The notes beneath the pieces were generated by a model. It ran no database searches and was not told the DNA's origin. It saw only the letters and a list, made by a program, of their open reading frames with translations. Below are positions 1-64,000 of a DNA stretch of 64,000 bases, one piece after another. Within the stretch, counting starts at the first letter, position 1. Each line of letters starts with the position of its first letter. Origin of the DNA: Candidatus Kuenenbacteria bacterium (GTDB taxonomy: Bacteria > Patescibacteriota > Patescibacteriia > UBA11705 > JABHMO01); NCBI GenBank assembly GCA_013202715.1, contig JABMRF010000018.1, positions 14,641-78,640 of the forward strand, given 5' to 3'. A program made the position numbers and the translations under genes.

Positions 1-175
1 TTTCCTCCTTTACTTCGCGTCTGCAAGCGGTTTCAAACGAATTAAGTTCGTCTTCAAAATCAAAATCTTCAACTCGACCGCCGACAAATTTCCAAAAACC
101 GTCATCACCATGTTTATTGAGCAAAACTTTGTTATTTTCAATAATTACAGGCCCTGAGGCGATTATAAAGTTCAT
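1..175 (-). CDS. NUDIX hydrolase, N-terminal part (runs off the window edge)
   Basis: Reverse translation gives MNFIIASGPVIIENNKVLLNKHGDDGFWKFVGGRVEDFDFEDELNSFETACRREVKEE, a Nudix-box-like GG..E..E....A.RE..EE motif. Its ATG overlaps the stop of the upstream gene as ATGA. Confidence 0.55.
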   Translation of the reverse strand, partial: MNFIIASGPVIIENNKVLLNKHGDDGFWKFVGGRVEDFDFEDELNSFETACRREVKEE

Positions 176-1479
176 ACATTTTTTGAGTTATTAGTTTTAA
201 TTAATGACAAAACTATGGCAAACAGAATTATTCCAAAATAAAAACTCCAGAGATAGTGGTCGAAAAAAGCGAGACTAGCGAGACCAGCAAGACAAGCGAG
301 ACCAGTCAGGCGTTCAGTTGACCAGTTCTCACTTTTGAATAAATAAAACAATAGATAACCAATAAAGAACAAACCCGCGGCCAAACCAACAATTCCAAGT
401 TCCGCAAAAATTAACAAGTAAGTATTATGAACCGGTTGATAGTCCCAAGCCGACTTGGTGGAATCTTGATTGTAAAGATGAGTTGTATAGTTTCCAAGTC
501 CAACCCCTATCAACCAGTTATCTTTTAAGATTGATCCGGCTTCTTTGTATTGCTCAACTCTCGTAACATTAGAAATGTTTTCAACTCGATTGTTGCCCAG
601 TGTTCTGGTTAAAATGAGTTCTGGAAATGAAACTGTAAAAATTATTAATATAAAAAACACAATCAAAGAAAATTTTGTAACTGTTTTGTTCAAAATTTTA
701 TCTTTTCTGGAAATGAAAGCAAAAACAATGATACTCACGACTAAAGTTATAATTGCTGCCCGTGATAAAGTTGTTAAAAGCCCGATAAAGTTAATTACAA
801 AAATTAAACGAAGAATCTTTTGCAATTTTTTTTGTTTAAGGGATGCAATTAGGCCAATAATCAAGATTAATCCGATAACTAAAAACCCCGCCAAGATATT
901 CGGATGTGGCAGAGTGCCGAAACTTCGGAGCCATCTTAAGTTTTCCAATTGCACAACCGGAACACCAAGTGTTTCCGGATTTTGCTCAGCCATTCCGAAC
1001 CACTTGTTGGCGAGAACCTTTTGACTGGCAAATTGTTGGATTGCAATTCCGGCTTGAAAAAGTCCGCTGATAATTATCGCCCAAGAAATTTTTTGCCAAT
1101 CGATCTTCATTACCACGATTACGGCGAATAACGCAGCTGCCAGGATTAAGTGAGTGAACTTGTACAGCGCGATTTCCGGATTAACCGCGAGCGCGCAGGA
1201 AAGCGAGACGAGCAAGACAAGCAAGACTAGCGAGACAAGGCGACGGCCCTTGACGGCGGACCACCGAAGGCTCTGCTTCGTTAGTTTGGAAATAAAAAAT
1301 ATCAGACTTAAAATTAAAATAATTCCAAACAACATTTCAGTCGCATATAAACTCAAAGTCCCATATTCCCATTTTTCATTATTCAAAAATCCCTGCTTGT
1401 AAATCCAGCGGGTTTGAAACGGGAGTAGAAAGATGAAGGTACATAGCAACCACTCTATTGTTTTAGAAAATTTTTGCAT
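172..1479 (-). CDS. polytopic membrane protein, O-antigen ligase/polymerase (Wzy/WaaL)-like
   Basis: 435 aa with more than 10 predicted TM helices, a large loop and a ..TLSRAAII.. segment typical of the O-antigen ligase family. The family assignment is by eye. Confidence 0.45.
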   Translation of the reverse strand: MQKFSKTIEWLLCTFIFLLPFQTRWIYKQGFLNNEKWEYGTLSLYATEMLFGIILILSLIFFISKLTKQSLRWSAVKGRRLVSLVLLVLLVSLSCALAVNPEIALYKFTHLILAAALFAVIVVMKIDWQKISWAIIISGLFQAGIAIQQFASQKVLANKWFGMAEQNPETLGVPVVQLENLRWLRSFGTLPHPNILAGFLVIGLILIIGLIASLKQKKLQKILRLIFVINFIGLLTTLSRAAIITLVVSIIVFAFISRKDKILNKTVTKFSLIVFFILIIFTVSFPELILTRTLGNNRVENISNVTRVEQYKEAGSILKDNWLIGVGLGNYTTHLYNQDSTKSAWDYQPVHNTYLLIFAELGIVGLAAGLFFIGYLLFYLFKSENWSTERLTGLACLAGLASLAFFDHYLWSFYFGIILFAIVLSLIKTNNSKNV

Positions 1480-1484
1480 ACTTT

Positions 1485-1600
1485 AAATATAAATACATGA
1501 TCTACTGATAACTACGTGATGCTACTGATTACAGATTTTCTATCATGTAGAATCAGTAGCCATCATGTTGATCAGTAGTTATCCTTGAAGTTTTTGAATT
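1485..1600. repeat. palindromic word-repeat element, family B (gatctac/cagtag words)
   Basis: Contains atgatctactgat...atcagtagccatcatgttgatcagtag. The same architecture occurs at 10165-10262. Confidence 0.6.
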
Positions 1601-1679
1601 GACGAAGTTATATCCTTCTGTTAATATAATAGTGCTTTTACCGTTTTTTTACAATTCTTTGGGAAAAGGAGACAAACCC

Positions 1680-2084
1680 ATGAAGAATTTTTACTGGATA
1701 TTTTTCATTGTCATGATTATTAGTTGCGGTGAAACAAAAGAAAAGAAGGCTCAGGCGAAAGAATCTGAACCGGTTTTGAAACAGCAGGTAGTCCAGGATG
1801 ATTGCGATAGAGTAGTTCAAGGCGAGATCAGAATTATTAGAAACGGAAAAGTCCTCGATTATCTCAACCGAAGCGAAAAACCGGCTGTGCTGGAAATCAC
1901 CTCAGGACCTCATGCCAACCCGGACTTCAGTATTATATATGATTTACCAGCTAAGTCCGGTCACAGGCTGCGGCTACCCTTTGAAAAATCAATCATCAGG
2001 GCAGATATCTATATAAAAATAGATCAAGGACCCTGGACCGTCTTGTGCTGGAAAAACAAAGCCCACAAGGAAGAAGGCGAATGA
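1680..2084 (+). CDS. small lipoprotein/secreted protein, first member of a tandem paralog array
   Basis: RBS aaggag lies 8 nt before the ATG at 1680. Signal peptide MKNFYWIFFIVMIISCG carries a lipobox. The Cys-containing C-terminal domain resembles the ORFs at 2719, 3357 and 3924. Confidence 0.55.
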   Translation: MKNFYWIFFIVMIISCGETKEKKAQAKESEPVLKQQVVQDDCDRVVQGEIRIIRNGKVLDYLNRSEKPAVLEITSGPHANPDFSIIYDLPAKSGHRLRLPFEKSIIRADIYIKIDQGPWTVLCWKNKAHKEEGE

Positions 2085-2092
2085 TGCTAACA

Positions 2093-2130
2093 CAAAATCC
2101 CACCTCGCAACGCAGGGGGATTTTTTTATT
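2093..2130 (+). terminator. intrinsic terminator (aatccc.ccgc..gcgg.gggatt hairpin plus T-run); first copy of a repeated terminator-promoter cassette
   Basis: Hairpin followed by tttttttatt. Near-identical copies sit at 3248-3290, 3817-3850 and 4212-4250. Confidence 0.6.
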
Positions 2131-2159
2131 TAATTTTAGCTAATAGTCCCAACTGGTCA

Positions 2160-2195
2160 TTGACAAATCATTTCTACCATGATAATATAAGGAGT
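2160..2195 (+). promoter_or_regulatory. sigma70-like promoter TTGACA-17-TAATAT
   Basis: Sequence ttgacaaatcatttctaccatgataatat. It is duplicated at 3320-3352 as ttgacaaatcaattctacgatgatactat. Confidence 0.5.
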
Positions 2196-2232
2196 AACGC
2201 TTTTGTAAATTGACAATCAAAAAGGAGCAATA

Positions 2233-2436
2233 ATGACCACAATAATGTTTTTCTGGCTTTGCGTAGTGGCGGTACTTCTCATTGTAACGGGGCTTATGTG
2301 GCCACTGCCTGTGGAAGATCCGGCTGGTAAACATGCAAAAAAGGAAATAAAGCCACACTGGCTTCAACAAACAGCTTTTTGTTCCGGCCTTGTGCTGGCA
2401 ATAATTTTGCTTCTTATTAAGTCGTTTGGGGGCTAG
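2233..2436 (+). CDS. small membrane protein (67 aa)
   Basis: RBS aaaggag precedes the ATG. Two TM helices. Sits in the paralog array. Confidence 0.4.
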   Translation: MTTIMFFWLCVVAVLLIVTGLMWPLPVEDPAGKHAKKEIKPHWLQQTAFCSGLVLAIILLLIKSFGG

Positions 2437-2437
2437 C

Positions 2438-2722
2438 ATGTACGAACAATTCTTGATGTGGTTTGGTCGAATCGTCTTGATCATAACTATCATCGGCTTG
2501 GTGCCTTTCGCACTCAAGGAGCTTCCGGAACGTTTTTTCATGCTACTTCTTGCAAGTGTTTTGCTGGTAGTAGTGGTTGGGACTTTTGTGCCACGTCAAA
2601 TCAACTACCTGCGATACCCGCCGGTAATCAAAGCTATGAATACCCCGGCGCCTGACCAGATCTCGCGCTGCTTGGAAGGAAAAAGCAATATTCCAATTTG
2701 TCACAACGGGAGGCAGACATGA
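2438..2722 (+). CDS. small membrane protein
   Basis: ORF with two hydrophobic helices. The start is uncertain. Confidence 0.3.
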   Translation: MYEQFLMWFGRIVLIITIIGLVPFALKELPERFFMLLLASVLLVVVVGTFVPRQINYLRYPPVIKAMNTPAPDQISRCLEGKSNIPICHNGRQT

Positions 2723-3243
2723 ACGCTTGGTATGCACTCGCAATTGCCTTTGGGGCGACGGGACTTTTTTTTCTCGTTTTTTATCTTTTTAGCAGCAAAC
2801 CCAATCCCATGCGAAACACAATGAAATGGATCACTATCGGCCTTCTTACGATGGCTTTCGGAATGGCGATTGCTGGAGTCCTTTGCAATGCAGAGACAAA
2901 GCAAATCGAAAATGAGCAGCAAAATGTGCCCGTAGAAAATGAGTGCCTGAAGTTTATTGGTGATCTGCGAATCAATGGCACGCAAGGAAAAATTGTTCTT
3001 GAAAATGAGAGTGATGAAGCTCTAGGCAAAATTGAAGTTGCCCGCGATGCCGGTTTTGTTGGCGGAACTGCGCCAACCGGTCTGAATTCCTCAAAACATC
3101 TGGTCATGTTTGGCTACATGCCGGGCAAAAACCTGTATATTGTGTCAGCGCCCTATTCAGAAGAGAGCAGGGTTTACACGATCTGGCACAACGGACAGCA
3201 TCGGGCAATGGACTTAAGTAAATGTCCGCGTGACCACCTCTGA
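2719..3243 (+). CDS. membrane-anchored paralog-array protein
   Basis: RBS ggagg before the ATG at 2719. N-terminal TM helices. The C-terminal ..NECLKFIGDLRINGTQ.. domain is paralogous to 3357..3806. Confidence 0.5.
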   Translation: MNAWYALAIAFGATGLFFLVFYLFSSKPNPMRNTMKWITIGLLTMAFGMAIAGVLCNAETKQIENEQQNVPVENECLKFIGDLRINGTQGKIVLENESDEALGKIEVARDAGFVGGTAPTGLNSSKHLVMFGYMPGKNLYIVSAPYSEESRVYTIWHNGQHRAMDLSKCPRDHL

Positions 3244-3247
3244 TTTA

Positions 3248-3290
3248 TAACCAAAATCCCACCCCGCATCGCGGAGAGGGATTTTTTATT
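3248..3290 (+). terminator. intrinsic terminator (cassette copy 2)
   Basis: Sequence aaaatcccaccccgcatcgcggagagggatttttt. Confidence 0.6.
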
Positions 3291-3356
3291 TAATTTTAGC
3301 CAATAACTTCAGCCAGCCCTTGACAAATCAATTCTACGATGATACTATAAGGAGTA

Positions 3357-3806
3357 ATGTTTTTGGTTATTTGGCTGGCGTTTAGAAAAAAGGTTCTGAA
3401 CGGTGTTGCAAAACAACTTTTCATCATCATGGGGATATTGAGTCTCGCGATGTGCCTGTATGGATTCCTTCAATACAAAGGAATCATCTCCGATGGAAAC
3501 GCACAGGAAAGCGCATTGGAACAGGAAGATTGCATCAAGCAACTGGGGGACCTAAAGATTGTGGCTCACCACAACTCGGTTGAATTCATCAATAACGCTG
3601 AAACCGGAAGTGTTGAAGTGATGGCCTGGGCTGACGACTTCAAACTCCAGTCAACAATTCCACCGCAAAAAGGCGTTCGAGTTGTGCGCTGGTTTCAGGA
3701 TGACGAAAAAGTCCCCAAGGTTTACGTGAATCATAACCTTGTAAAACACGAATATGATTTCAATGGTTGCACCATGGTGTTTGGAACGACATTTGGAGCA
3801 CAGTAA
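3357..3806 (+). CDS. membrane-anchored paralog-array protein
   Basis: Contains EDCIKQLGDLKIVAHH, paralogous to 2719..3243. Own promoter at 3320-3352. Confidence 0.5.
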   Translation: MFLVIWLAFRKKVLNGVAKQLFIIMGILSLAMCLYGFLQYKGIISDGNAQESALEQEDCIKQLGDLKIVAHHNSVEFINNAETGSVEVMAWADDFKLQSTIPPQKGVRVVRWFQDDEKVPKVYVNHNLVKHEYDFNGCTMVFGTTFGAQ

Positions 3807-3816
3807 GGAAACCAAA

Positions 3817-3850
3817 ATCCCACCCCGCAATGCGGAGGGGATTTTTTTGT
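3817..3850 (+). terminator. intrinsic terminator (cassette copy 3)
   Basis: Sequence aatcccaccccgcaatgcggaggggattttttt. Confidence 0.6.
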
Positions 3851-3923
3851 TGGGTTGACAAAACTTTATTCGTTTGGTAAATTGAAATGTAATCAGTTTG
3901 TAAATTATCAATCTGAGGAGGAA

Positions 3924-4211
3924 ATGAACATAAAAATTGCCTATGAGATCACATCATGGAGCTTTATTGGTTTGGCCATGCTCTTCACGTTTTACCTGGT
4001 ATGTTGGCAATTTGAAATCTCCTTTATCAAAAACCGGTTACCTAAGCTTGCTGTGACATTTGCTATAATGCTTATCTTTGGTATCACGGCGGAAACGCTT
4101 TTTGATAAACTCGCGACTGCCGACAGTAGAGATTCTTTTGTATCTCTTCAAAATGACGATTGTCTGGAAAAATATAATGATTGGCAGAATTGCTTGAGAG
4201 AAAACAGATAG
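3924..4211 (+). CDS. small membrane protein with a two-Cys C-terminal motif (array member)
   Basis: RBS gaggagg before ATG. Two TM helices. Contains DDCLEKYNDWQNC. Confidence 0.45.
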   Translation: MNIKIAYEITSWSFIGLAMLFTFYLVCWQFEISFIKNRLPKLAVTFAIMLIFGITAETLFDKLATADSRDSFVSLQNDDCLEKYNDWQNCLRENR

Positions 4212-4250
4212 GACACAAAATCCCACCCCGCATCGCGGAGAGGGATTTCT
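4212..4250. terminator. intrinsic terminator (cassette copy 4), bidirectional with 4302..5252(-)
   Basis: Sequence aaatcccaccccgcatcgcggagagggatttcttt. Confidence 0.55.
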
Positions 4251-4301
4251 TTATTACCCTGCCCTTTAGGGCGGGCTACTGGCTGAAGGGATAGGCACTC
4301 C

Positions 4302-5252
4302 CTAAAGGGAGGGGTAATTTTGGACCTCGAGCCATGCATCGCGAACTTCCAGTCGCGCATCCTGATCGTGAAATTTGAGAATTTTATTACTGATCACCAC
4401 ATCTGTATTTTCTTGCCAGGCGAGGTCAAAAAGGTGACGAGGCATTTCTTTCAATTGGATCTTTTCCAGCCAAGTATTTATAAACCTCGGCGCTAATAAT
4501 ATTTCAAATATTTTTTTTATGATGTTTTTTTGAGTCATAAACCAACGGCGATTAGTTTTCACATGAATACAATTGGGCAAATACTCTTTTATCCAACTAT
4601 TGGCTTTATAAAACTTATCAATTAGGTCCTGTTTTCCGTAAACGGGCATAAACTGATTTAACCAGTAAATAAAATGGATATCATTTTCATAAGCCAGACT
4701 TTGCATATCTAAATTTTCCTCGGTAATGTAAAAACTCAGACAGATCTTGTCTTTTTGTGTCCTCTCATTTGGCCGTTTATTAAATAACATCATTAATCCG
4801 ACCGCCAACAAACGCACAGTCCAGATTGTATTTTTTGAAGTGATTATCGCTAAATCAATATCAGAATCATCAGGCGCATTTAAGTAGCCTAAATTATTGC
4901 AAATAAAAATCGCTTTTACAAATGGGATTTTCGAAATCAACTTTACATACGGCCGCGCCTTTTTCATCTTTTCCTGGGCGATTAAATATCTTTTCTTTCT
5001 AGTTTTAATGTTTTCTTGATTTCTTGATTTTTTGTTTTCTTCCGAACCTCTCAAACAAAAAAAACCCTCGCGTAAAACGAGAATTTTTTCATCAACCATC
5101 TTCTTCAGTTCCTTGTTAACCTGAGCCAAGGTAAACCTCTGCTCCGGTCGCCAAAGATATTTGTATATTTCAAAAGAAGTTAAAGGATATTCAAAAATAT
5201 CAAAATAAACAATTGTCCCCCTGATGGATTTTTGAATATCTGACACATGCAT
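4302..5252 (-). CDS. hypothetical protein, possibly a Pol-beta-type nucleotidyltransferase fold
   Basis: 316 aa. Contains NNLGYLNAPDDSDIDLAII, which resembles the hG[GS]..D.D nucleotidyltransferase motif. No further homology is recognisable. Confidence 0.3.
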   Translation of the reverse strand: MHVSDIQKSIRGTIVYFDIFEYPLTSFEIYKYLWRPEQRFTLAQVNKELKKMVDEKILVLREGFFCLRGSEENKKSRNQENIKTRKKRYLIAQEKMKKARPYVKLISKIPFVKAIFICNNLGYLNAPDDSDIDLAIITSKNTIWTVRLLAVGLMMLFNKRPNERTQKDKICLSFYITEENLDMQSLAYENDIHFIYWLNQFMPVYGKQDLIDKFYKANSWIKEYLPNCIHVKTNRRWFMTQKNIIKKIFEILLAPRFINTWLEKIQLKEMPRHLFDLAWQENTDVVISNKILKFHDQDARLEVRDAWLEVQNYPSL

Positions 5253-5371
5253 AAACTCAAGTTGGGGAAGCGAATTGAGTGGCCTTCGACTCGTCGTACC
5301 TCCTCCCTCAGGCTGACATAGTTCGTTTGAGTTACGCTTCTACTCCCCTCTGATCCCTTCTTCACAATCTC

Positions 5372-5680
5372 TTAGTTCTCTCTTATCTCAGCATTTGTTG
5401 TGACAGTCTGTTTTACCTCAAAAGGTTTTTTTATTGATTGTTTGATCTGTTCCGCTTCAACATTATCGTTAACAATAATTTTTTCAGCAGTAATGCTCAC
5501 AATCTGACTTGGTGAAACTAAAAGCACCTGCCCCTTGGTTAAAAGTTTTCGACGCACAACCAGATATTTCATAACGCTGTGGTTTTCGATATCCAGCTCA
5601 AAATCGTCAATATTGCCAAGAAGCAAACCTGATTCAGTCTCAACAGAAAGGTCGCGTAGTTTTTTAAAGTTAATTTTCAT
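5372..5680 (-). CDS. PRC-barrel domain protein
   Basis: 102 aa. The pattern ..LLGNIDDFELD..G.V..LVV.. is typical of PRC barrel proteins of the YlmC/YmxH type. Confidence 0.45.
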   Translation of the reverse strand: MKINFKKLRDLSVETESGLLLGNIDDFELDIENHSVMKYLVVRRKLLTKGQVLLVSPSQIVSITAEKIIVNDNVEAEQIKQSIKKPFEVKQTVTTNAEIREN

Positions 5681-5684
5681 ATTA

Positions 5685-5730
5685 GGCGCGGATTAAACGG
5701 ATCTAACGCGGATTACGCGGAATCTTATAG
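5685..5730. repeat. family A word-repeat element (cgcggat words), half copy
   Basis: Sequence gcgcggattaaacggatctaacgcggattacgcggaa. Confidence 0.6.
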
Positions 5731-5747
5731 AATACTGCATTAATGTT

Positions 5748-6656
5748 TTAATGTTTTAATGTTTTAATGTCTTCTTCTTTATTACTGTCAGTATTTTCAA
5801 CAATTTGTTTTGGTTCTTCAGGTGTTTCTGGCTCGATAACTTCTGCTTTTTCGCCCTTTGGACCCATGCCCTCCGGTGGAATGACTTCGACTCCGGTTGG
5901 ATCCTTTTTTCTAAACATTAACTTTTGCTGAGCTGAAGTAAAGACAGTTGTCAAAAACCAATAGAAGGTCAGACCACCCGGCAGGCTCATCCCAATTAGA
6001 ACTGTCATAAACGGCATAAAATACTGCATGCTCTTGTTCATGTTGGCCATGATGCCCTCATCCTTCGCTCCCTTTACATTCGGCTGCTTTTTGCTCATAA
6101 GCATGCGGGTCTGAACATACTGAGCCAAACCTGCCAATATCGCAAGAGCGATACTCGGAGCAGCAAAATCCATAAAACCAAAAGCCATTGTATTGATATG
6201 CTCTGGGTTATGAACAAAAGAATAGAGCATGTCAAACTTCTGTGAAGTTAAACCAACTCTAAACGCCTGATAAACAGCAATCAAAAACGGAAACTGGATC
6301 AAGAGAGGTAAACATGAAGAAAGCGGATTAACTTTTTGCTCTTTGTAAAGCTTCATTGTTTCCGCCGCAAGTTTTTCTTTTTCATCTTTGTATTTCTTTT
6401 TCAATGCATCCATTTTGGGTTGCAATTCCTGCAGTGCTTTTTGGGAACGAACCGCTTGCAGACTCAACGGCAAAAGAATTAGTTTAACAACAATAGTTAA
6501 CAAAATAATTGCCAAACCAATATCATTATAGGGAACAATATTATAAAGCCAAACTAACAAATTAAAAATTGGCTCGTAAAGAATTGTATTGTATAACTCC
6601 ATCATATAGGGCGCGGAGAGAACGGATCTAACGCGGATATTGCGGATGGACATCAA
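5748..6656 (-). CDS. yidC: membrane protein insertase YidC
   Basis: YidC/Oxa1 core sequence ..IVVKLILLPLSLQAVRSQKALQELQPKMDALKKKY..NPLSSCLPLLIQFPFLIAVYQ.. The true start is probably near 6605 (MMELYN). The annotated N-terminus reads through a family A repeat at 6609-6648. Confidence 0.85.
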   Translation of the reverse strand: MMSIRNIRVRSVLSAPYMMELYNTILYEPIFNLLVWLYNIVPYNDIGLAIILLTIVVKLILLPLSLQAVRSQKALQELQPKMDALKKKYKDEKEKLAAETMKLYKEQKVNPLSSCLPLLIQFPFLIAVYQAFRVGLTSQKFDMLYSFVHNPEHINTMAFGFMDFAAPSIALAILAGLAQYVQTRMLMSKKQPNVKGAKDEGIMANMNKSMQYFMPFMTVLIGMSLPGGLTFYWFLTTVFTSAQQKLMFRKKDPTGVEVIPPEGMGPKGEKAEVIEPETPEEPKQIVENTDSNKEEDIKTLKH

Positions 6657-6711
6657 AAAGCCCTTACCGAAATCAACGTATAATATGCACTAACCACGTA
6701 ATTTTTATTTT

Positions 6712-8187
6712 TTATTTCTCGGCCTTTTCTTTATCATCAGCTTTTTTAGTTTTTTTTGCAGTTTTCTTTTTCGGTTTCTCTTCTGTTTCTTCGTCTTCTT
6801 TGTCTTCTTTATTGGTCTTAGTTTTTTTCACGGTCTTTTTGGCAACCTTTTTCTTTTTTTCCTTTTTTTCTTCTTTGGTGCCTTCTTCTACAACTTTTTC
6901 TTCACTCTCTGCCTTTTCTACCTTTCCACCATCTTTAGCTTCCGATCCCTCAACCTCTTTTCCAGTATCTTGATCCTTGATACTAATTTTCCAGCCGGTT
7001 AATTTTGAAGCCAAGCGAACATTTTGTCCTGCTCGACCGATTGTGAGTGACAACTGATCAAGAGGGACAATGACAGTCGCTGTTTTTTCTTCTTCATTAG
7101 TTTCAACCTTAGTAATTTTTGCCGGCAAAAGAGAATTGGCAATAAATTTTGCTGGATCATCATCATATTCTATAATATCAATCTTTTCTCCACCAAGCTC
7201 ATTGATAATGGTTTGAATTCTAGCACCACGCTGACCAATACAAGACCCAATAGGATCAATATTTTCGTCCTCGGTATGAACAGCGATTTTGGTTCTGCTT
7301 CCGGCCTCACGAGAAATACCCTTGATTACAATTGTACCGTTGGAAATTTCTGGAATTTCCAGCGTAAATAAATTTTCTACGATTGCCGGATGAGCGCGAG
7401 AAACAATAATTTCCGGACCACGCGTTGTGAGTGTAACACTTACCAAGTAAACTTTTACGCGCGCACCAACCTTGTGCCGTTCGTTCCGTATTTGTTCACT
7501 TGGAGGAAGAATCGCTGCAAATTTTTCCAGATCAATAATAATATTTGGTCCGTCAAATTTTTGTACCATACCGGTCAAAATTTCTCCTTCTCTTTCTTTG
7601 TATTCCAGATAAATCACATTGCGCTCGGCTTCGCGAAGACGCTGAATAATAACCTGTTTAGCAGTTTGTGCCGCCATTCGGCCAAATTCGCCAGGAATTT
7701 CCAAAGCCGTTTTCACAAAATCACCAATCTTGTATGATTTTTTTATTGCTTTCGCATCTACCTCCTGAATTTCTGTTCGCGGGTTGAAATGCCTTTTTTC
7801 TTCTTCGTCTTCTGCTCCCTCCTCTTTTGGTGCTTCAGATTCTCTTGCCGCTCGAAGCTCTTCATCTTTTTCCTCACGAATTCTCTTTAGTTCCTCAGCG
7901 GTAATTTCACCGCTAGCAATTTTTTCTTTTATCTCTTCTCTTTCTTTTCGAATTTTTTCTAGCTCCTCCAATTCTTCCGGAGTCAAATCCTCTACAACTT
8001 CTTTTAAATCAAAAACCTTTGTACCGCTGGTTTCCAAATCAAATTCAGCAACAACGTTTTGAGTTTTGTCGCCAAAATCTTTTCGATAAGCTGCCGCTAG
8101 TGCGGAATTAATTGTTTCCAAAACATCCTCTTCAGACAATCCCTTTTCTGCACAAATTTGTTTAATCACTTGTTTGATATTATCCAT
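6712..8187 (-). CDS. nusA: transcription termination/antitermination factor NusA
   Basis: N-terminal NusA domain, S1 domain and two KH domains are recognisable. An acidic insertion (EELEELEKIRKEREE...) and a long K/E-rich C-terminal tail are present. Confidence 0.9.
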   Translation of the reverse strand: MDNIKQVIKQICAEKGLSEEDVLETINSALAAAYRKDFGDKTQNVVAEFDLETSGTKVFDLKEVVEDLTPEELEELEKIRKEREEIKEKIASGEITAEELKRIREEKDEELRAARESEAPKEEGAEDEEEKRHFNPRTEIQEVDAKAIKKSYKIGDFVKTALEIPGEFGRMAAQTAKQVIIQRLREAERNVIYLEYKEREGEILTGMVQKFDGPNIIIDLEKFAAILPPSEQIRNERHKVGARVKVYLVSVTLTTRGPEIIVSRAHPAIVENLFTLEIPEISNGTIVIKGISREAGSRTKIAVHTEDENIDPIGSCIGQRGARIQTIINELGGEKIDIIEYDDDPAKFIANSLLPAKITKVETNEEEKTATVIVPLDQLSLTIGRAGQNVRLASKLTGWKISIKDQDTGKEVEGSEAKDGGKVEKAESEEKVVEEGTKEEKKEKKKKVAKKTVKKTKTNKEDKEDEETEEKPKKKTAKKTKKADDKEKAEK

Positions 8188-8334
8188 ATTAATTGAGTAC
8201 AGATAAATACTGCTTATTTTTATCAGTATACCTGTACGATAAGTATTAATTTGCTCCTAAAAAATGCTAGTTTAATTATCATAAACTAGCTTGCTTTGAC
8301 TATAGCATGTTTTATGAAACGTGTCAAAATTTAA

Positions 8335-8480
8335 AGGACAAGAATCAAGGAGCAAAGAGCAAAGCAAGGTCAAAGCATAAAGATAAAAGCATAAAGAATT
8401 TCCGGTTATCTGCTTTTTAGTCCTTATCCCCCTCCTATTGATCTTTCCTTGACCTTTGACCTTTGCCCCTTGCCCTTCCT
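8335..8480. repeat. palindromic word-repeat element (caaag/ctttg words)
   Basis: Left arm gcaaagagcaaagcaaggtcaaagcataaag, right arm ctttccttgacctttgacctttgcc. Confidence 0.55.
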
Positions 8481-8560
8481 GCATAGCAGGCTCTTGCCAA
8501 GTTCATTTATCCATGATAAGATTATAGCAGTCTAATAAATAATAAATATTCTGCACCGAA

Positions 8561-8612
8561 AGGTCATCCTGAGGTGCTTTTACGAGAATACGTAAAAGCC
8601 TCGAAGGGTGCC
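8561..8612 (+). repeat. structured hairpin repeat family G, copy 1
   Basis: Sequence tcatcctgaggtgcttttacgagaatacgtaaaagcctcgaagggtg. Related copies at 33343-33397, 33745-33806 and 33829-33886 carry compensatory stem changes (acg/cgt, atg/cat, gcg/cgc). Confidence 0.65.
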
Positions 8613-8670
8613 TTAAGACCATTAATTTTAGCCACTTCTATTAGCTAAAATTACAGAATATTTCAACATT

Positions 8671-9204
8671 ATGAATCAACATTACGAGTTGACCTACATT
8701 GTGTCAATCAAATACATTGAAGATGATCTGCAAAAGGTCATCAAGTCTGTTAATGAAGTAATTGCAAAAGCAAACGGTGAGATTACAAAAGAAACTGACC
8801 TTGGGAAACAGCGACTTGCTTATCCAATCGACCATGCTCATCAGGGAACTTATATTTCTCTTGAGTTTGATATGGAACAGGAAAAACTGCAAGAAACAAA
8901 TACTCTATTGAGATTAATGCCGGAACTACTACGACATTTGATTATTAAAAAGAAAGTTCAAACAGAAGCTGAAATCAAAAAGCAAGAAGATATTCAGGAA
9001 AAAATTAGAAAAGGAAAACAAGAAGAGCTAAAAAAACTTGAAAATGAAACTGAAGTCGGAATAAAAGCAACTGAACCTATCAAAAAGTCAGCTGACGAAA
9101 CCAAGCCAGTTGTAACCAAGAAAGAAAAACCGGCAAAAGAAAAGGTTACCTTGGAGGACTTGGACAAAAAGTTAGATGAAATTTTATCAGACGACATACT
9201 TTAA
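8671..9204 (+). CDS. rpsF: 30S ribosomal protein S6 with a K/E-rich C-terminal extension
   Basis: The ..ELTYIV...........V..........G.I...........LAYPI.....G.Y.. pattern of bS6 is present. Conserved rpsF-ssb-rpsR gene order. Confidence 0.85.
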   Translation: MNQHYELTYIVSIKYIEDDLQKVIKSVNEVIAKANGEITKETDLGKQRLAYPIDHAHQGTYISLEFDMEQEKLQETNTLLRLMPELLRHLIIKKKVQTEAEIKKQEDIQEKIRKGKQEELKKLENETEVGIKATEPIKKSADETKPVVTKKEKPAKEKVTLEDLDKKLDEILSDDIL

Positions 9205-9316
9205 AAATTAAAATGAAAAAGTAAAAACCACATACTTTAAATAGTAAATTCAAAATATTTTTATTTAATAATTTTGACTGTGGTTTTGCATTTTACATTT
9301 TACATTTAAAAACAAT

Positions 9317-9820
9317 ATGGATTTAAACAAAGCAATGCTAATCGGTCGCTTGACTCGCGATCCGGAGGGAAGAACAACACCACAAGGAACTACTGTCGCT
9401 TCATTTTCAGTAGCTACCAACTTTGTGTGGGTTGACGCAAACGGACAAAAACAAGAAAAAGTTGAATATCACAATATCGTTGCCTGGAGAAAATTGGCTG
9501 ACATTTGTACCCAGTACTTGAAAAAAGGAAGCAAGGTCTACATCGAGGGGCGACTACAAACTCGAGATTGGGAAGGCCAAGATGGTGTAAAGCGTTACAG
9601 AACGGAAGTCGTAGCAGACAACATGATCATGCTCGACAGCAAGCCACGAAGTGATTCTTCTGGTTCTGGATACAACCAGGCTCCACCTCCACAGGCAGAA
9701 GCACAACCTGTAATCCAGGTTGATCAATCACCTGTAGAAGGTACTGAGATTCCTGAGGCAAATGCTCCTACTACTAGTGGTAGTGACGATGAAATTAAAG
9801 TTGAAAACATTCCTTTTTAA
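9317..9820 (+). CDS. ssb: single-stranded DNA-binding protein
   Basis: N-terminus MLIGRLTRDPE..R.T..G...A.FS.A.N, an OB fold, a Gly/Pro-rich linker and an acidic C-terminal tail DDEIKVENIPF. Confidence 0.9.
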   Translation: MDLNKAMLIGRLTRDPEGRTTPQGTTVASFSVATNFVWVDANGQKQEKVEYHNIVAWRKLADICTQYLKKGSKVYIEGRLQTRDWEGQDGVKRYRTEVVADNMIMLDSKPRSDSSGSGYNQAPPPQAEAQPVIQVDQSPVEGTEIPEANAPTTSGSDDEIKVENIPF

Positions 9821-9927
9821 ATAAACGCGGATCCACACGGATCAAACGCGGATAATGCGGACCTAAGAAAAAACTTCTTAGTAAATTCCGTTCAATCCGC
9901 GTTATATCCGCTTAATCCGCGCCCCCT
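9821..9927. repeat. family A word-repeat element, full imperfect palindrome
   Basis: Left arm aaacgcggatccacacggatcaaacgcggataatgcgga, right arm ccgttcaatccgcgttatatccgcttaatccgcg. Confidence 0.65.
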
Positions 9928-10152
9928 ATGAAAAACAACATTCTTACAAAAGAAAGACAGTGCCATTTTTGCCAAAACGGTATCAAGGACATTGACTATA
10001 AAGAAGGAACACTTCTACGCAAGTTCACTTCTTCATATGCAAAAATTGTCCCACGCCGACGTAGCAAACTATGCGCCAAGCATCAGCGAAAAACAGCTGA
10101 GGCTATTAAGCGTGCGCGATTTATGGCTATCCTGCCATTCGTCAACAGATAA
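9928..10152 (+). CDS. rpsR: 30S ribosomal protein S18
   Basis: Contains CHFC....IDYK....L..F.S...KI.PRR.S..C.K.QR....AIKRAR..A.LP. Confidence 0.85.
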   Translation: MKNNILTKERQCHFCQNGIKDIDYKEGTLLRKFTSSYAKIVPRRRSKLCAKHQRKTAEAIKRARFMAILPFVNR

Positions 10153-10164
10153 ATTAAAGTATTA

Positions 10165-10262
10165 TATTTTGTAATACATGATCTACATGATTTACTACTG
10201 ATCTACGTGACGTATGTAACTTTTTATCAGTAGATCATGTAGAAAATCAGTAGATCAAGTAT
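10165..10262. repeat. family B word-repeat element (gatctac/cagtag)
   Basis: Contains atacatgatctacatgatttactactgatctacgtgac...tcagtagatcatgtagaaaatcagtagatcaag. Confidence 0.6.
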
Positions 10263-10266
10263 TTTT

Positions 10267-10830
10267 ATGCTAGACATTTCACAAATCCGTCTAGGAACCG
10301 TAGTAAAGCACGACAACGAACCATACGTTGTTACTTCTTGTGCTCAAAAACAGGTTGGCCGAGGTGGATCAATCAAAGTAATAAAAATCAAAAACCTAAT
10401 TTCCGGAAAAGTCTTGGAAATGACAATTCAGGGAAACACAAAAATGGCAGAAGCGGATTTATCCAGAACAAAAGCAACCTTTTTATATACTGAAGGAGGT
10501 GAGTCTCATTTTATGGACTCAGAATCCTATGAACAGTTCAGTTTGGAAAAAGAAAATGTTGGCGATGGAATCAACTATCTAAAAGACGGAACTGACGTTA
10601 CTGTTTTGAATTTTGAAAGCAAACCGGTTTCAGTTCAAGTCCCGCCAAAGGTAAAGCTCGAAGTGGTTGAATCTCCTCCGGGCGTTCGCGGCGACTCAGT
10701 TGGGACTGCCACAAAAACAATCAAGCTTGAAACTGGATTTGAAGTCAATGCTCCACTTTTCATCAAGAAAGGCGACTCAGTTATTATTAATACTGACACA
10801 GGGCAATACGTTGAGAGAGCGAAGAGTTAA
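10267..10830 (+). CDS. efp: elongation factor P
   Basis: Aligns along its full length to E. coli EF-P. The loop equivalent to KPGKG reads QVGRGGS, so the site modified as Lys34 in E. coli is an Arg here. Confidence 0.9.
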   Translation: MLDISQIRLGTVVKHDNEPYVVTSCAQKQVGRGGSIKVIKIKNLISGKVLEMTIQGNTKMAEADLSRTKATFLYTEGGESHFMDSESYEQFSLEKENVGDGINYLKDGTDVTVLNFESKPVSVQVPPKVKLEVVESPPGVRGDSVGTATKTIKLETGFEVNAPLFIKKGDSVIINTDTGQYVERAKS

Positions 10831-10831
10831 A

Positions 10832-10862
10832 ATGTAAAAGGTAAAATGTAAAAGTATTTTAG
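10832..10862. repeat. family D word repeat (gtaaaag)
   Basis: Sequence aaaatgtaaaaggtaaaatgtaaaagtatttt. Confidence 0.5.
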
Positions 10863-10975
10863 ATATAAAAAAAACAACACCAATCTGAGTGTTGTTTTTT
10901 CATATTGACATATTGATTATTCCTTGTTAAGATAAATCATCAAGTGGGGTGAATCATTAACAATGGAGAAGGGAC

Positions 10976-11203
10976 ATGGAAGCACCTAAAATCGGGCAAT
11001 GGATTGCAACTCATGGTACCAATCATGGCGCTGGCAAAGTAACAAATGTTAATCCAGAAACTGGAGCAGTTACGGCTACTTTTTCACCGCTGTTTGACCC
11101 GCAAGGAAAATTAAACGAAAAAACGGTAACTCCAGCTGAGATTGGAGACCTTATAACCGATCCGGGACTGATTCGGGAGTGCGAGCAGAGTATTCTCTCT
11201 TGA
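10976..11203 (+). CDS. small hypothetical protein (75 aa)
   Basis: Has an RBS and is followed by a terminator at 11205-11247. Confidence 0.45.
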   Translation: MEAPKIGQWIATHGTNHGAGKVTNVNPETGAVTATFSPLFDPQGKLNEKTVTPAEIGDLITDPGLIRECEQSILS

Positions 11204-11204
11204 A

Positions 11205-11247
11205 AACAACCCAAAACAACACCCGCATCCGAGTGTTGTTTTTTAGT
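11205..11247 (+). terminator. intrinsic terminator (aacaacac...gtgttgtt family)
   Basis: Sequence aaaacaacacccgcatccgagtgttgtttttt. The same family recurs at 11575-11612, 12513-12548 and 14255-14292. Confidence 0.6.
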
Positions 11248-11249
11248 CT

Positions 11250-11283
11250 TGACAAATGTAAAAAAATGGAGTATAATGCAATG
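11250..11283 (+). promoter_or_regulatory. promoter TTGACA-17-TATAAT
   Basis: Sequence cttgacaaatgtaaaaaaatggagtataatgc. Confidence 0.5.
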
Positions 11284-11324
11284 TTCGTCAAATTGTAATA
11301 AGCTTCAAATGGAGGGAAGTAAAA

Positions 11325-11564
11325 ATGGCAGTAATTACTCGTTTCGGAATGGAGATAGCGATCAATACTCACTTGGCTGGAAATCGGCTTCACAATTTGC
11401 TTATTCAGGTAGTGCCACAGTTAAAAGTGGATGAAGAAGGAAATATTCGGCCTGAGCAAGTTGCAAATATAAGAAAAACTCTTCGAGCTGCCATGCCACA
11501 TGCCCCTGATGACGCTACTAAAATCAAATGTCAAAAACTTTTAGAGTTCTTGGAACAATATTAG
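11325..11564 (+). CDS. small hypothetical protein (79 aa)
   Basis: RBS ggagggaag followed by ATG. Terminator follows. Confidence 0.45.
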   Translation: MAVITRFGMEIAINTHLAGNRLHNLLIQVVPQLKVDEEGNIRPEQVANIRKTLRAAMPHAPDDATKIKCQKLLEFLEQY

Positions 11565-11574
11565 AGCAAACCAA

Positions 11575-11612
11575 CCAAAACAACACCCGCATCGAGTGTT
11601 GTTTTTTTGTCG
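11575..11612 (+). terminator. intrinsic terminator
   Basis: Sequence aaaacaacacccgcatcgagtgttgttttttt. Confidence 0.6.
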
Positions 11613-11685
11613 AGGAGTATTGACAAATGATTTTTATTGAAGTAAATTGTCCAGTGAGGGATCATTAAAATTGGAGGGAAATAAA

Positions 11686-11958
11686 ATGTCAGAATCTGAC
11701 CAATATGGCTACATCGAATCAGATGACGAAACCGTTTATCTAGGAACAATTGAAACTGTGACTGACTTCGGCATCTTCGTTGATTTAGGAGATGGCCGAG
11801 AAGGTTTGCTACACTGGAAGTCAATACCAGGATGTAAAGACTCGGGAAAGGTAGCTGATGTGTGCAAGAAAGGTAACAAGATAAAAGTAACAATTGAAAA
11901 GGTTCATCGTCGCGATGAAAAGATCGTTCTCAGTTGTGTTGAATTCCCGGTTCACTAG
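11686..11958 (+). CDS. small S1-like OB-fold RNA-binding protein
   Basis: RBS ggagggaaataaaATG. The pattern GTIETVTDFGIFVDLGDGREGLLHWKSI....G.V...KKG..IKV.I.KV is S1-domain-like. Confidence 0.5.
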   Translation: MSESDQYGYIESDDETVYLGTIETVTDFGIFVDLGDGREGLLHWKSIPGCKDSGKVADVCKKGNKIKVTIEKVHRRDEKIVLSCVEFPVH

Positions 11959-12053
11959 AATCAATTAGAAAGTCGCAAAAAAAAATAATTGCGTTAAGAT
12001 AGAATAAGTTCGTTGAGTGGAGAGTCCTGCCAAAGGGCAAAAAGGGGGAAGGT

Positions 12054-12485
12054 GTGACTACGGAGTACAAGGTTTTAGCAGATGTAATGAATGAAGACCT
12101 GAATCGTTTTCAGATTCGAAGAGGCTATATGTTGATCCTGAAACATGGGTTGATGGGGGTATTCCCAGCCATCATTACTGAGAATACAGAACCGGTTGTA
12201 TGCCTGGACAAGGAATTGCTGAAAAAAGCAGGGTTACTACTTCCGGAAAGACCTTTCACGGTTGTGGAGATTATAATGCTGGCCAGTGCAGAATTGGCAG
12301 TTGGTTTCAATGTTTCCAATGATGTAGATGAGAAAACAAAGCCTTTCTTTATTTTAACTGAAACAGAATTTGAGCGACGAGTGAAAGATGAAGAACGGCC
12401 TTTCAGGTGGGCGCCAGGCTTGATCGGGGCTGGTATGGATCGGGAGCATTATGTAGAAACCTTGGAAACTGCTCTAGGTTCTTAA
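12054..12485 (+). CDS. hypothetical protein (143 aa)
   Basis: ORF followed by a terminator at 12513-12548. No recognisable domain. Confidence 0.4.
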   Translation: MTTEYKVLADVMNEDLNRFQIRRGYMLILKHGLMGVFPAIITENTEPVVCLDKELLKKAGLLLPERPFTVVEIIMLASAELAVGFNVSNDVDEKTKPFFILTETEFERRVKDEERPFRWAPGLIGAGMDREHYVETLETALGS

Positions 12486-12569
12486 CCTTAGCACCAAGCT
12501 TAGATTAAACAATTACAAAACAACACCCGCATCCGGAGTGTTGTTTTTTAATTGAACTAAATTATTTTA

Positions 12570-13256
12570 CTATTTCCTCTTCAAATACGCCAACCAGAAA
12601 TTTCGTTTATAACTCTGCCCCTTAAACCTGGTGTAATTTGTCTTTTTCTCCAAACTGAAAACTTCAAAATATTTCGAATAAAAATCGACAAAATCCTGCC
12701 GGGCAAAAACTCTCTCCACCAGATTCATATCTTTATTAATATAAGTATCTCGCTCAGGACCAGGGTTATTTTTGATCAAAGCCTTAGCGTTTTTGTCGCC
12801 GTCTTTGCACAGCGCTTTTACGAAAAAATATCCACCTGATTTCAGTACTCTATGCGTTTCTGATAAATAAACATCGCGCTCTTTTTCGTTCAGAGAATTG
12901 GATGAAGTCACATCGAGCGCAATATCAAAGGCGCCGTCATCAAATGGAAACTTTTCGCCAATGCTCTGAAGTCGATAATCTACCTTTAGTCCCATCTCTC
13001 TAGCGCGTGACTTTGCAAGCTCCACTGCAGTCGCGGAAATTTCAAGGCCAACGGCACTATTGCCACGCTCGGCCAGATAATTTGCGTTTCTACCAGTACC
13101 CGATCCCAGATCCAATACATTTAGATTTTCCAAATCAATATTTGCATTTTTTCGCAAGAATTTCAAAAAACGAAGTACATCCTTTTGTGGCTTCGCATCC
13201 TTTGTGACCAACTGCGGTCTTTTGTATTCATTTTCCCAGGCTGTGTCTTGGGGCAT
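12570..13256 (-). CDS. class I SAM-dependent methyltransferase
   Basis: Motif I VLDLGSGTGRNANYLAERG and a post-I acidic residue. The substrate is unknown. Confidence 0.7.
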   Translation of the reverse strand: MPQDTAWENEYKRPQLVTKDAKPQKDVLRFLKFLRKNANIDLENLNVLDLGSGTGRNANYLAERGNSAVGLEISATAVELAKSRAREMGLKVDYRLQSIGEKFPFDDGAFDIALDVTSSNSLNEKERDVYLSETHRVLKSGGYFFVKALCKDGDKNAKALIKNNPGPERDTYINKDMNLVERVFARQDFVDFYSKYFEVFSLEKKTNYTRFKGQSYKRNFWLAYLKRK

Positions 13257-13262
13257 AATCGT

Positions 13263-14189
13263 TTATTTTTTTACCACTAAATTTATCGGCTCCCCACTTG
13301 CAAAGGCTTCCACATTTCGAACAACAGTTTCGGCGCCATTTAGTTTTGCCTGCTCGGTTGCAAAAGCAATGTGAGGAGTTGCAAGAATCTTCTCGTTATT
13401 TAAAACCTTCTGATAAAAATCATTTGTTGTATCGCCCGGATTTTCAGGATCGCAATCAATTGCCGCTCCGCTAAGAATATTATTATCCAAGGACTTAATC
13501 AGTCCATTCAAATCATATGTATATTGTCTGGCAAAAGACACAAAATACGCGCCCGGTTTTAGCGACATAAAAAAACTTTCATCCAAAAGATTTTTACTTG
13601 TAGTATTACAATTGAGACTATCGATTATCAAATCTGCTTTTGCTGATTTTTCTTGTAAATTGTCGCCCCGAGAAAAGAAATCGACTTCCATACCAAGACT
13701 TTCACATACTGAACCGATTTTCGTGCCAATATTTCCCTTTCCTACGATCAAGGCCTTCTTTCCACTCAAGCTTTGGTTAAATTCCAAAGGAATATTTTCA
13801 GTTACATTGATCATGGCCGGGAATTTTCGAAAAAGTGAAAGAGTCATAAAAATTGCCCATTCCACAATAGAATCCCTATTACTTCCCCGAGTATTTGCGA
13901 TCAGTACACCCGCTTGTTCCAATTTTTCTGAATCAAAATTACCAAGTTCAATATAGGGATAAGTTACAAATACATTTTTGAGATTATAAATATTTTCCAA
14001 TAGTCCACCTGCATCACTGCAAATAACGTCTGACTCTTCTGAAAGGCGAGCCCACTCTTCAGGAGATTCTGGATTGGCTACCTGCTTGACATCACCCAAT
14101 AATTCTAACCGCTTCATCTGCTGATGACTAAAATTTGATCTTCCTACAATTGTAATTTTTTTCATAATGTTATAGTTAATTATGTACAC
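13263..14189 (-). CDS. D-isomer-specific 2-hydroxyacid dehydrogenase family (NAD-binding)
   Basis: Rossmann motif ALIVGKGNIGTKIG. The catalytic region ..TPHIAFAT.. with His is present. Adjacent to the methyltransferase, probably in one operon. Confidence 0.7.
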   Translation of the reverse strand: MYIINYNIMKKITIVGRSNFSHQQMKRLELLGDVKQVANPESPEEWARLSEESDVICSDAGGLLENIYNLKNVFVTYPYIELGNFDSEKLEQAGVLIANTRGSNRDSIVEWAIFMTLSLFRKFPAMINVTENIPLEFNQSLSGKKALIVGKGNIGTKIGSVCESLGMEVDFFSRGDNLQEKSAKADLIIDSLNCNTTSKNLLDESFFMSLKPGAYFVSFARQYTYDLNGLIKSLDNNILSGAAIDCDPENPGDTTNDFYQKVLNNEKILATPHIAFATEQAKLNGAETVVRNVEAFASGEPINLVVKK

Positions 14190-14254
14190 CTACTCATGAT
14201 AAGCCAAAAACTCTCCATTGTAAAGCCTCAAACAACAAATCAAATTGATAAAAC

Positions 14255-14292
14255 AAAAACAACACCCGCATCCGGAGTGTTGTTTTTTATTA
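14255..14292. terminator. bidirectional intrinsic terminator
   Basis: Sequence aaaacaacacccgcatccggagtgttgtttttt. Confidence 0.6.
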
Positions 14293-14302
14293 ATTCTAAG
14301 GC

Positions 14303-14752
14303 TTATTTTTTGGCTTGCTGCCGAGCATCATGAAATTCTTTATCCGCTTTTTCCATTTCAAAAATTAGATTATCAATAATCCCGTTAAATATATCCGCGC
14401 CTTTTTCATTGGGTTTTAATTTTCTATCCTTCAAACTTAAAACAATATTTGTACTTTTTCTTTGTCCATATTCCAGAACATTTATCATGGCCAGGTTAAT
14501 TCTTCTTCTGATTTCTTTCTTTTCATTTTCAGAAAGAGCCTCTTCATCTAACATCTCCAACAATGCTTCATATGTTTCATAAAAGCCCTTGATTACCGTT
14601 TCCTTTGCTACGCGTATTTCATATTCGCCAAATAAATCATTCGCCGCGCGAATTTGGGATTCCCAATCAGAAAAAAATTTGGCCCTATCCCATGTGTGGC
14701 TCGGCATTTCATCATGAATAGTTGAAAATTCTCGCCCTTCAAAAAACGGCAT
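14303..14752 (-). CDS. hypothetical helical protein immediately downstream of recA (RecX-like by position only)
   Basis: 149 aa and predicted all-helical. Lies in the position usually held by recX. No convincing sequence signature. Confidence 0.3.
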   Translation of the reverse strand: MPFFEGREFSTIHDEMPSHTWDRAKFFSDWESQIRAANDLFGEYEIRVAKETVIKGFYETYEALLEMLDEEALSENEKKEIRRRINLAMINVLEYGQRKSTNIVLSLKDRKLKPNEKGADIFNGIIDNLIFEMEKADKEFHDARQQAKK

Positions 14753-14791
14753 AAGCTCATGGTTAATATTTGAGAAATTACTTAATTACAA

Positions 14792-15817
14792 TTAATCGCT
14801 TTCACGACTCTCCTTCACTTTCACCCAAATCTCTTTCTTAATCTTCTCAATCAATTTTGGATTATCTCGGAGGTATTGTTTAGCAGTTTCTCGGCCAACG
14901 CCAAGCTTTTCTTCGCCATATGAATATGAATTTCCAGCCTTGTCAACTACTCCAAATTTCATACCAATATCAACTACATCACCGGAAACGGAAATGCCTT
15001 CATTGTACATGATGTCAAATTCGCAGGTTTGAAACGGTGGTGCAACTTTGTTTTTTACAACTTTGGCTTTAACTCTGTTACCGATTGTGATTTCCGCTTT
15101 TTTAATTTGAGCGGCACGGCGAACTTCTATTCGAACTGAACTGTAAAACTTGAGCGCCATACCACCCGTAGTGGTTTCCGGATTGCCGAAGAAAACACCT
15201 ATCTTTTGTCTAGTTTGATTTATGAAAATAACTGTTGTTTTGGTTTTTCCAACAATAGCAGCTAACTTTCGAAGTGCCTGACTCATCAATCTTGCCTGAA
15301 GGCCCATGTGTCGATCTCCCATCTCACCTTCAATTTCTGCCTTTGGAGTGAGGGCCGCAACGGAATCAATAACAATAATGTCCATTGCATTTGATCGAAC
15401 CAAGGTTTCAACAATTTCAAGCGCCTGCTCTCCAGTATCAGGCTGAGAAATAAACATCTGATTGATATCAATGCCTATTTTCTTTGCGTAATCCGGATCA
15501 AGCGCATGCTCAGCGTCAATAAAAGCTGCTGAACCGCCTGTTTTCTGAACTTCCGCAACAATGTGTTGAGACAAAGTTGTTTTACCGGAAGATTCCGGTC
15601 CGTAAACTTCAATAATTCTTCCGCGCGGTACACCACCCACGCCAAGCGCAATATCAAGAGAAATACTGCCAGTTGAAATTGCTTCAACGTTCAGAGTGTT
15701 AGCCTCGCCAAGTTTCATAATGGCGCCATCACCAAACCTTTCTTTGATCTGTGAAATTGCATCATCCTCAGCTTTTTGTTTTAACGTCCCCTCCGCCCCA
15801 TCTACCTTTTTTGTCAT
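14792..15817 (-). CDS. recA: recombinase RecA
   Basis: Walker [11 protein letters not shown]. Canonical RecA core sequence ..[46 protein letters not shown]...IVIDSVAAL. Confidence 0.95.
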
Positions 15818-15865
15818 AATATTTATTTCAGAAACCTAAGCATGGAAATGCTCCTGAAAATTAGT

Positions 15866-15950
15866 TTTTATGTAAAATGTAAAAGTTAAAAGTATTATTG
15901 GGCCCTATTACTATTAACTTTTACTTTTTACCTTTTACCTATTTTATTCT
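15866..15950. repeat. family D palindromic word repeat (gtaaaag / cttttac)
   Basis: Left arm tgtaaaatgtaaaagttaaaagta, right arm tattaacttttactttttaccttttacc. Confidence 0.6.
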
Positions 15951-16624
15951 TCTGACACCACCACCTGCCTATAAATTACATTTTCTTTGCTGTGTTTCTT
16001 CTGTGCTGATATTTTAATAATATTTAATCCTTTTTGCAAATCCAGCAGCAAGGAAAAATTCCCCTGTTTATCACTCAAAAGTGGTCGCCCGTTAATTTTC
16101 AAATTTACTTCCTTTTCAGTCTGTCCTTGAATTTTGACCTGATGCTCAGTTGTAACTAAATTTTCAGCCGGTGAATTGACAATTAATTCTGGTGGAGATG
16201 TAATCTTGTTAACCGCAGAGCCAATATAAAACAGGACTCCAAGCAGGACAATGATAATACCGATATACTTTAATGTCCTCGGATTCAAAAAATGATTTAT
16301 TACCTTGTATAATCGACTCTCCTTTTTGTTATATTTCTGCTTCTGTGTTTTGATAAAAAGTTCTTTTTCTTTTTTAAATAAATCAACTACTGTATTTGGA
16401 TTCAAATTCAAAAGCTCAGCATAACTTTTCAAAATATTTATGGTATAAACATCAGCCGGCAACTTGTCGTACCTGTTGTGTTCCAAAAGCTTTATATAGC
16501 GTATGTTTAGATTCAAGGCTCTGGACGCTTTTTCTGGCGACAACCCCTTTTCCTGTCGATGCTTTTGCAATCTTTCACCCAATGTTTGTATTGTCTTTAT
16601 CTTTTTTGTTATAAACCCACTCAT
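15944..16624 (-). CDS. XRE-type HTH plus single-TM protein, RodZ-like
   Basis: N-terminal HTH LGERLQKHRQEKGLSPEKASRALNLNIRYIKLLE, then a TM helix and an extracytoplasmic C-terminal domain. This is the RodZ architecture. Confidence 0.45.
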   Translation of the reverse strand: MSGFITKKIKTIQTLGERLQKHRQEKGLSPEKASRALNLNIRYIKLLEHNRYDKLPADVYTINILKSYAELLNLNPNTVVDLFKKEKELFIKTQKQKYNKKESRLYKVINHFLNPRTLKYIGIIIVLLGVLFYIGSAVNKITSPPELIVNSPAENLVTTEHQVKIQGQTEKEVNLKINGRPLLSDKQGNFSLLLDLQKGLNIIKISAQKKHSKENVIYRQVVVSEE

Positions 16625-16629
16625 AGTAA

Positions 16630-16736
16630 TCGCGGATAAAGCGGATCTAACGCGGATAATTCGGACTGCGTTGATTAAAATAACTCACATAATCAATGCA
16701 CTCCGTTATATCCGCATATAATCCGTAAAATCCGCG
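16630..16736. repeat. family A word-repeat element, full palindrome with about 40 nt spacer
   Basis: Left arm cgcggataaagcggatctaacgcggataattcgga, right arm ccgttatatccgcatataatccgtaaaatccgcg. Confidence 0.65.
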
Positions 16737-19169
16737 TCAATAAATTTCGTCTTCAGTACTAGTTCTTTTTTTCTTTTTTGGACTTTCGTCTACTTCTTCT
16801 TCCTCATCCTCCTCGTCTTCTTCATATTCTTCATCTTCTACTTCTTCTTCTGTCTCGTCATCTTCCGCCTCATCATCCTCTGCCTCTTCTTCATTTTCCT
16901 CATCATCTTCCTCGTATTCTTCTTCTGTATTTTCGTCTTCGTATTCTTCTTCATCATCCTCTTCTTCGTCATCTTCCTGTACAGCTTCTTGGCTATGATC
17001 AAATGATTCTTGTTGCGCCATTGCATTAACTTTGTCAACCAAAATCTCACGCGGACGTGCGCCATCTGCTGGTCCGACTATTCCGGCGTCTTCCAATAGG
17101 TCAATCAAACGAGCTGCTCGCGCATATCCAACCCTCAGCCTCCGCTGAAGAAGAGAGGCAGATGCTTTGCCGGCTTGAATAACCAACTGTTTTGCTTCAT
17201 TAAATAAATCATCTTCCCCGCCTCCCTTGAAATCAAAGCTGGTTGACCCGGAACTACTCGGCTTGCTGGTCACGTCATCTAAATATTGTTCTTGACCTCC
17301 AGAGGCCTTTTTCAGAAAATCAACAACCTTTTTGATTTCATTATCACTGACAAAGGCGCCTTGCAATCGACGTGGCTTTGCAGTTTGCGGAGTCATAAAC
17401 AAGCAATCACCTTTTCCAACTAATTTTTCTGCACCTGAAGAATCAAGAATTGTTCTCGAGTCCATCAAAGAGGCTACACTAAACGCCACTCGACATGGAA
17501 TATTTGCTTTGATAAGTCCTGTAATAACATCTACTGACGGCCTCTGTGTTGCTACAACCATATGAATGCCCACAGCTCGCGCCATCTGAGTCAAGCGAAT
17601 AATGCATCCTTCAACTTCTGCCGCGGCGGCAACCATCAAGTCCGCTAATTCGTCAATTATTATTACAATGTAAGGCATTTTTTCTTTGGCCGTTAGATTG
17701 TAACTGGCGATATTTCGTTTCTTGGCTTTAGCAAGTGTGTCAAAGCGAGAATCCATTTCACTGATTGCCCAGCGCAGAGAATAAACCGTTTTTGTTACAT
17801 CAGTAATAACCGGGGTTAATAAGTGAGGAATTCCGTTATAAACAGGAAACTCCACCCTCTTCGGATCAACTAAAATAAATCGCAGGTTATCAGGATTGTT
17901 CTGATACAACAAACTCATGATTATTGCATTTAAACAAACACTCTTACCGGATCCAGTAGCACCGGCAACTAACATGTGAGGCATTGATGATAAATCCTCT
18001 ATCCAGCATTTTCCACTAACATCTTTTCCTAGAGCAACCGACAAATTTGTTTTTCTGTTTTTAAATGTCTTGGTCTGCAGGGTTTCTCTAATGCGAACTA
18101 CGGCAGGTTTCTGATTCGGAACTTCGATTCCAACCAATGACTTTCCTGGAATCGGCGCTTCAATTCTAATCGGATGAGCCGCAAGAGCCAAAGCCAAATC
18201 ATTTCCAAGTGTTGTAATTTTTGAAAGCTTGATTCCTTCTGCCGGCTTCAAGGTGTATTGTGTAACTGTAGGGCCGACCTGGACTGCGCCCATTTCTACA
18301 TCGATATTAAAATTTGCCAATGTTCTGTGAATTCTCTCTGAGCCGACCTTGATATCTCCGCTGGTTGGTTTTGAGCGTTTATCATCAAGAAGACTGAGAG
18401 GTAAATCAATTTTAATTTTTGGCGCTATAATTTTTGACTTCCCCTCTGGCTGACCCCTAGACACGAGGGTACTGGAAGAGACTTTGACATCGCGCACTCG
18501 CGTTGGACTTTCATCCTCGTATTCTTCCTCGTCTTCCTCCTCTTCATATTCCTCCTCGTCATCTTCTTCATCACCATCTTCCATTTCTTTTTTTCTAAAA
18601 CCAAGCCCCCTGAAATCAAATGCATTGGTTTTTTCTAATATTGATTCAAAGCTGGTATTAAACATTAACAAAAATCCCGCAACCAAAAGTCCGATTAAAA
18701 TAATCAAGCTTGCCCAGAATCCCAAATATAACATTAACGGATAATTAACAAGATAACCAATAATTCCGCCTCCCATACCACTAAAAGTTAATTCAAATGA
18801 ATTTGAAAAAGGAATTCTTGAATGAAGTAGACCTTGAAGTCCGATTACAAATAAAAAAATACCAATATAGTTAGGTATTGAAATATCATAACGACTTGGC
18901 CGGGCCAAAACATAACTAAGCAAAACTAAAAACAGAGGGATTAAGTATCTTCCCCAGCCAAAAACAATTCCGAGCGCGTAATCAATATATGTTCCCGCTG
19001 TTCCAGCTAGGCTCAAAAAACTTAAAATGCTAATTATAGAAATTGTAAAAAGTAGAATTACAATAATCCCTTTTTTTGTTTCTGGACTCAGGCTGTAATA
19101 TTCTACATCTTGATAACGGCGTCGCCGCTTTTTTCGTCTTCCCACATTATTTAAAAATGCAAATACCAA
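16737..19169 (-). CDS. ftsK: DNA translocase FtsK/SpoIIIE
   Basis: N-terminal TM domain, motor with Walker A GATGSGKSV and a gamma (winged-helix) domain ..LLQRRLRVGYARAARLIDLLE.. A poly-acidic linker and a long D/E-rich tail follow the gamma domain. Confidence 0.9.
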   Translation of the reverse strand: MVFAFLNNVGRRKKRRRRYQDVEYYSLSPETKKGIIVILLFTISIISILSFLSLAGTAGTYIDYALGIVFGWGRYLIPLFLVLLSYVLARPSRYDISIPNYIGIFLFVIGLQGLLHSRIPFSNSFELTFSGMGGGIIGYLVNYPLMLYLGFWASLIILIGLLVAGFLLMFNTSFESILEKTNAFDFRGLGFRKKEMEDGDEEDDEEEYEEEEDEEEYEDESPTRVRDVKVSSSTLVSRGQPEGKSKIIAPKIKIDLPLSLLDDKRSKPTSGDIKVGSERIHRTLANFNIDVEMGAVQVGPTVTQYTLKPAEGIKLSKITTLGNDLALALAAHPIRIEAPIPGKSLVGIEVPNQKPAVVRIRETLQTKTFKNRKTNLSVALGKDVSGKCWIEDLSSMPHMLVAGATGSGKSVCLNAIIMSLLYQNNPDNLRFILVDPKRVEFPVYNGIPHLLTPVITDVTKTVYSLRWAISEMDSRFDTLAKAKKRNIASYNLTAKEKMPYIVIIIDELADLMVAAAAEVEGCIIRLTQMARAVGIHMVVATQRPSVDVITGLIKANIPCRVAFSVASLMDSRTILDSSGAEKLVGKGDCLFMTPQTAKPRRLQGAFVSDNEIKKVVDFLKKASGGQEQYLDDVTSKPSSSGSTSFDFKGGGEDDLFNEAKQLVIQAGKASASLLQRRLRVGYARAARLIDLLEDAGIVGPADGARPREILVDKVNAMAQQESFDHSQEAVQEDDEEEDDEEEYEDENTEEEYEEDDEENEEEAEDDEAEDDETEEEVEDEEYEEDEEDEEEEVDESPKKKKRTSTEDEIY

Positions 19170-19377
19170 AGAACAAATGGCAAATTATGAATTTGTCATT
19201 AAATTGTCATTCAGCATTTGTCATTAGTCATTTTCTCGTGTCTATATAGACCATTTTACCATATTGAGAAAAGATACACAATAATCAGAGACATCTAAAC
19301 GAGATAAACCTATCTTCGTTGAAACTATGACAGGCAGGCGGGATAAACAAGAGAGAGAAAAAACCGATTAAGGTAAG

Positions 19378-19420
19378 TCCGCTTCAATCCGCGTTAGATC
19401 CGCTTTATCCGCATTTATTT
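19378..19420. repeat. family A word repeat (right-arm type)
   Basis: Sequence gtccgcttcaatccgcgttagatccgctttatccgc. Confidence 0.55.
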
Positions 19421-19429
19421 AAAAAAAAG

Positions 19430-19921
19430 GGAAGCAGTTCACACGGAACGGCTCCCTTTAGTTTTCTGGGAAGTCTTCGAAAACTCCCCAAACGAGTAGA
19501 CAAATGTTCTGTAGCAAGTTGAAAGATCAATTTGTATAGGACAGAGTCCTATTTGCTACGGAACGAGGAGAGAGGGGTCCCCTTAGGGTTGTCTACTCAT
19601 TTGGATAGTTTAGTTGAGTTTAGTTTAGTTTAGTTGTAATTTAACTCCCAATAAACTGATGAGGGTGGCGTACGAGCTCTAAATATAAATTGTAGCCCAG
19701 CCTCTCTCCTCATCAATTTGTTAAGAATTAAGAATGAACAACTTACCAGCAAGATGATGAAGAGGATAATAAGGTAGCATTGAGGGCAATAAGAAAAATA
19801 TCTCCCTGTAGACTGCCTTGGTGTTGATGATAGACTCACCAGTTAAATGGGGAAAACCCCAAAGAACTAGTTAAAATCTCTCTCCTCTTTCATCATTTTG
19901 ATGGTAAATTTTGAGGTATTT
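19430..19921 (-). ncRNA. candidate large structured ncRNA, about 490 nt, identity unknown
   Basis: A minus-strand promoter TTGACA(19958-19953)-17-TATAAT(19935-19930) reads into an ORF-free stretch. A hairpin plus T8 terminator (rc of 19425-19460) closes it. Long-range complementary segments are visible (gatgaagaggagag / cctcttcatc). Confidence 0.4.
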
Positions 19922-20040
19922 AATATTGCATTATAGCACATATATTAAATATTGTCAATACCCACCGACTCCTAATCAATATTTTAGCTAAATTTAGAAC
20001 CAAAAACATGCTATTATTCGCTAACAACGTTCAGGTCCAG

Positions 20041-20070
20041 TTGACAAAATGTTTTTGATTGTTTATAATA
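20041..20070 (+). promoter_or_regulatory. promoter TTGACA-17-TATAAT for clpP
   Basis: Sequence ttgacaaaatgtttttgattgtttataat. Confidence 0.5.
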
Positions 20071-20097
20071 ATCTGTTATAATAGAGGAAGTTGATAG

Positions 20098-20168
20098 TTA
20101 AAATGTCAAATGTAAAAGTATAAAAAATTCAGGATAAGTTACTTTTACCTTTTACCTTTTATTTATTA
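20098..20168. repeat. family D palindromic word repeat
   Basis: Left arm aaaatgtcaaatgtaaaagtat, right arm ttacttttaccttttacctttt. Confidence 0.55.
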
Positions 20169-20179
20169 ACTAAATTTTT

Positions 20180-20752
20180 ATGCACTTAATTCCAACAGTA
20201 GTAGAAAAAACACATCATGGCGAAAGAGCTTATGATATTTATTCTCGTTTGCTAAAAGAGAGAATTATTTTTTTGGGAACTCCAATTGACGACCAGGTAG
20301 CGAATTCTGTAATAGCCCAGCTTTTATATTTAGAAAGCGAAGATCCAAAAAAAGATATTAAAATTTACATCAATTCTCCAGGCGGTTCAGTTAGCGCTGG
20401 CCTCGCAATTTACGATACCATGCAGTATATAAAACCTGATGTAATGACAATCTGTGTTGGCATGGCCGCAAGTATGGGATCCCTACTTTTGACTGCCGGT
20501 ACCAAGGGAAAACGCCTTTCCCTGCCAAATTCCAAAGTAATGATTCACCAGGTAATGGGTGGTGCTCAAGGCCAGGCAAGTGATATTAAGATTCAAGCTG
20601 AGGAGATTTTGAAAGTAAAAGAAAACCTAAATCACATCCTAGCTAAACATACTGGACAACCCCTAGCAAAAGTTGAAAAAGATTCAGATCGAGATAACTA
20701 TATGTCAGCCGAGGAAGCAAGAAAGTACGGGTTGATCGATAAGATCATATGA
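20180..20752 (+). CDS. clpP: ATP-dependent Clp protease proteolytic subunit
   Basis: Core sequence ..[57 protein letters not shown].. Confidence 0.95.
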
Positions 20753-20830
20753 GTCTAGAGTCTTGAGTCAATAGTCAAAAAGTTGTAGGTTGACTCTAGA
20801 CTTTTGACCTTTGACTCCAGACTGTGTTGT
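20753..20830. repeat. palindromic hairpin cluster after clpP (gagtc/gactc and tgacctttgac words)
   Basis: Sequence gtctagagtcttgagtcaatagtcaaaaagttgtaggttgactctagac. Probably serves as a terminator. Confidence 0.45.
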
Positions 20831-21264
20831 GGATATTCTGAGGATAAAGTCTTTATAACTCAAGGGTAGTCCTTAGTTCCATAAAATGATATAATAAAAG
20901 TAGTTCATTATACAGGGGGGAACTACTTTTTATTTGCCGTAAATTTTTATCTAATTTTAGATAAATAGTACGAAATGTTGTCAGGTCTTGACAAATTTTT
21001 TAGGGTATGCTAGAATACTTAGTTGACATGTCTACAGCTATTTGCTACTATATTATGAAATCCTCTTTTCATGGACAGACACGACAAGCATGGGATTTTT
21101 ATTTTAGGTAAAATCAGGCGCTTGCGCTCGATTTCGCCTGAATAAAAGTTTCTTGTCTGTCCTTGAAAGGAGGCTTTTTTATTTGCGTGAATTTAAATAT
21201 AACGCCCTTGATTATTTCAAAAAAAACTGCTACCATAATTAAACATTAATAATAAACCTATATT

Positions 21265-22572
21265 ATGAAAGTAACAAAGAGTGACCTACCAAAAGCACAA
21301 GCAGAACTAATAGTTGAGCTTTCTCACGACGAATTAAAACCTTACTTAGAAAATGCAGCTGTTGAATTTTCAAAAAACAAAAAAATTCAAGGCTTTCGTC
21401 CGGGCAAAGCTCCGTTTGATCTTGTGGTAAAAGAAGTTGGCGAGATGACAGTTTATCAGTCAGCGGCAAGTCAAGCTATTCAAGGCACAATTTATAAAGT
21501 TCTCGAAGAACAAAACTTGGAAATTGTGGATCAACCAACTATCGAAGTACAAAAACTTGCACCGGGAAATCCATTTACTTACAAAGCAACTGTTTCATTG
21601 GTTCCAAATATTGAAGTTTGCGAATATTCAACTATAAAAGTAAAACCACTTGAAAAAATTAAAATCGAAGAAAAAGAAATCGAAAAAGTTTTGAATGATT
21701 TAAAAAAGATGAAGGGCAAAGAAGTTTTAGAAAATAAATCTGCGGAAAACGGCGACAAAGCTGAACTGGACTTTGAAACCTTTGTTGACAACGTTGCCAT
21801 TGAGGGCGGGCAGGCAAAAAAGCATCAGCTCGTACTTGGCGAAGGAAGAATGATTCCAGGATTTGAAGAAAATGTTCTTGGCATGAAAAAAGATGAGGAA
21901 AAAGAATTTAAATTAACTTTTCCAAAAGAATATCATGAAAAAACCTTGCAAAACAAGGAAGCAACTTTCAAAATAAAGGTAACCGCTGTTTTCAAGATTG
22001 AACAGCCAGAATTAAACGATGAATTTGCAAAAGAACTTGGGCTACCAACTCTTGATGCATTAAAAAAGAATATTAAAACTAACTTAACTCAGGAAAAAGA
22101 AAGCAAAGATAAACAACGACAAGAACTTGAGTTGATTGAACATCTGGTTGAAAAATCAAAATTCGAAGATATTCCTGATGAATTAATTAATCAGGAAACT
22201 CATAAAATGCTTCATGAGCTTCAGGATAATATTGCAAAACAAGGAATGAAGTTTGAGGATTATCTAACCCACATTAAAAAGACTGAAGCAGATATGCGCC
22301 TAGACTTTACCCCCGATGCGATTAAGAGGGTAAAAACCGCATTGATTATCCGCCTCATTGCCAAAAAAGAAAATATTAAAGTTGAAGACAAAGATGTCGA
22401 AGAAGAAATCGAAAGAACGCTGGCAAACTATAAGATGAATCCGGGGTATGCAGCTCAGCTCGATGAACTGGAAAAAAATCTGCGTTCGGATAATGCGCGA
22501 CATTACTTTGTGAACTTTTTAACGAATCGGAAGACGATGGAATTCCTTAAAGAAAAAATCATTAAAGAATAG
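21265..22572 (+). CDS. tig: trigger factor
   Basis: N-terminal ribosome-binding motif GFRPGKAP, a PPIase-like middle domain and a C-terminal domain. Confidence 0.9.
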   Translation: MKVTKSDLPKAQAELIVELSHDELKPYLENAAVEFSKNKKIQGFRPGKAPFDLVVKEVGEMTVYQSAASQAIQGTIYKVLEEQNLEIVDQPTIEVQKLAPGNPFTYKATVSLVPNIEVCEYSTIKVKPLEKIKIEEKEIEKVLNDLKKMKGKEVLENKSAENGDKAELDFETFVDNVAIEGGQAKKHQLVLGEGRMIPGFEENVLGMKKDEEKEFKLTFPKEYHEKTLQNKEATFKIKVTAVFKIEQPELNDEFAKELGLPTLDALKKNIKTNLTQEKESKDKQRQELELIEHLVEKSKFEDIPDELINQETHKMLHELQDNIAKQGMKFEDYLTHIKKTEADMRLDFTPDAIKRVKTALIIRLIAKKENIKVEDKDVEEEIERTLANYKMNPGYAAQLDELEKNLRSDNARHYFVNFLTNRKTMEFLKEKIIKE

Positions 22573-22659
22573 AAAATAGCGATCAGAGATTAGTAATTAG
22601 TCAGATACAAATATATACAAAAATAGCCGACTGGGGCTATTTTTGTTATAATATGAAAT

Positions 22660-23022
22660 ATGGAAAATCAAGGATATAAAAACCTACTTGTTTGGCAAAA
22701 GTCCATTATTCTAGTAAAAAATTTGTACCAATTGACATCAACTTTTCCCAAAGATGAAATATATGGTTTAACTTCTCAAATGAGAAGAGCGGGAATTTCT
22801 GTTCCTTCAAATATTGCCGAGGGCTACGGAAGATATTCAAAAAAAGAACTTTGTCGATTTATTAAAATTTCACTAGGATCTAGTGCCGAGCTTGAAACCC
22901 AAGCTATCATAAGTCAGGAGCTAGGCTATATAAACAATGAACAATTACAAAATATATTAGACCAAATAAACGAAGTACAAAAGATGCTGACAGGCTTAAT
23001 GAACTCATCTTCACAAAATTAA
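22660..23022 (+). CDS. four-helix-bundle protein of the 23S rRNA intervening-sequence protein family
   Basis: Contains W.KS..L....Y.LT..FPK.E.YGL.SQ.RRA..S...NIAEG..R.S.KE...F..IS.GS..E, characteristic of this family. Confidence 0.7.
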   Translation: MENQGYKNLLVWQKSIILVKNLYQLTSTFPKDEIYGLTSQMRRAGISVPSNIAEGYGRYSKKELCRFIKISLGSSAELETQAIISQELGYINNEQLQNILDQINEVQKMLTGLMNSSSQN

Positions 23023-23067
23023 CCCTAGTTGCCTAATCTCTAATCACTAATTACTAGTCACTATTAT

Positions 23068-23901
23068 ATGCAATTTGGAGCACATGTAAGTATCGCCGGC
23101 GGAATTGAAAACGCACCAACAAACGCACAGAGTAGTGAGTGCGAAGTTTTTCAAATGTTTTCAAGATCTCCACGAGGCGGACAACCTAAATTTACTGACG
23201 AATCAATTGAGCAGTTCAAAAAAAACTGCCAAGAATTTGGTTTTCAGGAATATTATATTCACACTCCGTATTATATTAACCTCGCGTCTTCAAACAATCG
23301 AATTCGCTACGGATCAATTACGGCCATTCGAGACGAACTTGAGGTCGGGACAAAGATCGGCGCGAAATATATCATGACTCATCTTGGAAGTTCAAAGGAT
23401 TATACCGAAGAGAAAGCGCTTGAACTTGTAATCCAAGGAATCGATAAAATATTAGCCGGCTACAGTGGATCAACCGAGCTTCTAATTGAAAATTCAGCTG
23501 GATCAGGGAATATTATTGGAGATCAGTTTGAAGAAATCGGCTTTATATTAAAAAAAATAAAAAGTAACAAGGTTGGAATTTGTTTTGATACCTGCCACGC
23601 CTTTGCGTCTGGCTATGATCTGCGAGACAAGGCCGCTATTAACAAAACATTAAAAGAGTTTGACAAACATATCGGATTAGATAAACTGAAGATGCTCCAT
23701 ATCAACGATTCAAAAACTGAACTTGGCTCTTTCAAAGATCGCCACGACGACCTTGGCGAAGGATTAATTGGCAAGGAAGCATTCAATGTACTCGTTAACC
23801 ATCCAAAACTAAAAAACATCAACGGGGTGATTGAAACGCCGGGATTGAAAATCAGCGATACGAAAAGTTTGAAGTTATTAAAAAAATTAAGGATAAAATG
23901 A
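23068..23901 (+). CDS. nfo: endonuclease IV (AP endonuclease family 2)
   Basis: Contains GAHVS..GG, H.PY.INLAS, .HLGS, IEN.AG.G, and C.DTCH.FA.GYD, ending in H.NDS. Confidence 0.85.
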   Translation: MQFGAHVSIAGGIENAPTNAQSSECEVFQMFSRSPRGGQPKFTDESIEQFKKNCQEFGFQEYYIHTPYYINLASSNNRIRYGSITAIRDELEVGTKIGAKYIMTHLGSSKDYTEEKALELVIQGIDKILAGYSGSTELLIENSAGSGNIIGDQFEEIGFILKKIKSNKVGICFDTCHAFASGYDLRDKAAINKTLKEFDKHIGLDKLKMLHINDSKTELGSFKDRHDDLGEGLIGKEAFNVLVNHPKLKNINGVIETPGLKISDTKSLKLLKKLRIK

Positions 23902-23919
23902 AACTGAATCAAGTCACTC

Positions 23920-23972
23920 TTGACCACCAGAGGAAGGCGACACGTCGACGTGTCGCCTTCCTCTGGTGCTAT
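23920..23972 (+). terminator. perfect 20-bp hairpin terminator
   Basis: Sequence ccagaggaaggcgacacgtcgacgtgtcgccttcctctgg. Confidence 0.6.
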
Positions 23973-24025
23973 TAGATAATTTATTTAAAAATAAAAACCC
24001 CCCGCATTGCGAGGGCGTTTTGTTA

Positions 24026-24616
24026 TTACTTGACTATCTGAACTGTCACTCGATGCTGGCTGTACATGTACATTTCGTCAGCACAACTGTCAACTTCCCA
24101 TTTATTACCGTCAATCCAAACTAAGCACATATGATTAAATGACAAGTAGATGATAATGCAATCACTACAGTCAGGCTCCTGTAAAACTGTTCGCGATGTA
24201 ACTGAAGCTGAAATAATATCATTTCTTTCGCCCCGCAATCCCCATCCAGGCAACTGAAAACGAACTGAATCACCTTCTTTTGGAATCTGCGGCATGTCAG
24301 CGCAGGGATCAGGAATTTTATCTTCCAGAACCGGCAAATTGGGTCCGTCTGGTGATTTGATTTCTCTCTCACCAAGAAACACCTTGACTTCGTGATTATA
24401 ATGATCCATAAAGCGCCACTCACCCAGATGCGAAACCCAGGTCAACACCAGCTCACAACTAACCGTCAGAGCAGGATCCCCATAGGGATTGATGAACACT
24501 TTCTCAACATAATCCAAGCTACCACGACCAATCGGTTCACTCCCGCGATTAAAACTCTGCCATCTAATTTCCTCTCCAGGGCTAGGAAACCAATCCGGAG
24601 TCTGTTTGTCAGTCAT
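24026..24616 (-). CDS. hypothetical protein, member of a tandem paralog pair (higher GC)
   Basis: N-terminus MTDKQTPDWFPSPGEEIRW matches MIDKQIPDWFPNEGDEVAF of 24613..24960. Local GC is clearly above that of the surroundings. Confidence 0.5.
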   Translation of the reverse strand: MTDKQTPDWFPSPGEEIRWQSFNRGSEPIGRGSLDYVEKVFINPYGDPALTVSCELVLTWVSHLGEWRFMDHYNHEVKVFLGEREIKSPDGPNLPVLEDKIPDPCADMPQIPKEGDSVRFQLPGWGLRGERNDIISASVTSRTVLQEPDCSDCIIIYLSFNHMCLVWIDGNKWEVDSCADEMYMYSQHRVTVQIVK

Positions 24617-24960
24617 GATTTACCTCCGGCAGCACCTTCAGGATTTGGATCTAACCAAAGTTCCTGTTTCTGAATTAGATACAACCGGGATATTTCTGTT
24701 TGCTCAAGAATTCGGACAGGTTCCCCTGAAAGAAGATCTGACGCAACAGAACCGGTAACAAATGAGAGCTTTTTACTTTCAAGGCAGTATACAAGCGCAT
24801 ACGATGTGTAACCCGCCATAAGAGCCCTGACTTCATTATTCACAATGGCTACTTTTCCAATTTTCACCACGCGCATACTCCCGATGCATCCCAAGCTTAA
24901 TCTGAATGCAACCTCATCCCCTTCATTGGGAAACCAATCCGGAATCTGTTTGTCTATCAT
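24613..24960 (-). CDS. hypothetical protein, tandem paralog of 24026..24616
   Basis: Shares its N-terminal 20 aa with the downstream gene. Overlaps it by ATGA. Confidence 0.5.
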   Translation of the reverse strand: MIDKQIPDWFPNEGDEVAFRLSLGCIGSMRVVKIGKVAIVNNEVRALMAGYTSYALVYCLESKKLSFVTGSVASDLLSGEPVRILEQTEISRLYLIQKQELWLDPNPEGAAGGKS

Positions 24961-25085
24961 GATTCACCTCCTGATTAACGTCAAAACACAAACCTCAAAG
25001 AACAAGTAACATAGAAGGTTAACATAGTATTTTTATATTGTCAATAGTTGGACTAAATTTACTCAACATGTTAGAATTTATATAT

Positions 25086-25589
25086 ATGAAGATCGCAATC
25101 TGCTCTGATTCACACGACAACATGCCAAACATCACCAAGTTCTTGTCTTATTGCAAAGAACAAGAAATCAAAACCATGATCCACTGCGGTGATGTAACTG
25201 AGGATGAAACAAAACAATTTTTTATTAATAATTTCAAAGGCAAAATACATTTTGCAGAAGGTAATGCGGATATTGGCGAACAACAAAAACAAAAAAGGAC
25301 CAACCGTTTTCAAAAAATAAAATACGGACCGGTCCCCTTTCTAGATTTAATCCTTGATAATATAAAAATCGCCGCTTGTCACAAAAAGGATAAGGCAAAG
25401 CGATTGGCTGCATCGAAAAGCTACAACATTGTTTTTTACGGACACAGTCACAAACCGTGGCTGGAAAAGATTGAGAATACGCACGTTGTGAATCCCGGAA
25501 ATCTGGCCGGTATGTTCCATCGAGCAACCTTTGCAGTTTATGATACTGTGGGGAAGAAGATGGAGCTGAAGCTATTAGAAAAGCTGTAA
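25086..25589 (+). CDS. metallophosphoesterase of the YfcE/MJ0936 family
   Basis: Motifs MKIAICSDSHDN, HCGD, GNAD and FYGHSHKP followed by NPGNLAG match the calcineurin-like phosphoesterase signatures. Confidence 0.8.
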   Translation: MKIAICSDSHDNMPNITKFLSYCKEQEIKTMIHCGDVTEDETKQFFINNFKGKIHFAEGNADIGEQQKQKRTNRFQKIKYGPVPFLDLILDNIKIAACHKKDKAKRLAASKSYNIVFYGHSHKPWLEKIENTHVVNPGNLAGMFHRATFAVYDTVGKKMELKLLEKL

Positions 25590-25597
25590 TTAATACT

Positions 25598-25645
25598 CCA
25601 CCTGTCATGAGATTGCGTCGTTCCTCGCAAGGACAGGTGAAGGGA
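25598..25645. repeat. degenerate relative of hairpin family G
   Basis: Sequence cacctgtcatgagattgcgtcgttcctcgcaaggacaggtg, with perfect outer stem cacctgt/acaggtg. Confidence 0.4.
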
Positions 25646-25705
25646 AACAAAAAACCCGCTCAATGAAGAACGGGCTCTTGCAAAACGTTGTTGCAAATTG
25701 TTGAT

Positions 25706-26074
25706 CTAGAACGGGGCACAGATGGGAATGGTGAGAGTGTAAGCCTTTGCTTTGCCCCCACCATTGGCCTGAATCATCTGCCAGGTGCCAAGCACCACAC
25801 ATTTGTTCATGGCCAGCCTGTCATCACGCATCTTGGTAACCTTGTCAGCTTTTCCCTGACAGTCCAACCCCTTTCCGTGAGGATGGCAGTACTTGGCCAC
25901 GCTTGCGAACTGCTCTGTGATCGGCTGGAGTTGACCGTGAACATGGATACCTCTGACCACCATCAAGGCGGCAAAGAGGAGCACAACCCACCACCAACGA
26001 GCTAAGACATTCTGCTTGACCCAAGTCACACGTCGTTGAAACCTTCGCTTCTGAATTCTCTGAATTATGGTCAT
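25706..26074 (-). CDS. hypothetical membrane-anchored protein
   Basis: RBS ggagg plus ATG (MTIIQ..). Promoter TTGACA-17-TATACT at rc 26117-26152. One TM helix followed by an extracytoplasmic Cys/His-containing domain. Confidence 0.45.
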   Translation of the reverse strand: MTIIQRIQKRRFQRRVTWVKQNVLARWWWVVLLFAALMVVRGIHVHGQLQPITEQFASVAKYCHPHGKGLDCQGKADKVTKMRDDRLAMNKCVVLGTWQMIQANGGGKAKAYTLTIPICAPF

Positions 26075-26232
26075 TTCGACCTCCATTAAATTTTCAAAAT
26101 TCATTTACCAATACTTACAAGTATAGCATACTCTTAACTTTTTGTCAATCGTACTTCCTCGTTTTTATTCAATTTTAGCTAAAAGATGATTCTTATTCAT
26201 CAGTATATCAGTATAATCAGTAATCAATTCTT

Positions 26233-26841
26233 ATGTTAATCGAAATAAACAATCAAACCCCTGAATACCCAAAAATCAAACAAGCAGTTGATCTTATAAA
26301 AAACAACTGCGGTGTTATTGTTTACCCTACCGATACAATCTATGGCTTTGGTTGTGATATTTTTTGCAAGGAAGCTGTAAACCGGATTTATAAAATAAAA
26401 AAGAAAAAACCTACTGGATTTAGTTTCATTTGTCCCGACCTAAAAGAAATTTCAAAATACGCCATTGTTTCAACCTATGCTTATAAAACGATGAAGCGAC
26501 TCTTACCCGGACCATACACTTTTATTTTCAAAGCTACAAAACTTGTTCCAAACGAATTAATTCCAAACAAAAAAACTGTCGCCATTCGAATTCCTGACAA
26601 CCCAGTTTGTCTAGAATTGGTAAAACAACTTGGCAACCCGATTGTCACAACAAGTGTTAATGTTTTCAAACAACCTCACTTTTCTGATCCACTTGAAATT
26701 GAAAAACAGTTTGGTGATCAAGTAGATCTAATTATTGATGCCGGAACGCTCATAAACGAGCCTTCAAGTGTGGTTGATTTGTCCGGTGATGAACCGATTG
26801 TTATTCGTGAAGGAAAGGGGGACGTGAGTTTATTTGAGTAA
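26233..26841 (+). CDS. tsaC: L-threonylcarbamoyladenylate synthase (TsaC/YrdC/Sua5 family)
   Basis: YrdC-domain motifs: ..VYPTDTIYGFGCD......RIY.IK.R....F......P....I...A.......K..L.LLPGP.T. Confidence 0.8.
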   Translation: MLIEINNQTPEYPKIKQAVDLIKNNCGVIVYPTDTIYGFGCDIFCKEAVNRIYKIKKKKPTGFSFICPDLKEISKYAIVSTYAYKTMKRLLPGPYTFIFKATKLVPNELIPNKKTVAIRIPDNPVCLELVKQLGNPIVTTSVNVFKQPHFSDPLEIEKQFGDQVDLIIDAGTLINEPSSVVDLSGDEPIVIREGKGDVSLFE

Positions 26842-26912
26842 ACTCCTTGACACATACAACAAAATAATTTAACATAACATATCAACCGTTCATTTCACAA
26901 TGAGGATGTAAA

Positions 26913-27146
26913 ATGGAAAAAGCAAAAAAAGAACTGATGTCAGAAAGAACAGCTGGGATCCTTGTTTTAGCAATAATAGACATAATGGTTATGATTGCAG
27001 TCTGTATTATTCCAACAATCCTTCTAGGACTAAAGCTCTTCCCTGTTTTTGGTTCACTGGCGCTTCTGATCTGTGCAATCTTTAATCTGGCGACCATTAT
27101 CTCATTTAGAAAACCCAAGGGCAATAAAATGGAGAAAAACAATTAA
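26913..27146 (+). CDS. small membrane protein
   Basis: Two TM helices with a weak RBS. Confidence 0.3.
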   Translation: MEKAKKELMSERTAGILVLAIIDIMVMIAVCIIPTILLGLKLFPVFGSLALLICAIFNLATIISFRKPKGNKMEKNN

Positions 27147-27195
27147 CTGGACAACCTCAACAAATTTTTCAGATTGGCCGACAGGAAACATCGGC

Positions 27196-27504
27196 ATGAC
27201 GATAATGTTGGTAACCCTTGTTGCTTGCGTATTACTGATTATGCTATTTGACCATTACCACAGACAACAGACAAAAACGCAACGCTTGAATACTTTTTAC
27301 AAAATTTATTCCTGGCTATCCGGTATATTAGGGCTCGCTACGCTATTTGGACTTGTCGTTGCCTGCTTCGACATTACCGTCTACACAATCATTCTCGGCT
27401 ACATCAATTTTGTTGCCTACCTGGCGCTACTCGGTAGCGCGGACACTGCGGGAAACGCAATCCCGCTAGAAGATCAGCCAGACACTTACTCAGAATGGAA
27501 CTAG
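27196..27504 (+). CDS. small membrane protein
   Basis: Three hydrophobic helices. Start is uncertain. Confidence 0.3.
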   Translation: MTIMLVTLVACVLLIMLFDHYHRQQTKTQRLNTFYKIYSWLSGILGLATLFGLVVACFDITVYTIILGYINFVAYLALLGSADTAGNAIPLEDQPDTYSEWN

Positions 27505-27649
27505 TATCTCAAAAAGAATGACCATTGACCTTACCTCAACTAATCAGAGGGAACCATGTTCCCTTTTTTATTTTACATTTTAATGCTAAACTATAAATAG
27601 ATATAAAAAAATCCGCTAATCATGGTAGCGGAAATGTGTTGCAGATTTA

Positions 27650-27940
27650 CTATTCCAAGCCAAGCGCTCGAAGTTCTGCAGAATAAACTTGTAAAACTTG
27701 GAGTCTTTCCTGCGATGGCAAGGCAGATATTGCGTCCTTTAAGTTTCTTTCTGTTAAACGCACGTCGTCTTGCGCAGCGCTCACGGCTCGCAAGGCTCTC
27801 TTTTCTTCATTACTGGTACCCTTAACACCAAAACCAGTCATACGCCTATTTTTCTTTGCCAGTTTCAACATACTAACTGCAGCCTGCCAGTGATTAAAGG
27901 CTGTTCTAAAATGGTTCATCAAATTACTTGTCTGTTCCAT
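27650..27940 (-). CDS. hypothetical protein (96 aa)
   Basis: RBS aaggag lies 5 nt before the ATG. Promoter on the minus strand at rc 27990-28030. Confidence 0.45.
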   Translation of the reverse strand: MEQTSNLMNHFRTAFNHWQAAVSMLKLAKKNRRMTGFGVKGTSNEEKRALRAVSAAQDDVRLTERNLKDAISALPSQERLQVLQVYSAELRALGLE

Positions 27941-28064
27941 AGCGTTCTCCTTTTATATTTGGAGCAACTATTACAAAAGAAACAACCATCTATGTTATAC
28001 TTATCAAAAATAATTTACATTGTCAATAGTAGAAAAGTTAACAATTCATATATTTGCATATAAT

Positions 28065-28286
28065 ATGATTATAAGCGTAAAAGTCACAACCAAAGCATCA
28101 AAAAACGAAGTCATCCAACGGAAGTCTAAACTTTTTCATGTTTTGACAACAGCAGTTCCAGAAAGAGGAAAAGCAAACAAAGCGGTCATCAATCTACTGA
28201 GCGAGTATTTGAAAATCCCAAAATCCAGTATTACAATCAAATCTGGACAAGGAAAAATAAATAAGATACTTGAAATTGAAGACTAG
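28065..28286 (+). CDS. DUF167/YggU family protein
   Basis: The pattern MIISVKVTTKASKNEVIQ...L.V.TTAVPERGKANKAVINLLSEYLKIPKSSITIKSGQGK.NKILEIED is typical of UPF0235. Confidence 0.65.
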   Translation: MIISVKVTTKASKNEVIQRKSKLFHVLTTAVPERGKANKAVINLLSEYLKIPKSSITIKSGQGKINKILEIED

Positions 28287-28409
28287 ATCGCCCTTCTTCT
28301 CTATTGGTAATACTTCAAACCGCCCATACGCGGTTTTTTTGTTTTATTTATTTTAGGTTGACATTCACGCCTAAATCTACTAAACTGACATAAAGGTTCA
28401 TTGAAAACA

Positions 28410-28447
28410 ACCTCTCGGCTCCGCTCGAGACCTACGAGGAGAAAACG
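28410..28447 (+). promoter_or_regulatory. conserved 5'-UTR element, short version
   Basis: Sequence cctctcggctccgctcgagacctacgaggagaaaacgATG. Related copies at 42312-42368 and 35112-35180. Confidence 0.45.
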
Positions 28448-28828
28448 ATGAAATGGAACGATCAAAAAAGGGCAGAAGCTATTATCGAAAGATTGGAACA
28501 TCTTCCGCAAGCATGTGGATTTTTTCTGCGTCAAGGTTATTTTTTAGTTTCTTACTCTAGAGTGGCTGAAACAGTTCCTGTTCCCATTCTACTTTATGAG
28601 AGACTTTGTCGATTTGAAACCAGAACGGGCGCCTTGTGGCAAAATCTACAAAAACTTCTCGCAAAGCATTTTAATAATGAAATTTTAATAAAAGATAAAG
28701 ATTTTGACACCGTTACAATAACCATTTGCGGAGACGGAGAAGTTCTTTACGAACGACCAGCGACTCTGCATGAGGAGCAAAAGTTGAATATCAATTTCCG
28801 TAAACTGCAAACGCCGGTAAATCTCTAA
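28448..28828 (+). CDS. hypothetical protein
   Basis: First of three co-oriented unknown ORFs that end at a terminator at 29835-29875. Confidence 0.45.
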   Translation: MKWNDQKRAEAIIERLEHLPQACGFFLRQGYFLVSYSRVAETVPVPILLYERLCRFETRTGALWQNLQKLLAKHFNNEILIKDKDFDTVTITICGDGEVLYERPATLHEEQKLNINFRKLQTPVNL

Positions 28829-28837
28829 GGAGGGGCC

Positions 28838-29242
28838 ATGCATCACATGACACCACAACAACAACAAACATGGAACGATGCACGACGTGCAGCCTTTATC
28901 ACATTAAAAGTTAGAGCAAAGGCTGCAGCACAGAAATTCTTCAGTCAGGGACAAGTCTTTGATCTGAAAATTTATGAAAAAACGCTAGGAGACAATATAC
29001 CCTCCGTAAGCAGATCTTATGTAATAGAAAGTAGTTCAGAAAATTTCTGGACCGCTCTGGAAAAGGAACTCACGATACTGTTCAATGAAGTTCCTGGTTA
29101 CGCGAAAAATTTTTGCCTGATTCCTTTTCAGATTTTACTCAATGGACGAACGGTCCACAACTATCTCCCTCGGCCAACAACCAGCAGAAACAAGGTTTTA
29201 TGCATTTCCTTTTCAAGGGCAACAAAACCAAGGTCTTTGTAG
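28838..29242 (+). CDS. hypothetical protein
   Basis: RBS ggagggg before ATG. Confidence 0.45.
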   Translation: MHHMTPQQQQTWNDARRAAFITLKVRAKAAAQKFFSQGQVFDLKIYEKTLGDNIPSVSRSYVIESSSENFWTALEKELTILFNEVPGYAKNFCLIPFQILLNGRTVHNYLPRPTTSRNKVLCISFSRATKPRSL

Positions 29243-29371
29243 CAAACCACGCCGTCCTGATACAGGACGGTTTTTGTTTTACTATTGACGGTCACGCGTA
29301 TTACTGCTATACTAGAAAAATCGTCCAATAAACAATTGGATTGATCGTCATCTTCAAACACAGGAGGAACC

Positions 29372-29830
29372 ATGGAAGCAACCCCACGGCAAGTTGAAGA
29401 TTTGTTTGACAATGGCTTCGAAGAAGCCATGAAAACCATTGGCAGGAATTTTCTGACTGATCCGAAAATTCAAGTCTGGCTCAAAAAAATGAAGCATTTT
29501 CACTTCACCGTTTCCGGTAGAATCAACCGCCCAAAACGGCTTGAAATTACTGCTAAGAAATCCAACATTTTCCATGTTGAAGATACTGAAAATGAAAGTA
29601 CCATTTACAAGTTTGCTTTATGCCTGGCAAAATTTCTGGAAGACCTGGAAGTCAAGCCAGGGTTCAACGACTTGTGTTTCATTCAAACTAGGTCCTCCGC
29701 TACCAGCCTGATTTACTACACAAACAGAGAGAGAAATCGACGTAGCTTGATGGAAATGAACTCTGCTGCTGCCATCAATGACGCCCATCTGACTATCGCC
29801 ATTGCTCCTGATGAAATTCTGGAGCTGTAG
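29372..29830 (+). CDS. hypothetical protein
   Basis: RBS aggagga before ATG. Terminator aaagcccgctcatcgctgtgagcggggcttttttt follows. Confidence 0.45.
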   Translation: MEATPRQVEDLFDNGFEEAMKTIGRNFLTDPKIQVWLKKMKHFHFTVSGRINRPKRLEITAKKSNIFHVEDTENESTIYKFALCLAKFLEDLEVKPGFNDLCFIQTRSSATSLIYYTNRERNRRSLMEMNSAAAINDAHLTIAIAPDEILEL

Positions 29831-29938
29831 CGCAAACAAAAGCCCGCTCATCGCTGTGAGCGGGGCTTTTTTTATATTACAACTCAAACAAAGATCACTT
29901 ACTAAATCGGTGGGAAAATTTTTACTGTTCAGCCACTA

Positions 29939-30340
29939 CTAATTCTTCAACTGAATCCAGCCTGTTCGGGCACCACGAGAATTAAAGCTTGGGCATAATT
30001 CAGGATAATTAGGATTACATGTTGTTTTACAAACCTTTTTATATACATCCTCCCACTCACAATGTTCCTCAGAACCAACTCTTTCACGTGTTTTCTTTTT
30101 CTGTCCTTGTTTATCAGTAACAATTTTTACTTCATAAACAGGCACATCACGGCAAACATGGTCCATTGTTTCATTGATATCACATTCTGTTACCGATCGA
30201 ATACAAAGATACTGACTCCCATTACGCGTAATCTCAACTCCAGAAGAACACCCATCTAGATCTGGTGTATAATTATAATGCGGTCCACAATTAAAACAAA
30301 AAACAACCAATAATGAAATAAATGCAAACAAACCTTTCAT
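29939..30340 (-). CDS. secreted cysteine-rich small protein (bacteriocin-like candidate)
   Basis: RBS gggagg before ATG (MKGLFAF..). Signal peptide present. The roughly 110-aa mature part carries at least 12 Cys. Confidence 0.5.
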   Translation of the reverse strand: MKGLFAFISLLVVFCFNCGPHYNYTPDLDGCSSGVEITRNGSQYLCIRSVTECDINETMDHVCRDVPVYEVKIVTDKQGQKKKTRERVGSEEHCEWEDVYKKVCKTTCNPNYPELCPSFNSRGARTGWIQLKN

Positions 30341-30444
30341 CACGCCCTCCCATAATAGAAACTTGCCAAAACACCTTTCAATTTTAATCTTAAACGTAAG
30401 CAACCTTTTTGTCAAGATAAAAACCGCTCAACTTTGTGAGCGGT

Positions 30445-31044
30445 TTATTGGTTTCTGACTAAAGTTCGACTAAGAAATTTCTTTAGTAAAACAACGGATA
30501 ACCAACAAATATTAGTCAAAAAATGATAAAACACAATCATACCAAAAGCATAGAAAAAGTACATAGGTGCATTTCCATAACCAGACCAGTGCGCCAGAAA
30601 AATGAACATAGTCGCTCCAAAAACACCAGTCCAAATTTTAGATAAAGGCGTTTTGTATGCATGATCATATGCAAACAAACTTGAACTTATCGTTGCTATA
30701 ACAAAAAACATTATTGTATTCCCAATTTCCGTTTGAAAATCAAGATAATAAATAGTCGAAAACAACACCAGCACCGGAACTGTCCGATAATAAATCTCTT
30801 CTATTACTGCAGCCTTAAGGTTTAACAACCAAATTTCCTTTGTAAATTTTTGAAAATTAATCAACTCTGGTATTCCTCGTTCTGCCATTCTAATTGACTC
30901 TTCAATTCTTTTAGGAAAAAACATTCTATCTAATTGATTAATAACCAGGTTGATAAAAATATTAATAACCAAAAAAACTATTAAAAAGTATATGGCTGAC
31001 GAAAAATCTTGAGGTATTAAAAATTGACTCAAAAATTCATTCAT
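30445..31044 (-). CDS. CPBP-family intramembrane metalloprotease (CAAX protease self-immunity, Abi)
   Basis: Motifs EEIYYR, FAYDHAY and HWSGY fit the EExxxR / FxxxH / HxxxN-D pattern of the CPBP family. Multi-TM protein. Confidence 0.65.
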   Translation of the reverse strand: MNEFLSQFLIPQDFSSAIYFLIVFLVINIFINLVINQLDRMFFPKRIEESIRMAERGIPELINFQKFTKEIWLLNLKAAVIEEIYYRTVPVLVLFSTIYYLDFQTEIGNTIMFFVIATISSSLFAYDHAYKTPLSKIWTGVFGATMFIFLAHWSGYGNAPMYFFYAFGMIVFYHFLTNICWLSVVLLKKFLSRTLVRNQ

Positions 31045-31139
31045 TACCTACCTCCTTTTAAGGAACTAATCGAATATACCACCTTACTTTATTAAAATTA
31101 CTTTGTCAATGCAACTGACTATTGTATCTTTTATTAAGC

Positions 31140-31175
31140 TTCATCAAAAAACCGCTGAATATTATCAGCGGTTTT
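31140..31175. terminator. bidirectional terminator
   Basis: Sequence aaaaaaccgctgaatattatcagcggttttct. Confidence 0.55.
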
Positions 31176-31356
31176 CTATCTATTTAAAAATTTTCAATTG
31201 CACAAATTGCAGATTAAACTCTGACAGGTCACAAACAGCCTCATGCACTTGTGGGACCTCATCAAATTTCAATCTAACAGCTTCTGGTGGATAGCTTGCC
31301 AAGAGAGAAGAAACACATTGATCAATATAACTGCCGCTACCACATTTGACAACAAG

Positions 31357-32124
31357 CTAGTTAGTTTTTGTTTGGTCGTTGTCACCCCTCTGTTTCACCA
31401 CGCCAAAAACCGGTCGCACCAATCTGCACAATTCCTCAGGCGAAGGCAATTCGTGTAAATAATCAATATCCATAAACCTCACTCGATTTCCTGATATTGT
31501 TTTGTAACCGATCGTAGGTATCTTTCCGTCAACGGTTTTAGTTCCGACACAAATACTCCTCCGACGTCCATTTAGTAATTTTTTGTCTTTCCACCAAAGG
31601 AACAAACCCAATAAAAGTTGTTCTATATAATTCATACCGTCGGCCCGCAAATCAAACCCTTTTTTTTCTTCTTCCAGCAATCCAGGTTCTCGACGGTTTG
31701 GTGTCCAAAAGGCATAAGTATTTGATTCATTACTTCTCGAAAGCTCAGTGACCCTTTGCCTTTCACCACAAAAATCAAAAGTGCAAACATAACACCTTTT
31801 GCGAGTAATATGAATTTCGCTCATACAATTTCTGCGAAGTTCTTGCAGGTATTCAGAATAAGACCCCTTACTCTTTTGCAAACCATCAACTGAATATTCT
31901 GACAAGCAATAATCTTCAACTTGCTGTACTGTTAAGCCCTTTGGAACAATAATCAAAATATCAGATTTCTGCGGTTTTGCCACAACCTCATTCATCATAT
32001 AATTTACATCCAGTGTAATCCGAAAACAATGCTGGAAAAAAATTCCCCAGCTCATCGCCTGAGACATTGTGTCCAGATCTCTTTCGTCATCAAAAATCAA
32101 GATTTTATGGAGAGGAGATTTCAT
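31357..32124 (-). CDS. hypothetical protein (255 aa)
   Basis: N-terminus HKILIFDDE is receiver-like but not canonical. A Cys cluster CYVCTFDFCGE is present. Confidence 0.4.
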   Translation of the reverse strand: MKSPLHKILIFDDERDLDTMSQAMSWGIFFQHCFRITLDVNYMMNEVVAKPQKSDILIIVPKGLTVQQVEDYCLSEYSVDGLQKSKGSYSEYLQELRRNCMSEIHITRKRCYVCTFDFCGERQRVTELSRSNESNTYAFWTPNRREPGLLEEEKKGFDLRADGMNYIEQLLLGLFLWWKDKKLLNGRRRSICVGTKTVDGKIPTIGYKTISGNRVRFMDIDYLHELPSPEELCRLVRPVFGVVKQRGDNDQTKTN

Positions 32125-32149
32125 TTTTATCTTCCTTCGTATTATCTTT

Positions 32150-32584
32150 TTATTGATATATGCTTCTCACGGAAAGATACAATAAAAGCCCTGCACCTGT
32201 CCAATAAGCTATTGCCATTAACACAAACTCTAGTCCGAACGCAAAATAGAAAATAATTGAGCTTATAGCAACTGACACTAAACACATTTTAACAAGAAAT
32301 ACCTTAATGCTTTTTCTAAATCCTTTGTTCAGCTTGTCCCCTTTTTCATTAGATACTATTTTTCTTATGGTCAAATATGCGAATATACCAAAAAAACACA
32401 AACAACTGTCTGTCCATACTATTTGTAAATAGTAACTATCTCTACAGTTCGACGAAATCGAAAAACAAAAAATCAAACAAACAAAAAGCATCAACGCTAT
32501 CTGCATTATCACCTCTAGGATTTCCACGTACTTATTGTTCATCTTTCTCCTCCTTTTTATTTTCGCTAGAAGAGGTTTCGCCAA
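32150..32584 (-). CDS. small membrane protein
   Basis: 144 aa with four TM helices. Confidence 0.4.
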   Translation of the reverse strand: MAKPLLAKIKRRRKMNNKYVEILEVIMQIALMLFVCLIFCFSISSNCRDSYYLQIVWTDSCLCFFGIFAYLTIRKIVSNEKGDKLNKGFRKSIKVFLVKMCLVSVAISSIIFYFAFGLEFVLMAIAYWTGAGLLLYLSVRSIYQ

Positions 32585-32867
32585 TAGTTGCGACTACAAA
32601 AATAAAAAAAGCTAGAATACAACCATATACCCCGATCCCAAAAACCATACCAGCCAATGAATAATCCACGGACTCATTGCATATAGAGTTATTTTCAGCT
32701 ATACCCATCAAAATTATTCCAAAAAACATTAAAAGTCCAAAAATAATAGCCACATACCCTGAAAAACTCTCAAGCCTTTTAGACTCTTTAATTACCTTTT
32801 TCATTTTTCCCTCCAAATTGTCAAGGAACAACTCCCAACCCATAAAATCCTTTTGCAAGAATTGCAT
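32532..32867 (-). CDS. small membrane protein
   Basis: 111 aa with TM helices. Overlaps its neighbour. Confidence 0.35.
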   Translation of the reverse strand: MQFLQKDFMGWELFLDNLEGKMKKVIKESKRLESFSGYVAIIFGLLMFFGIILMGIAENNSICNESVDYSLAGMVFGIGVYGCILAFFIFVVATIGETSSSENKKEEKDEQ

Positions 32868-32915
32868 GAGTTGTGGGAAGAACTAAGATGCTAGTTCTTC
32901 CCAGGTTGAAATAGA

Positions 32916-33188
32916 TTACTCGCCTCTCTTCTTGGTCATGTCCTTGTAAGCAAACCAGCCGAAACCAAGTCCACCCAGCGCTCCAAGAATAATTGCCAGA
33001 ACCCAGTTCAGCACATTGCAATCAAATAAATAGCTGGATGCAACATATGCTAGAAAACCGACCATTCCTCCGATGATGGGAATCGTGACCACCAAGTAAA
33101 TGACAATAATGACCCAAGACATGCGCTTGTTAAATTTTTCCCAATTCATTGATTTCTCCTTTGCATTAGTTAAATGAACATCATCCAA
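32916..33188 (-). CDS. small membrane protein
   Basis: 90 aa with two TM helices. Confidence 0.4.
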   Translation of the reverse strand: MDDVHLTNAKEKSMNWEKFNKRMSWVIIVIYLVVTIPIIGGMVGFLAYVASSYLFDCNVLNWVLAIILGALGGLGFGWFAYKDMTKKRGE

Positions 33189-33342
33189 TTGAATGCAACA
33201 TTATAGCATACATAAAACCTACTGTCAAGGATTATATTAGATAATTTGGCTAATTTTATATAATGAAGCACGAATTATTAACAGCTGTTGTCAAAAATAT
33301 TGACAGTAAAATGAATACTTGCTATACTGAACATAAGAAAAC

Positions 33343-33397
33343 CCTGCCCTGGTTCGAGGTTTTATGTATTCTCATAAAACACCTCACCATGACAGGT
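33343..33397 (-). repeat. hairpin family G, copy 2, in the GIY-YIG 5' UTR
   Basis: Reverse complement is cctgtcatggtgaggtgttttatgagaatacataaaacctcgaaccaggg. It lies downstream of promoter TTGACA(33299)-17-TATACT. Confidence 0.65.
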
Positions 33398-33417
33398 AGG
33401 AAGACACACAAACGCCT

Positions 33418-33741
33418 ATGAAACACCAATATTTTGTTTACATCCTCGAATGCAGTGACGAAAGTTATTACACGGGCGTGACCAATAATTATAAAAAGCG
33501 TAAAAAAGAACACAATGACGGAAAATATCAAACCTGCTATACATATTCAAGGCGCCCATTAAAGCTGGTTTATGTGGAGGAACATAAATATATCAACGAC
33601 GCAATCGCCCGCGAAAAACAAATCAAGAAATGGTCGCGAAAAAAGAAAATTGCGTTAATTAACGATAATCCGACTAACTTGATATTCCTTTCTAAACGAA
33701 AAACAACGCAGGAAAAGATTAAAAACAAGAACAGGGATTAA
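33418..33741 (+). CDS. GIY-YIG nuclease family protein (UPF0213-type, about 100 aa)
   Basis: N-terminus YFVYILECSDESYYTGVTNNYKKRKKEHN matches the GIY-YIG motif. C-terminus is ..AIAREKQIKKWSRKKKIALI. Confidence 0.8.
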   Translation: MKHQYFVYILECSDESYYTGVTNNYKKRKKEHNDGKYQTCYTYSRRPLKLVYVEEHKYINDAIAREKQIKKWSRKKKIALINDNPTNLIFLSKRKTTQEKIKNKNRD

Positions 33742-33744
33742 TCC

Positions 33745-33806
33745 CACCTGCCCTGGTTCGAGGGTTTTTGCGTATTCTCGCAAAAACCTCCTCATCATGA
33801 CAGGTT
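33745..33806 (-). repeat. hairpin family G, copy 3, directly after the GIY-YIG stop
   Basis: Reverse complement is cctgtcatgatgaggaggtttttgcgagaatacgcaaaaaccctcgaaccaggg. It is a direct repeat of copy 2. Confidence 0.65.
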
Positions 33807-33828
33807 AGTCGGGAAACCCAAAGATCCA

Positions 33829-33886
33829 TCTGTCATGCTGAGGTGCTTTTCGACCATAGGGAGAAAAGCCTCGAAGCATGACAAGA
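33829..33886 (+). repeat. hairpin family G, copy 4 (inverted, different loop)
   Basis: Sequence tctgtcatgctgaggtgcttttcgaccatagggagaaaagcctcgaagcatgacaag. Confidence 0.6.
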
Positions 33887-33893
33887 CAAACGT

Positions 33894-34655
33894 ATGGAAC
33901 TTTCCAGTATCCTAAAATCAATCGGCTTTGACTCAAAGCAATCAGCTGTTTACCTTGCCTGTCTTCAACTCGGAGAAGACTCTGTTTTTAATATCGCTAA
34001 GCTTGCAAATGTTAAACGGCCAACAACCTATGTTATTCTTAATTCATTGGCAGAGCGAGGACTGATTAGCCTCCGAAAAACAAATAAGGCGACACTGTAC
34101 AGCGCAGCATCGCCAAAAAAACTTTTGGATCAAATTAAGCAAAGACAAAAGAATCTTGAATCCGCCATTCCAAACTTGATGGCAATCTACAATCAGCAGC
34201 CGAATAAGCCGGAAGTCCAGTTTTTTGAAGGCAAAGACGGAATTGCCCAGGTTTACTATGAAGTTCTAGAGGTTATGAGAAGCGGGCTGGAAGTTGTATT
34301 TTATGGCTCTATTATAGAGCCGGTTGAAATTTACCCTGACCTTTTCGAGGAATACAAAGAAACTCTAAAGAACCTAAAAGTAAAAACACGTGAAATACTA
34401 CCCTGGAATGAAGAAAACATTAAATATGCCAAAATAGTTAGTAAATTCAAGAACCCAAACCACGGACTTCGCTTTTTTAACAAAAAATATGAATGTGGTC
34501 GTGGTGATAATATTATATTTGGAAACAAAATTGCCTTTCTACCCTATCACAAGAATAAATACTATGTAATTGTCATTGAAAATGAAGATCTGGTTATAAC
34601 TCACAAAACATTATTTGAACATGCATGGAAGGCAGCAAAACCGTTAAAACAATAA
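33894..34655 (+). CDS. TrmB-like winged-helix transcriptional regulator
   Basis: The N-terminus LGFDSKQSAVYLACLQLGEDSVFNIAKLANVKRPTTYVILNSLAERGLI resembles the TrmB HTH domain. Confidence 0.5.
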   Translation: MELSSILKSIGFDSKQSAVYLACLQLGEDSVFNIAKLANVKRPTTYVILNSLAERGLISLRKTNKATLYSAASPKKLLDQIKQRQKNLESAIPNLMAIYNQQPNKPEVQFFEGKDGIAQVYYEVLEVMRSGLEVVFYGSIIEPVEIYPDLFEEYKETLKNLKVKTREILPWNEENIKYAKIVSKFKNPNHGLRFFNKKYECGRGDNIIFGNKIAFLPYHKNKYYVIVIENEDLVITHKTLFEHAWKAAKPLKQ

Positions 34656-34995
34656 TTACCCCAATTTCCCACTTTCACCCCCCATTTTTACGATATGGGG
34701 GTTTTTGCATACACTAGTGTGGACAAATAGACGAAAAACAGGCACTTTTCAACACGTTATCCACACTTTGATAAAAATTAAGAATAAATGATTAAAAATG
34801 AAGGATCTACCAAAATCGGAAGTAATTATATAATCAAAAAATACTAACCCACCATGTCAGCAAAAAGTATTTTTACTGCTATGAAAGATTAGTATTCAAT
34901 ATATAAGCCGAATGAGTTACTCGCCTACTGATCTCCATTCAACTAAGAACGCTGGCTGTGCCAGCCGTAGCTCTGACAAAGTACAGAGCGAAGGC

Positions 34996-35070
34996 TGGTG
35001 CCCCCGGCAGGAATCGAACCTACATCTAGACGTTAGGAGTGTCTTGTTCTATCCGTTGAACTACGGGAGC
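34996..35070 (-). tRNA. tRNA-Arg (anticodon CCU)
   Basis: Cloverleaf folded by hand: acceptor GCTCCCG/CGGGGGC, anticodon loop CTCCTAA, T-loop TTCGATT. CCA is encoded. Confidence 0.8.
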
Positions 35071-35111
35071 ATAATAAAGACCAACTACAAACAACTCTTC
35101 TAAATATTTCA

Positions 35112-35180
35112 CTTCTCGGCTACGCCTGCCTACCATTCGGCTTGAGCTCATGACCAAAGGCCACAGGCAGGCTCGAAGTG
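35112..35180 (+). repeat. conserved 5'-UTR element, long version, with no obvious downstream ORF
   Basis: Sequence cttctcggctacgcctgcctaccattcggcttgagctcatgaccaaaggccacaggcaggctcgaagtg. The core is shared with 42312-42368. Confidence 0.45.
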
Positions 35181-35444
35181 TTCCATCTCTCAACTTCGTT
35201 CGAGATGTTCCACGTGGAACATTTCAGTTGTAATATATAAGATAAAAGGGAAAAGTATTGGTAAATTAGAGAACCTTAAGTGTCGTAAAATATTTGTTAT
35301 TACCCGTTTTTCTTCAATAACCAAATAATAGGTGAACAATTTCACCTATCAAGGACCCATTATCTATGTCGGCAATTCGTTACTTTTCCTCTTTTTTTCT
35401 GTTGCTTTTTTATAGCAACTTTTCTTTTTTTATTCATAGTGAAG

Positions 35445-35480
35445 ACGCGGATCCAGCGGATCAAACGCGGATTAAGCGAA
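35445..35480. repeat. family A word repeat (left-arm type)
   Basis: Sequence acgcggatccagcggatcaaacgcggattaagcgaa. Confidence 0.55.
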
Positions 35481-35554
35481 TTAATAAAATAGTTAAATGG
35501 CTTGCCATGAAGTTATGCGAATTCGAACAAAGTGAGAAATGAGCATATACTTCA

Positions 35555-35629
35555 TGGTACCCCCGGTAGGAGTCGAACCTACGTATCCGGCTTAGAAGGC
35601 CGGTGTTCTATCCGTTGAACTACAGGGGC
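35555..35629 (-). tRNA. tRNA-Arg (anticodon UCU)
   Basis: Cloverleaf: acceptor GCCCCTG/CGGGGGT, anticodon stem CCGGC/GCCGG with loop CTTCTAA, T-loop TTCGACT. CCA is encoded. Confidence 0.8.
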
Positions 35630-35881
35630 GGGATCAGCAATGAATAATTAACAATAAAGAATATCTAATTATTGAATTGTGTGTCAGAATTATAGCAAAT
35701 ACTACAAGAAAGTCAAACCATTAACTAATTTTACGATAAAAAAGAACCATCCGTAATGAGACTGACCCATGAAGCGGAGAGCGGCGGGGACGTCATGCGG
35801 GGGATTGCGGTTAAATGAAGGGTCAAGTAAACTGCTTGATAATGTGCACAGAACTGTGTCTGTATTTTATAGCATGAAAAG

Positions 35882-36748
35882 CTACTTCTCAAAATATTTT
35901 AGTGTCGAAGAAATGACCGAATACCCAAGTTTCTTTTTTATATTTTCAATTTTATCGCCTTTTTTAATTAAATTAATCGCATAAGTGTGACGCAATGTTT
36001 GAGGCGTTACTTTTTTTTCTATGTCTGCAACTTGCGCATATTTTTTTACAATTCTCTCCACACTACGAGGTGTTAATGCTTTTGGTTTTCGCGCGTGCAA
36101 CGCTCTATCGTGACCGATAAATAAATATTCGTTATCAACCTTTTTTCGAAATTTAATATATTGCTGTAGCCAATGTTTGGCTTGATTTGTTAAAGTAATT
36201 TTTCTTTTTGCGGACATTATTAAACCTTTTTTCAAATCTAAATCATGGATTGTCAACCTGGCAACTTCAGACACTTTGAGCCCTGTACAGTATAGTAATT
36301 CCAAAATTGCTCGGTCTCGTGCTTGAAATAATTTGTGTTGTTTGACTAATATAGGGGCGCCAAACAAGTCCTGAATCTCTGGCACTTCTAAATACTCGAC
36401 TTTTGTTTGTACCAGTCTTGGTAGTTTAACTTTTTTCGGAGAAAGACTGTTGATCTTTTCTGTTTCCAAATATTTTAAATAATTTCTAAGTGCAATTAAA
36501 TGATAGGTCTGGGTATTTAATTTTAATTTTGCTTTTTTGACGGAGCTTTCGATTTTATCCAGCCAGAGCCGATATCTTTTGACAACTTGCTCAGTAATTT
36601 TTTCCGGATCTGAAATCTTTTTCTTTTTTGCCCAACATGAAAACCGGCGCAAATAAAAATCGTAATTTCTAACTGTGCGTAGAGAACGTTTTTTCTTGTT
36701 TTCCAAATCTTCAAGAAAATCGGTGATTAATGTATTTATTGTTGCCAT
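35882..36748 (-). CDS. tyrosine site-specific recombinase (XerC/XerD/integrase family)
   Basis: N-terminal SAM-like domain. C-terminal catalytic region ..ARDRAILELLYCTGLKVSEV..H.LRHTYAINL...G....I...LGYS.ISSTLKYFE contains the R..HxxR..Y residues. Confidence 0.75.
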   Translation of the reverse strand: MATINTLITDFLEDLENKKKRSLRTVRNYDFYLRRFSCWAKKKKISDPEKITEQVVKRYRLWLDKIESSVKKAKLKLNTQTYHLIALRNYLKYLETEKINSLSPKKVKLPRLVQTKVEYLEVPEIQDLFGAPILVKQHKLFQARDRAILELLYCTGLKVSEVARLTIHDLDLKKGLIMSAKRKITLTNQAKHWLQQYIKFRKKVDNEYLFIGHDRALHARKPKALTPRSVERIVKKYAQVADIEKKVTPQTLRHTYAINLIKKGDKIENIKKKLGYSVISSTLKYFEK

Positions 36749-36994
36749 ATCTCTATCTACATTTTACGACACTAAAAACAATAACGCAAGCTCTTGCAAA
36801 ACTTTTAGATCTATGCTAGAATAAACAAGTTAAAAGTAAGAAAATGAAGGTTGATATTTGAGTCTTATTATACATATAATTAAAGGCTATACTATAAACT
36901 TTTACATTTTACCTATAAACTAACCCGCCTCTGTGGCTCTCGCTATTGAATATTCATAGAATACTCGGCCGGGCTGTGGAAAGCGACAAAAAAC

Positions 36995-37402
36995 ATGTTA
37001 ACAGCAAAGAAAAAGCAGGGGATTATCGGTAAATTTAAAACTCATGATACTGATACAGGCTCTGCTGAAGTTCAAATCGCGATTCTTACTGAAGAAATCA
37101 AGGATTTGACCAGACATCTTCAAGCACACAAGCACGATCATTCTTCTCGAAGAGGCTTATTGAAGAAAGTAGGGGAAAGACGAAGATTACTACGATACCT
37201 CGAAGTGGATAATCGTGAAAGTTATGCAAAACTGATTGTTGAGCTTAAATTAAAACCAAGCAACCGAACACAAAGAGAGGCGGCAATTAAAAAAGTTTTG
37301 GAAGAGGATGCAGCTGAAGAAAAAACTACAGTAGCACCAAAAACTGTCAGTGCTGATGCTCTAGGTGACAAAGAAAAAGAAACTAATGGAAACAATTCGT
37401 AA
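36995..37402 (+). CDS. rpsO: 30S ribosomal protein S15 with C-terminal extension
   Basis: Contains ..GS.E.QIA.LT..I..LT.HL..HKHD..SRRGLL..V..RR.LL.YL. Upstream of pnp in the canonical operon. Confidence 0.85.
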   Translation: MLTAKKKQGIIGKFKTHDTDTGSAEVQIAILTEEIKDLTRHLQAHKHDHSSRRGLLKKVGERRRLLRYLEVDNRESYAKLIVELKLKPSNRTQREAAIKKVLEEDAAEEKTTVAPKTVSADALGDKEKETNGNNS

Positions 37403-37555
37403 TATAATACTCGGAAGCAGCCTTTATTATTCTGGCTGCTTTTTGAAAAAATAGATAATTAATTAAAAAAATAGTAATGCTGGTCATCAGATTTGTAGAT
37501 TTCTTTATAAATTTTATAAAAGAGATCTGTTATTTGATGACCAGAAACAAAATGT

Positions 37556-39706
37556 ATGAACAAAGTTCACACTTTCGAGACTGAGTTTGCCGGAAAAAAA
37601 CTTATTGTAAAATCCGGTGACTTGGCTCAACAAGCCAATGGTAGCTGTACCGTGCAATACGGAGACACAGTTGTTATGGCCACCGCTGTAATGAACAGCG
37701 AAGCTTCTGAAGGAGCATCTTACTTTCCTCTCATGGTTGAGTATTCTGAAAAACTATACGCAGCCGGAAGAATCAAAGGGTCGCGCTTTATTAAAAGGGA
37801 AACACGTCCTAGTGACGAAGCTGTTTTAGTCGCCCGAGTAATTGATCGTGGACTGCGCCCATTATTTGATCAATCAATTCGAAGAGCAATACAGGTAATT
37901 ATAACTGTACTTGCCATTGATGAAGAAAATGATCCAGATATTCCGGCAATCATTGGAGCTTCAATTGCCCTGCACATTTCTGACATCCCACTAAAAGCGC
38001 CGATCGCTGGAGTTAGAGTTGGAAAAATTGAAAACGAATGGGTAATCAACCCAACCTACGCCGAAAGAGAAAAATCAATTCTTGACCTTACTCTCTCAAC
38101 CACCGCCGACAAAGTTATTATGGTTGAATCAGACGCAAATGAAGTAGATGAAAAAACTGCTTTTGAAGCATTTGAGCTAGGGCTAAAGGAAGGAACAAAG
38201 ATTGTTAGCTTTATAGAAGATATTAGAAAAAAAATCGGTAAAGAAAAAACTGTAATTTCCCCTGTCGATGTTTCACTCGAAGATTTGGACGAAAATCAAA
38301 AAATGGGTCTTGATGAATTGAACAAACTGCAAGAAGAATGTAAACAAATTGCAGAAAAAGAACTGGAAAACTATTTATTCAATATCCCAAAGGGAAGCAA
38401 GGGTGAGAGAAGGAAAACTCTACACAACGTAAAGGATATTATTGAAAAACATTTACTTGAAAAACAGGTTGGAAAAGACAGACGTAAAAAGGTCATGGAA
38501 TTTTTCGATGCTTTTATCGATGAACAAATTACCAAAGCATTAATTGAACGAGAACAAAGAGTTGATGCCAGAAAACTGACAGATATTCGAGAATTAAGCT
38601 GCCAAGTCGGAATTTTACCACGAGTTCACGGTACAGGTTTATTCAACCGCGGTGAAACTCAGGTATTATCAATAGTAACCCTGGGCTCTCCCGGAGATGA
38701 ACAGATTATTGATGAAATGGAAACCGTTGGTAAGAAAAGATACATGCATCATTACAATTTTCCTCCATTTTCAGTTGGTGAAGCCTCATTTATGCGTGGT
38801 GCCAGCAGACGAGATATTGGTCATGGCGCATTAGCTGAAAAAGCTATTATGCCAATGCTTCCAAGCAAGGAAGACTTCCCATATACAATCCGAGTTGTGT
38901 CAGAAGTTCTTGGTTCAAATGGTTCGAGCTCAATGGGCGCAACCTGTGGATCAACTTTGGCACTGATGGACGCCGGTGTGCCAATCAAAAAACCGGTAGC
39001 CGGAATTGCCATGGGACTTGCTTCATCTGACAAACACAAGGAATTCAAAATCCTTACCGACATTCAAGATCTAGAAGATGGCGCCGGTGGAATGGATTTC
39101 AAAATGACCGGAACCCGTGATGGACTTACTGCCATTCAAATGGACACAAAAACTGATGGCTTAACATTAGAAATAATTGAAAAAGCGTTAGCGCAAGGAA
39201 GAATTGCTCTAAATGAAATTCTTGATGTAATTGCCAAGACACTTTCGGCTCCAAGAGCAGACCTTTCGAAGCATGCGCCACGAATTGAAACTATCAAGAT
39301 TCATGTTGATAAGATTAGAGAAGTAATCGGGCCTGGCGGAAAGGTTATTAACAAGATCATTGAAGAAACCGGCGTAGCAATTGACATAGAAGAAGATGGT
39401 AGTGTATTTGTCACTTCAACTTCATCTGAAGGAATGGAACAGGCTAAACAAATGATCAAAGATATCGTACAGGAAGCTGAAATGGACAAAGTATACAACG
39501 GAAAGGTAATCAAGATCATGGACTTCGGCGCTTTCATTGAAATCTTCCCTGGAACTGAGGGAATGTGCCACATTTCTGAAATCACTAACGAAGGAAGAGT
39601 AGATGATGTAAACAAACACTTGAAAGAAGGACAAGAAGTCAAAGTTAGAGTCATTAAAATTGATTCAGCTAGTGGCAAGATTGGACTTTCAATCAAAAAG
39701 GTTTAA
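37556..39706 (+). CDS. pnp: polynucleotide phosphorylase
   Basis: Two RNase PH domains, then KH and S1 domains at the C-terminus. 716 aa. Confidence 0.95.
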   Translation: MNKVHTFETEFAGKKLIVKSGDLAQQANGSCTVQYGDTVVMATAVMNSEASEGASYFPLMVEYSEKLYAAGRIKGSRFIKRETRPSDEAVLVARVIDRGLRPLFDQSIRRAIQVIITVLAIDEENDPDIPAIIGASIALHISDIPLKAPIAGVRVGKIENEWVINPTYAEREKSILDLTLSTTADKVIMVESDANEVDEKTAFEAFELGLKEGTKIVSFIEDIRKKIGKEKTVISPVDVSLEDLDENQKMGLDELNKLQEECKQIAEKELENYLFNIPKGSKGERRKTLHNVKDIIEKHLLEKQVGKDRRKKVMEFFDAFIDEQITKALIEREQRVDARKLTDIRELSCQVGILPRVHGTGLFNRGETQVLSIVTLGSPGDEQIIDEMETVGKKRYMHHYNFPPFSVGEASFMRGASRRDIGHGALAEKAIMPMLPSKEDFPYTIRVVSEVLGSNGSSSMGATCGSTLALMDAGVPIKKPVAGIAMGLASSDKHKEFKILTDIQDLEDGAGGMDFKMTGTRDGLTAIQMDTKTDGLTLEIIEKALAQGRIALNEILDVIAKTLSAPRADLSKHAPRIETIKIHVDKIREVIGPGGKVINKIIEETGVAIDIEEDGSVFVTSTSSEGMEQAKQMIKDIVQEAEMDKVYNGKVIKIMDFGAFIEIFPGTEGMCHISEITNEGRVDDVNKHLKEGQEVKVRVIKIDSASGKIGLSIKKV

Positions 39707-39724
39707 CAAAGAATTGAAATATAA

Positions 39725-39760
39725 AAATCAGACCTTTCGACAAGCTCAAGGTCTGATTTT
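39725..39760 (+). terminator. intrinsic terminator after pnp
   Basis: Sequence aaaaatcagacctttcgacaagctcaaggtctgatttt. Confidence 0.55.
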
Positions 39761-39857
39761 GGTTTAAAAAAGAAAAACCGCCACACTTGAGGTAGCGGAT
39801 TGTTTGTTTGTCAGGCTGGCCAGCAAACAGCTGAAACTAGACGGCCTTTTTTATTGC

Positions 39858-40253
39858 TTACGCTTCTTCCATGAGATCAGCGCTGAGAAAATCTCCAACC
39901 TTGTACGCGGTTTCGTCAACCAATTCAGTACCGTAATTAGTCGCCGCAATAACAAAGCCGGATTGATCCCCGTTATACGTTGCGATAATCGGAAAATCAA
40001 CCAGAGAATCAATCACGATCTTCATAGTTGAATCAGGAACCGTTCCAATCACCAAAACCAAGTCTTGGATAAAAGAACTTGAGGCAAGTTCCTCCATCAC
40101 TTCTCGGGCCGTAGCATTGATCTGTTCTTCTGAAATCCCAAAGCCTACGCCGACCTGTAATAGCTCGGCCTTCATTGAATTGAAATAAACCATATCCCTG
40201 TTTGCCACAAAATGAAAACTTCTTTCCAAGTTCATGAGATGCTCCTTTTGCAA
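39858..40253 (-). CDS. hypothetical protein (131 aa)
   Basis: Promoter TTGACA-17-TATACT at rc 40300-40335. No recognisable domain. Confidence 0.4.
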   Translation of the reverse strand: MQKEHLMNLERSFHFVANRDMVYFNSMKAELLQVGVGFGISEEQINATAREVMEELASSSFIQDLVLVIGTVPDSTMKIVIDSLVDFPIIATYNGDQSGFVIAATNYGTELVDETAYKVGDFLSADLMEEA

Positions 40254-40453
40254 ATAGTTGTAAAGACCACTTCAAATCAACAAAATAGTATATCAAAAAA
40301 CTATAACTTTGTCAATACCGGCCTTTTTTCATTGAAAAAATAATGAATTTGAGTTAGAATGCTAACATAGAACATGGAACATGAAGCATGAAACAACATT
40401 TATCCAGTTGCTCTATGGTCTATGAATAATGCTATATTAATAATAAATTATTT

Positions 40454-40879
40454 ATGAAAAACAAAAAACTTTTACCGTCACTTTTTTATTCAATGCTGGG
40501 AATTTTTATTTTCCTTGTGCTTTATTTTGTAACTCCTTTTACCAGGGAAGTAATGCAAAATATTTTTTGGGTAATAGCAATACTTGGTGGAGTCTTTTTT
40601 ATAATGGGAATACTGCTGATTGTTTTCACGGTTAAACAAAAGATCAAGGGTAAACAGAAAGTATTTCTAATTTTAACCGGAGCGTCAGCTGTTGGTGTCT
40701 TGGTTTTTTCAATTTTGCATAATTTAGTTTACGGACTTTTGATTTTCTTATTTAATGAAAACATCTGGGATAAACTTGGTGGGGAAGAGCCTTTCTTTTT
40801 CATTTTAGCGATATTAGTTTGTCCTGTTGTATTTTTGGTTGGAGTGGTGGGAAGTATTGTTGGTTTTGTTAGAAAATAA
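40454..40879 (+). CDS. small membrane protein (four TM helices)
   Basis: Hydrophobic ORF. The upstream region contains gaacatggaacatgaagcatgaaac words. Confidence 0.4.
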   Translation: MKNKKLLPSLFYSMLGIFIFLVLYFVTPFTREVMQNIFWVIAILGGVFFIMGILLIVFTVKQKIKGKQKVFLILTGASAVGVLVFSILHNLVYGLLIFLFNENIWDKLGGEEPFFFILAILVCPVVFLVGVVGSIVGFVRK

Positions 40880-40956
40880 AATTCCTCCTTTGCTTAATCT
40901 CATTTATTTTGCGAAAATAATACCAACCTTCAAACCCTTTTAACCCCTTTTCCCCC

Positions 40957-42222
40957 ATGGGACACATTACCTCCAAATCGTTTCTAAAACTTCAAAAACG
41001 CCTGGACATGAGCGCTCAGGGAGCGCCTGAATCAGAGGCGCTATTTAAGATACTGGAAATTTTATTCACAAAAGACGAAGCGGAAAAGGTTTCTTTGCTT
41101 CCGATTAAACCCTTTTCAGTCGAAACCGCAGCAAAGCGCTGGAAGACTTCAAATGAATCAGCAAAAAAAACTCTAAATGATTTAGCTGACAAAGGGATTT
41201 TGTTTGACATTGAAAACAAAGGGAAACAAACTTACACAATGGCACCGACCATGGCCGGATTTTTTGAATTTTCTTTGATGCGAACTGACGGAAAGTTTGA
41301 CCGCAAAGTTTTATCTGAGCTATATTATCAATACATTAATGTTGAAAAGGATTTTGTCGACCAAACCATGGACCAAAGAACTTCTATGGCTCGAACTCTT
41401 GTCCATGAGACGAGTGTTGATGAAAAATCCTTTATTTTGGATTATGAAAAAGCGAGCGAAGTGGTTGACACTGCAAGTTGTCACGCAGTTGGCACCTGTT
41501 ATTGTCGACATAAAATGGAACACGTTGGCAAAGCGTGCGATGCACCACAAAATGTTTGTCTGACTTTCAATAGTGCGGCTAGAACATTAACAAAACACGG
41601 CATTGCTAAAAAAATCTCCAGAAAAGAATCACAAAAAATTCTGGATGAGTGTGTTGACTACGGCCTGGTTCAGATTGGTGACAATACGCAAAAGGGAGTG
41701 GGCTGGATTTGCAACTGTTGCGGTTGTTGCTGTGAAGCGATTTTGGCTTACAAACAAATTGGTGACTACGAAAGATTAAGTAGCAGTTTCTTTGCTGAAT
41801 TTGATTCGAAAAAATGTACCGGTTGCGGACTTTGTGCAAAAAAATGTCCAGTTGAGGCAATTCAAATCAAAAACAAGAAAGCAAAAATTGATTTATCCAA
41901 ATGCCTGGGCTGTGGAGTTTGTCATCGGTTTTGTAATTTTAAGGCAATTAAAATAAAAAGGCGGGGCAAGACCGCCTTTGTACCAAAAGATACTTTTGAA
42001 AGGTGTCTTTTGAACGCCATTGAAAAAGGAAAACTGCAAAACTATATTTTTGATAATTACGATCTCTGGACAAATGAACTACTCAGACATCTTCTTGGTA
42101 TTTTACTAAAATTAAGTCCAGCAAAATTCTTGGTTGCAAATGAGCAGTTGCGATCAAGGTTTTTGAATGCTCTTAAGAAAGCAGGGAACACAAAAATCTT
42201 CAAAAAACTTTATAAGAAATAG
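40957..42222 (+). CDS. 4Fe-4S dicluster ferredoxin-domain protein with an additional Cys-rich cluster
   Basis: Two C-x2-C-x2-C-x3-CP motifs (CTGCGLCAKKCP, CLGCGVCHRFC) plus CNCCGCCCE. Start is uncertain. Confidence 0.55.
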   Translation: MGHITSKSFLKLQKRLDMSAQGAPESEALFKILEILFTKDEAEKVSLLPIKPFSVETAAKRWKTSNESAKKTLNDLADKGILFDIENKGKQTYTMAPTMAGFFEFSLMRTDGKFDRKVLSELYYQYINVEKDFVDQTMDQRTSMARTLVHETSVDEKSFILDYEKASEVVDTASCHAVGTCYCRHKMEHVGKACDAPQNVCLTFNSAARTLTKHGIAKKISRKESQKILDECVDYGLVQIGDNTQKGVGWICNCCGCCCEAILAYKQIGDYERLSSSFFAEFDSKKCTGCGLCAKKCPVEAIQIKNKKAKIDLSKCLGCGVCHRFCNFKAIKIKRRGKTAFVPKDTFERCLLNAIEKGKLQNYIFDNYDLWTNELLRHLLGILLKLSPAKFLVANEQLRSRFLNALKKAGNTKIFKKLYKK

Positions 42223-42311
42223 AAAATAACAACTAATCACAGAAATAACCTAATTGACATAGTCCAATCGCTTTGATAAAGTTCGTTTGAGAAGGGCTCG
42301 TTAACAATCTG

Positions 42312-42368
42312 ACCTCTCGGCTACGCCTGCCTACCGCAGGCAGGCTCGAGGTCTACGAGGAGGGAAAA
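42312..42368 (+). promoter_or_regulatory. conserved 5'-UTR element upstream of 42369
   Basis: Sequence cctctcggctacgcctgcctaccgcaggcaggctcgaggtctacgaggagggaaaaATG, with hairpin gcctgcctacc/ggcaggc. Confidence 0.5.
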
Positions 42369-43310
42369 ATGAAAAAAGACTGGAAGAAAGTTGGAATCGC
42401 TTGTTTTGCCGGCGCAGTAACATTTTACCTACTGGCAATACTTCTGGCACCGGCATTCAAAATCCTCAGTCTCTTTGGCGGGCTGGCCGCCGGATACGTG
42501 GGATTTGAGTTCAAGGAATTTATACGCGCTATTCCGAAAGCGTTTTTGGAATCGATGGGTAGCGCCAAAGGCGCGCTGATACGATTTGGCAAATGGCTTC
42601 ATCAATCAGACCCTTTTGATTTGTACCCGTCCATAATTGGCCTAATAGCGTCTGCTTTTATTTCACCATGGTGTTGCTATATCACTATCACTATGGATAA
42701 TGGAGCAAGCCTCACACTAACAAAGACCATTTTATGGTGCGCGTTCGTTGTCTTCATAGTAACGTTGTTCACTACCGGTATTATCTGCCTCACGCTAAGT
42801 AGCTTAATGAAGTTTTTAGCAAGCTACGGCGCGAAAATGGAAGAATTCCACATATTTCCTATGTATGAAAGTTTTACTCAAGACACAAGAGATAAAATAA
42901 TCGCCAACTATGAAGAGAGAGGGTACACGAAAGGAAAAATCTCACACAGGAATGTTTACCACTGGATGGCGTTGGCGGTCAAAGATATTTCCTGGACGAT
43001 TTTCGCCTGGACATTCTGGCGTCTTTGGATAAATATCGCCATGATCATCGGGTGGCTCATTGCCTTTGCTTACAACTTCAGCCTGAACATGATCAAATAT
43101 GTTCATTCGAGGGAACGCGTGCTATGCGCGCTGGACGGGACGCTCGGCGGACTGCTTGCCTGGACACACTTGTCATCTGTCGCGAGCGGTGCAGTAGAAC
43201 AACTGTTTGTGGCCTGCATTGGCGGATTTCTTGGCGCTCTGATTGGCATTGCCAATTATGAACTGTTGTCCGTCAGGTATTGGAAATTTTATTTGAAAAG
43301 TAACGTATAA
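42369..43310 (+). CDS. polytopic membrane protein, hypothetical
   Basis: 313 aa with at least 7 TM helices. Confidence 0.45.
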   Translation: MKKDWKKVGIACFAGAVTFYLLAILLAPAFKILSLFGGLAAGYVGFEFKEFIRAIPKAFLESMGSAKGALIRFGKWLHQSDPFDLYPSIIGLIASAFISPWCCYITITMDNGASLTLTKTILWCAFVVFIVTLFTTGIICLTLSSLMKFLASYGAKMEEFHIFPMYESFTQDTRDKIIANYEERGYTKGKISHRNVYHWMALAVKDISWTIFAWTFWRLWINIAMIIGWLIAFAYNFSLNMIKYVHSRERVLCALDGTLGGLLAWTHLSSVASGAVEQLFVACIGGFLGALIGIANYELLSVRYWKFYLKSNV

Positions 43311-43395
43311 AAAACAACCCCTAATCAGCTTTGATTGGGGGTATTTTATTTTAAAAAAACCGCTGAATTTGATCAGTCGGTTTTTAGTTATACTT

Positions 43396-43674
43396 TTACA
43401 CTTCTACTTGTCCCTGTATTGCTCCTCGCAATGTTGGCATAGCATTGTTATTTCTACGGACAAAAACATCTCCAACTGCCCAGCGGATGCAGTCCGGATT
43501 GTCACAGCAGCGCAAAAAAAACAAATCATCGCACACGGCTTCGTGAACTGCAGTGCCTTTACACGTACTGATCTTTCCCCAGTTGCCAGCCAGACAATCA
43601 GTTTTTCCTCCTGGCTCGTAGTTTTGAATTTTTACAGGTGAATCCTGAAAATGGCTTTGACTCAATTCCGTCAT
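43396..43674 (-). CDS. small cysteine-rich protein (7 Cys), hypothetical
   Basis: RBS aaggagg lies 5 nt before the ATG (MTELSQ..). Confidence 0.45.
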   Translation of the reverse strand: MTELSQSHFQDSPVKIQNYEPGGKTDCLAGNWGKISTCKGTAVHEAVCDDLFFLRCCDNPDCIRWAVGDVFVRRNNNAMPTLRGAIQGQVEV

Positions 43675-43744
43675 TATCGCCTCCTTGTAAAATGCCGCCA
43701 CTGAATTCAATAATATCTTAATCTAAAACCTTACAACTGTCAAC

Positions 43745-43782
43745 AACAAAACAGCCGTCCCATAACCGGCTGTTTTGTGTTT
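43745..43782. terminator. intrinsic terminator
   Basis: Sequence aaaacagccgtcccataaccggctgttttgtgttt. Confidence 0.5.
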
Positions 43783-44010
43783 ATGAATTATTCTATTCAA
43801 GCTAGCTTTAAAAAAGAAAACAAAAAATGCTCAATTCAAGAGCATCACATCACTGCGATTAAGATTAGTTAAATGCAATCTAGCACGACAAGCCATATTA
43901 TTTTTTATTATTTTACTGAACATATAAATATAGCATGTATATAAATACTTGTCAAGCTTATATCAAAAAAAACTGCTGATCATGGTCAGCAGTTGCAATT
44001 CTTCGGACAA

Positions 44011-44175
44011 TTACCAGCCTCCGCCGGCATGGAGATCAGCCAGATGCTGGGACTTTGATACGAAAAAGGGACAATCTACGCAGTGAATTCCATCATCATC
44101 CTTGGTGGTCCGTAAATGATACAGACCTGTTTTACAACCCAGGAGCTGAATGCATTTCATGAAAAACTTTTTCAT
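44011..44175 (-). CDS. small CxxC protein (54 aa), hypothetical
   Basis: RBS ggagga lies 8 nt before the ATG. Sequence MKKFFMKCIQLLGCKTGLYHL...CVDCPFF.. Translationally coupled to the upstream small membrane ORF. Confidence 0.35.
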   Translation of the reverse strand: MKKFFMKCIQLLGCKTGLYHLRTTKDDDGIHCVDCPFFVSKSQHLADLHAGGGW

Positions 44176-44178
44176 TTG

Positions 44179-44346
44179 TTATCCTCCGGTAACCCAGTGA
44201 TAGATAAGAATCAATACTGAAGCAATCAAACCAATAAAAAAAACCATCCTTGAGTTTCTTTTTCTTATCCTTTTTTGAAACAAAGAAAACCGGGATAAAC
44301 CACCCACAAATCCGCCAAATATCATCATCCAGTCGGAACCTTCCAT
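44179..44346 (-). CDS. small membrane protein (about 55 aa), hypothetical
   Basis: RBS aggag before ATG. Sequence MEGSDWMMIFGGFVGGLSRF...IGLIASVLILIYHWV. The 88-aa ORF 44132..44398 in the track sits in a different frame and looks spurious. Confidence 0.35.
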   Translation of the reverse strand: MEGSDWMMIFGGFVGGLSRFSLFQKRIRKRNSRMVFFIGLIASVLILIYHWVTGG

Positions 44347-44471
44347 ATCTTTCTCCTCTTCTTGAACTAATTTTAAACTCTAGATAAGAATATAGCAAAT
44401 TTACAAAAATTTGTCAATGATGAACACAAGGCGCAATTGAACTTTCAATTAATTTACTGTAGAATACTAGT

Positions 44472-45746
44472 ATGCACAACTTCTGGCTAAAATTTTTCAG
44501 CTTTATTTTTGCAGTAATCTTATTCTGCGCCTGTTTTGCGTTTTTATTTTTTAATCACGCGGACAATCTTGTTAAATTCGCTCCGGTCAATGCAGAAGTT
44601 TATCTGCATTCTAACGCTAAATTTATTGAGAGGATCCCAGAAAAACATTTTGACGTATATTTGAACTGGCTTGAAGAGAAATCTACGCTAACCAAAGATC
44701 AATGGCAAGAGTTTTTTGATAATACAAAAGGCGAGTTTGGCTTATTTACAATCAATGGCCAAGTGTTTGGAATGGTAAGGAAAGATGACAAAACACTAAA
44801 ACGGTTCCGAAAAGGAACAATTGCCTTTGCTGAAAATGAAAATGCGATCTACTTTCCACCACTCAAACTGTCGGAATCGTATTTGACTGAAACCGATTGG
44901 TATAACGGGGCCAGAAAAAGAATTAATTTTTCTAAATTTACTATATACTCCAAAAATTTTTCGTATTTGAATTTTCCTGTAACCTCAATCACGGCCGATT
45001 CTCAAAAACCGATCGTCATATTTGGTGATAATAAAGAAGAACAACTTAAGTTAACAATATTTGGACTTAACAACCCAAAAACCAAAAACTTTTCTAAACA
45101 AAACATAACATTGTTGTCAGAAGGTACCAACTTTTATGGAAAAAATGTTCTGGCAGATAATATTGCACAGAAAACTGAATATATACCGGAAAACTTTAAC
45201 TTTAATCTACTATCAATAATCAATGGCCCCGTAGAATTTGAAGAGAATCAGTCTGAATTCACTATATATTTACAAAAAGCTGATAATGACCTGGAAGTTC
45301 TTAAATCAGACATTCTTAATATCATTGCTCAAACTGTCCCTGTTGAAAAAGAAAAGCTTTTACCAGATCATTCTGTTGCGGTTCAATTGATTGCCGATTC
45401 AAGTGCCTGGAATTTTGAAAATAAAAACGTCAAGCGAGACGAAGGCGTCGCGCCTGACGTGCTCGAATTAAATGTCCCAGAGCAAAGAATTAATCTTCAG
45501 CTGACTGAAACAGATCTGCATTATATTATTAAGAATCTTTTCAATACGAAAGAGTCAGGCGCGACGCCTTCGTCTAGCCTGACTTCCCATGATTCGCTTC
45601 AAACAAAGAACATACCTAAAAAATGCAAACTATTTGCCAAGTCCTATTTATATATGAACTTGTCAAACACATCACTTTCTGATTACTTTGCACAGGCTAT
45701 CGTTATAAATAACAATCCGAACAAAACTATTATTTGTATAGACTAG
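44472..45746 (+). CDS. hypothetical membrane-anchored protein (424 aa)
   Basis: N-terminal TM helix and a large extracytoplasmic domain. No motif recognised. Confidence 0.45.
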   Translation: MHNFWLKFFSFIFAVILFCACFAFLFFNHADNLVKFAPVNAEVYLHSNAKFIERIPEKHFDVYLNWLEEKSTLTKDQWQEFFDNTKGEFGLFTINGQVFGMVRKDDKTLKRFRKGTIAFAENENAIYFPPLKLSESYLTETDWYNGARKRINFSKFTIYSKNFSYLNFPVTSITADSQKPIVIFGDNKEEQLKLTIFGLNNPKTKNFSKQNITLLSEGTNFYGKNVLADNIAQKTEYIPENFNFNLLSIINGPVEFEENQSEFTIYLQKADNDLEVLKSDILNIIAQTVPVEKEKLLPDHSVAVQLIADSSAWNFENKNVKRDEGVAPDVLELNVPEQRINLQLTETDLHYIIKNLFNTKESGATPSSSLTSHDSLQTKNIPKKCKLFAKSYLYMNLSNTSLSDYFAQAIVINNNPNKTIICID

Positions 45747-45880
45747 TGTATACAAATATGTGGATAAGTCATAGTTATTCACATAGTTATCCACACCCTT
45801 TGAACACATTTTTTATTCAAAATTTACACAAAAAAACCCGCTTTCTCTCCTAAAATTACTTCAAAAAGACGCCTAACTAT

Positions 45881-45909
45881 TGACGTCTTTTTTTTAACAT
45901 GCTATAATA
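45881..45909 (+). promoter_or_regulatory. promoter TTGACG-17-TATAAT that drives an ORF-poor region
   Basis: Sequence ttgacgtcttttttttaacatgctataat. Confidence 0.4.
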
Positions 45910-46352
45910 TGAATGTAGAAAGATGATCCACGAATTATCGGTCTACAACTATTGTTCATTCGCTCTTTCGTACAACAAAACTCAACTTTTCCAAGTTGAA
46001 TTTGGAAAAATTCACTCTGGGACGAGCTAGTCCCAAAACACATCTCTTTACTCTTCCTTTTCTGTCCCTTTTTCGTCTTTATTGACGCAAAAACAAAAAC
46101 AAAAACAAAATAAAACAAAGTCCAGGGGATCCCAACGCGGCTCTCTCCGAGGAGGGGTGAAACAAAGATGTCCACACAGTCTTAAAAGCAGTGTGCTTTC
46201 GAGGATAACGTCTTCTATCAGTTATCTAAAAAAAGCCCAGCTTTAAAAAGGCATGAGCGCGAGCTCACCATATAATTCATTTCATAGGGTGTACAGGTCG
46301 CGCTCTTTTTTTTGTATAAAAAAACCGGTAGTTGTGACTACCGGGTATTTCG

Positions 46353-46739
46353 CTACCAAACCCTTTTCTTTCTGATCATATGCCAATCATAGAAGACTAC
46401 GAGAGGCCAGATGAACATTCCGACTACATTTGAGCCATACGCGAATGTCGATACGTTGTAATAGACAGAGAGGGGGCCCTGGCCCATCGACTCAGCCACA
46501 ATGACTGCAAACATGAGTAAGGCTGTGATGATCATGGCCCAGAAACTCATGCCTTCACTTCTATACTTCATAACCATTTGCCAGAGAAGCACTGCCGAGG
46601 CTAATTGTGCCACCCAGGCAATTACCTTCACTAACACTGGGGCCTCATATCCGTAACGAACCCTAAACCATACCCGCAAAACTACTACAAGTGCGAAAAA
46701 TATTGCACAAATTTGGCGTTTAGTCATTTTGTTCTCCAA
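46353..46739 (-). CDS. membrane protein (four TM helices), hypothetical
   Basis: Third gene of an overlapping three-gene minus-strand operon. Terminator follows it at rc 46318-46352. Confidence 0.45.
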   Translation of the reverse strand: MENKMTKRQICAIFFALVVVLRVWFRVRYGYEAPVLVKVIAWVAQLASAVLLWQMVMKYRSEGMSFWAMIITALLMFAVIVAESMGQGPLSVYYNVSTFAYGSNVVGMFIWPLVVFYDWHMIRKKRVW

Positions 46740-47067
46740 CTGCCTTAACTCGCTCTCCGCTCTCTCCTGTTTTTATTCCGGCAAACTCAAGTATTTTTTC
46801 AAGTGCCGATTGTCTCAATTTCGTAGCCTCTTCATTGTTTCCGCAAAGCTCAGACTTGCATGCCCTTTCGGTTAAACTCTTGATTTCTCGCTCCAAGAGC
46901 TTCGCTTTCCAGGGAAGCCTACTAAACTCAAGTTCCTTTTTCCTGATTTCCTTTTCGAACCTGGAATGGACCCAAACAAAATAAAGAATATTGAATCCGG
47001 GTGTCATCGCGATAACGAACTCCAGCCAATTCAATCGCATCTTTTTCATTTTTTCCGCCTCCGCCAC
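46720..47067 (-). CDS. hypothetical protein with an N-terminal TM helix
   Basis: Overlaps both of its neighbours in the operon. Confidence 0.4.
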   Translation of the reverse strand: MAEAEKMKKMRLNWLEFVIAMTPGFNILYFVWVHSRFEKEIRKKELEFSRLPWKAKLLEREIKSLTERACKSELCGNNEEATKLRQSALEKILEFAGIKTGESGERVKAVGEQND

Positions 47068-47303
47068 TCGTCACTGCCAGTTGTTTTATCAACATCTTTT
47101 CGAATTTCATTGGCAGATGCCCAGGCATCCCTGTTCATTTCATCAGTTCTCTCGATTAAATCCTCAACGTGCCCAAACTGCCTTTGATCGTGAGCATGTC
47201 GCTTTTGGAGTTCTTTCTTAACTTTATTGGCCCAGATCTTTGTCGCAACTACCAAACGAAAACGTACCGCAGCGGTTTTCAACTTTTGTCTAAAGTTTGC
47301 CAT
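47046..47303 (-). CDS. hypothetical basic protein (85 aa)
   Basis: First gene of the operon. Promoter TTGACA-17-TATTAT at rc 47340-47385. Confidence 0.4.
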   Translation of the reverse strand: MANFRQKLKTAAVRFRLVVATKIWANKVKKELQKRHAHDQRQFGHVEDLIERTDEMNRDAWASANEIRKDVDKTTGSDEWRRRKK

Positions 47304-47469
47304 TTATTTCTCCCCAAACTTGTCTAAATTTATGTTAAAGACCGATAAAACATAATATAGCATAAATCAATTTTTGTCAATAGTTACAAAAAACTGTACA
47401 ATTAAGGGGAAGTTGACTAGTTGATTGGTTAATTAGTTAATTGAATTAATTAAGTTAATTTTTTTTCTT

Positions 47470-48444
47470 GTGAAATTATATACACCGGTTCTAATAATTT
47501 GCGTGCTGATGCTCATGATTCTTACCTTTCCGGTTGTCGCCTATTCTCTGAAAGTCAGCTTTAGCTCGCAAGCACCGTTTTTTCACTGGACTCAGCCGTG
47601 GCAAGACGCGTGCGAAGAAACTTCCATTATTATGGTTGATTCTTTTTATAATCAAAAGCACCTTGACAAAGATGCTGCTAAAAAACAAATCCTAAATACT
47701 CTCAAAATTAAAGAACTGTATTTTGGGGAGAGTCTGGACGAAAACGCAAGCAAGGTTACTGAATTAATAAATAATTTTTTCTATTGGGAGGCAAAGGTTG
47801 TTCACAATGCCAGCGTTGAGCAAATAAAAAATGAACTTGATTACGGTCGCCCTGTAATTCTACCCGCCCACGCCAAGTCATTAAAAAATAAATACTTTTT
47901 AAGTAGCGGGGCAGATTATCACATGCTGGTTATTTCAGGATATGATGAAAATACACGAGAATTTATTACTCAAGACCCCGGTACAATGTACGGCAAAGAT
48001 TATCATTATTCATATGAAACAATAATTAACGCCATGCACGACTTTGTACCAAACAACAAAACAATTACCGGACAAAAGGTGGCCGTATTTACCAGTCCAA
48101 AAATTAATTTATCCGCAACGGTTGACGCTGACCACGACGGGCTCTATAAATCAGACGAAATTAAACATCAGACAAGTTTGTTCAAAAGCGATACGGACAA
48201 TGACGGGTATTCTGACTACGAGGAAGTTCAAAACGGTTATTCGCCGGTAGTTAACGAGAGCAAATTAAAAAATAACGCCTTAATCCGATCTGCAATTGAC
48301 AACAAAGTCTACTTTATTGAAAATAATACCAAGCGATATATAATTAGTCCGTCAGCTCTTGAAAAATATTGGCAATGGGGACAGATTACAACCGTTAGTG
48401 AAAAATTTATTAATCAACTAATTAACGGAGCTGAAATTAAATAA
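47470..48444 (+). CDS. secreted protein with a peptidase-C39-like domain and Ca-binding DxDxDG-type repeats
   Basis: Signal peptide or TM helix. DACEETSIIMV resembles the catalytic Cys region of Peptidase_C39_2. The C-terminal DADHDGLYKSDE...DTDNDGYSDYEE resembles thrombospondin-type-3 repeats. Confidence 0.4.
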   Translation: MKLYTPVLIICVLMLMILTFPVVAYSLKVSFSSQAPFFHWTQPWQDACEETSIIMVDSFYNQKHLDKDAAKKQILNTLKIKELYFGESLDENASKVTELINNFFYWEAKVVHNASVEQIKNELDYGRPVILPAHAKSLKNKYFLSSGADYHMLVISGYDENTREFITQDPGTMYGKDYHYSYETIINAMHDFVPNNKTITGQKVAVFTSPKINLSATVDADHDGLYKSDEIKHQTSLFKSDTDNDGYSDYEEVQNGYSPVVNESKLKNNALIRSAIDNKVYFIENNTKRYIISPSALEKYWQWGQITTVSEKFINQLINGAEIK

Positions 48445-48546
48445 TCTAAAAACTCCAATACTTGATTTCACATAATATACTGACTAACTTATTCCGCCAT
48501 ATTTCGCCTTATTCAGTATATCAATACAATCAGTAATCATTTCTTT

Positions 48547-48930
48547 ATGACTCAACTAAACGCTATCTACAAATGTAATGTTTGCGGCAACATCGTTGCC
48601 ATGGTTCATGGCGCACAAGGTATACTTGTTTGTTGCGGACAAAACATGGAATTAAAACTAGAAAATACTGAAGATGCAGCAGAGGAAAAGCATGTTCCAG
48701 TTGTTGAAAAAACTGACAAGGGCCTGAAAGTTAAAATAGGAGAGGTTCCTCATCCAATGGAAGCCGAACATTATATTGAATGGATTGAAGTTTTGGCTAA
48801 TGGAAAATCATACCGACAATTCTTGAATCCAGGTGAAGCGCCGGAAGCTGAATTTTGTATCGAAGCTGAAAAGTTTGAAGTGAGAGAGTATTGTAATCTA
48901 CATGGACTCTGGAGGGCTACTAATTACTAA
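48547..48930 (+). CDS. dfx: desulfoferrodoxin (2Fe superoxide reductase)
   Basis: N-terminal desulforedoxin motif CNVCGNIV...CCG. C-terminal neelaredoxin ligands are present (..H.PV....H....EH.I.WI...........C..H). Confidence 0.85.
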
Positions 48931-48959
48931 TCTGCTACGAATCTACTAATTGCTACTAA

Positions 48960-48995
48960 TGAAAAGTCCGCTCCGGTTTAGGAGCGGGCTTTGTT
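48960..48995 (+). terminator. dfx terminator
   Basis: Sequence aaaagtccgctccggtttaggagcgggctttgtt. Confidence 0.6.
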
Positions 48996-49061
48996 ATTGT
49001 GATCACCTTGAAATTTTTGAATCTGTCCAAACTACAGGACGGTGATAAATCAGAGATGACC

Positions 49062-50279
49062 TTACTCGAGGTCCTTAATGAAATCAATAAGCGCTGTTTC
49101 AAACTCCGTATCCTGAATTCGGATATCACAGAGTTCGGCGAAAACAAGTGAATCCTTGTATGGCTCCCATCCGCCAGGGATTATCATCCCGGCCCCATTG
49201 AGGTACGCGTCCCACAAAAAGCTTGAAGCTCGGTCATAGTCATTATTTGCGCACGGATTCCCTGCAGATACGGCCCAACCAATACCTTTATTATGGTGGT
49301 AAACTTCTTTATAATTGTGGCACTGGAACCACTGACCTTCACCGTACTTATAAACGGCTACTCCAGCGTTACTCTTGTTCGCCACCACAGCATCCCAAGT
49401 ACTGCCAGTTTCTACTCTACCCGGCTTCCAGTCGGGTAGTACCTGGTGAGTATAAATCTTTTCTTTTGGAATACCTGCCCACCAGAACCAATAAACTTCA
49501 GACTGCACATAATCAGTAACTACCTGCTGCCTAAATTTTATCCAAAGATCCCAATGGTTGGCTCCTTCTCTCCTAGGAGGTCCGAAACCATATTGCTCTT
49601 GAAAAGCTTCTACCATACCAGGTTCGTATCCTGCTAAGCCATTTTCATTCTTACGAGGGAAAGAACTTTCCGCGCTGGTAGTTATGCCCGCGAAAAGATC
49701 CGGGTACTCATCATTGAACTGACTCAGGAGGATTGCTACCTCGCGAATATTTCTTTCTCTGTAATACCAGACTTGTTCGGTATATGGAGAAAGAGAGAGG
49801 AAAGTAAAATCCTCATAACCGTCTCCCAAATCGGAAGAAACTGTGTCGTCTGCGTACCACATCACGTTTTCTGGAGATTGTTTAAGATAGTCCAGAAGAT
49901 CGCCACCACCCCTGCCACTACCAGACTGTGTAGCCAATAAAATAATAGCAAAGGGCGTGTTCGTTTCCACGGACAGCTGAAATATTTTATTCAACCTCTC
50001 AGGATTTAACCGATAATCCTTTTCATACCCGTAAGCATCCTCTGCTATTGGCCGAATCATTTCAGTGAAACCAACCCTAATGTTTTCTCCACCAACACCA
50101 AAGGTCTGCTTGAACTCCTTCATACTTTGCAAGTTCTCTTCGTGGCTTCTGTCTACCGCGTTGTCAAACCCGATAAAGACACCAAAATTGGGATCCGTAA
50201 TATTGAGGTTGTCGCAATTTTCATTACAACCTGCCCCAATTAACACTAAAACAATCAAGATCATCCGGTAATAATTCAT
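49062..50279 (-). CDS. lipoprotein, hypothetical (higher GC; looks like inserted cargo)
   Basis: Signal peptide plus lipobox LIGAGC. Promoter TTGACA-17-TATACT at rc 50330-50375. 405 aa. Confidence 0.55.
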   Translation of the reverse strand: MNYYRMILIVLVLIGAGCNENCDNLNITDPNFGVFIGFDNAVDRSHEENLQSMKEFKQTFGVGGENIRVGFTEMIRPIAEDAYGYEKDYRLNPERLNKIFQLSVETNTPFAIILLATQSGSGRGGGDLLDYLKQSPENVMWYADDTVSSDLGDGYEDFTFLSLSPYTEQVWYYRERNIREVAILLSQFNDEYPDLFAGITTSAESSFPRKNENGLAGYEPGMVEAFQEQYGFGPPRREGANHWDLWIKFRQQVVTDYVQSEVYWFWWAGIPKEKIYTHQVLPDWKPGRVETGSTWDAVVANKSNAGVAVYKYGEGQWFQCHNYKEVYHHNKGIGWAVSAGNPCANNDYDRASSFLWDAYLNGAGMIIPGGWEPYKDSLVFAELCDIRIQDTEFETALIDFIKDLE

Positions 50280-50389
50280 TTGTAACCTCCCAAGGTTTAC
50301 ATTTTATTGTCAAAACACATACATCATCAGAATCTTACTGATAATATAGTATAGCTTAAATTTATCTTTTTGTCAATAGTTGTGGTATT

Positions 50390-50455
50390 GAAGCTGAAAA
50401 ATCTGAAGTGCGGGAGTATTGCAATCTACACGGACTTTGGAAAAGGAAAAGTTAA
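50390..50455 (+). pseudogene. truncated duplicate of the dfx 3' end (encodes ..[21 protein letters not shown])
   Basis: About 80% nucleotide identity to 48862-48930. A duplicate of the dfx terminator hairpin follows it at 50490-50525. Confidence 0.7.
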
Positions 50456-50489
50456 TTTAGTTGATTAAGAGATTAAGCGAATTTTAAAA

Positions 50490-50525
50490 ATTAAAAAAAC
50501 CGCTCCTGTTTAGGAGCGGACTGCC
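50490..50525 (+). terminator. duplicate copy of the dfx terminator
   Basis: Sequence aaaaaaaccgctcctgtttaggagcggactg. Confidence 0.6.
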
Positions 50526-50563
50526 TGCCGAAGCTCAGTAGAGCGAAGGCAGGTCTTTGGTTT

Positions 50564-51502
50564 CTATCTACCGCCCTTGAAGACAATAGACCCGAGCAAT
50601 GCATGCATACAAGCAGTCATTTCGGAGATCACAGTTGAAGTCTGACCAAAATCAAAATTGACAAAATCGCAGAGCATGACAATCTTCCTGTACGCAGGAT
50701 TGAGTTCTTTCCGCTCAGCGTCTATTGGCAATAAAATGTCTCTGATCTCATTTTCATCGAATAACGTTAAATCTTCTCTGGTCTCTGAGTCTCCCAAATC
50801 ACTCCACTCAGGAATGTAGAAATCGTATTCTCTGTGAGTACTTAAGGTTCTCGCCTGACTGAGCAACGACTTATACAAAAAGGGAATGGCATTGTGACAC
50901 CACCTTCGGTACAAGGTAAGCAGTTCATACTGCCTACTAACCACCAGAGATTCCATGAGCTGAACTTCGTCCAGTCGCGTCTGTGCCGGGAGAGAAGACC
51001 ACTCTTTTCTGCCAGGCTTGCTATTTCTATGTTGTCTAAGCAATTCACCAAAGATAGCTTTTACCTTTTTCTGATATCTCTTATTCTGGGGATACCAGGA
51101 ATGACGTAAACTCTTCTGCCAAAACTTCACTAAGGCTATCATGAAAACATGCCCAATGGAATAAGGGTTGTCTTCATTTGGTACCAGAAAACGAATTAAT
51201 ACTTGTCTGGCTTCTTCTCTCAAAGAATCAAACGGCTCACTGATATCAACTTCATCACCAATTTCCATCAAAAATTGAGTCACTTGCATTTTAAACGAAT
51301 CTTTCGTCAAACCAAAATTCAAAACTGCCTGCAAAATACCTCTGGCAGTTTCCCACGAGCCTTCCTCGTACTCTCGTCTCCAGGAAGCTAGCTCAAAATC
51401 CCTTCTCTCTTTCATGACGACCTCCACCTTTTGGCTGTCCAGTTTTTTGGACAACAGGAGTGAAAAGAGCTGCCGGCCGGGACCTTCCCGAACGACACTC
51501 AA
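50564..51502 (-). CDS. hypothetical protein, tandem paralog A
   Basis: Shares ETARGILQAVLNFG and QVLIRFLVPNE blocks with 51593..52474. Confidence 0.5.
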   Translation of the reverse strand: MSVVREGPGRQLFSLLLSKKLDSQKVEVVMKERRDFELASWRREYEEGSWETARGILQAVLNFGLTKDSFKMQVTQFLMEIGDEVDISEPFDSLREEARQVLIRFLVPNEDNPYSIGHVFMIALVKFWQKSLRHSWYPQNKRYQKKVKAIFGELLRQHRNSKPGRKEWSSLPAQTRLDEVQLMESLVVSRQYELLTLYRRWCHNAIPFLYKSLLSQARTLSTHREYDFYIPEWSDLGDSETREDLTLFDENEIRDILLPIDAERKELNPAYRKIVMLCDFVNFDFGQTSTVISEMTACMHALLGSIVFKGGR

Positions 51503-51542
51503 TCTTATAGCACAATCCTTACTTTGTCAAACCAGTTTTTCG

Positions 51543-51580
51543 GACAAAAAAACCGCCTCGACATTGTCGAGAGGCGGGTT
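51543..51580. terminator. terminator between the two paralogs
   Basis: Sequence aaaaaaccgcctcgacattgtcgagaggcgggtttgtg. Confidence 0.55.
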
Positions 51581-51592
51581 TGTGTTATTCAA

Positions 51593-52474
51593 CTATGCAC
51601 TTGCGACAATTGTTCCGAGAAGAGCAAAAATACAAGCTACCAATGGCTCCTTGCCAGATGAAACCATAGATCTGTTTGGTCGATCGTAAGAATTTGCCCA
51701 ATCACAAAGTGTAATCATCTGTTTATAGGCCGGCAAGAAAAACGCTCTGCCTGAATCATACTCGAGCAATAAGCTTTTAATCTCGTCTTCATCAAAAAGC
51801 GAACTTGAATAATCAATCAATAACTCTAAGTGCCACTTTTCGATAACACATTTCGAGCTACTAAATTTCCCACAAAAAGAAGACCAAGTGCTTTCAGACA
51901 ATCGATGATACAGAAAAGGAAGCGCCTTCAAACAAAACACACGGGCCACCATCAATAATGCAAATTGATCTGCATTTACGAGGGCTCTCATAAACTCTAC
52001 TTCTTCTTCGACAGAGGTCCAAATAGGCTTCTGGTCAGTTTCTTTTTTATAACTTTTATGCTGGCTCATCATTGACTGACATACTGCCTTTACTTTTTCT
52101 TGATAATTTTTACGTCCATAATGGCTGTGTCTCTCGTGCCGAGCCCAGAACTTAATCAACTTTTTCAATAAAAACTGGCTCACCAAAAACATTTCTTTTT
52201 CATTTGGCACAACAAATCGAATCAAGACTTCTCTGGCTTCTTGCCTTAGAGATTCGATAGGTTCACTGATGTTCACTTCATCACCAATGATCAGCAGACG
52301 ATCAACAATCAGATGCCGTTGCCCGCCATACTTACCGTGAAATGGATGATCTTTCCCAATATTCAAGACAGCTTGCAGAATTCCGCGCGCCGCTTCAGGT
52401 GGACTACGATCGTAATCCCTTATCCACCCAGGAACTGTCAAGTTTTCCCTTCTACTCATAATTCCCTCCAACAT
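51593..52474 (-). CDS. hypothetical protein, tandem paralog B
   Basis: Contains EAARGILQAVLNIG and EVLIRFVVPNE. Confidence 0.5.
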   Translation of the reverse strand: MLEGIMSRRENLTVPGWIRDYDRSPPEAARGILQAVLNIGKDHPFHGKYGGQRHLIVDRLLIIGDEVNISEPIESLRQEAREVLIRFVVPNEKEMFLVSQFLLKKLIKFWARHERHSHYGRKNYQEKVKAVCQSMMSQHKSYKKETDQKPIWTSVEEEVEFMRALVNADQFALLMVARVFCLKALPFLYHRLSESTWSSFCGKFSSSKCVIEKWHLELLIDYSSSLFDEDEIKSLLLEYDSGRAFFLPAYKQMITLCDWANSYDRPNRSMVSSGKEPLVACIFALLGTIVASA

Positions 52475-52675
52475 TGGGCTACTCAGTTTATCGAGTAGCA
52501 GGAGTCAAGGAACACATCACCAGAACCTTACTGGTGATATTTAAATTTACCTAACTTTGACTGTTTTGTCAATCTTGCCCCTCGCGTGGTTGACAAAATA
52601 GTTATAATATATAATAATAGTGAAGACATATTTGCCCATTTGATTTATCCTTTCAAATGAGCTACAATTAACCAT

Positions 52676-53044
52676 ATGAAAAAGAAAGAACTAGAAGCAA
52701 TAAAAAACAAACTGCAGGAAGAAAAAGCCAATCTTGAAGCAGAATTGAATAAATTTGCCAAACAAAATCCTCATAATCCAGAAGATTACAAAGCGCAGTT
52801 TGAGGACCTTGGTGATGACGAAACAGAGAACGCCTCTGAAGTTGTTAAATTTGGTTTAAATTTGACCCTGGAAAAAACTTTGGAAAAATCTTTGCGTGAC
52901 GTGAACAAAGCATTGGATCGAATAACAAAAAAAGATTTCGGTATTTGTAAATATTGCAGTCAAGAAATTAACGCCAAAAGATTACTGGCCAGACCAACAT
53001 CAGGTGCGTGTATTACTTGTAAAACAAGATTAAAATCGCTTTAG
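52676..53044 (+). CDS. DksA/TraR-family C4 zinc-finger protein
   Basis: N-terminal coiled coil. C-terminus carries C-x2-C-x17-C-x2-C (CKYCSQEI...CITCKT). Confidence 0.65.
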   Translation: MKKKELEAIKNKLQEEKANLEAELNKFAKQNPHNPEDYKAQFEDLGDDETENASEVVKFGLNLTLEKTLEKSLRDVNKALDRITKKDFGICKYCSQEINAKRLLARPTSGACITCKTRLKSL

Positions 53045-53074
53045 TCTAGAATCTCGAGTCAAAAGTCAATAGTT

Positions 53075-53542
53075 ATGAAATATATCTTAACAACTTTCGC
53101 GATTTTAACCGGTACCGTAATCATTGTTCTTGATCAATTAACAAAATTTATTATCAAACAAAAAGTCCCCGGACAAGGGATTTTTGTTGTTAATGGAACT
53201 TTTCTTCAAATAAAACTTGAACAACTGGAAAATAAATTTATCGCCTTTGGGTTAGCTATTCCAGAAACTTTAATCTACCTGTTTTTGACCATAATTGTTT
53301 TAGCTCTATTGTATTTGTTATATAAGTCGATTCATGAAAAACATCTTAGCTGGACAATTGTTTTATCAATAATCCTCGGTGGCGCTGTTTCAAACATAAT
53401 CGATCGAATCTGGCACGGCGCTGTTCTGGACTTTTTCTCAATTTCATTTTATAATTTCACCTGGCCAAGTTTCAATCTGGCCGACGTAGCAATTGTAGTT
53501 GCAGTTATTATTTTAATAATTAAAGAACTAAAAAAAAGTTAA
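53075..53542 (+). CDS. lspA: lipoprotein signal peptidase (signal peptidase II)
   Basis: Four TM helices. Contains ..VLDQLTK.. and the catalytic-Asp region FNLADVAIVV. Confidence 0.8.
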   Translation: MKYILTTFAILTGTVIIVLDQLTKFIIKQKVPGQGIFVVNGTFLQIKLEQLENKFIAFGLAIPETLIYLFLTIIVLALLYLLYKSIHEKHLSWTIVLSIILGGAVSNIIDRIWHGAVLDFFSISFYNFTWPSFNLADVAIVVAVIILIIKELKKS

Positions 53543-53621
53543 TTGGTTAATTAGTTGATTAGTTAATTGAGAAAACATCACTTTAGTTAACAAAACAATA
53601 AATAAATTAATAAACCCAAAT

Positions 53622-54152
53622 ATGCAAAAAATAATTTTCTTAATGATCGCCTTCTTGCTTTTAATGCCTTTCATCGGCATTCAGGCAGAAGAAGAAAAAA
53701 CAGCACAAACAATTGACGTTTACATTTTTACTCAAACCGGCTGTCAATATTGCGCCAAAGCCAAGGAACTTCTAGAAACTCTACAAGAAACCGAATATCC
53801 TGAAATAAAAGTCCATGAGTTCGACATGAAAGCCAACCCAAAATATGTAAAAAAATTCGATGAGTTCAATACCGCTTATGATATTTCTCCGTCCGGTGTT
53901 CCAGTTACCTTTATCGGAAACAAATCTGTGCAGGGTTGGAAAGAAAACGAACTTCGGCAATTGATTGAATTTTATCATCTACCAACCAACGAGTATCCAA
54001 ACCCACAGCAAATTGTTGACGACTTTCTAAAAGAAAATCCGGACAAAGCACCGGCCGACGCACCAAGGTCACCGAAAGAAACTCTTGGATGGGTTGTACT
54101 CGGAGTCATCGTTGTTGGTGGCGGGATCTTCATTATCAATAAAGCATTTTAA
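53622..54152 (+). CDS. secreted thioredoxin-fold protein (glutaredoxin/DsbA-like) with C-terminal TM anchor
   Basis: Signal peptide. Active site TQTGCQYCAKAKELL is a CxxC motif. Hydrophobic tail at the C-terminus. Confidence 0.55.
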   Translation: MQKIIFLMIAFLLLMPFIGIQAEEEKTAQTIDVYIFTQTGCQYCAKAKELLETLQETEYPEIKVHEFDMKANPKYVKKFDEFNTAYDISPSGVPVTFIGNKSVQGWKENELRQLIEFYHLPTNEYPNPQQIVDDFLKENPDKAPADAPRSPKETLGWVVLGVIVVGGGIFIINKAF

Positions 54153-54157
54153 CTTTT

Positions 54158-54195
54158 TCAAAATAAAAGCCACCCCAATGTTTCGGGGTGGTTTT
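54158..54195 (+). terminator. intrinsic terminator
   Basis: Sequence aaaagccaccccaatgtttcggggtggttttt. Confidence 0.6.
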
Positions 54196-54202
54196 TGGTT
54201 TA

Positions 54203-54457
54203 TCAACCACCAGCAACTTCAGTATAATCTTCGGGCGTCCGGTCCCAGTTCGGCATGAAGATCCAGAAGAATAAGTACAAGACCCCCCCTACACCATATC
54301 CAAAGACGGCCGCGAGCCACAGCAGACGAACTGCCCAGGCGGGAACGCCAAAGCAATACGCAAATCCGCCGCAAACTCCGCCAATCCATTTTTCACTTTG
54401 TACTTTTCTCAATTTTCTCTTCATCGAGACCTCCTGTGCCCTTCGAAGCTCTGACAA
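54203..54457 (-). CDS. PspC-domain membrane protein
   Basis: Sequence KWIGGVCGGFAYCFGVPAWAVRLLWL...LYLFFWIFMP has the PspC-domain pattern. Confidence 0.7.
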   Translation of the reverse strand: MSELRRAQEVSMKRKLRKVQSEKWIGGVCGGFAYCFGVPAWAVRLLWLAAVFGYGVGGVLYLFFWIFMPNWDRTPEDYTEVAGG

Positions 54458-54597
54458 GGTACAGAGAGAAGGAGGGCTTTTGCATAAGAACCAAAGAACA
54501 ACCTTTAGCCAAGCTTAATGGAAACTTTTGACATTGTCAAGGAAGTGAATTAAAATAGAACTGATAATTCATAGAACATAGAGCATTCAGATAAGAG

Positions 54598-54788
54598 TTG
54601 TTCCATGCTCCATGTTCCATGCTCCATGTTCCACGCTCCATGTTCCATGCTCCATGTTCCACGCTCCATGTTCCACGCTCCATGTTCCACGCTCCATGTT
54701 CCATGTTCCACGCTCCATGTTCCACGCTCCATGTTCCATGTTCCATGCTCCATGTTCCATGTTCCATGCTCCATGTTCCATGACTCCC
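54598..54788. repeat. heptanucleotide tandem array (CCAYGYT)n, about 27 units
   Basis: ccatgttccatgctccatgttccacgct is repeated. It sits in the divergent promoter region between the PspC-like gene and comM. The ORFs that read 'MEHGTW...' here come from translating the repeat. Confidence 0.85.
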
Positions 54789-54790
54789 TT

Positions 54791-56308
54791 ATGTTTGTAA
54801 AAGTAAATTCCTGCGCCAATATCGGCCTGGATTCAGAATTAGTTGAAGTTGAAGCTGATATCACTTTTAGTGAACAGACAGCTTTTGTGATTGTTGGCCT
54901 ACCCGACGCAGCAGTGCAAGAAGCAAAAGAAAGAGTTGGATTGTCAATTAAAAACAGCGGTTATAAACTACCGCGACATCGAAAAATTGTTAATCTGGCT
55001 CCGGCTGATTTAAGAAAAGAAGGTCCCTGTTTTGATTTAGCAATCGCAATTGCAATTTTAAAAACGTCCGAGCAGTTAATTGCCGAAACTAATGATTGCG
55101 TTTTTATTGGCGAGCTGGCCTTGGACGGAACAACCAAACATACCACCGGAATTTTACCGGCCGCGATTTTTGCCAAACAAAACGGCTACAAAAATCTTTT
55201 TATTCCGGCCGTAAACGCACCGGAAGCAAGTTTAATCTCTGGAATAAATATTTTTCCAGTTGATAATTTGAAACAAGTTGCCCTTCATTTACAAAATTCG
55301 GAAAAAATTACTCCGGTTGATAATAAAGAACCGGAAAATTTAAAACATGATTATAATTTTGAAGTTGATATGGCTCATGTGCAAGGGCAAGAGCAAGCAA
55401 AGCGCGCCTTGGAAATAGCCGCGGCCGGAGCTCATAACGTTCTCATGAGCGGTCCGCCCGGATCTGGAAAAACCCTGTTGGCCAGAACATTGCCTTCAAT
55501 TTTGCCGGCAATGGGAGAGGATGAAATCCTGGAGGTGACGAAAGTTTATTCCATCGCCGGACTTCTACCCAAAACAAATCCGGTTATAACTCAGCGACCG
55601 TTCCGCTCTCCGCATCATACCAGCTCTGGCGTGGCCCTAGTTGGCGGAGGGAGAATTCCCAGCCCGGGTGAAATCAGTTTAGCTCACCGCGGAATCCTTT
55701 TTCTGGACGAATTTCCTGAATTCCAGAGACAAGTTCTAGAAAATTTAAGGCAACCGCTCGAAGACGGCGTGATTTCAGTTTCCAGAGCGCAAGGAACTTT
55801 ATCTTTTCCGGCTCGATTCACTCTGATCGCCAGTCAAAATCCCTGCCCATGCGGATATTATTCTGATCCAGATAAAAATTGTGTTTGCTCTCCTTCTCAA
55901 ATCATTAAATACAACAATAAAATTTCCGGCCCGATTCTTGATCGCATTGATTTGCATATTGAAGTGCCAAGAATTGATTTTGACAAAATGCAACAAACCG
56001 GTGGCAATGAACCTTCAGAAAAAATAAGAGCGCGAGTAGAAAAGGTTCACAAAATGCAAAGGCAAAGATTCAAAGATACTTCCATCAAATATAATTCTGA
56101 GATGGGACCGCAAAACATTAGAACATTTTGCCAACTTGACGAGCAATCACTAGAACTAATGAAATCGGCGGTCAATCAGCTCCATTTATCTGCTCGTTCA
56201 TTTCACCGAATTCTAAAAATCTCCAGAACAATTGCCGACCTCGAAGATTCAGAAAATATTACTTCAACTCATATTGCCGAAGCTCTTCAATATAGATCCT
56301 TACGTTAA
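54791..56308 (+). CDS. comM: YifB/ComM family Mg-chelatase-like AAA+ ATPase
   Basis: N-terminal domain ..LVEVEADI..GLP.F.IVGLPDAAVQEAKERV......G...P...I.VNLAPAD..KEG..FDLAIA. Walker A is LMSGPPGSGKT. The true start is the ATG at 54791. The annotated N-terminus is repeat-derived. Confidence 0.9.
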   Translation: MFVKVNSCANIGLDSELVEVEADITFSEQTAFVIVGLPDAAVQEAKERVGLSIKNSGYKLPRHRKIVNLAPADLRKEGPCFDLAIAIAILKTSEQLIAETNDCVFIGELALDGTTKHTTGILPAAIFAKQNGYKNLFIPAVNAPEASLISGINIFPVDNLKQVALHLQNSEKITPVDNKEPENLKHDYNFEVDMAHVQGQEQAKRALEIAAAGAHNVLMSGPPGSGKTLLARTLPSILPAMGEDEILEVTKVYSIAGLLPKTNPVITQRPFRSPHHTSSGVALVGGGRIPSPGEISLAHRGILFLDEFPEFQRQVLENLRQPLEDGVISVSRAQGTLSFPARFTLIASQNPCPCGYYSDPDKNCVCSPSQIIKYNNKISGPILDRIDLHIEVPRIDFDKMQQTGGNEPSEKIRARVEKVHKMQRQRFKDTSIKYNSEMGPQNIRTFCQLDEQSLELMKSAVNQLHLSARSFHRILKISRTIADLEDSENITSTHIAEALQYRSLR

Positions 56309-56336
56309 AAGATGGGACAAAACTTTAGGAGGGCCG

Positions 56337-56597
56337 ATGTCAATTTCATACAAGGATTTTCAAGTTGGGACAAGGGTTCGTTTCAAAGAAGATTATTTTG
56401 ACCAGGCCTCTTTCGCATATGAAAAGCCCACTATTCCAACGCCCGCTAAAAAAGATGATCTCGGCACCGTAACAAGAGTGAGTGGTAATATCTCAACTAT
56501 TACACTGGCCAAAGGTGCCACTGTCAGAATTTTCAAATCAATCGACGGCAATGTCGAACCTTGGGAAAAATATGATAGTTTGGAAATAGTCACCTAA
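56337..56597 (+). CDS. small hypothetical protein (86 aa)
   Basis: RBS ggaggg before ATG. Terminator at 56603-56636. Confidence 0.45.
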   Translation: MSISYKDFQVGTRVRFKEDYFDQASFAYEKPTIPTPAKKDDLGTVTRVSGNISTITLAKGATVRIFKSIDGNVEPWEKYDSLEIVT

Positions 56598-56700
56598 AAA
56601 TAAAAAACGAGCAACACTGCTCGTTCTTTTTTTGTTTAATTTTAGACAAACAAACTAATAAAGCATTGACAGGGTTCACAAAGTACGCTATACTATTGTT

Positions 56701-56841
56701 TCATAAAGGTTGAGCGTTGTGAAAGCTTGCGTAAAGCAGGGGAGAAACTTGCACCAAAGCAAGGACCCCCAGTCTTTCTTGGCACTATAAAGTGCTACAA
56801 CGATTAACCGCCCCCAGGCCGTCGCGACGGCCTGGGGTTTT
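56701..56841 (+). ncRNA. candidate small ncRNA, about 140 nt, possibly SRP-like (unconfirmed)
   Basis: Promoter TTGACA(56666)-17-TATACT(56689). Stable terminator ccccaggccgtcgcgacggcctgggg plus T-run. No ORF. The ends pair (ggttgagcgttgt / acaacgattaacc) to give one long hairpin. Confidence 0.4.
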
Positions 56842-56845
56842 ACTT

Positions 56846-57109
56846 TTAAAATATTAAAAATGCAATGTCAGTCAACGCTTTTATTTTATGATAAGTCTTT
56901 GCCGGAATATTTATTTCTGCTGGAGACTCAACTGTCCGAGTTGAATCTTTCAAAGTTACTTCTGCTTTTCCCGTTATCAAATAAATAACTTCCTCTACAT
57001 TTTCAGAGTTATCACCGGAAACAGTATCCTTGTTTCGATAATATATTTTAAAATCATCCGTTGTGTAGCATTTACCTTTTTGATTTTCCTTGAATAATTC
57101 TATCGTCAT
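56846..57109 (-). CDS. small cupin-like beta-barrel protein, hypothetical
   Basis: 87 aa with a beta-rich composition. The assignment is weak. Confidence 0.3.
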   Translation of the reverse strand: MTIELFKENQKGKCYTTDDFKIYYRNKDTVSGDNSENVEEVIYLITGKAEVTLKDSTRTVESPAEINIPAKTYHKIKALTDIAFLIF

Positions 57110-57160
57110 ATTTTTTACCTTTTTTAACTGTTCAGTTAACTTTATGAACTTTATAACTTT

Positions 57161-58537
57161 CTACTTAACATACGAAAGAGGATTCTTTTTCACACCGCCA
57201 ACAATAACCTCAAAGTGAATGTGAGGGCCCGTTGACCAGCCTGTAGAGCCCATGGCGGCAATTGTTTGTCCTTTGGCAACCTTTTCCCCTTTGCTAACAT
57301 AAAGCTTGCTGGCGTGACCATAAAGAGTTTTTACGCCATTGCCATGATTGATAATAACATTGTATCCATAGCCATTGCTCCAGCCGGATCGCTCAACCGT
57401 ACCTGCTTCAGCAGCATAAAGAGGAGTACCGGATGGGCCAGCAATATCAAGTCCGCGATGACGCCAACTATAATATTGAGAAATTCTTCTCACACTTGTC
57501 GGCCAAAGCATTCCTGACCCTGATGAAATTTTCGAAGGCGGGACAAACAACTTTGAAATCGGAGAAACAGCAGGAACCTGACTTGAAGTATAAGTGGAAT
57601 TACTGACATATGGCGAAACTTTCTTTCCGCCCGGGACCACCAAGTTCTGATTGATCTGAATATCATTAACATCAAATAAATTATTGTAACTAATTATTTT
57701 GTCCTGTTCTACTCCATATTTTTTGGCAATCGCGCCAATATTCTCACCGCGTTTAACTTTATGCGTTACACCTGTTACGGGAAGGATTTCCAGCTTATCT
57801 CCAGCTCGAATTAAAGTATTAATGCCCAGGCCATTTTGCCATAGAATTGTTTCTACGCTAACGCCAAACCTATTAGCAATTGCCGAAACGTTTTCACCGG
57901 ACTGCACAACATAAATTGTAACATCCTGTCTTTCACCGGTATCAAATATAGGAACCTCTGTAATATCAATAGCCTGAATAATATTTGGTTTAACTACGGC
58001 AGCTCCGCCCTCAGTTACCGTTGAAAGTTCAGTGATTAATTGCTCTCCAGCGCCCGGTTGTTGCGAAGAAATTGTTTTTTGACTTTCAACCGATCCGGTT
58101 TTATCCAGGTAACTTAATATTTCTCCAGAAGAAGATAAAACTTGTGTTTCCTCTGTTAGCTCCTCGACCTCTTCTTTTGAAATTACCGAATAGATAACCG
58201 CTTTCTCTCCATAACTATCCTCGCGTAATTCCTTTGCGCTGATACTGTTCATTGTCACGGCCAAACCAATTATCACTATTAAAATGTGAACCAAGTACGC
58301 TTTATTTAAAACATAAAACACCTTACTTTTTGCAGGTGCATAAACATTCAATGCTTTGTGTTTTATAAAATAAAAAAACTTATAAATCGGAAAAATACCA
58401 ATTTTAAAAACCGCTCTTCCAAAGTAATAAGCGCCGGTTCTCAAGAACCCCAATTTCTTTAGCAGGAACTTGCTAAATTTCGCGCCATTTCTAAAAAATG
58501 CGGCTAACGATTTTATTAAAATCTTCTTTATTTGCAT
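57161..58537 (-). CDS. M23-family peptidase with two LysM domains
   Basis: LysM domains YVVQSGENVSAIANRFGVS..IL..N and HKVKRGENIGAIAKKYGV....I...N. M23 motifs HRGLDIAG, G.SNGYGY and HGNGVKT are followed by H.HFEV. Confidence 0.85.
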   Translation of the reverse strand: MQIKKILIKSLAAFFRNGAKFSKFLLKKLGFLRTGAYYFGRAVFKIGIFPIYKFFYFIKHKALNVYAPAKSKVFYVLNKAYLVHILIVIIGLAVTMNSISAKELREDSYGEKAVIYSVISKEEVEELTEETQVLSSSGEILSYLDKTGSVESQKTISSQQPGAGEQLITELSTVTEGGAAVVKPNIIQAIDITEVPIFDTGERQDVTIYVVQSGENVSAIANRFGVSVETILWQNGLGINTLIRAGDKLEILPVTGVTHKVKRGENIGAIAKKYGVEQDKIISYNNLFDVNDIQINQNLVVPGGKKVSPYVSNSTYTSSQVPAVSPISKLFVPPSKISSGSGMLWPTSVRRISQYYSWRHRGLDIAGPSGTPLYAAEAGTVERSGWSNGYGYNVIINHGNGVKTLYGHASKLYVSKGEKVAKGQTIAAMGSTGWSTGPHIHFEVIVGGVKKNPLSYVK

Positions 58538-58700
58538 ATATGTTGCCTTATCAAAATAGCAGAATTAACCCAAAAAGTCAAAGGCTTGGGACAAACGTCA
58601 ATTGTGCGTCACCTCTTGCTTTTTTTATAAAAATAGGGTAGTATACTTATGAAACTAAAAATAAAAACTTGATCTTTCTTGATCTTTTCTAAAAAACCCT

Positions 58701-59213
58701 ATGTCCAACAGACATCTTGCCAGAACAATTGCCCTTCAAACTTTATTTGAATGGGACTTCAAAGGTAAGAAAAAAAAACAGCTCGATGAACTTATCGAAT
58801 ATAATTTTCAGGCTTTTGCGCCGGAATTTAATGACCATTCATTTACAGAGAAAATTGTTCAGGGAGTAATTAAAAATCTAAAAGAGATTGACGGCTTCGT
58901 AGAAAAATATGCGCCAGAGTGGCCAATCGATCAAATAACTATTGTTGATCGTAATATTTTACGAATCGGAATCTACGAACTTATTTTTGACTTAAATATT
59001 CCTTCAAAAGTTGCTATCAACGAAGCAATTGAAACGGCGAAGGCTTTTGGTGGCGAGTCATCAGGGAAATTTGTTAACGGCGTGCTGGGTTCAATTTACA
59101 AGGACATTGGCCCTACTGAAAAAAGCGAGGACAAGGAAATTGAAAAAAAAGAACCCGAAGAGAAAAAAACTGCCAAAGGCTCCGAGCTTAGCCGAGGAGA
59201 GGAAAAGAAATAA
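58701..59213 (+). CDS. nusB: transcription antitermination factor NusB with K/E-rich tail
   Basis: Contains ..R..AR..ALQ.LF..D.............VDR.ILRIG.YEL......P..V.INEAIE.AK.FG....GKFVNGVL. Confidence 0.85.
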
Positions 59214-59292
59214 GCATCTTAAACAAAACAGAGGGCAGTAATTAGCAAATATTAACGCTATTTTCTAATTATTGTTTTCTGTTCTTTGAATT

Positions 59293-59985
59293 ATGAAAAA
59301 AGATTTTTCAAAAATTCAGAAAAGAATTAAAATCAAATTTAAAAATCTGGATTTACTAACCCAGTCAATGGTTCATCGTTCATATTTAAATGAACATCCC
59401 AGTTTTGAATTGGATCACAATGAACGCCTGGAATTTTTGGGTGACGCAGTACTGGAATTGGTTGTCACGGAAAATATTTACCTTAATTATGAAAACCCTG
59501 AAGGAGAGTTAACCAATTGGCGAGCAAGCTTAGTAAATAGTAAAATGCTGGCCAGAGTAGCTGAAGAACTTGAAATTGAAGAATATCTATTCCTGAGCCG
59601 AGGAGAACAAAAAGACACCGGGAAAGCCAGACAATATATTTTGGCAAATGCAATGGAAGCGCTAATTGGCTCAATCTACCTGGACCAGGGATGGGATAAA
59701 TCAAAAAAATTCATTGAGACCTTTATTTTGACAAAACTACCTGATATACTTGAAAACAAATTATATTTAGACCCGAAAAGTACTTTTCAAGAACTTGCCC
59801 AGGAAAAGGCTGGTACCACTCCAAATTACAAAGTTTTGAAAGAATATGGACCTGATCATTCAAAAACTTTTGAAATTGGCGTTTATTTAAAAAGCGAATT
59901 AATTGCAGAAGGAAAAGGGTCCAGTAAACAAGAAGCCCAAGAAGATGCGGCTAGAAATGGATTGGAAAAACAGGGGTGGTCGTAG
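59293..59985 (+). CDS. rnc: ribonuclease III
   Basis: Signature ERLEFLGDAVLELVVTE. dsRBD at the C-terminus. Confidence 0.9.
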   Translation: MKKDFSKIQKRIKIKFKNLDLLTQSMVHRSYLNEHPSFELDHNERLEFLGDAVLELVVTENIYLNYENPEGELTNWRASLVNSKMLARVAEELEIEEYLFLSRGEQKDTGKARQYILANAMEALIGSIYLDQGWDKSKKFIETFILTKLPDILENKLYLDPKSTFQELAQEKAGTTPNYKVLKEYGPDHSKTFEIGVYLKSELIAEGKGSSKQEAQEDAARNGLEKQGWS

Positions 59986-60087
59986 TCAATGAAGAATTAA
60001 TAATTAACAATGGCAGATTTAAGAATGAATACTTATTGTGTTAAGTTCTTAATTATTAATTCTTTATTTCTAATTTTTAATTATCGC

Positions 60088-60164
60088 GGGCCCGTAGCTC
60101 AGTTGGTTAGAGCGCTTGCATGGCATGCAAGAGGTCGCTGGTTCGACCCCAGTCGGGTCCACCA
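60088..60164 (+). tRNA. tRNA-Ala (anticodon GGC)
   Basis: Cloverleaf with the G3:U70 identity pair. Anticodon loop ATGGCAT. CCA is encoded. Confidence 0.8.
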
Positions 60165-60280
60165 TGTACCATTCGTGTACTTCGTTCACTCAGGTACATG
60201 GCAAGCCATATTATTTCAAAACAAGATAATTTAAATTAACTATCAATTATCTTCAGTTAACTTTTATTAACTTTCTTTTT

Positions 60281-60356
60281 GCAGTCGTAGCTTAATGGAT
60301 AAAGCATCTGGCTTCGGACCAGAGGATTGGGGGTTCGAGTCCCTCCGGCTGCACCA
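60281..60356 (+). tRNA. tRNA-Arg (anticodon UCG)
   Basis: Cloverleaf: acceptor GCAGTCG/CGGCTGC, anticodon loop CTTCGGA, T-loop TTCGAGT. CCA is encoded. Confidence 0.75.
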
Positions 60357-60456
60357 TGAAGTACATGCTTATCTGCCTTTGGCAGATGGCGCATGACTTC
60401 ATGGTAAACCATAACAAATTGGTTTACCGTGAAGTCATGAGCATGTACTTCACGGA
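60357..60456 (+). repeat. large branched hairpin element (left flank of GIY-YIG cassette 2)
   Basis: Outer stem tgaagtacatgc/gcatgtacttca is 12 bp. Inner stems are gcatgacttcatggtaaacc/ggtttaccgtgaagtcatgagc and atctgcc/ggcagat. Confidence 0.65.
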
Positions 60457-60494
60457 TCCGTAGATCAAGTGGAGAAACCATAATCAACGTTACC

Positions 60495-60764
60495 ATAAAA
60501 TATATATTCTTTGTTTATATTCTGGAAAGTCAAAAGGATTACAAATTATACACGGGTTTTACTCCCGATGATCCAGATAAACGAACAAAAAAACACAACA
60601 AAGGATTAGTTCCCTCTACGAAAAAAAGGATACCATTCAATCTAGTTTATTTTGAAGCATCTATGAATCAGGATGATGCTCTAAGGAGAGAAAAATATTT
60701 TAAAACTACTGCCGGAAAACGCGCAATAAAGCACATGCTAAGAAAAACACTCAAAAAGAAGTAA
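60495..60764 (+). pseudogene. GIY-YIG nuclease family ORF with no canonical start codon (ATA where ATG is expected)
   Basis: Frame translates to IKYIFFVYILESQKDYKLYTGFTPDDPDKRTKKHNKG...LVYFEASMNQDDALRREKYFKTTAGKRAIKHMLRKTLKKK*. GIY-YIG and C-terminal motifs are intact. The first in-frame ATG lies far inside. The ORF track missed it. Confidence 0.6.
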
Positions 60765-60767
60765 CAC

Positions 60768-60860
60768 GGGTTTACCCTGAAGTTAATCCGCTTTAACACG
60801 GGTTTACCCTGAAGTCATAGGAAAAATTTGAAAGAGTTCAAATTTTTCCTATGTACTTCA
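60768..60860 (+). repeat. right-flank repeat of GIY-YIG cassette 2
   Basis: Direct repeat acacgggtttaccctgaagt x2 followed by a perfect 13-bp hairpin ggaaaaatttgaa/ttcaaatttttcc. The ..gggtttaccctgaagtcat...atgtacttca segment matches the left-flank element. Confidence 0.6.
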
Positions 60861-60936
60861 GGGCGCATAGCTCAGCTGGTAGAGCAGTTGGCTCTTAACC
60901 AATTGGTCGGAGGTTCGAGTCCTCCTGTGCCCACCA
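60861..60936 (+). tRNA. tRNA-Lys (anticodon CUU)
   Basis: Cloverleaf: acceptor GGGCGCA/TGTGCCC, anticodon loop CTCTTAA, T-loop TTCGAGT. CCA is encoded. Confidence 0.8.
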
Positions 60937-61084
60937 TTCAACTCGTTTCACTCGCTCATGGTGTTCCACCGTTAGCTTACAAGAAACGAGGCGAATGTCC
61001 TGAGCGACTATAAAGGAGTCGAAGGACAAAAAAGAATTGACGATAGTCGATTTTTTTTGTTTTTAAAATAAACTGTGTTAAAAT

Positions 61085-61180
61085 AACGGTACGGATTACA
61101 GATTGCTACAGATGTACAGATTCATAACTATAACCTTAAATCCGTACATCCGTATTTGATCCGTAATCTGTAAATCTATG
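61085..61180. repeat. family C palindromic word repeat (tacagat/atctgta, atccgta/tacggat)
   Basis: Left arm ggtacggattacagattgctacagatgtacagatt, right arm aaatccgtacatccgtatttgatccgtaatctgtaaatct. Confidence 0.6.
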
Positions 61181-61807
61181 AAACATTACATTGCTATCGC
61201 GGGAAATATCGGCGCAGGAAAAACTGTCATTTCAAAAAAGTTGGCTAAACATTTTGATTGGCAACTATATCAGGAACCATTTCAGGAAAATCCATACTTG
61301 CGTGATTATTATAATGATATGACAAAATGGGCATTTAAATGCGAAATGTTCTTTCTCGGAAGACGCCTGCAAGATCACCTAGAAATACTTGAAAGTGCTA
61401 ATGTCACGATTCAAGACCGCTGTATTTACGAAGGTGCAGAAATTTTTGTTAAAAATCTGTATTTGAACGGCCATTTAGCTGAAACTGACTGGCAAAATTA
61501 CAATAACCTATATCAATCTATTAAAAAAACAATTACTCCACCGGATTTAATCGTCTATGTAAAATCTTCAACTGATCGTTGTCTGAAAAATATAAATAAA
61601 AGAAACCGCAACGTGGAATTTCATATGAGCTCAGACTATATCGCCAACTTGAACAAGCTTTACGAAGAATGGATCAAAAGCTTTGATCTTTGTCCGATTT
61701 TAATTGCAGATGCTGACAATAATGAATTCAAGTATGTCGAAAACGATTTTGTAAATTTAGCAAACCAGATTCAAGATAGTTTGGAAAAACAAATTACCAA
61801 ACAATAG
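61178..61807 (+). CDS. deoxynucleoside kinase (dCK/dGK family)
   Basis: P-loop IAIAGNIGAGKT. Contains the ..F.E.....R..YL.. and DR pattern of the dNK family. Confidence 0.7.
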   Translation: MKHYIAIAGNIGAGKTVISKKLAKHFDWQLYQEPFQENPYLRDYYNDMTKWAFKCEMFFLGRRLQDHLEILESANVTIQDRCIYEGAEIFVKNLYLNGHLAETDWQNYNNLYQSIKKTITPPDLIVYVKSSTDRCLKNINKRNRNVEFHMSSDYIANLNKLYEEWIKSFDLCPILIADADNNEFKYVENDFVNLANQIQDSLEKQITKQ

Positions 61808-61871
61808 TTTACTGCAAACTTACAACAAATAATAGGTTTTTCACTATTTATTTTTATATTTTTATTGTAAT

Positions 61872-61905
61872 TTTAGCCAAGCCCTTGACAAATTAAAAAA
61901 TGTTT
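61872..61905 (+). promoter_or_regulatory. promoter TTGACA-17-TATAAT followed by a leader hairpin
   Basis: Sequence cccttgacaaattaaaaaatgtttgatataat. A leader hairpin atgagtgtctttttctgagacgctcat plus T-run lies at 61953-61990. Confidence 0.45.
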
Positions 61906-62070
61906 GATATAATACTAATGTGGAAGTATAGAGAGGGCCTTTCCGCCTTCTATATGAGTGTCTTTTTCTGAGACGCTCATTTGTTTTAAATAAGTTATTT
62001 ACATAAAGCGGTAAGTTTAGCAAAATTTACTTGTCGCTTTAACAAGTTACTTAATTAACCCCAAAATCCT

Positions 62071-62232
62071 ATGGCACCAGCCAAAACACAATTTCAAAGG
62101 CAAAAATGTGAGGTCTACTCGAGGGTGGTCGGATATTTAAGTCCAGTGCAACGCTGGAACAACGGAAAAAAGTCCGAGTTCAGTGATCGCCGTACTTTCA
62201 ATGTCTGGTCAAAGACTTCTGCTAAGATTTAA
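62071..62232 (+). CDS. orphan 53-aa ORF resembling the glycyl-radical C-terminus of anaerobic ribonucleotide reductase NrdD
   Basis: MAPAKTQFQRQKCEVYSRVVGYLSPVQRWNNGKKSEFSDRRTF.. The SRVVGYL...WN.GK..EF.DR block corresponds to the NrdD glycyl-radical motif. No NrdD body or nrdG lies adjacent. Confidence 0.45.
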   Translation: MAPAKTQFQRQKCEVYSRVVGYLSPVQRWNNGKKSEFSDRRTFNVWSKTSAKI

Positions 62233-62312
62233 AGTTAAACATTATCGAATTAGTTCCTCACTCCTGTGGGTCCATCCTTTCGACTTTTAACTTTTACCTT
62301 TTCACTGTTTTT

Positions 62313-63920
62313 ATGACACACCACAAACACCTGTCTTACTTTTGGAACACTGAGAAAGCTAAGGCCAAAATTAAAGAAAATAAAATCTACCGAAAAGCCA
62401 AAGACGAAACGTCCGCTTTTCATGTTTTTGGGCACGTTTTATTTTCCTTAATTATAGTCGCAACTGCTGCAGTAAGTTTGAATATTGTAGAAAAAGGTGT
62501 AAATGAACCAAAACAAACCTTTAACAAGGTTATGGGGGTACAAATTGTACTTGCTGCAGAAAATATAAATCAAGCGGAATTAACAGCGCAATCACACGCA
62601 CAGCTCAATATTAAACCAAATGAAGCATTTACATTCAATTTAAGTTTTGAGAATACTGGAATGTCTACCTGGACAAAAGAAACCGTATATCTAAAGTCCA
62701 TATCAACTTCTCTAAAATTCAAACATGAGTACTGGCCTGATCCATATCATCCGGCTCAACTGATTGAAGAGAGCGTTGCACCAGGTGAAACTGGGACATT
62801 TAAATTTGCCCTAAAAGCACCAAAGAAATTTTCCAATCACAAGGGAGATTTTTTATTGGTTAATGACAATGTCATGATCAAAGGAGGAAAAGTGGAAATT
62901 GAAATGAACGTTGTTGAAGATCCGGCAAATTACAAATCCGCCACTAAAATTGTTACCGAAACGACAAACCCAAAACTAAATGTGTGTAATTTAAAATTAA
63001 ATATTGCTAGTGTCAACAGTAGCCTTGATAATGAAACGTGCGTTGAAAAATTTGCCCTGAATGAAGATGGCCCAGATGTTAGAGTCGGACTATTTTATAC
63101 AGACAAAATGATATCTATCAAAAATACAGCAGCCTGGCAAATTTACGACGATAACAATAAACTTTTGGCCTCAATTCCAGCTGAAACCATAATTACCTTA
63201 AACTATATTGATGCAAAAAAAGAATTTGCTTTTGATCTTATTAGTAAGGCAAAGACCGTACGCAGTTTAACCAACCTTACTTTAAAAAACTTCAATCAGG
63301 GTATTTGGGAAATTACAACACTCGAAGACAGACCAAGTTGGAACAAAACAATTAATTATAATAAATTCACGGGAAACCTAGCTCTTAAATTTAATGACTA
63401 CAAAGAAAGAGTGTGGCTTATTGAAACCCTACCGTTGGAAAAATATTTAAAAGGCCTAAAAGAAAGTTCAAACCCGGACCCAATAGAATATCACAAAGCA
63501 CAAGTAACAGCGGCCAGAACCTACGCTCTGTACCATGTCAATAAATTCAAAATTGAGGACAGCCTCTTCGACCTTTACACAGACGAAAAAGATCAGGTTT
63601 ACAAAGGTTACGCAGCAGAACAAATCATGAAAAATCAAGTCAAAGCGGTTGAAGACACACGCGGTGTTATTGCAACTTTTGATAATAGCGTGATTGTGGC
63701 CTATTATTCCGCCAGAAGCGGAGGCCAAACTATTACCCATAAAAGTATCCCCTATTTAAAATCAGTCAAGACGCCATATACAGCGGGAAAAGGCCTTTAT
63801 GGTCATGCGATTGGGATGGATCAGGTTGATGCAAAAAACCGAGCAGAAAAAGATAGCTGGACCTATGACCAAATATTAAAATATTATTACACGGGAATCA
63901 AATTAGAAAAGATTTATTAG
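62313..63920 (+). CDS. SpoIID/LytB-domain protein with N-terminal TM anchor
   Basis: The C-terminal ..VTAARTYALYH......DLY.D..DQVYKGY......V..AV..T.G.V..........YSA.SGGQT.. is the SpoIID/LytB signature. Confidence 0.65.
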   Translation: MTHHKHLSYFWNTEKAKAKIKENKIYRKAKDETSAFHVFGHVLFSLIIVATAAVSLNIVEKGVNEPKQTFNKVMGVQIVLAAENINQAELTAQSHAQLNIKPNEAFTFNLSFENTGMSTWTKETVYLKSISTSLKFKHEYWPDPYHPAQLIEESVAPGETGTFKFALKAPKKFSNHKGDFLLVNDNVMIKGGKVEIEMNVVEDPANYKSATKIVTETTNPKLNVCNLKLNIASVNSSLDNETCVEKFALNEDGPDVRVGLFYTDKMISIKNTAAWQIYDDNNKLLASIPAETIITLNYIDAKKEFAFDLISKAKTVRSLTNLTLKNFNQGIWEITTLEDRPSWNKTINYNKFTGNLALKFNDYKERVWLIETLPLEKYLKGLKESSNPDPIEYHKAQVTAARTYALYHVNKFKIEDSLFDLYTDEKDQVYKGYAAEQIMKNQVKAVEDTRGVIATFDNSVIVAYYSARSGGQTITHKSIPYLKSVKTPYTAGKGLYGHAIGMDQVDAKNRAEKDSWTYDQILKYYYTGIKLEKIY

Positions 63921-64000
63921 TATGAAACCAAAATTCAACAACTTTGATTACGAATTTAGATGAATGTTTCGAATTTAGAATTAGAAACATTCAGAGTATC

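What the first reader, a model, noticed from the sequence alone, without database searches (positions are those of the whole stretch)
61865..62232. Orphan NrdD-type glycyl-radical mini-ORF behind a promoter plus structured leader
A 53-aa ORF reproduces the C-terminal glycyl-radical block of class III ribonucleotide reductase (EVYSRVVGYLSPVQRWNNGKKSEFSDRRTF), but no catalytic body or nrdG lies nearby. A consensus promoter TTGACA-17-TATAAT sits 160 nt upstream. The leader carries a terminator-like hairpin (atgagtgtc/gacgctcat plus T-run), which suggests attenuation or riboswitch control. It is either a gene remnant or a stand-alone 'spare-part' glycyl-radical peptide analogous to GrcA/YfiD for pyruvate formate-lyase. 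A spare part for NrdD would be new.
Basis: partly seen in the sequence, partly recalled or inferred. Interest (0 to 1): 0.6.

Follow-up and report, generated by a model that had tools for sequence, protein, structure and literature searches.

The report
Detached glycyl-radical tail of split NrdD
This 53-residue gene is a conserved second copy of the radical-carrying tail of the anaerobic ribonucleotide reductase, which in this bacterial group is made as a large body plus a separate tail peptide; such a detachable, possibly replaceable, radical part appears not to have been described for this enzyme.

Summary
ORF 62071-62232 (+) matches the last 32 positions of Pfam NRDD (E 2.5e-10, above the curated cut-off). 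A perfect extended promoter and a terminator-like hairpin lie upstream. No nrdD or nrdG is in the 64-kb window.

It is not a remnant. Against diverged relatives, synonymous sites are saturated and non-synonymous change is 5-15%.

In relatives, tails of about 45-53 aa sit inside nrd operons, as nrdD-tail-nrdG or nrdD-nrdG-tail. The NrdD bodies there stop right after the zinc ribbon and lack the RVVGY motif: 119 of the 120 full-length close NrdD homologues. So this is a two-piece class III reductase.

The window's organism (a Candidatus Kuenenbacteria MAG) very probably carries such an operon on another contig, with its own 48-aa tail. The window ORF is therefore an unlinked second copy. A Falkowbacteria contig carries both copies 178 kb apart.

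The orphan lineage sits upstream of a SpoIID-like gene. It keeps a conserved promoter plus hairpin leader in nine lineages, with no Rfam match and no significant covariation.

Best reading: a separately regulated extra supply of the radical tail. This is a spare-part idea, but unlike GrcA the body has no tail of its own. The idea is untested.

The parts
61885..61913 (+). Sigma-70-type promoter: -35 TTGACA (61885-61890), 17-nt spacer, extended -10 TGaTATAAT (61905-61913)
   Evidence: 12 of 12 hexamer matches plus TG. The same aTTGACA-N17-(TTTGC)TATAAT is conserved upstream of the orphan tail in L099, L100, L101, L102, L103, L106, L109 and L114/117.
61920..61990 (+). Conserved leader: 5' GUGGA..., a lineage-specific extra hairpin (about 61932-61951), the terminator-like hairpin 61954-61980, and a U-run
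   Evidence: Covariance model R1 hits 61920-61990 at 40.7 bits, E 4e-6. It also hits eight other orphan loci, including L100, which was not used to build the model. nhmmer E is 1.6e-13. The hairpin has 11 pairs plus TTGTTTT. In the hairpin, 88% of cells pair, but the shuffled controls match this, so covariation is not significant.
61986..62058 (+). Long spacer hairpin between the terminator-like hairpin and the start codon; its sequence is not conserved in relatives
   Evidence: The RNA fold of 61920-62075 gives -43.8 kcal/mol, z = -4.45. Spacers of relatives differ in sequence but often hold their own inverted repeats.
62071..62232 (+). Orphan NrdD glycyl-radical tail gene (53 aa). The radical glycine is inferred as Gly21, codon GGA 62131-62133, in the RVVGY motif.
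   Evidence: Pfam NRDD C-terminus at E 2.5e-10. It is identical to NQT49561.1 (HQ571_02605), Ca. Kuenenbacteria. Eighteen columns are invariant across 23 tails. pS is 0.74-1.09 and pN 0.05-0.15 against relatives. It aligns to the Gly-loop segments of solved NrdD structures 8P23, 4COI and 4U3E; those matches are weak on their own (E 0.7-0.9).
62313..63920 (+). SpoIID-like gene (535 aa), the conserved downstream neighbour and probably co-transcribed
   Evidence: Pfam SpoIID at E 9.7e-15. The tail-then-SpoIID order is kept in L008, L099, L100, L101, L103, L106, L109/110 and L114/117, at 43-59% protein identity. No + strand terminator is predicted in the 80-nt gap.
61178..61807 (+). Deoxynucleoside kinase gene (209 aa), the upstream neighbour. 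It is a separate transcription unit and is listed as context.
   Evidence: Pfam dNK at E 1.6e-52. It is also upstream of the orphan tail in L099 (69% identity) and, further away, in L103 (58%).

Best explanation
The ORF encodes a real, translated peptide of about 50 residues. It is the detached glycyl-radical tail of a two-piece class III (anaerobic) ribonucleotide reductase.

In this clade the NrdD catalytic body (ATP-cone plus barrel plus zinc ribbon) ends just after the second CPxC knuckle. The segment that carries the radical glycine (xCEVYSRVVGYLSPVxRWNxGKKxEFxDRKTF) is made as a separate polypeptide.

Inferred steps:
- The activase NrdG abstracts the C-alpha hydrogen of Gly21 of the tail.
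- The tail docks its Gly loop into the NrdD barrel where the fused C-terminus sits in one-piece enzymes.
- The radical is passed to the active-site cysteine.

The window's organism very probably encodes one tail inside its nrdD-tail-nrdG operon on another contig. The window ORF is an unlinked paralogue with its own consensus promoter and a conserved promoter-proximal hairpin plus U-run. It is probably co-transcribed with a SpoIID-like gene.

The most likely role of this second copy is an independently regulated extra or replacement supply of the oxygen-labile radical tail. A damaged radical site could then be renewed by swapping a 50-residue peptide rather than remaking the 700-residue body.

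Shown: homology, the split architecture, co-occurrence of two copies, purifying selection, and conservation of the leader. Inferred: activation in trans, docking, exchange, and attenuation.
For: (1) The best 120 of 132 homologues of the ORF are all 41-80 aa proteins carrying PF13597. All 120 carry the [YF][ST]R..G[YFW] motif.

(2) Context. Tails lie between nrdD and nrdG (L004, L009, L090) or after nrdG (Halanaerobium L001). Among the 80 species-representative genome loci closest to the query, 38 are nrdD-tail-nrdG, 14 are nrdD-nrdG-tail, 20 are fused and 6 are orphans.

(3) The adjacent NrdD bodies end at ...CPxC(DEEMGY...) without RVxGY. Of the 120 full-length sequences among the closest homologues of the L009 NrdD body, 119 have the zinc ribbon but no tail motif.

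(4) Fused relatives read ...CPxC-(2-6 aa)-CEVYSRVVGYL. Some carry long linkers, so the break falls in a linker. One split pair overlaps by 4 nt (gap -4, L055).

(5) Same organism. The nrdD body P0141 is NQT49388.1 and the window ORF is NQT49561.1; both are labelled Ca. Kuenenbacteria. The two contigs occur in the same samples. The tetranucleotide correlation is r = 0.978, the highest of ten loci compared. The operon there has its own intact 48-aa tail and an nrdG.

(6) Firm case. On Falkowbacteria contig MFGJ01000007.1 the operon tail is at 265,739-265,954 and an orphan tail at 87,588-87,749.

(7) Selection. Synonymous sites are saturated (pS 0.74-1.09) while pN is 0.05-0.15.

(8) The tail-then-SpoIID synteny and the leader are kept in nine lineages.
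Against: - There is no expression, proteomic or biochemical evidence.
- Nothing shows that NrdG can activate a free tail, or that tails exchange on the body.
- For the Kuenenbacteria MAG, the same-genome assignment is indirect. It rests on accession numbers 173 apart, shared samples and composition.
- A tree of the 37-residue core does not resolve orphans from operon copies. The age of the duplication and any functional divergence are therefore unknown.
- Both copies keep the same core motifs, so nothing in the sequence marks the orphan as 'spare' rather than simply redundant.
- The terminator-like hairpin could stop most transcripts before the ORF.
- No Shine-Dalgarno sequence precedes the ATG. 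The neighbouring genes lack one too.
- The leader hairpin shows no significant covariation.
Confidence: 0.62

Rival explanations
1. Decayed remnant of a once full-length nrdD, with no function.
For: Only the last 33 or so residues of NrdD are present, and no body or activase lies within the 64-kb window.
Against: tblastn with an NrdD body finds nothing upstream. The upstream 260 nt hold a conserved promoter and leader. The ORF is conserved with saturated synonymous and low non-synonymous change. It keeps its start codon and its synteny with the SpoIID-like gene in nine or more lineages. The same peptide is a regular operon gene elsewhere.
Confidence: 0.02
2. A GrcA/YfiD-type spare part in the strict sense: a small protein that repairs a full-length NrdD whose own glycyl-radical domain has been cleaved by oxygen.
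For: It is a stand-alone homologue of the GRE C-terminus and is separately transcribed. Loci that fit this scheme do exist elsewhere: Pacearchaeota L086 has a full NrdD with its own tail, an extra 94-aa Zn-ribbon plus Gly-tail ORF, and nrdG.
Against: In this organism and its relatives the NrdD body has no glycyl-radical segment to lose. The operon already supplies a tail in trans.
Confidence: 0.08
3. A redundant paralogue with no distinct role, or a competitor or decoy that titrates NrdG or the NrdD body and so down-regulates the reductase. Alternatively, a tail for a different, unidentified body.
For: Orphan and operon tails share all core motifs (29 of 33 core residues). The tree does not separate them. 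Nothing links the orphan to oxidative stress.
Against: The orphan has been kept for long periods with its own conserved promoter and leader and fixed synteny. This argues for a selected, separately regulated function. A decoy would be expected to lose the radical glycine or the docking residues, and none is lost.
Confidence: 0.18
4. The conserved promoter plus hairpin plus U-run (61885-61990) is a separate small-RNA gene of about 50-70 nt, and the ORF is expressed from another start.
For: A consensus promoter is followed within about 35-60 nt by a good intrinsic-terminator-like hairpin in all nine lineages. The spacer to the ATG is not conserved. Weak promoter-like sites lie at 61998-62026 and 62039-62067.
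Against: The element was found only in front of the tail-SpoIID pair, among about 1.8 Mb of related loci and 0.57 Mb scanned with the covariance model. It always lies on the same strand and upstream of the pair, as expected for a cis-acting leader. The downstream promoter-like sites are weak (9 of 12), and their conservation in relatives was not checked.
Confidence: 0.25

Closest known systems
Canonical one-piece class III ribonucleotide reductase NrdD with activase NrdG (T4, E. coli, T. maritima, P. copri)
   Same: The C-terminal motif is the same: RVxGY, then WNxGK, E and R. The ORF aligns to that segment of the solved structures 8P23, 4COI and 4U3E, though those matches are weak on their own (E 0.7-0.9). 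The body has the same ATP-cone plus NRDD domains, a zinc ribbon before the Gly loop, and an adjacent radical-SAM activase.
   Different: Here the Gly loop is a separate gene product of about 48-53 aa and the body stops after the zinc ribbon. This genome also very probably has a second, unlinked tail gene (the window ORF).
GrcA/YfiD (and T4 Y06I), the autonomous glycyl-radical 'spare part' of pyruvate formate-lyase
   Same: It is a small stand-alone protein homologous to the C-terminal radical segment of a glycyl radical enzyme. It is presumably activated by the cognate activase and works in trans. The window copy is separately transcribed.
   Different: GrcA belongs to the PFL family (Gly_radical domain), is 127 aa, and backs up a PFL that has its own radical domain. 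The window peptide is NrdD-type, 53 aa, has no zinc ribbon, and its NrdD body lacks any radical segment. A 2026 review states that formate lyases are the only GRE class with identified spare-part proteins (PMC13450708).
Split class II ribonucleotide reductase NrdJa/NrdJb, and genes-in-pieces RNRs
   Same: An RNR catalytic chain is encoded as two polypeptides, with the C-terminal functional module on the second one (PMC9669993).
   Different: That is a different class, with a B12-dependent mechanism. NrdJb carries an IscU-like domain and a zinc-finger/cysteine-pair domain for re-reduction, not the radical cofactor. No second, unlinked copy is described.
Promoter-proximal intrinsic-terminator attenuators of nucleotide-metabolism genes, such as B. 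subtilis pyrG reiterative-transcription control (from my own knowledge, not tested here)
   Same: A very short 5' segment is followed directly by a terminator hairpin with a pyrimidine-rich 5' arm and loop, ahead of a nucleotide-metabolism gene.
   Different: No G-run at the start site, no demonstrated alternative pairing and no sequence similarity. This is a lead only.

Membership tests
Class III RNR glycyl-radical segment (Pfam PF13597 NRDD, C-terminal part) | Significant profile match to the NrdD C-terminus | tested here: met
   E 2.5e-10, 40.1 bits against a cut-off of 26.2, profile positions 531-562 of 562. It also hits seven NCBIfam NrdD models, at their C-terminal ends only and far below their whole-protein cut-offs.
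Class III RNR glycyl-radical segment (Pfam PF13597 NRDD, C-terminal part) | Radical glycine in the RVxGY motif, followed by WNxGK...E..R | tested here: met
   SRVVGYLSPVQRWNNGKKSEFSDRRTF. These residues are invariant in 23 tails and aligned to the Gly loop region of 8P23 and 4COI.
Class III RNR catalytic subunit NrdD (whole enzyme) | Ten-stranded barrel body and zinc ribbon in the same polypeptide as the Gly loop | tested here: not met
   The ORF is 53 aa with a single Cys. The body and zinc ribbon are on a separate protein (P0141, 698 aa) very probably encoded on another contig of the same genome.
Class III RNR system | Radical-SAM activase NrdG encoded in the genome | tested here: met
   L090 12445-13131 has Radical_SAM plus Fer4_12 domains next to nrdD and the operon tail. 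The same-genome assignment is indirect.
GrcA/YfiD-type spare-part protein | Small autonomous homologue of the radical segment of its enzyme | tested here: met
GrcA/YfiD-type spare-part protein | The cognate enzyme retains its own radical domain, so the small protein acts only as a replacement | tested here: not met
   P0141 ends ...CPDCDEEMGYVDEAMRVEKSLGVKGKFIPPTAVS with no RVxGY. 119 of 120 full-length close bodies are likewise truncated.
GrcA/YfiD-type spare-part protein | Membership of the PFL-type Gly_radical family | tested here: not met
   The Pfam scan at E <= 1 returns only NRDD.
GrcA/YfiD-type spare-part protein | Restores activity after oxygen cleavage of the radical site | not testable with these tools
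   This needs anaerobic biochemistry.
Split (two-polypeptide) RNR | Body and C-terminal module in adjacent, separately initiated ORFs across many lineages, with fused homologues showing that the pieces are contiguous | tested here: met
   Gaps range from -4 to about 870 nt, each tail has its own ATG, and there are two gene orders. Fused relatives read CPxC-(2-6 aa)-CEVYSR.
Riboswitch or structured cis-regulatory RNA | Match to a described RNA family | tested here: not met
   Rfam gathering and E-value scans show nothing credible.
Riboswitch or structured cis-regulatory RNA | Conserved structure supported by covariation | tested here: inconclusive
   The element is conserved in nine lineages, including one held out of the model. 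In the hairpin, 88% of cells pair, but the shuffled controls match this and only one pair changes on both sides.

The most novel reading that the evidence does not exclude
In a wide set of anaerobes (CPR bacteria, Halanaerobiales, Synergistota, Elusimicrobia, DPANN archaea) the glycyl radical of class III ribonucleotide reductase sits on a free-standing peptide of about 50 residues. This 'cartridge' would be activated by NrdG and exchanged on the NrdD body. The orphan copy in this window, behind a dedicated consensus promoter and a conserved attenuator-like leader and tied to a cell-wall or division gene, would be an on-demand replacement supply. That would be the first spare-part logic for a glycyl radical enzyme outside pyruvate formate-lyase.
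Probability: 0.4. Interest if true: 0.85.

Novelty: new variant of a known kind. Interest (0 to 1): 0.7.

Why it matters
Class III RNR is the anaerobic route to DNA precursors, and its glycyl radical is irreversibly destroyed by oxygen. Three consequences follow if the radical sits on a small detachable subunit.

1. Repair after oxygen exposure would cost a 50-residue peptide rather than a 700-residue enzyme. That could help explain how small-genome anaerobes tolerate transient oxygen.
2. NrdG must recognise a free peptide or a non-covalent complex. This would give a minimal, tractable substrate for studying radical installation.
3. Surveys that score NrdD as intact or truncated from the large ORF alone will misjudge these genomes.

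The extra, separately regulated tail gene would extend the spare-part concept, so far documented only for pyruvate formate-lyase (PMC13450708), to ribonucleotide reduction. The related families seen in passing suggest the phenomenon is broad: the autonomous Zn-ribbon plus Gly-tail proteins of about 114 aa, and a locus with a full NrdD plus an extra radical-domain ORF.

Tried and rejected
- Rfam at gathering thresholds on the whole window, and at E <= 10 on 61780-62330, gave only tRNAs and sub-threshold noise.
- An exact-sequence contig look-up of the ORF product returned 'not on record'. The neighbouring SpoIID-like protein worked instead.
- Pseudogene test: tblastn of an NrdD body and two NrdG proteins against the window gave no hits.
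- NrdR boxes (consensus acaCwAtATaTwGtgt, from memory) were looked for by eye in the orphan promoter and leader. No convincing or conserved match was seen. No formal scan was run.
- A neighbour-joining tree of the 37-residue tail core was too noisy to show whether the SpoIID-linked orphans are monophyletic.
- The covariance model of the leader confirmed conservation and specificity, but covariation was not above the controls. The MAFFT alignment of the hairpin was out of register for three sequences and was realigned to the model.
- An exact or near-exact second copy of the leader motif was sought in the window. None was found.
- Literature searches for a split NrdD, an NrdD spare part, or NrdD in Patescibacteria found no description. 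The library lacks most subscription-journal papers, so absence is not proof.
- Structure prediction was not run. A body-plus-tail complex cannot be submitted, and the peptide alone would not be informative.

Full report
**1. What is in the window**

ORF 62071-62232 (+) encodes MAPAKTQFQRQKCEVYSRVVGYLSPVQRWNNGKKSEFSDRRTFNVWSKTSAKI. It matches the extreme C-terminus of Pfam NRDD: E 2.5e-10, 40.1 bits against a cut-off of 26.2, profile positions 531-562 of 562. It also matches the C-terminal ends of seven NCBIfam NrdD models. It aligns with the glycine-loop segments of the solved NrdD structures 8P23, 4COI and 4U3E, although those matches are weak on their own at E 0.7-0.9.

Upstream lies a perfect extended promoter: TTGACA 61885-61890, 17 nt, TGaTATAAT 61905-61913. 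An 11-pair hairpin with a T-run follows at 61954-61980. The flanking genes are a deoxynucleoside kinase (61178-61807) and a SpoIID-like protein (62313-63920). None of the ten largest ORFs of the window is an NrdD or NrdG. tblastn with an NrdD body and two NrdG proteins finds nothing in the 64 kb.

**2. It is a gene family, not a remnant**

A search of 5.8 billion proteins returned 132 hits. The best 120 are all 41-80 aa (median 48), all carry PF13597 and all carry the radical-glycine motif. They come from Patescibacteria, Halanaerobiales, Bacillota and others. Eighteen positions are invariant across 23 representatives: C13, E14, Y16-P25, W29, N30, G32, K33, E36 and R40.

Nei-Gojobori counts were made on the 33-codon core against relatives. 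Synonymous sites are saturated (pS 0.74-1.09), while non-synonymous differences are 0.05-0.15. The ORF is under strong protein-level constraint.

**3. What the family is: the detached tail of a split NrdD**

In relatives the mini-gene lies inside the nrd operon.
- In CPR genomes the order is nrdD (about 690 aa), tail (about 48 aa), nrdG (L004, L009, L090).
- In Halanaerobium hydrogeniformans the order is nrdD (with an intein), nrdG, tail (L001).

The adjacent NrdD proteins stop immediately after the zinc ribbon. Examples are ...FCPYCDEEMGYIDKV...*...YCPKCEAESESEQEA* and ...YCPDCDEEMGYVDEAMRV...*. None contains RVxGY.

Among the 120 best homologues of the L009 NrdD body plus four further cluster members, 120 are full-length (at least 600 aa). 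Of these, 119 have the zinc ribbon but no tail motif, and one is fused.

Among the 80 species-representative genome loci closest to the query:
- 38 are nrdD-tail-nrdG;
- 14 are nrdD-nrdG-tail;
- 20 are fused one-piece NrdDs;
- 6 are orphans.

The fused relatives read ...CPxC-(2-6 residues)-CEVYSRVVGYLRPVxQWNxGK.... A few have long linkers (L035, L142, L169), so the break lies in a linker between the zinc ribbon and the glycine strand. Each tail has its own ATG. Gaps range from -4 nt (L055) to several hundred nt. Stop codons of all three kinds end the bodies, which argues against recoding or an assembly artefact.

The taxonomic spread of the split form covers CPR, Halanaerobiales, Synergistota, Elusimicrobia, and Woese-, Micr-, Iain- and Nanoarchaeota.

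**4. The window ORF is a second, unlinked copy**

The ORF is identical to NQT49561.1 (HQ571_02605, Candidatus Kuenenbacteria). A truncated NrdD body labelled Ca. Kuenenbacteria, P0141 = NQT49388.1, lies 173 accession numbers away. Its contig (111 kb, L090) comes from the same samples as the window's contig. It also has the highest tetranucleotide correlation with the window of ten loci compared (r = 0.978).

That contig carries nrdD (698 aa), a 48-aa tail (MSLQKIERTKCEVYSRVVGYLSPVHRWNIGKKSEFADRKTFNKLIGKN) and nrdG. So the organism very probably has a complete split enzyme with its own tail, plus the window's orphan tail.

The same situation is certain in a Falkowbacteria MAG. On the single contig MFGJ01000007.1, nrdR-nrdD-tail-nrdG has its tail at 265,739-265,954. 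An orphan tail after mraZ-rsmH is at 87,588-87,749, which is 178 kb away.

A metagenome scan added many more orphans: 38 loci in all had no nrdD or nrdG in the available flanks.

**5. A conserved orphan lineage and its leader**

The tail-then-SpoIID-like order of the window recurs in L008, L099, L100, L101, L103, L106, L109/110 and L114/117. The SpoIID-like proteins there are only 43-59% identical. dNK is also upstream in L099 and L103.

In nine of these lineages the upstream region keeps this layout: aTTGACA, 17 nt, (TTTGC)TATAAT, 5-6 nt, GTGGAgatgtAAAA, GAGTGTCTTT, loop, AAGGCGCTC, TTTTATTT.
- An nhmmer profile finds it only there in 1.8 Mb of related loci. That includes L100, which was not in the profile (E 7e-12).
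- A covariance model gives the same result.
- It is absent upstream of the nrdD operons and of the Falkowbacteria orphan.
- In the window an extra hairpin (about 61932-61951) is inserted between GTGGAAG and the conserved hairpin.

The hairpin pairs in 88% of cells and contains G-U pairs that would be C-A mismatches on the other strand. This fits an RNA element on the + strand. However, changes are mostly one-sided and the shuffled controls do as well, so covariation does not prove the structure.

Only about 15 nt separate the likely start site from the hairpin in most lineages, and Rfam has no match. A classical riboswitch aptamer is therefore unlikely. The most economical reading is a promoter-proximal intrinsic terminator acting as an attenuator of a tail-SpoIID transcription unit. 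No + strand terminator is predicted between the two genes. A separate small RNA of about 50-70 nt is a live alternative. The long spacer hairpin 61986-62058 is not conserved in sequence.

**6. Mechanism (inferred)**

By analogy with one-piece NrdD, NrdG would generate the radical on Gly21 of the tail. The tail would insert its glycine loop into the barrel of the body, next to the finger-loop cysteine. In glycyl radical enzymes the radical domain must swing out of the barrel to reach the activase (established knowledge for PFL and NrdD). A non-covalent tail is therefore structurally reasonable, and the fused long-linker homologues support this.

A second tail gene with its own strong promoter and gate would supply additional or replacement tails. 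The oxygen-cleaved part could then be swapped cheaply.

**7. Comparison with what is known**

The closest systems are listed here.
- Canonical NrdD/NrdG: same chemistry in one piece.
- GrcA/YfiD of pyruvate formate-lyase: an autonomous radical module, but PFL-type, and a back-up for an enzyme that has its own domain.
- Split class II NrdJa/NrdJb: a two-chain RNR, but the second chain is not the radical carrier (PMC9669993).

[quoted passage not shown] Searches for a split NrdD or an NrdD spare part found no description. Databases merely name some of these peptides 'anaerobic ribonucleoside-triphosphate reductase' by homology. The library searched lacks most subscription-journal papers, so prior description cannot be excluded.

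**8. Verdict**

The feature is real, conserved and more interesting than a remnant. The split-enzyme reading is well supported by sequence and context (about 0.85). The assignment of the window ORF as a functional second tail is strong (about 0.8). Its specific role as a regulated spare or extra supply is a reasoned inference (about 0.4-0.5). I rate novelty as a new variant of a known kind, and interest at 0.7.

Noticed in passing
L031 9770-10132, L047 9605-10138, L059 4281-4619; proteins P0245-P0364: There is a large family of autonomous proteins of about 111-117 aa that combine a CxxC...CxxC zinc ribbon with the NrdD glycine tail (...NFQKCEVYSRVVGYLRPV...). A search gave 923 hits at E <= 1e-5. 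The best 120 are all 97-154 aa and all carry both motifs. They are mostly from Desulfobacterota, and in the three genome loci no nrdD or nrdG lies within 10 kb. These are more GrcA-like than the 50-aa tails.
   Followed up: partly
L086 2484-4682, 4737-5033, 5136-5798 (Pacearchaeota MAG): A full-length NrdD that keeps its own glycine tail is followed by an extra 94-aa Zn-ribbon plus glycine-tail ORF and then nrdG. This arrangement fits a true spare part for class III RNR.
   Followed up: partly
L080 9623-10132 (Patescibacteria MAG): A stand-alone ORF of about 153 aa equals the last part of the NrdD barrel plus the zinc ribbon plus the glycine tail. No NrdD body or nrdG lies within 10 kb.
   Followed up: no
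L090 ~9733-9741, L004, L009 and L093, 200-250 nt upstream of nrdD or nrdR: A perfect DnaA-box consensus (TTATCCACA or its complement) and a nearby conserved GCGACACT motif lie upstream of the nrd operon in four CPR genomes. The nrdD leaders there also show a promoter followed by a short hairpin and T-run.
   Followed up: no
C-termini of split NrdD bodies, e.g. L004 ~9620-9650, P0141 residues ~665-672: Many truncated bodies carry a conserved C-D-E-E-h-G-Y extension right after the zinc ribbon. It is also seen in long-linker fused forms such as L169. It may be a docking element for the tail. Halanaerobiales bodies lack it.
   Followed up: no
window 62107-62109 (Cys13 of the tail): The Cys in xCEVYSR is invariant in tails and in the fused relatives listed. 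It is absent from the aligned position in T. maritima NrdD (4COI), which reads AKVDEYMRIVGYL. It is a fifth cysteine beyond the four zinc-ribbon ligands, and its role is unknown.
   Followed up: no
window 61090-61180 and 62270-62300; L090 9910-9960: Intergenic regions carry short degenerate repeats (tacagattacggatt..., cttttaacttttaccttttcac). The 14-mer TACAGATTACGGAT occurs once in the window and once in L090 but not in four other loci checked. Similar repeats fill the intergenic spacers of relatives.
   Followed up: partly
L001 6000-9230 (Halanaerobium hydrogeniformans): The truncated NrdD body carries an intein (Pfam Intein_splicing) inserted in the NRDD domain. Several other bodies of about 1015 aa look similar.
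   Followed up: no
L100 1107-1462: In this lineage a small ORF of about 70 aa (MEKLKLELTEKPKNVKEAVETFLRDH...) sits between the conserved leader and the orphan tail gene.
   Followed up: no
window 60088-60933: Three tRNA genes lie at 60088-60161, 60281-60353 and 60861-60933 on the + strand, just upstream of the dNK gene. About 500 nt of unassigned sequence lies between the second and third.
   Followed up: no
P0002 (66 aa, metagenome): This tail homologue has an internal tandem duplication of the EVYSRVVGYLSPVSHWNEGKKEEW segment.
   Followed up: no
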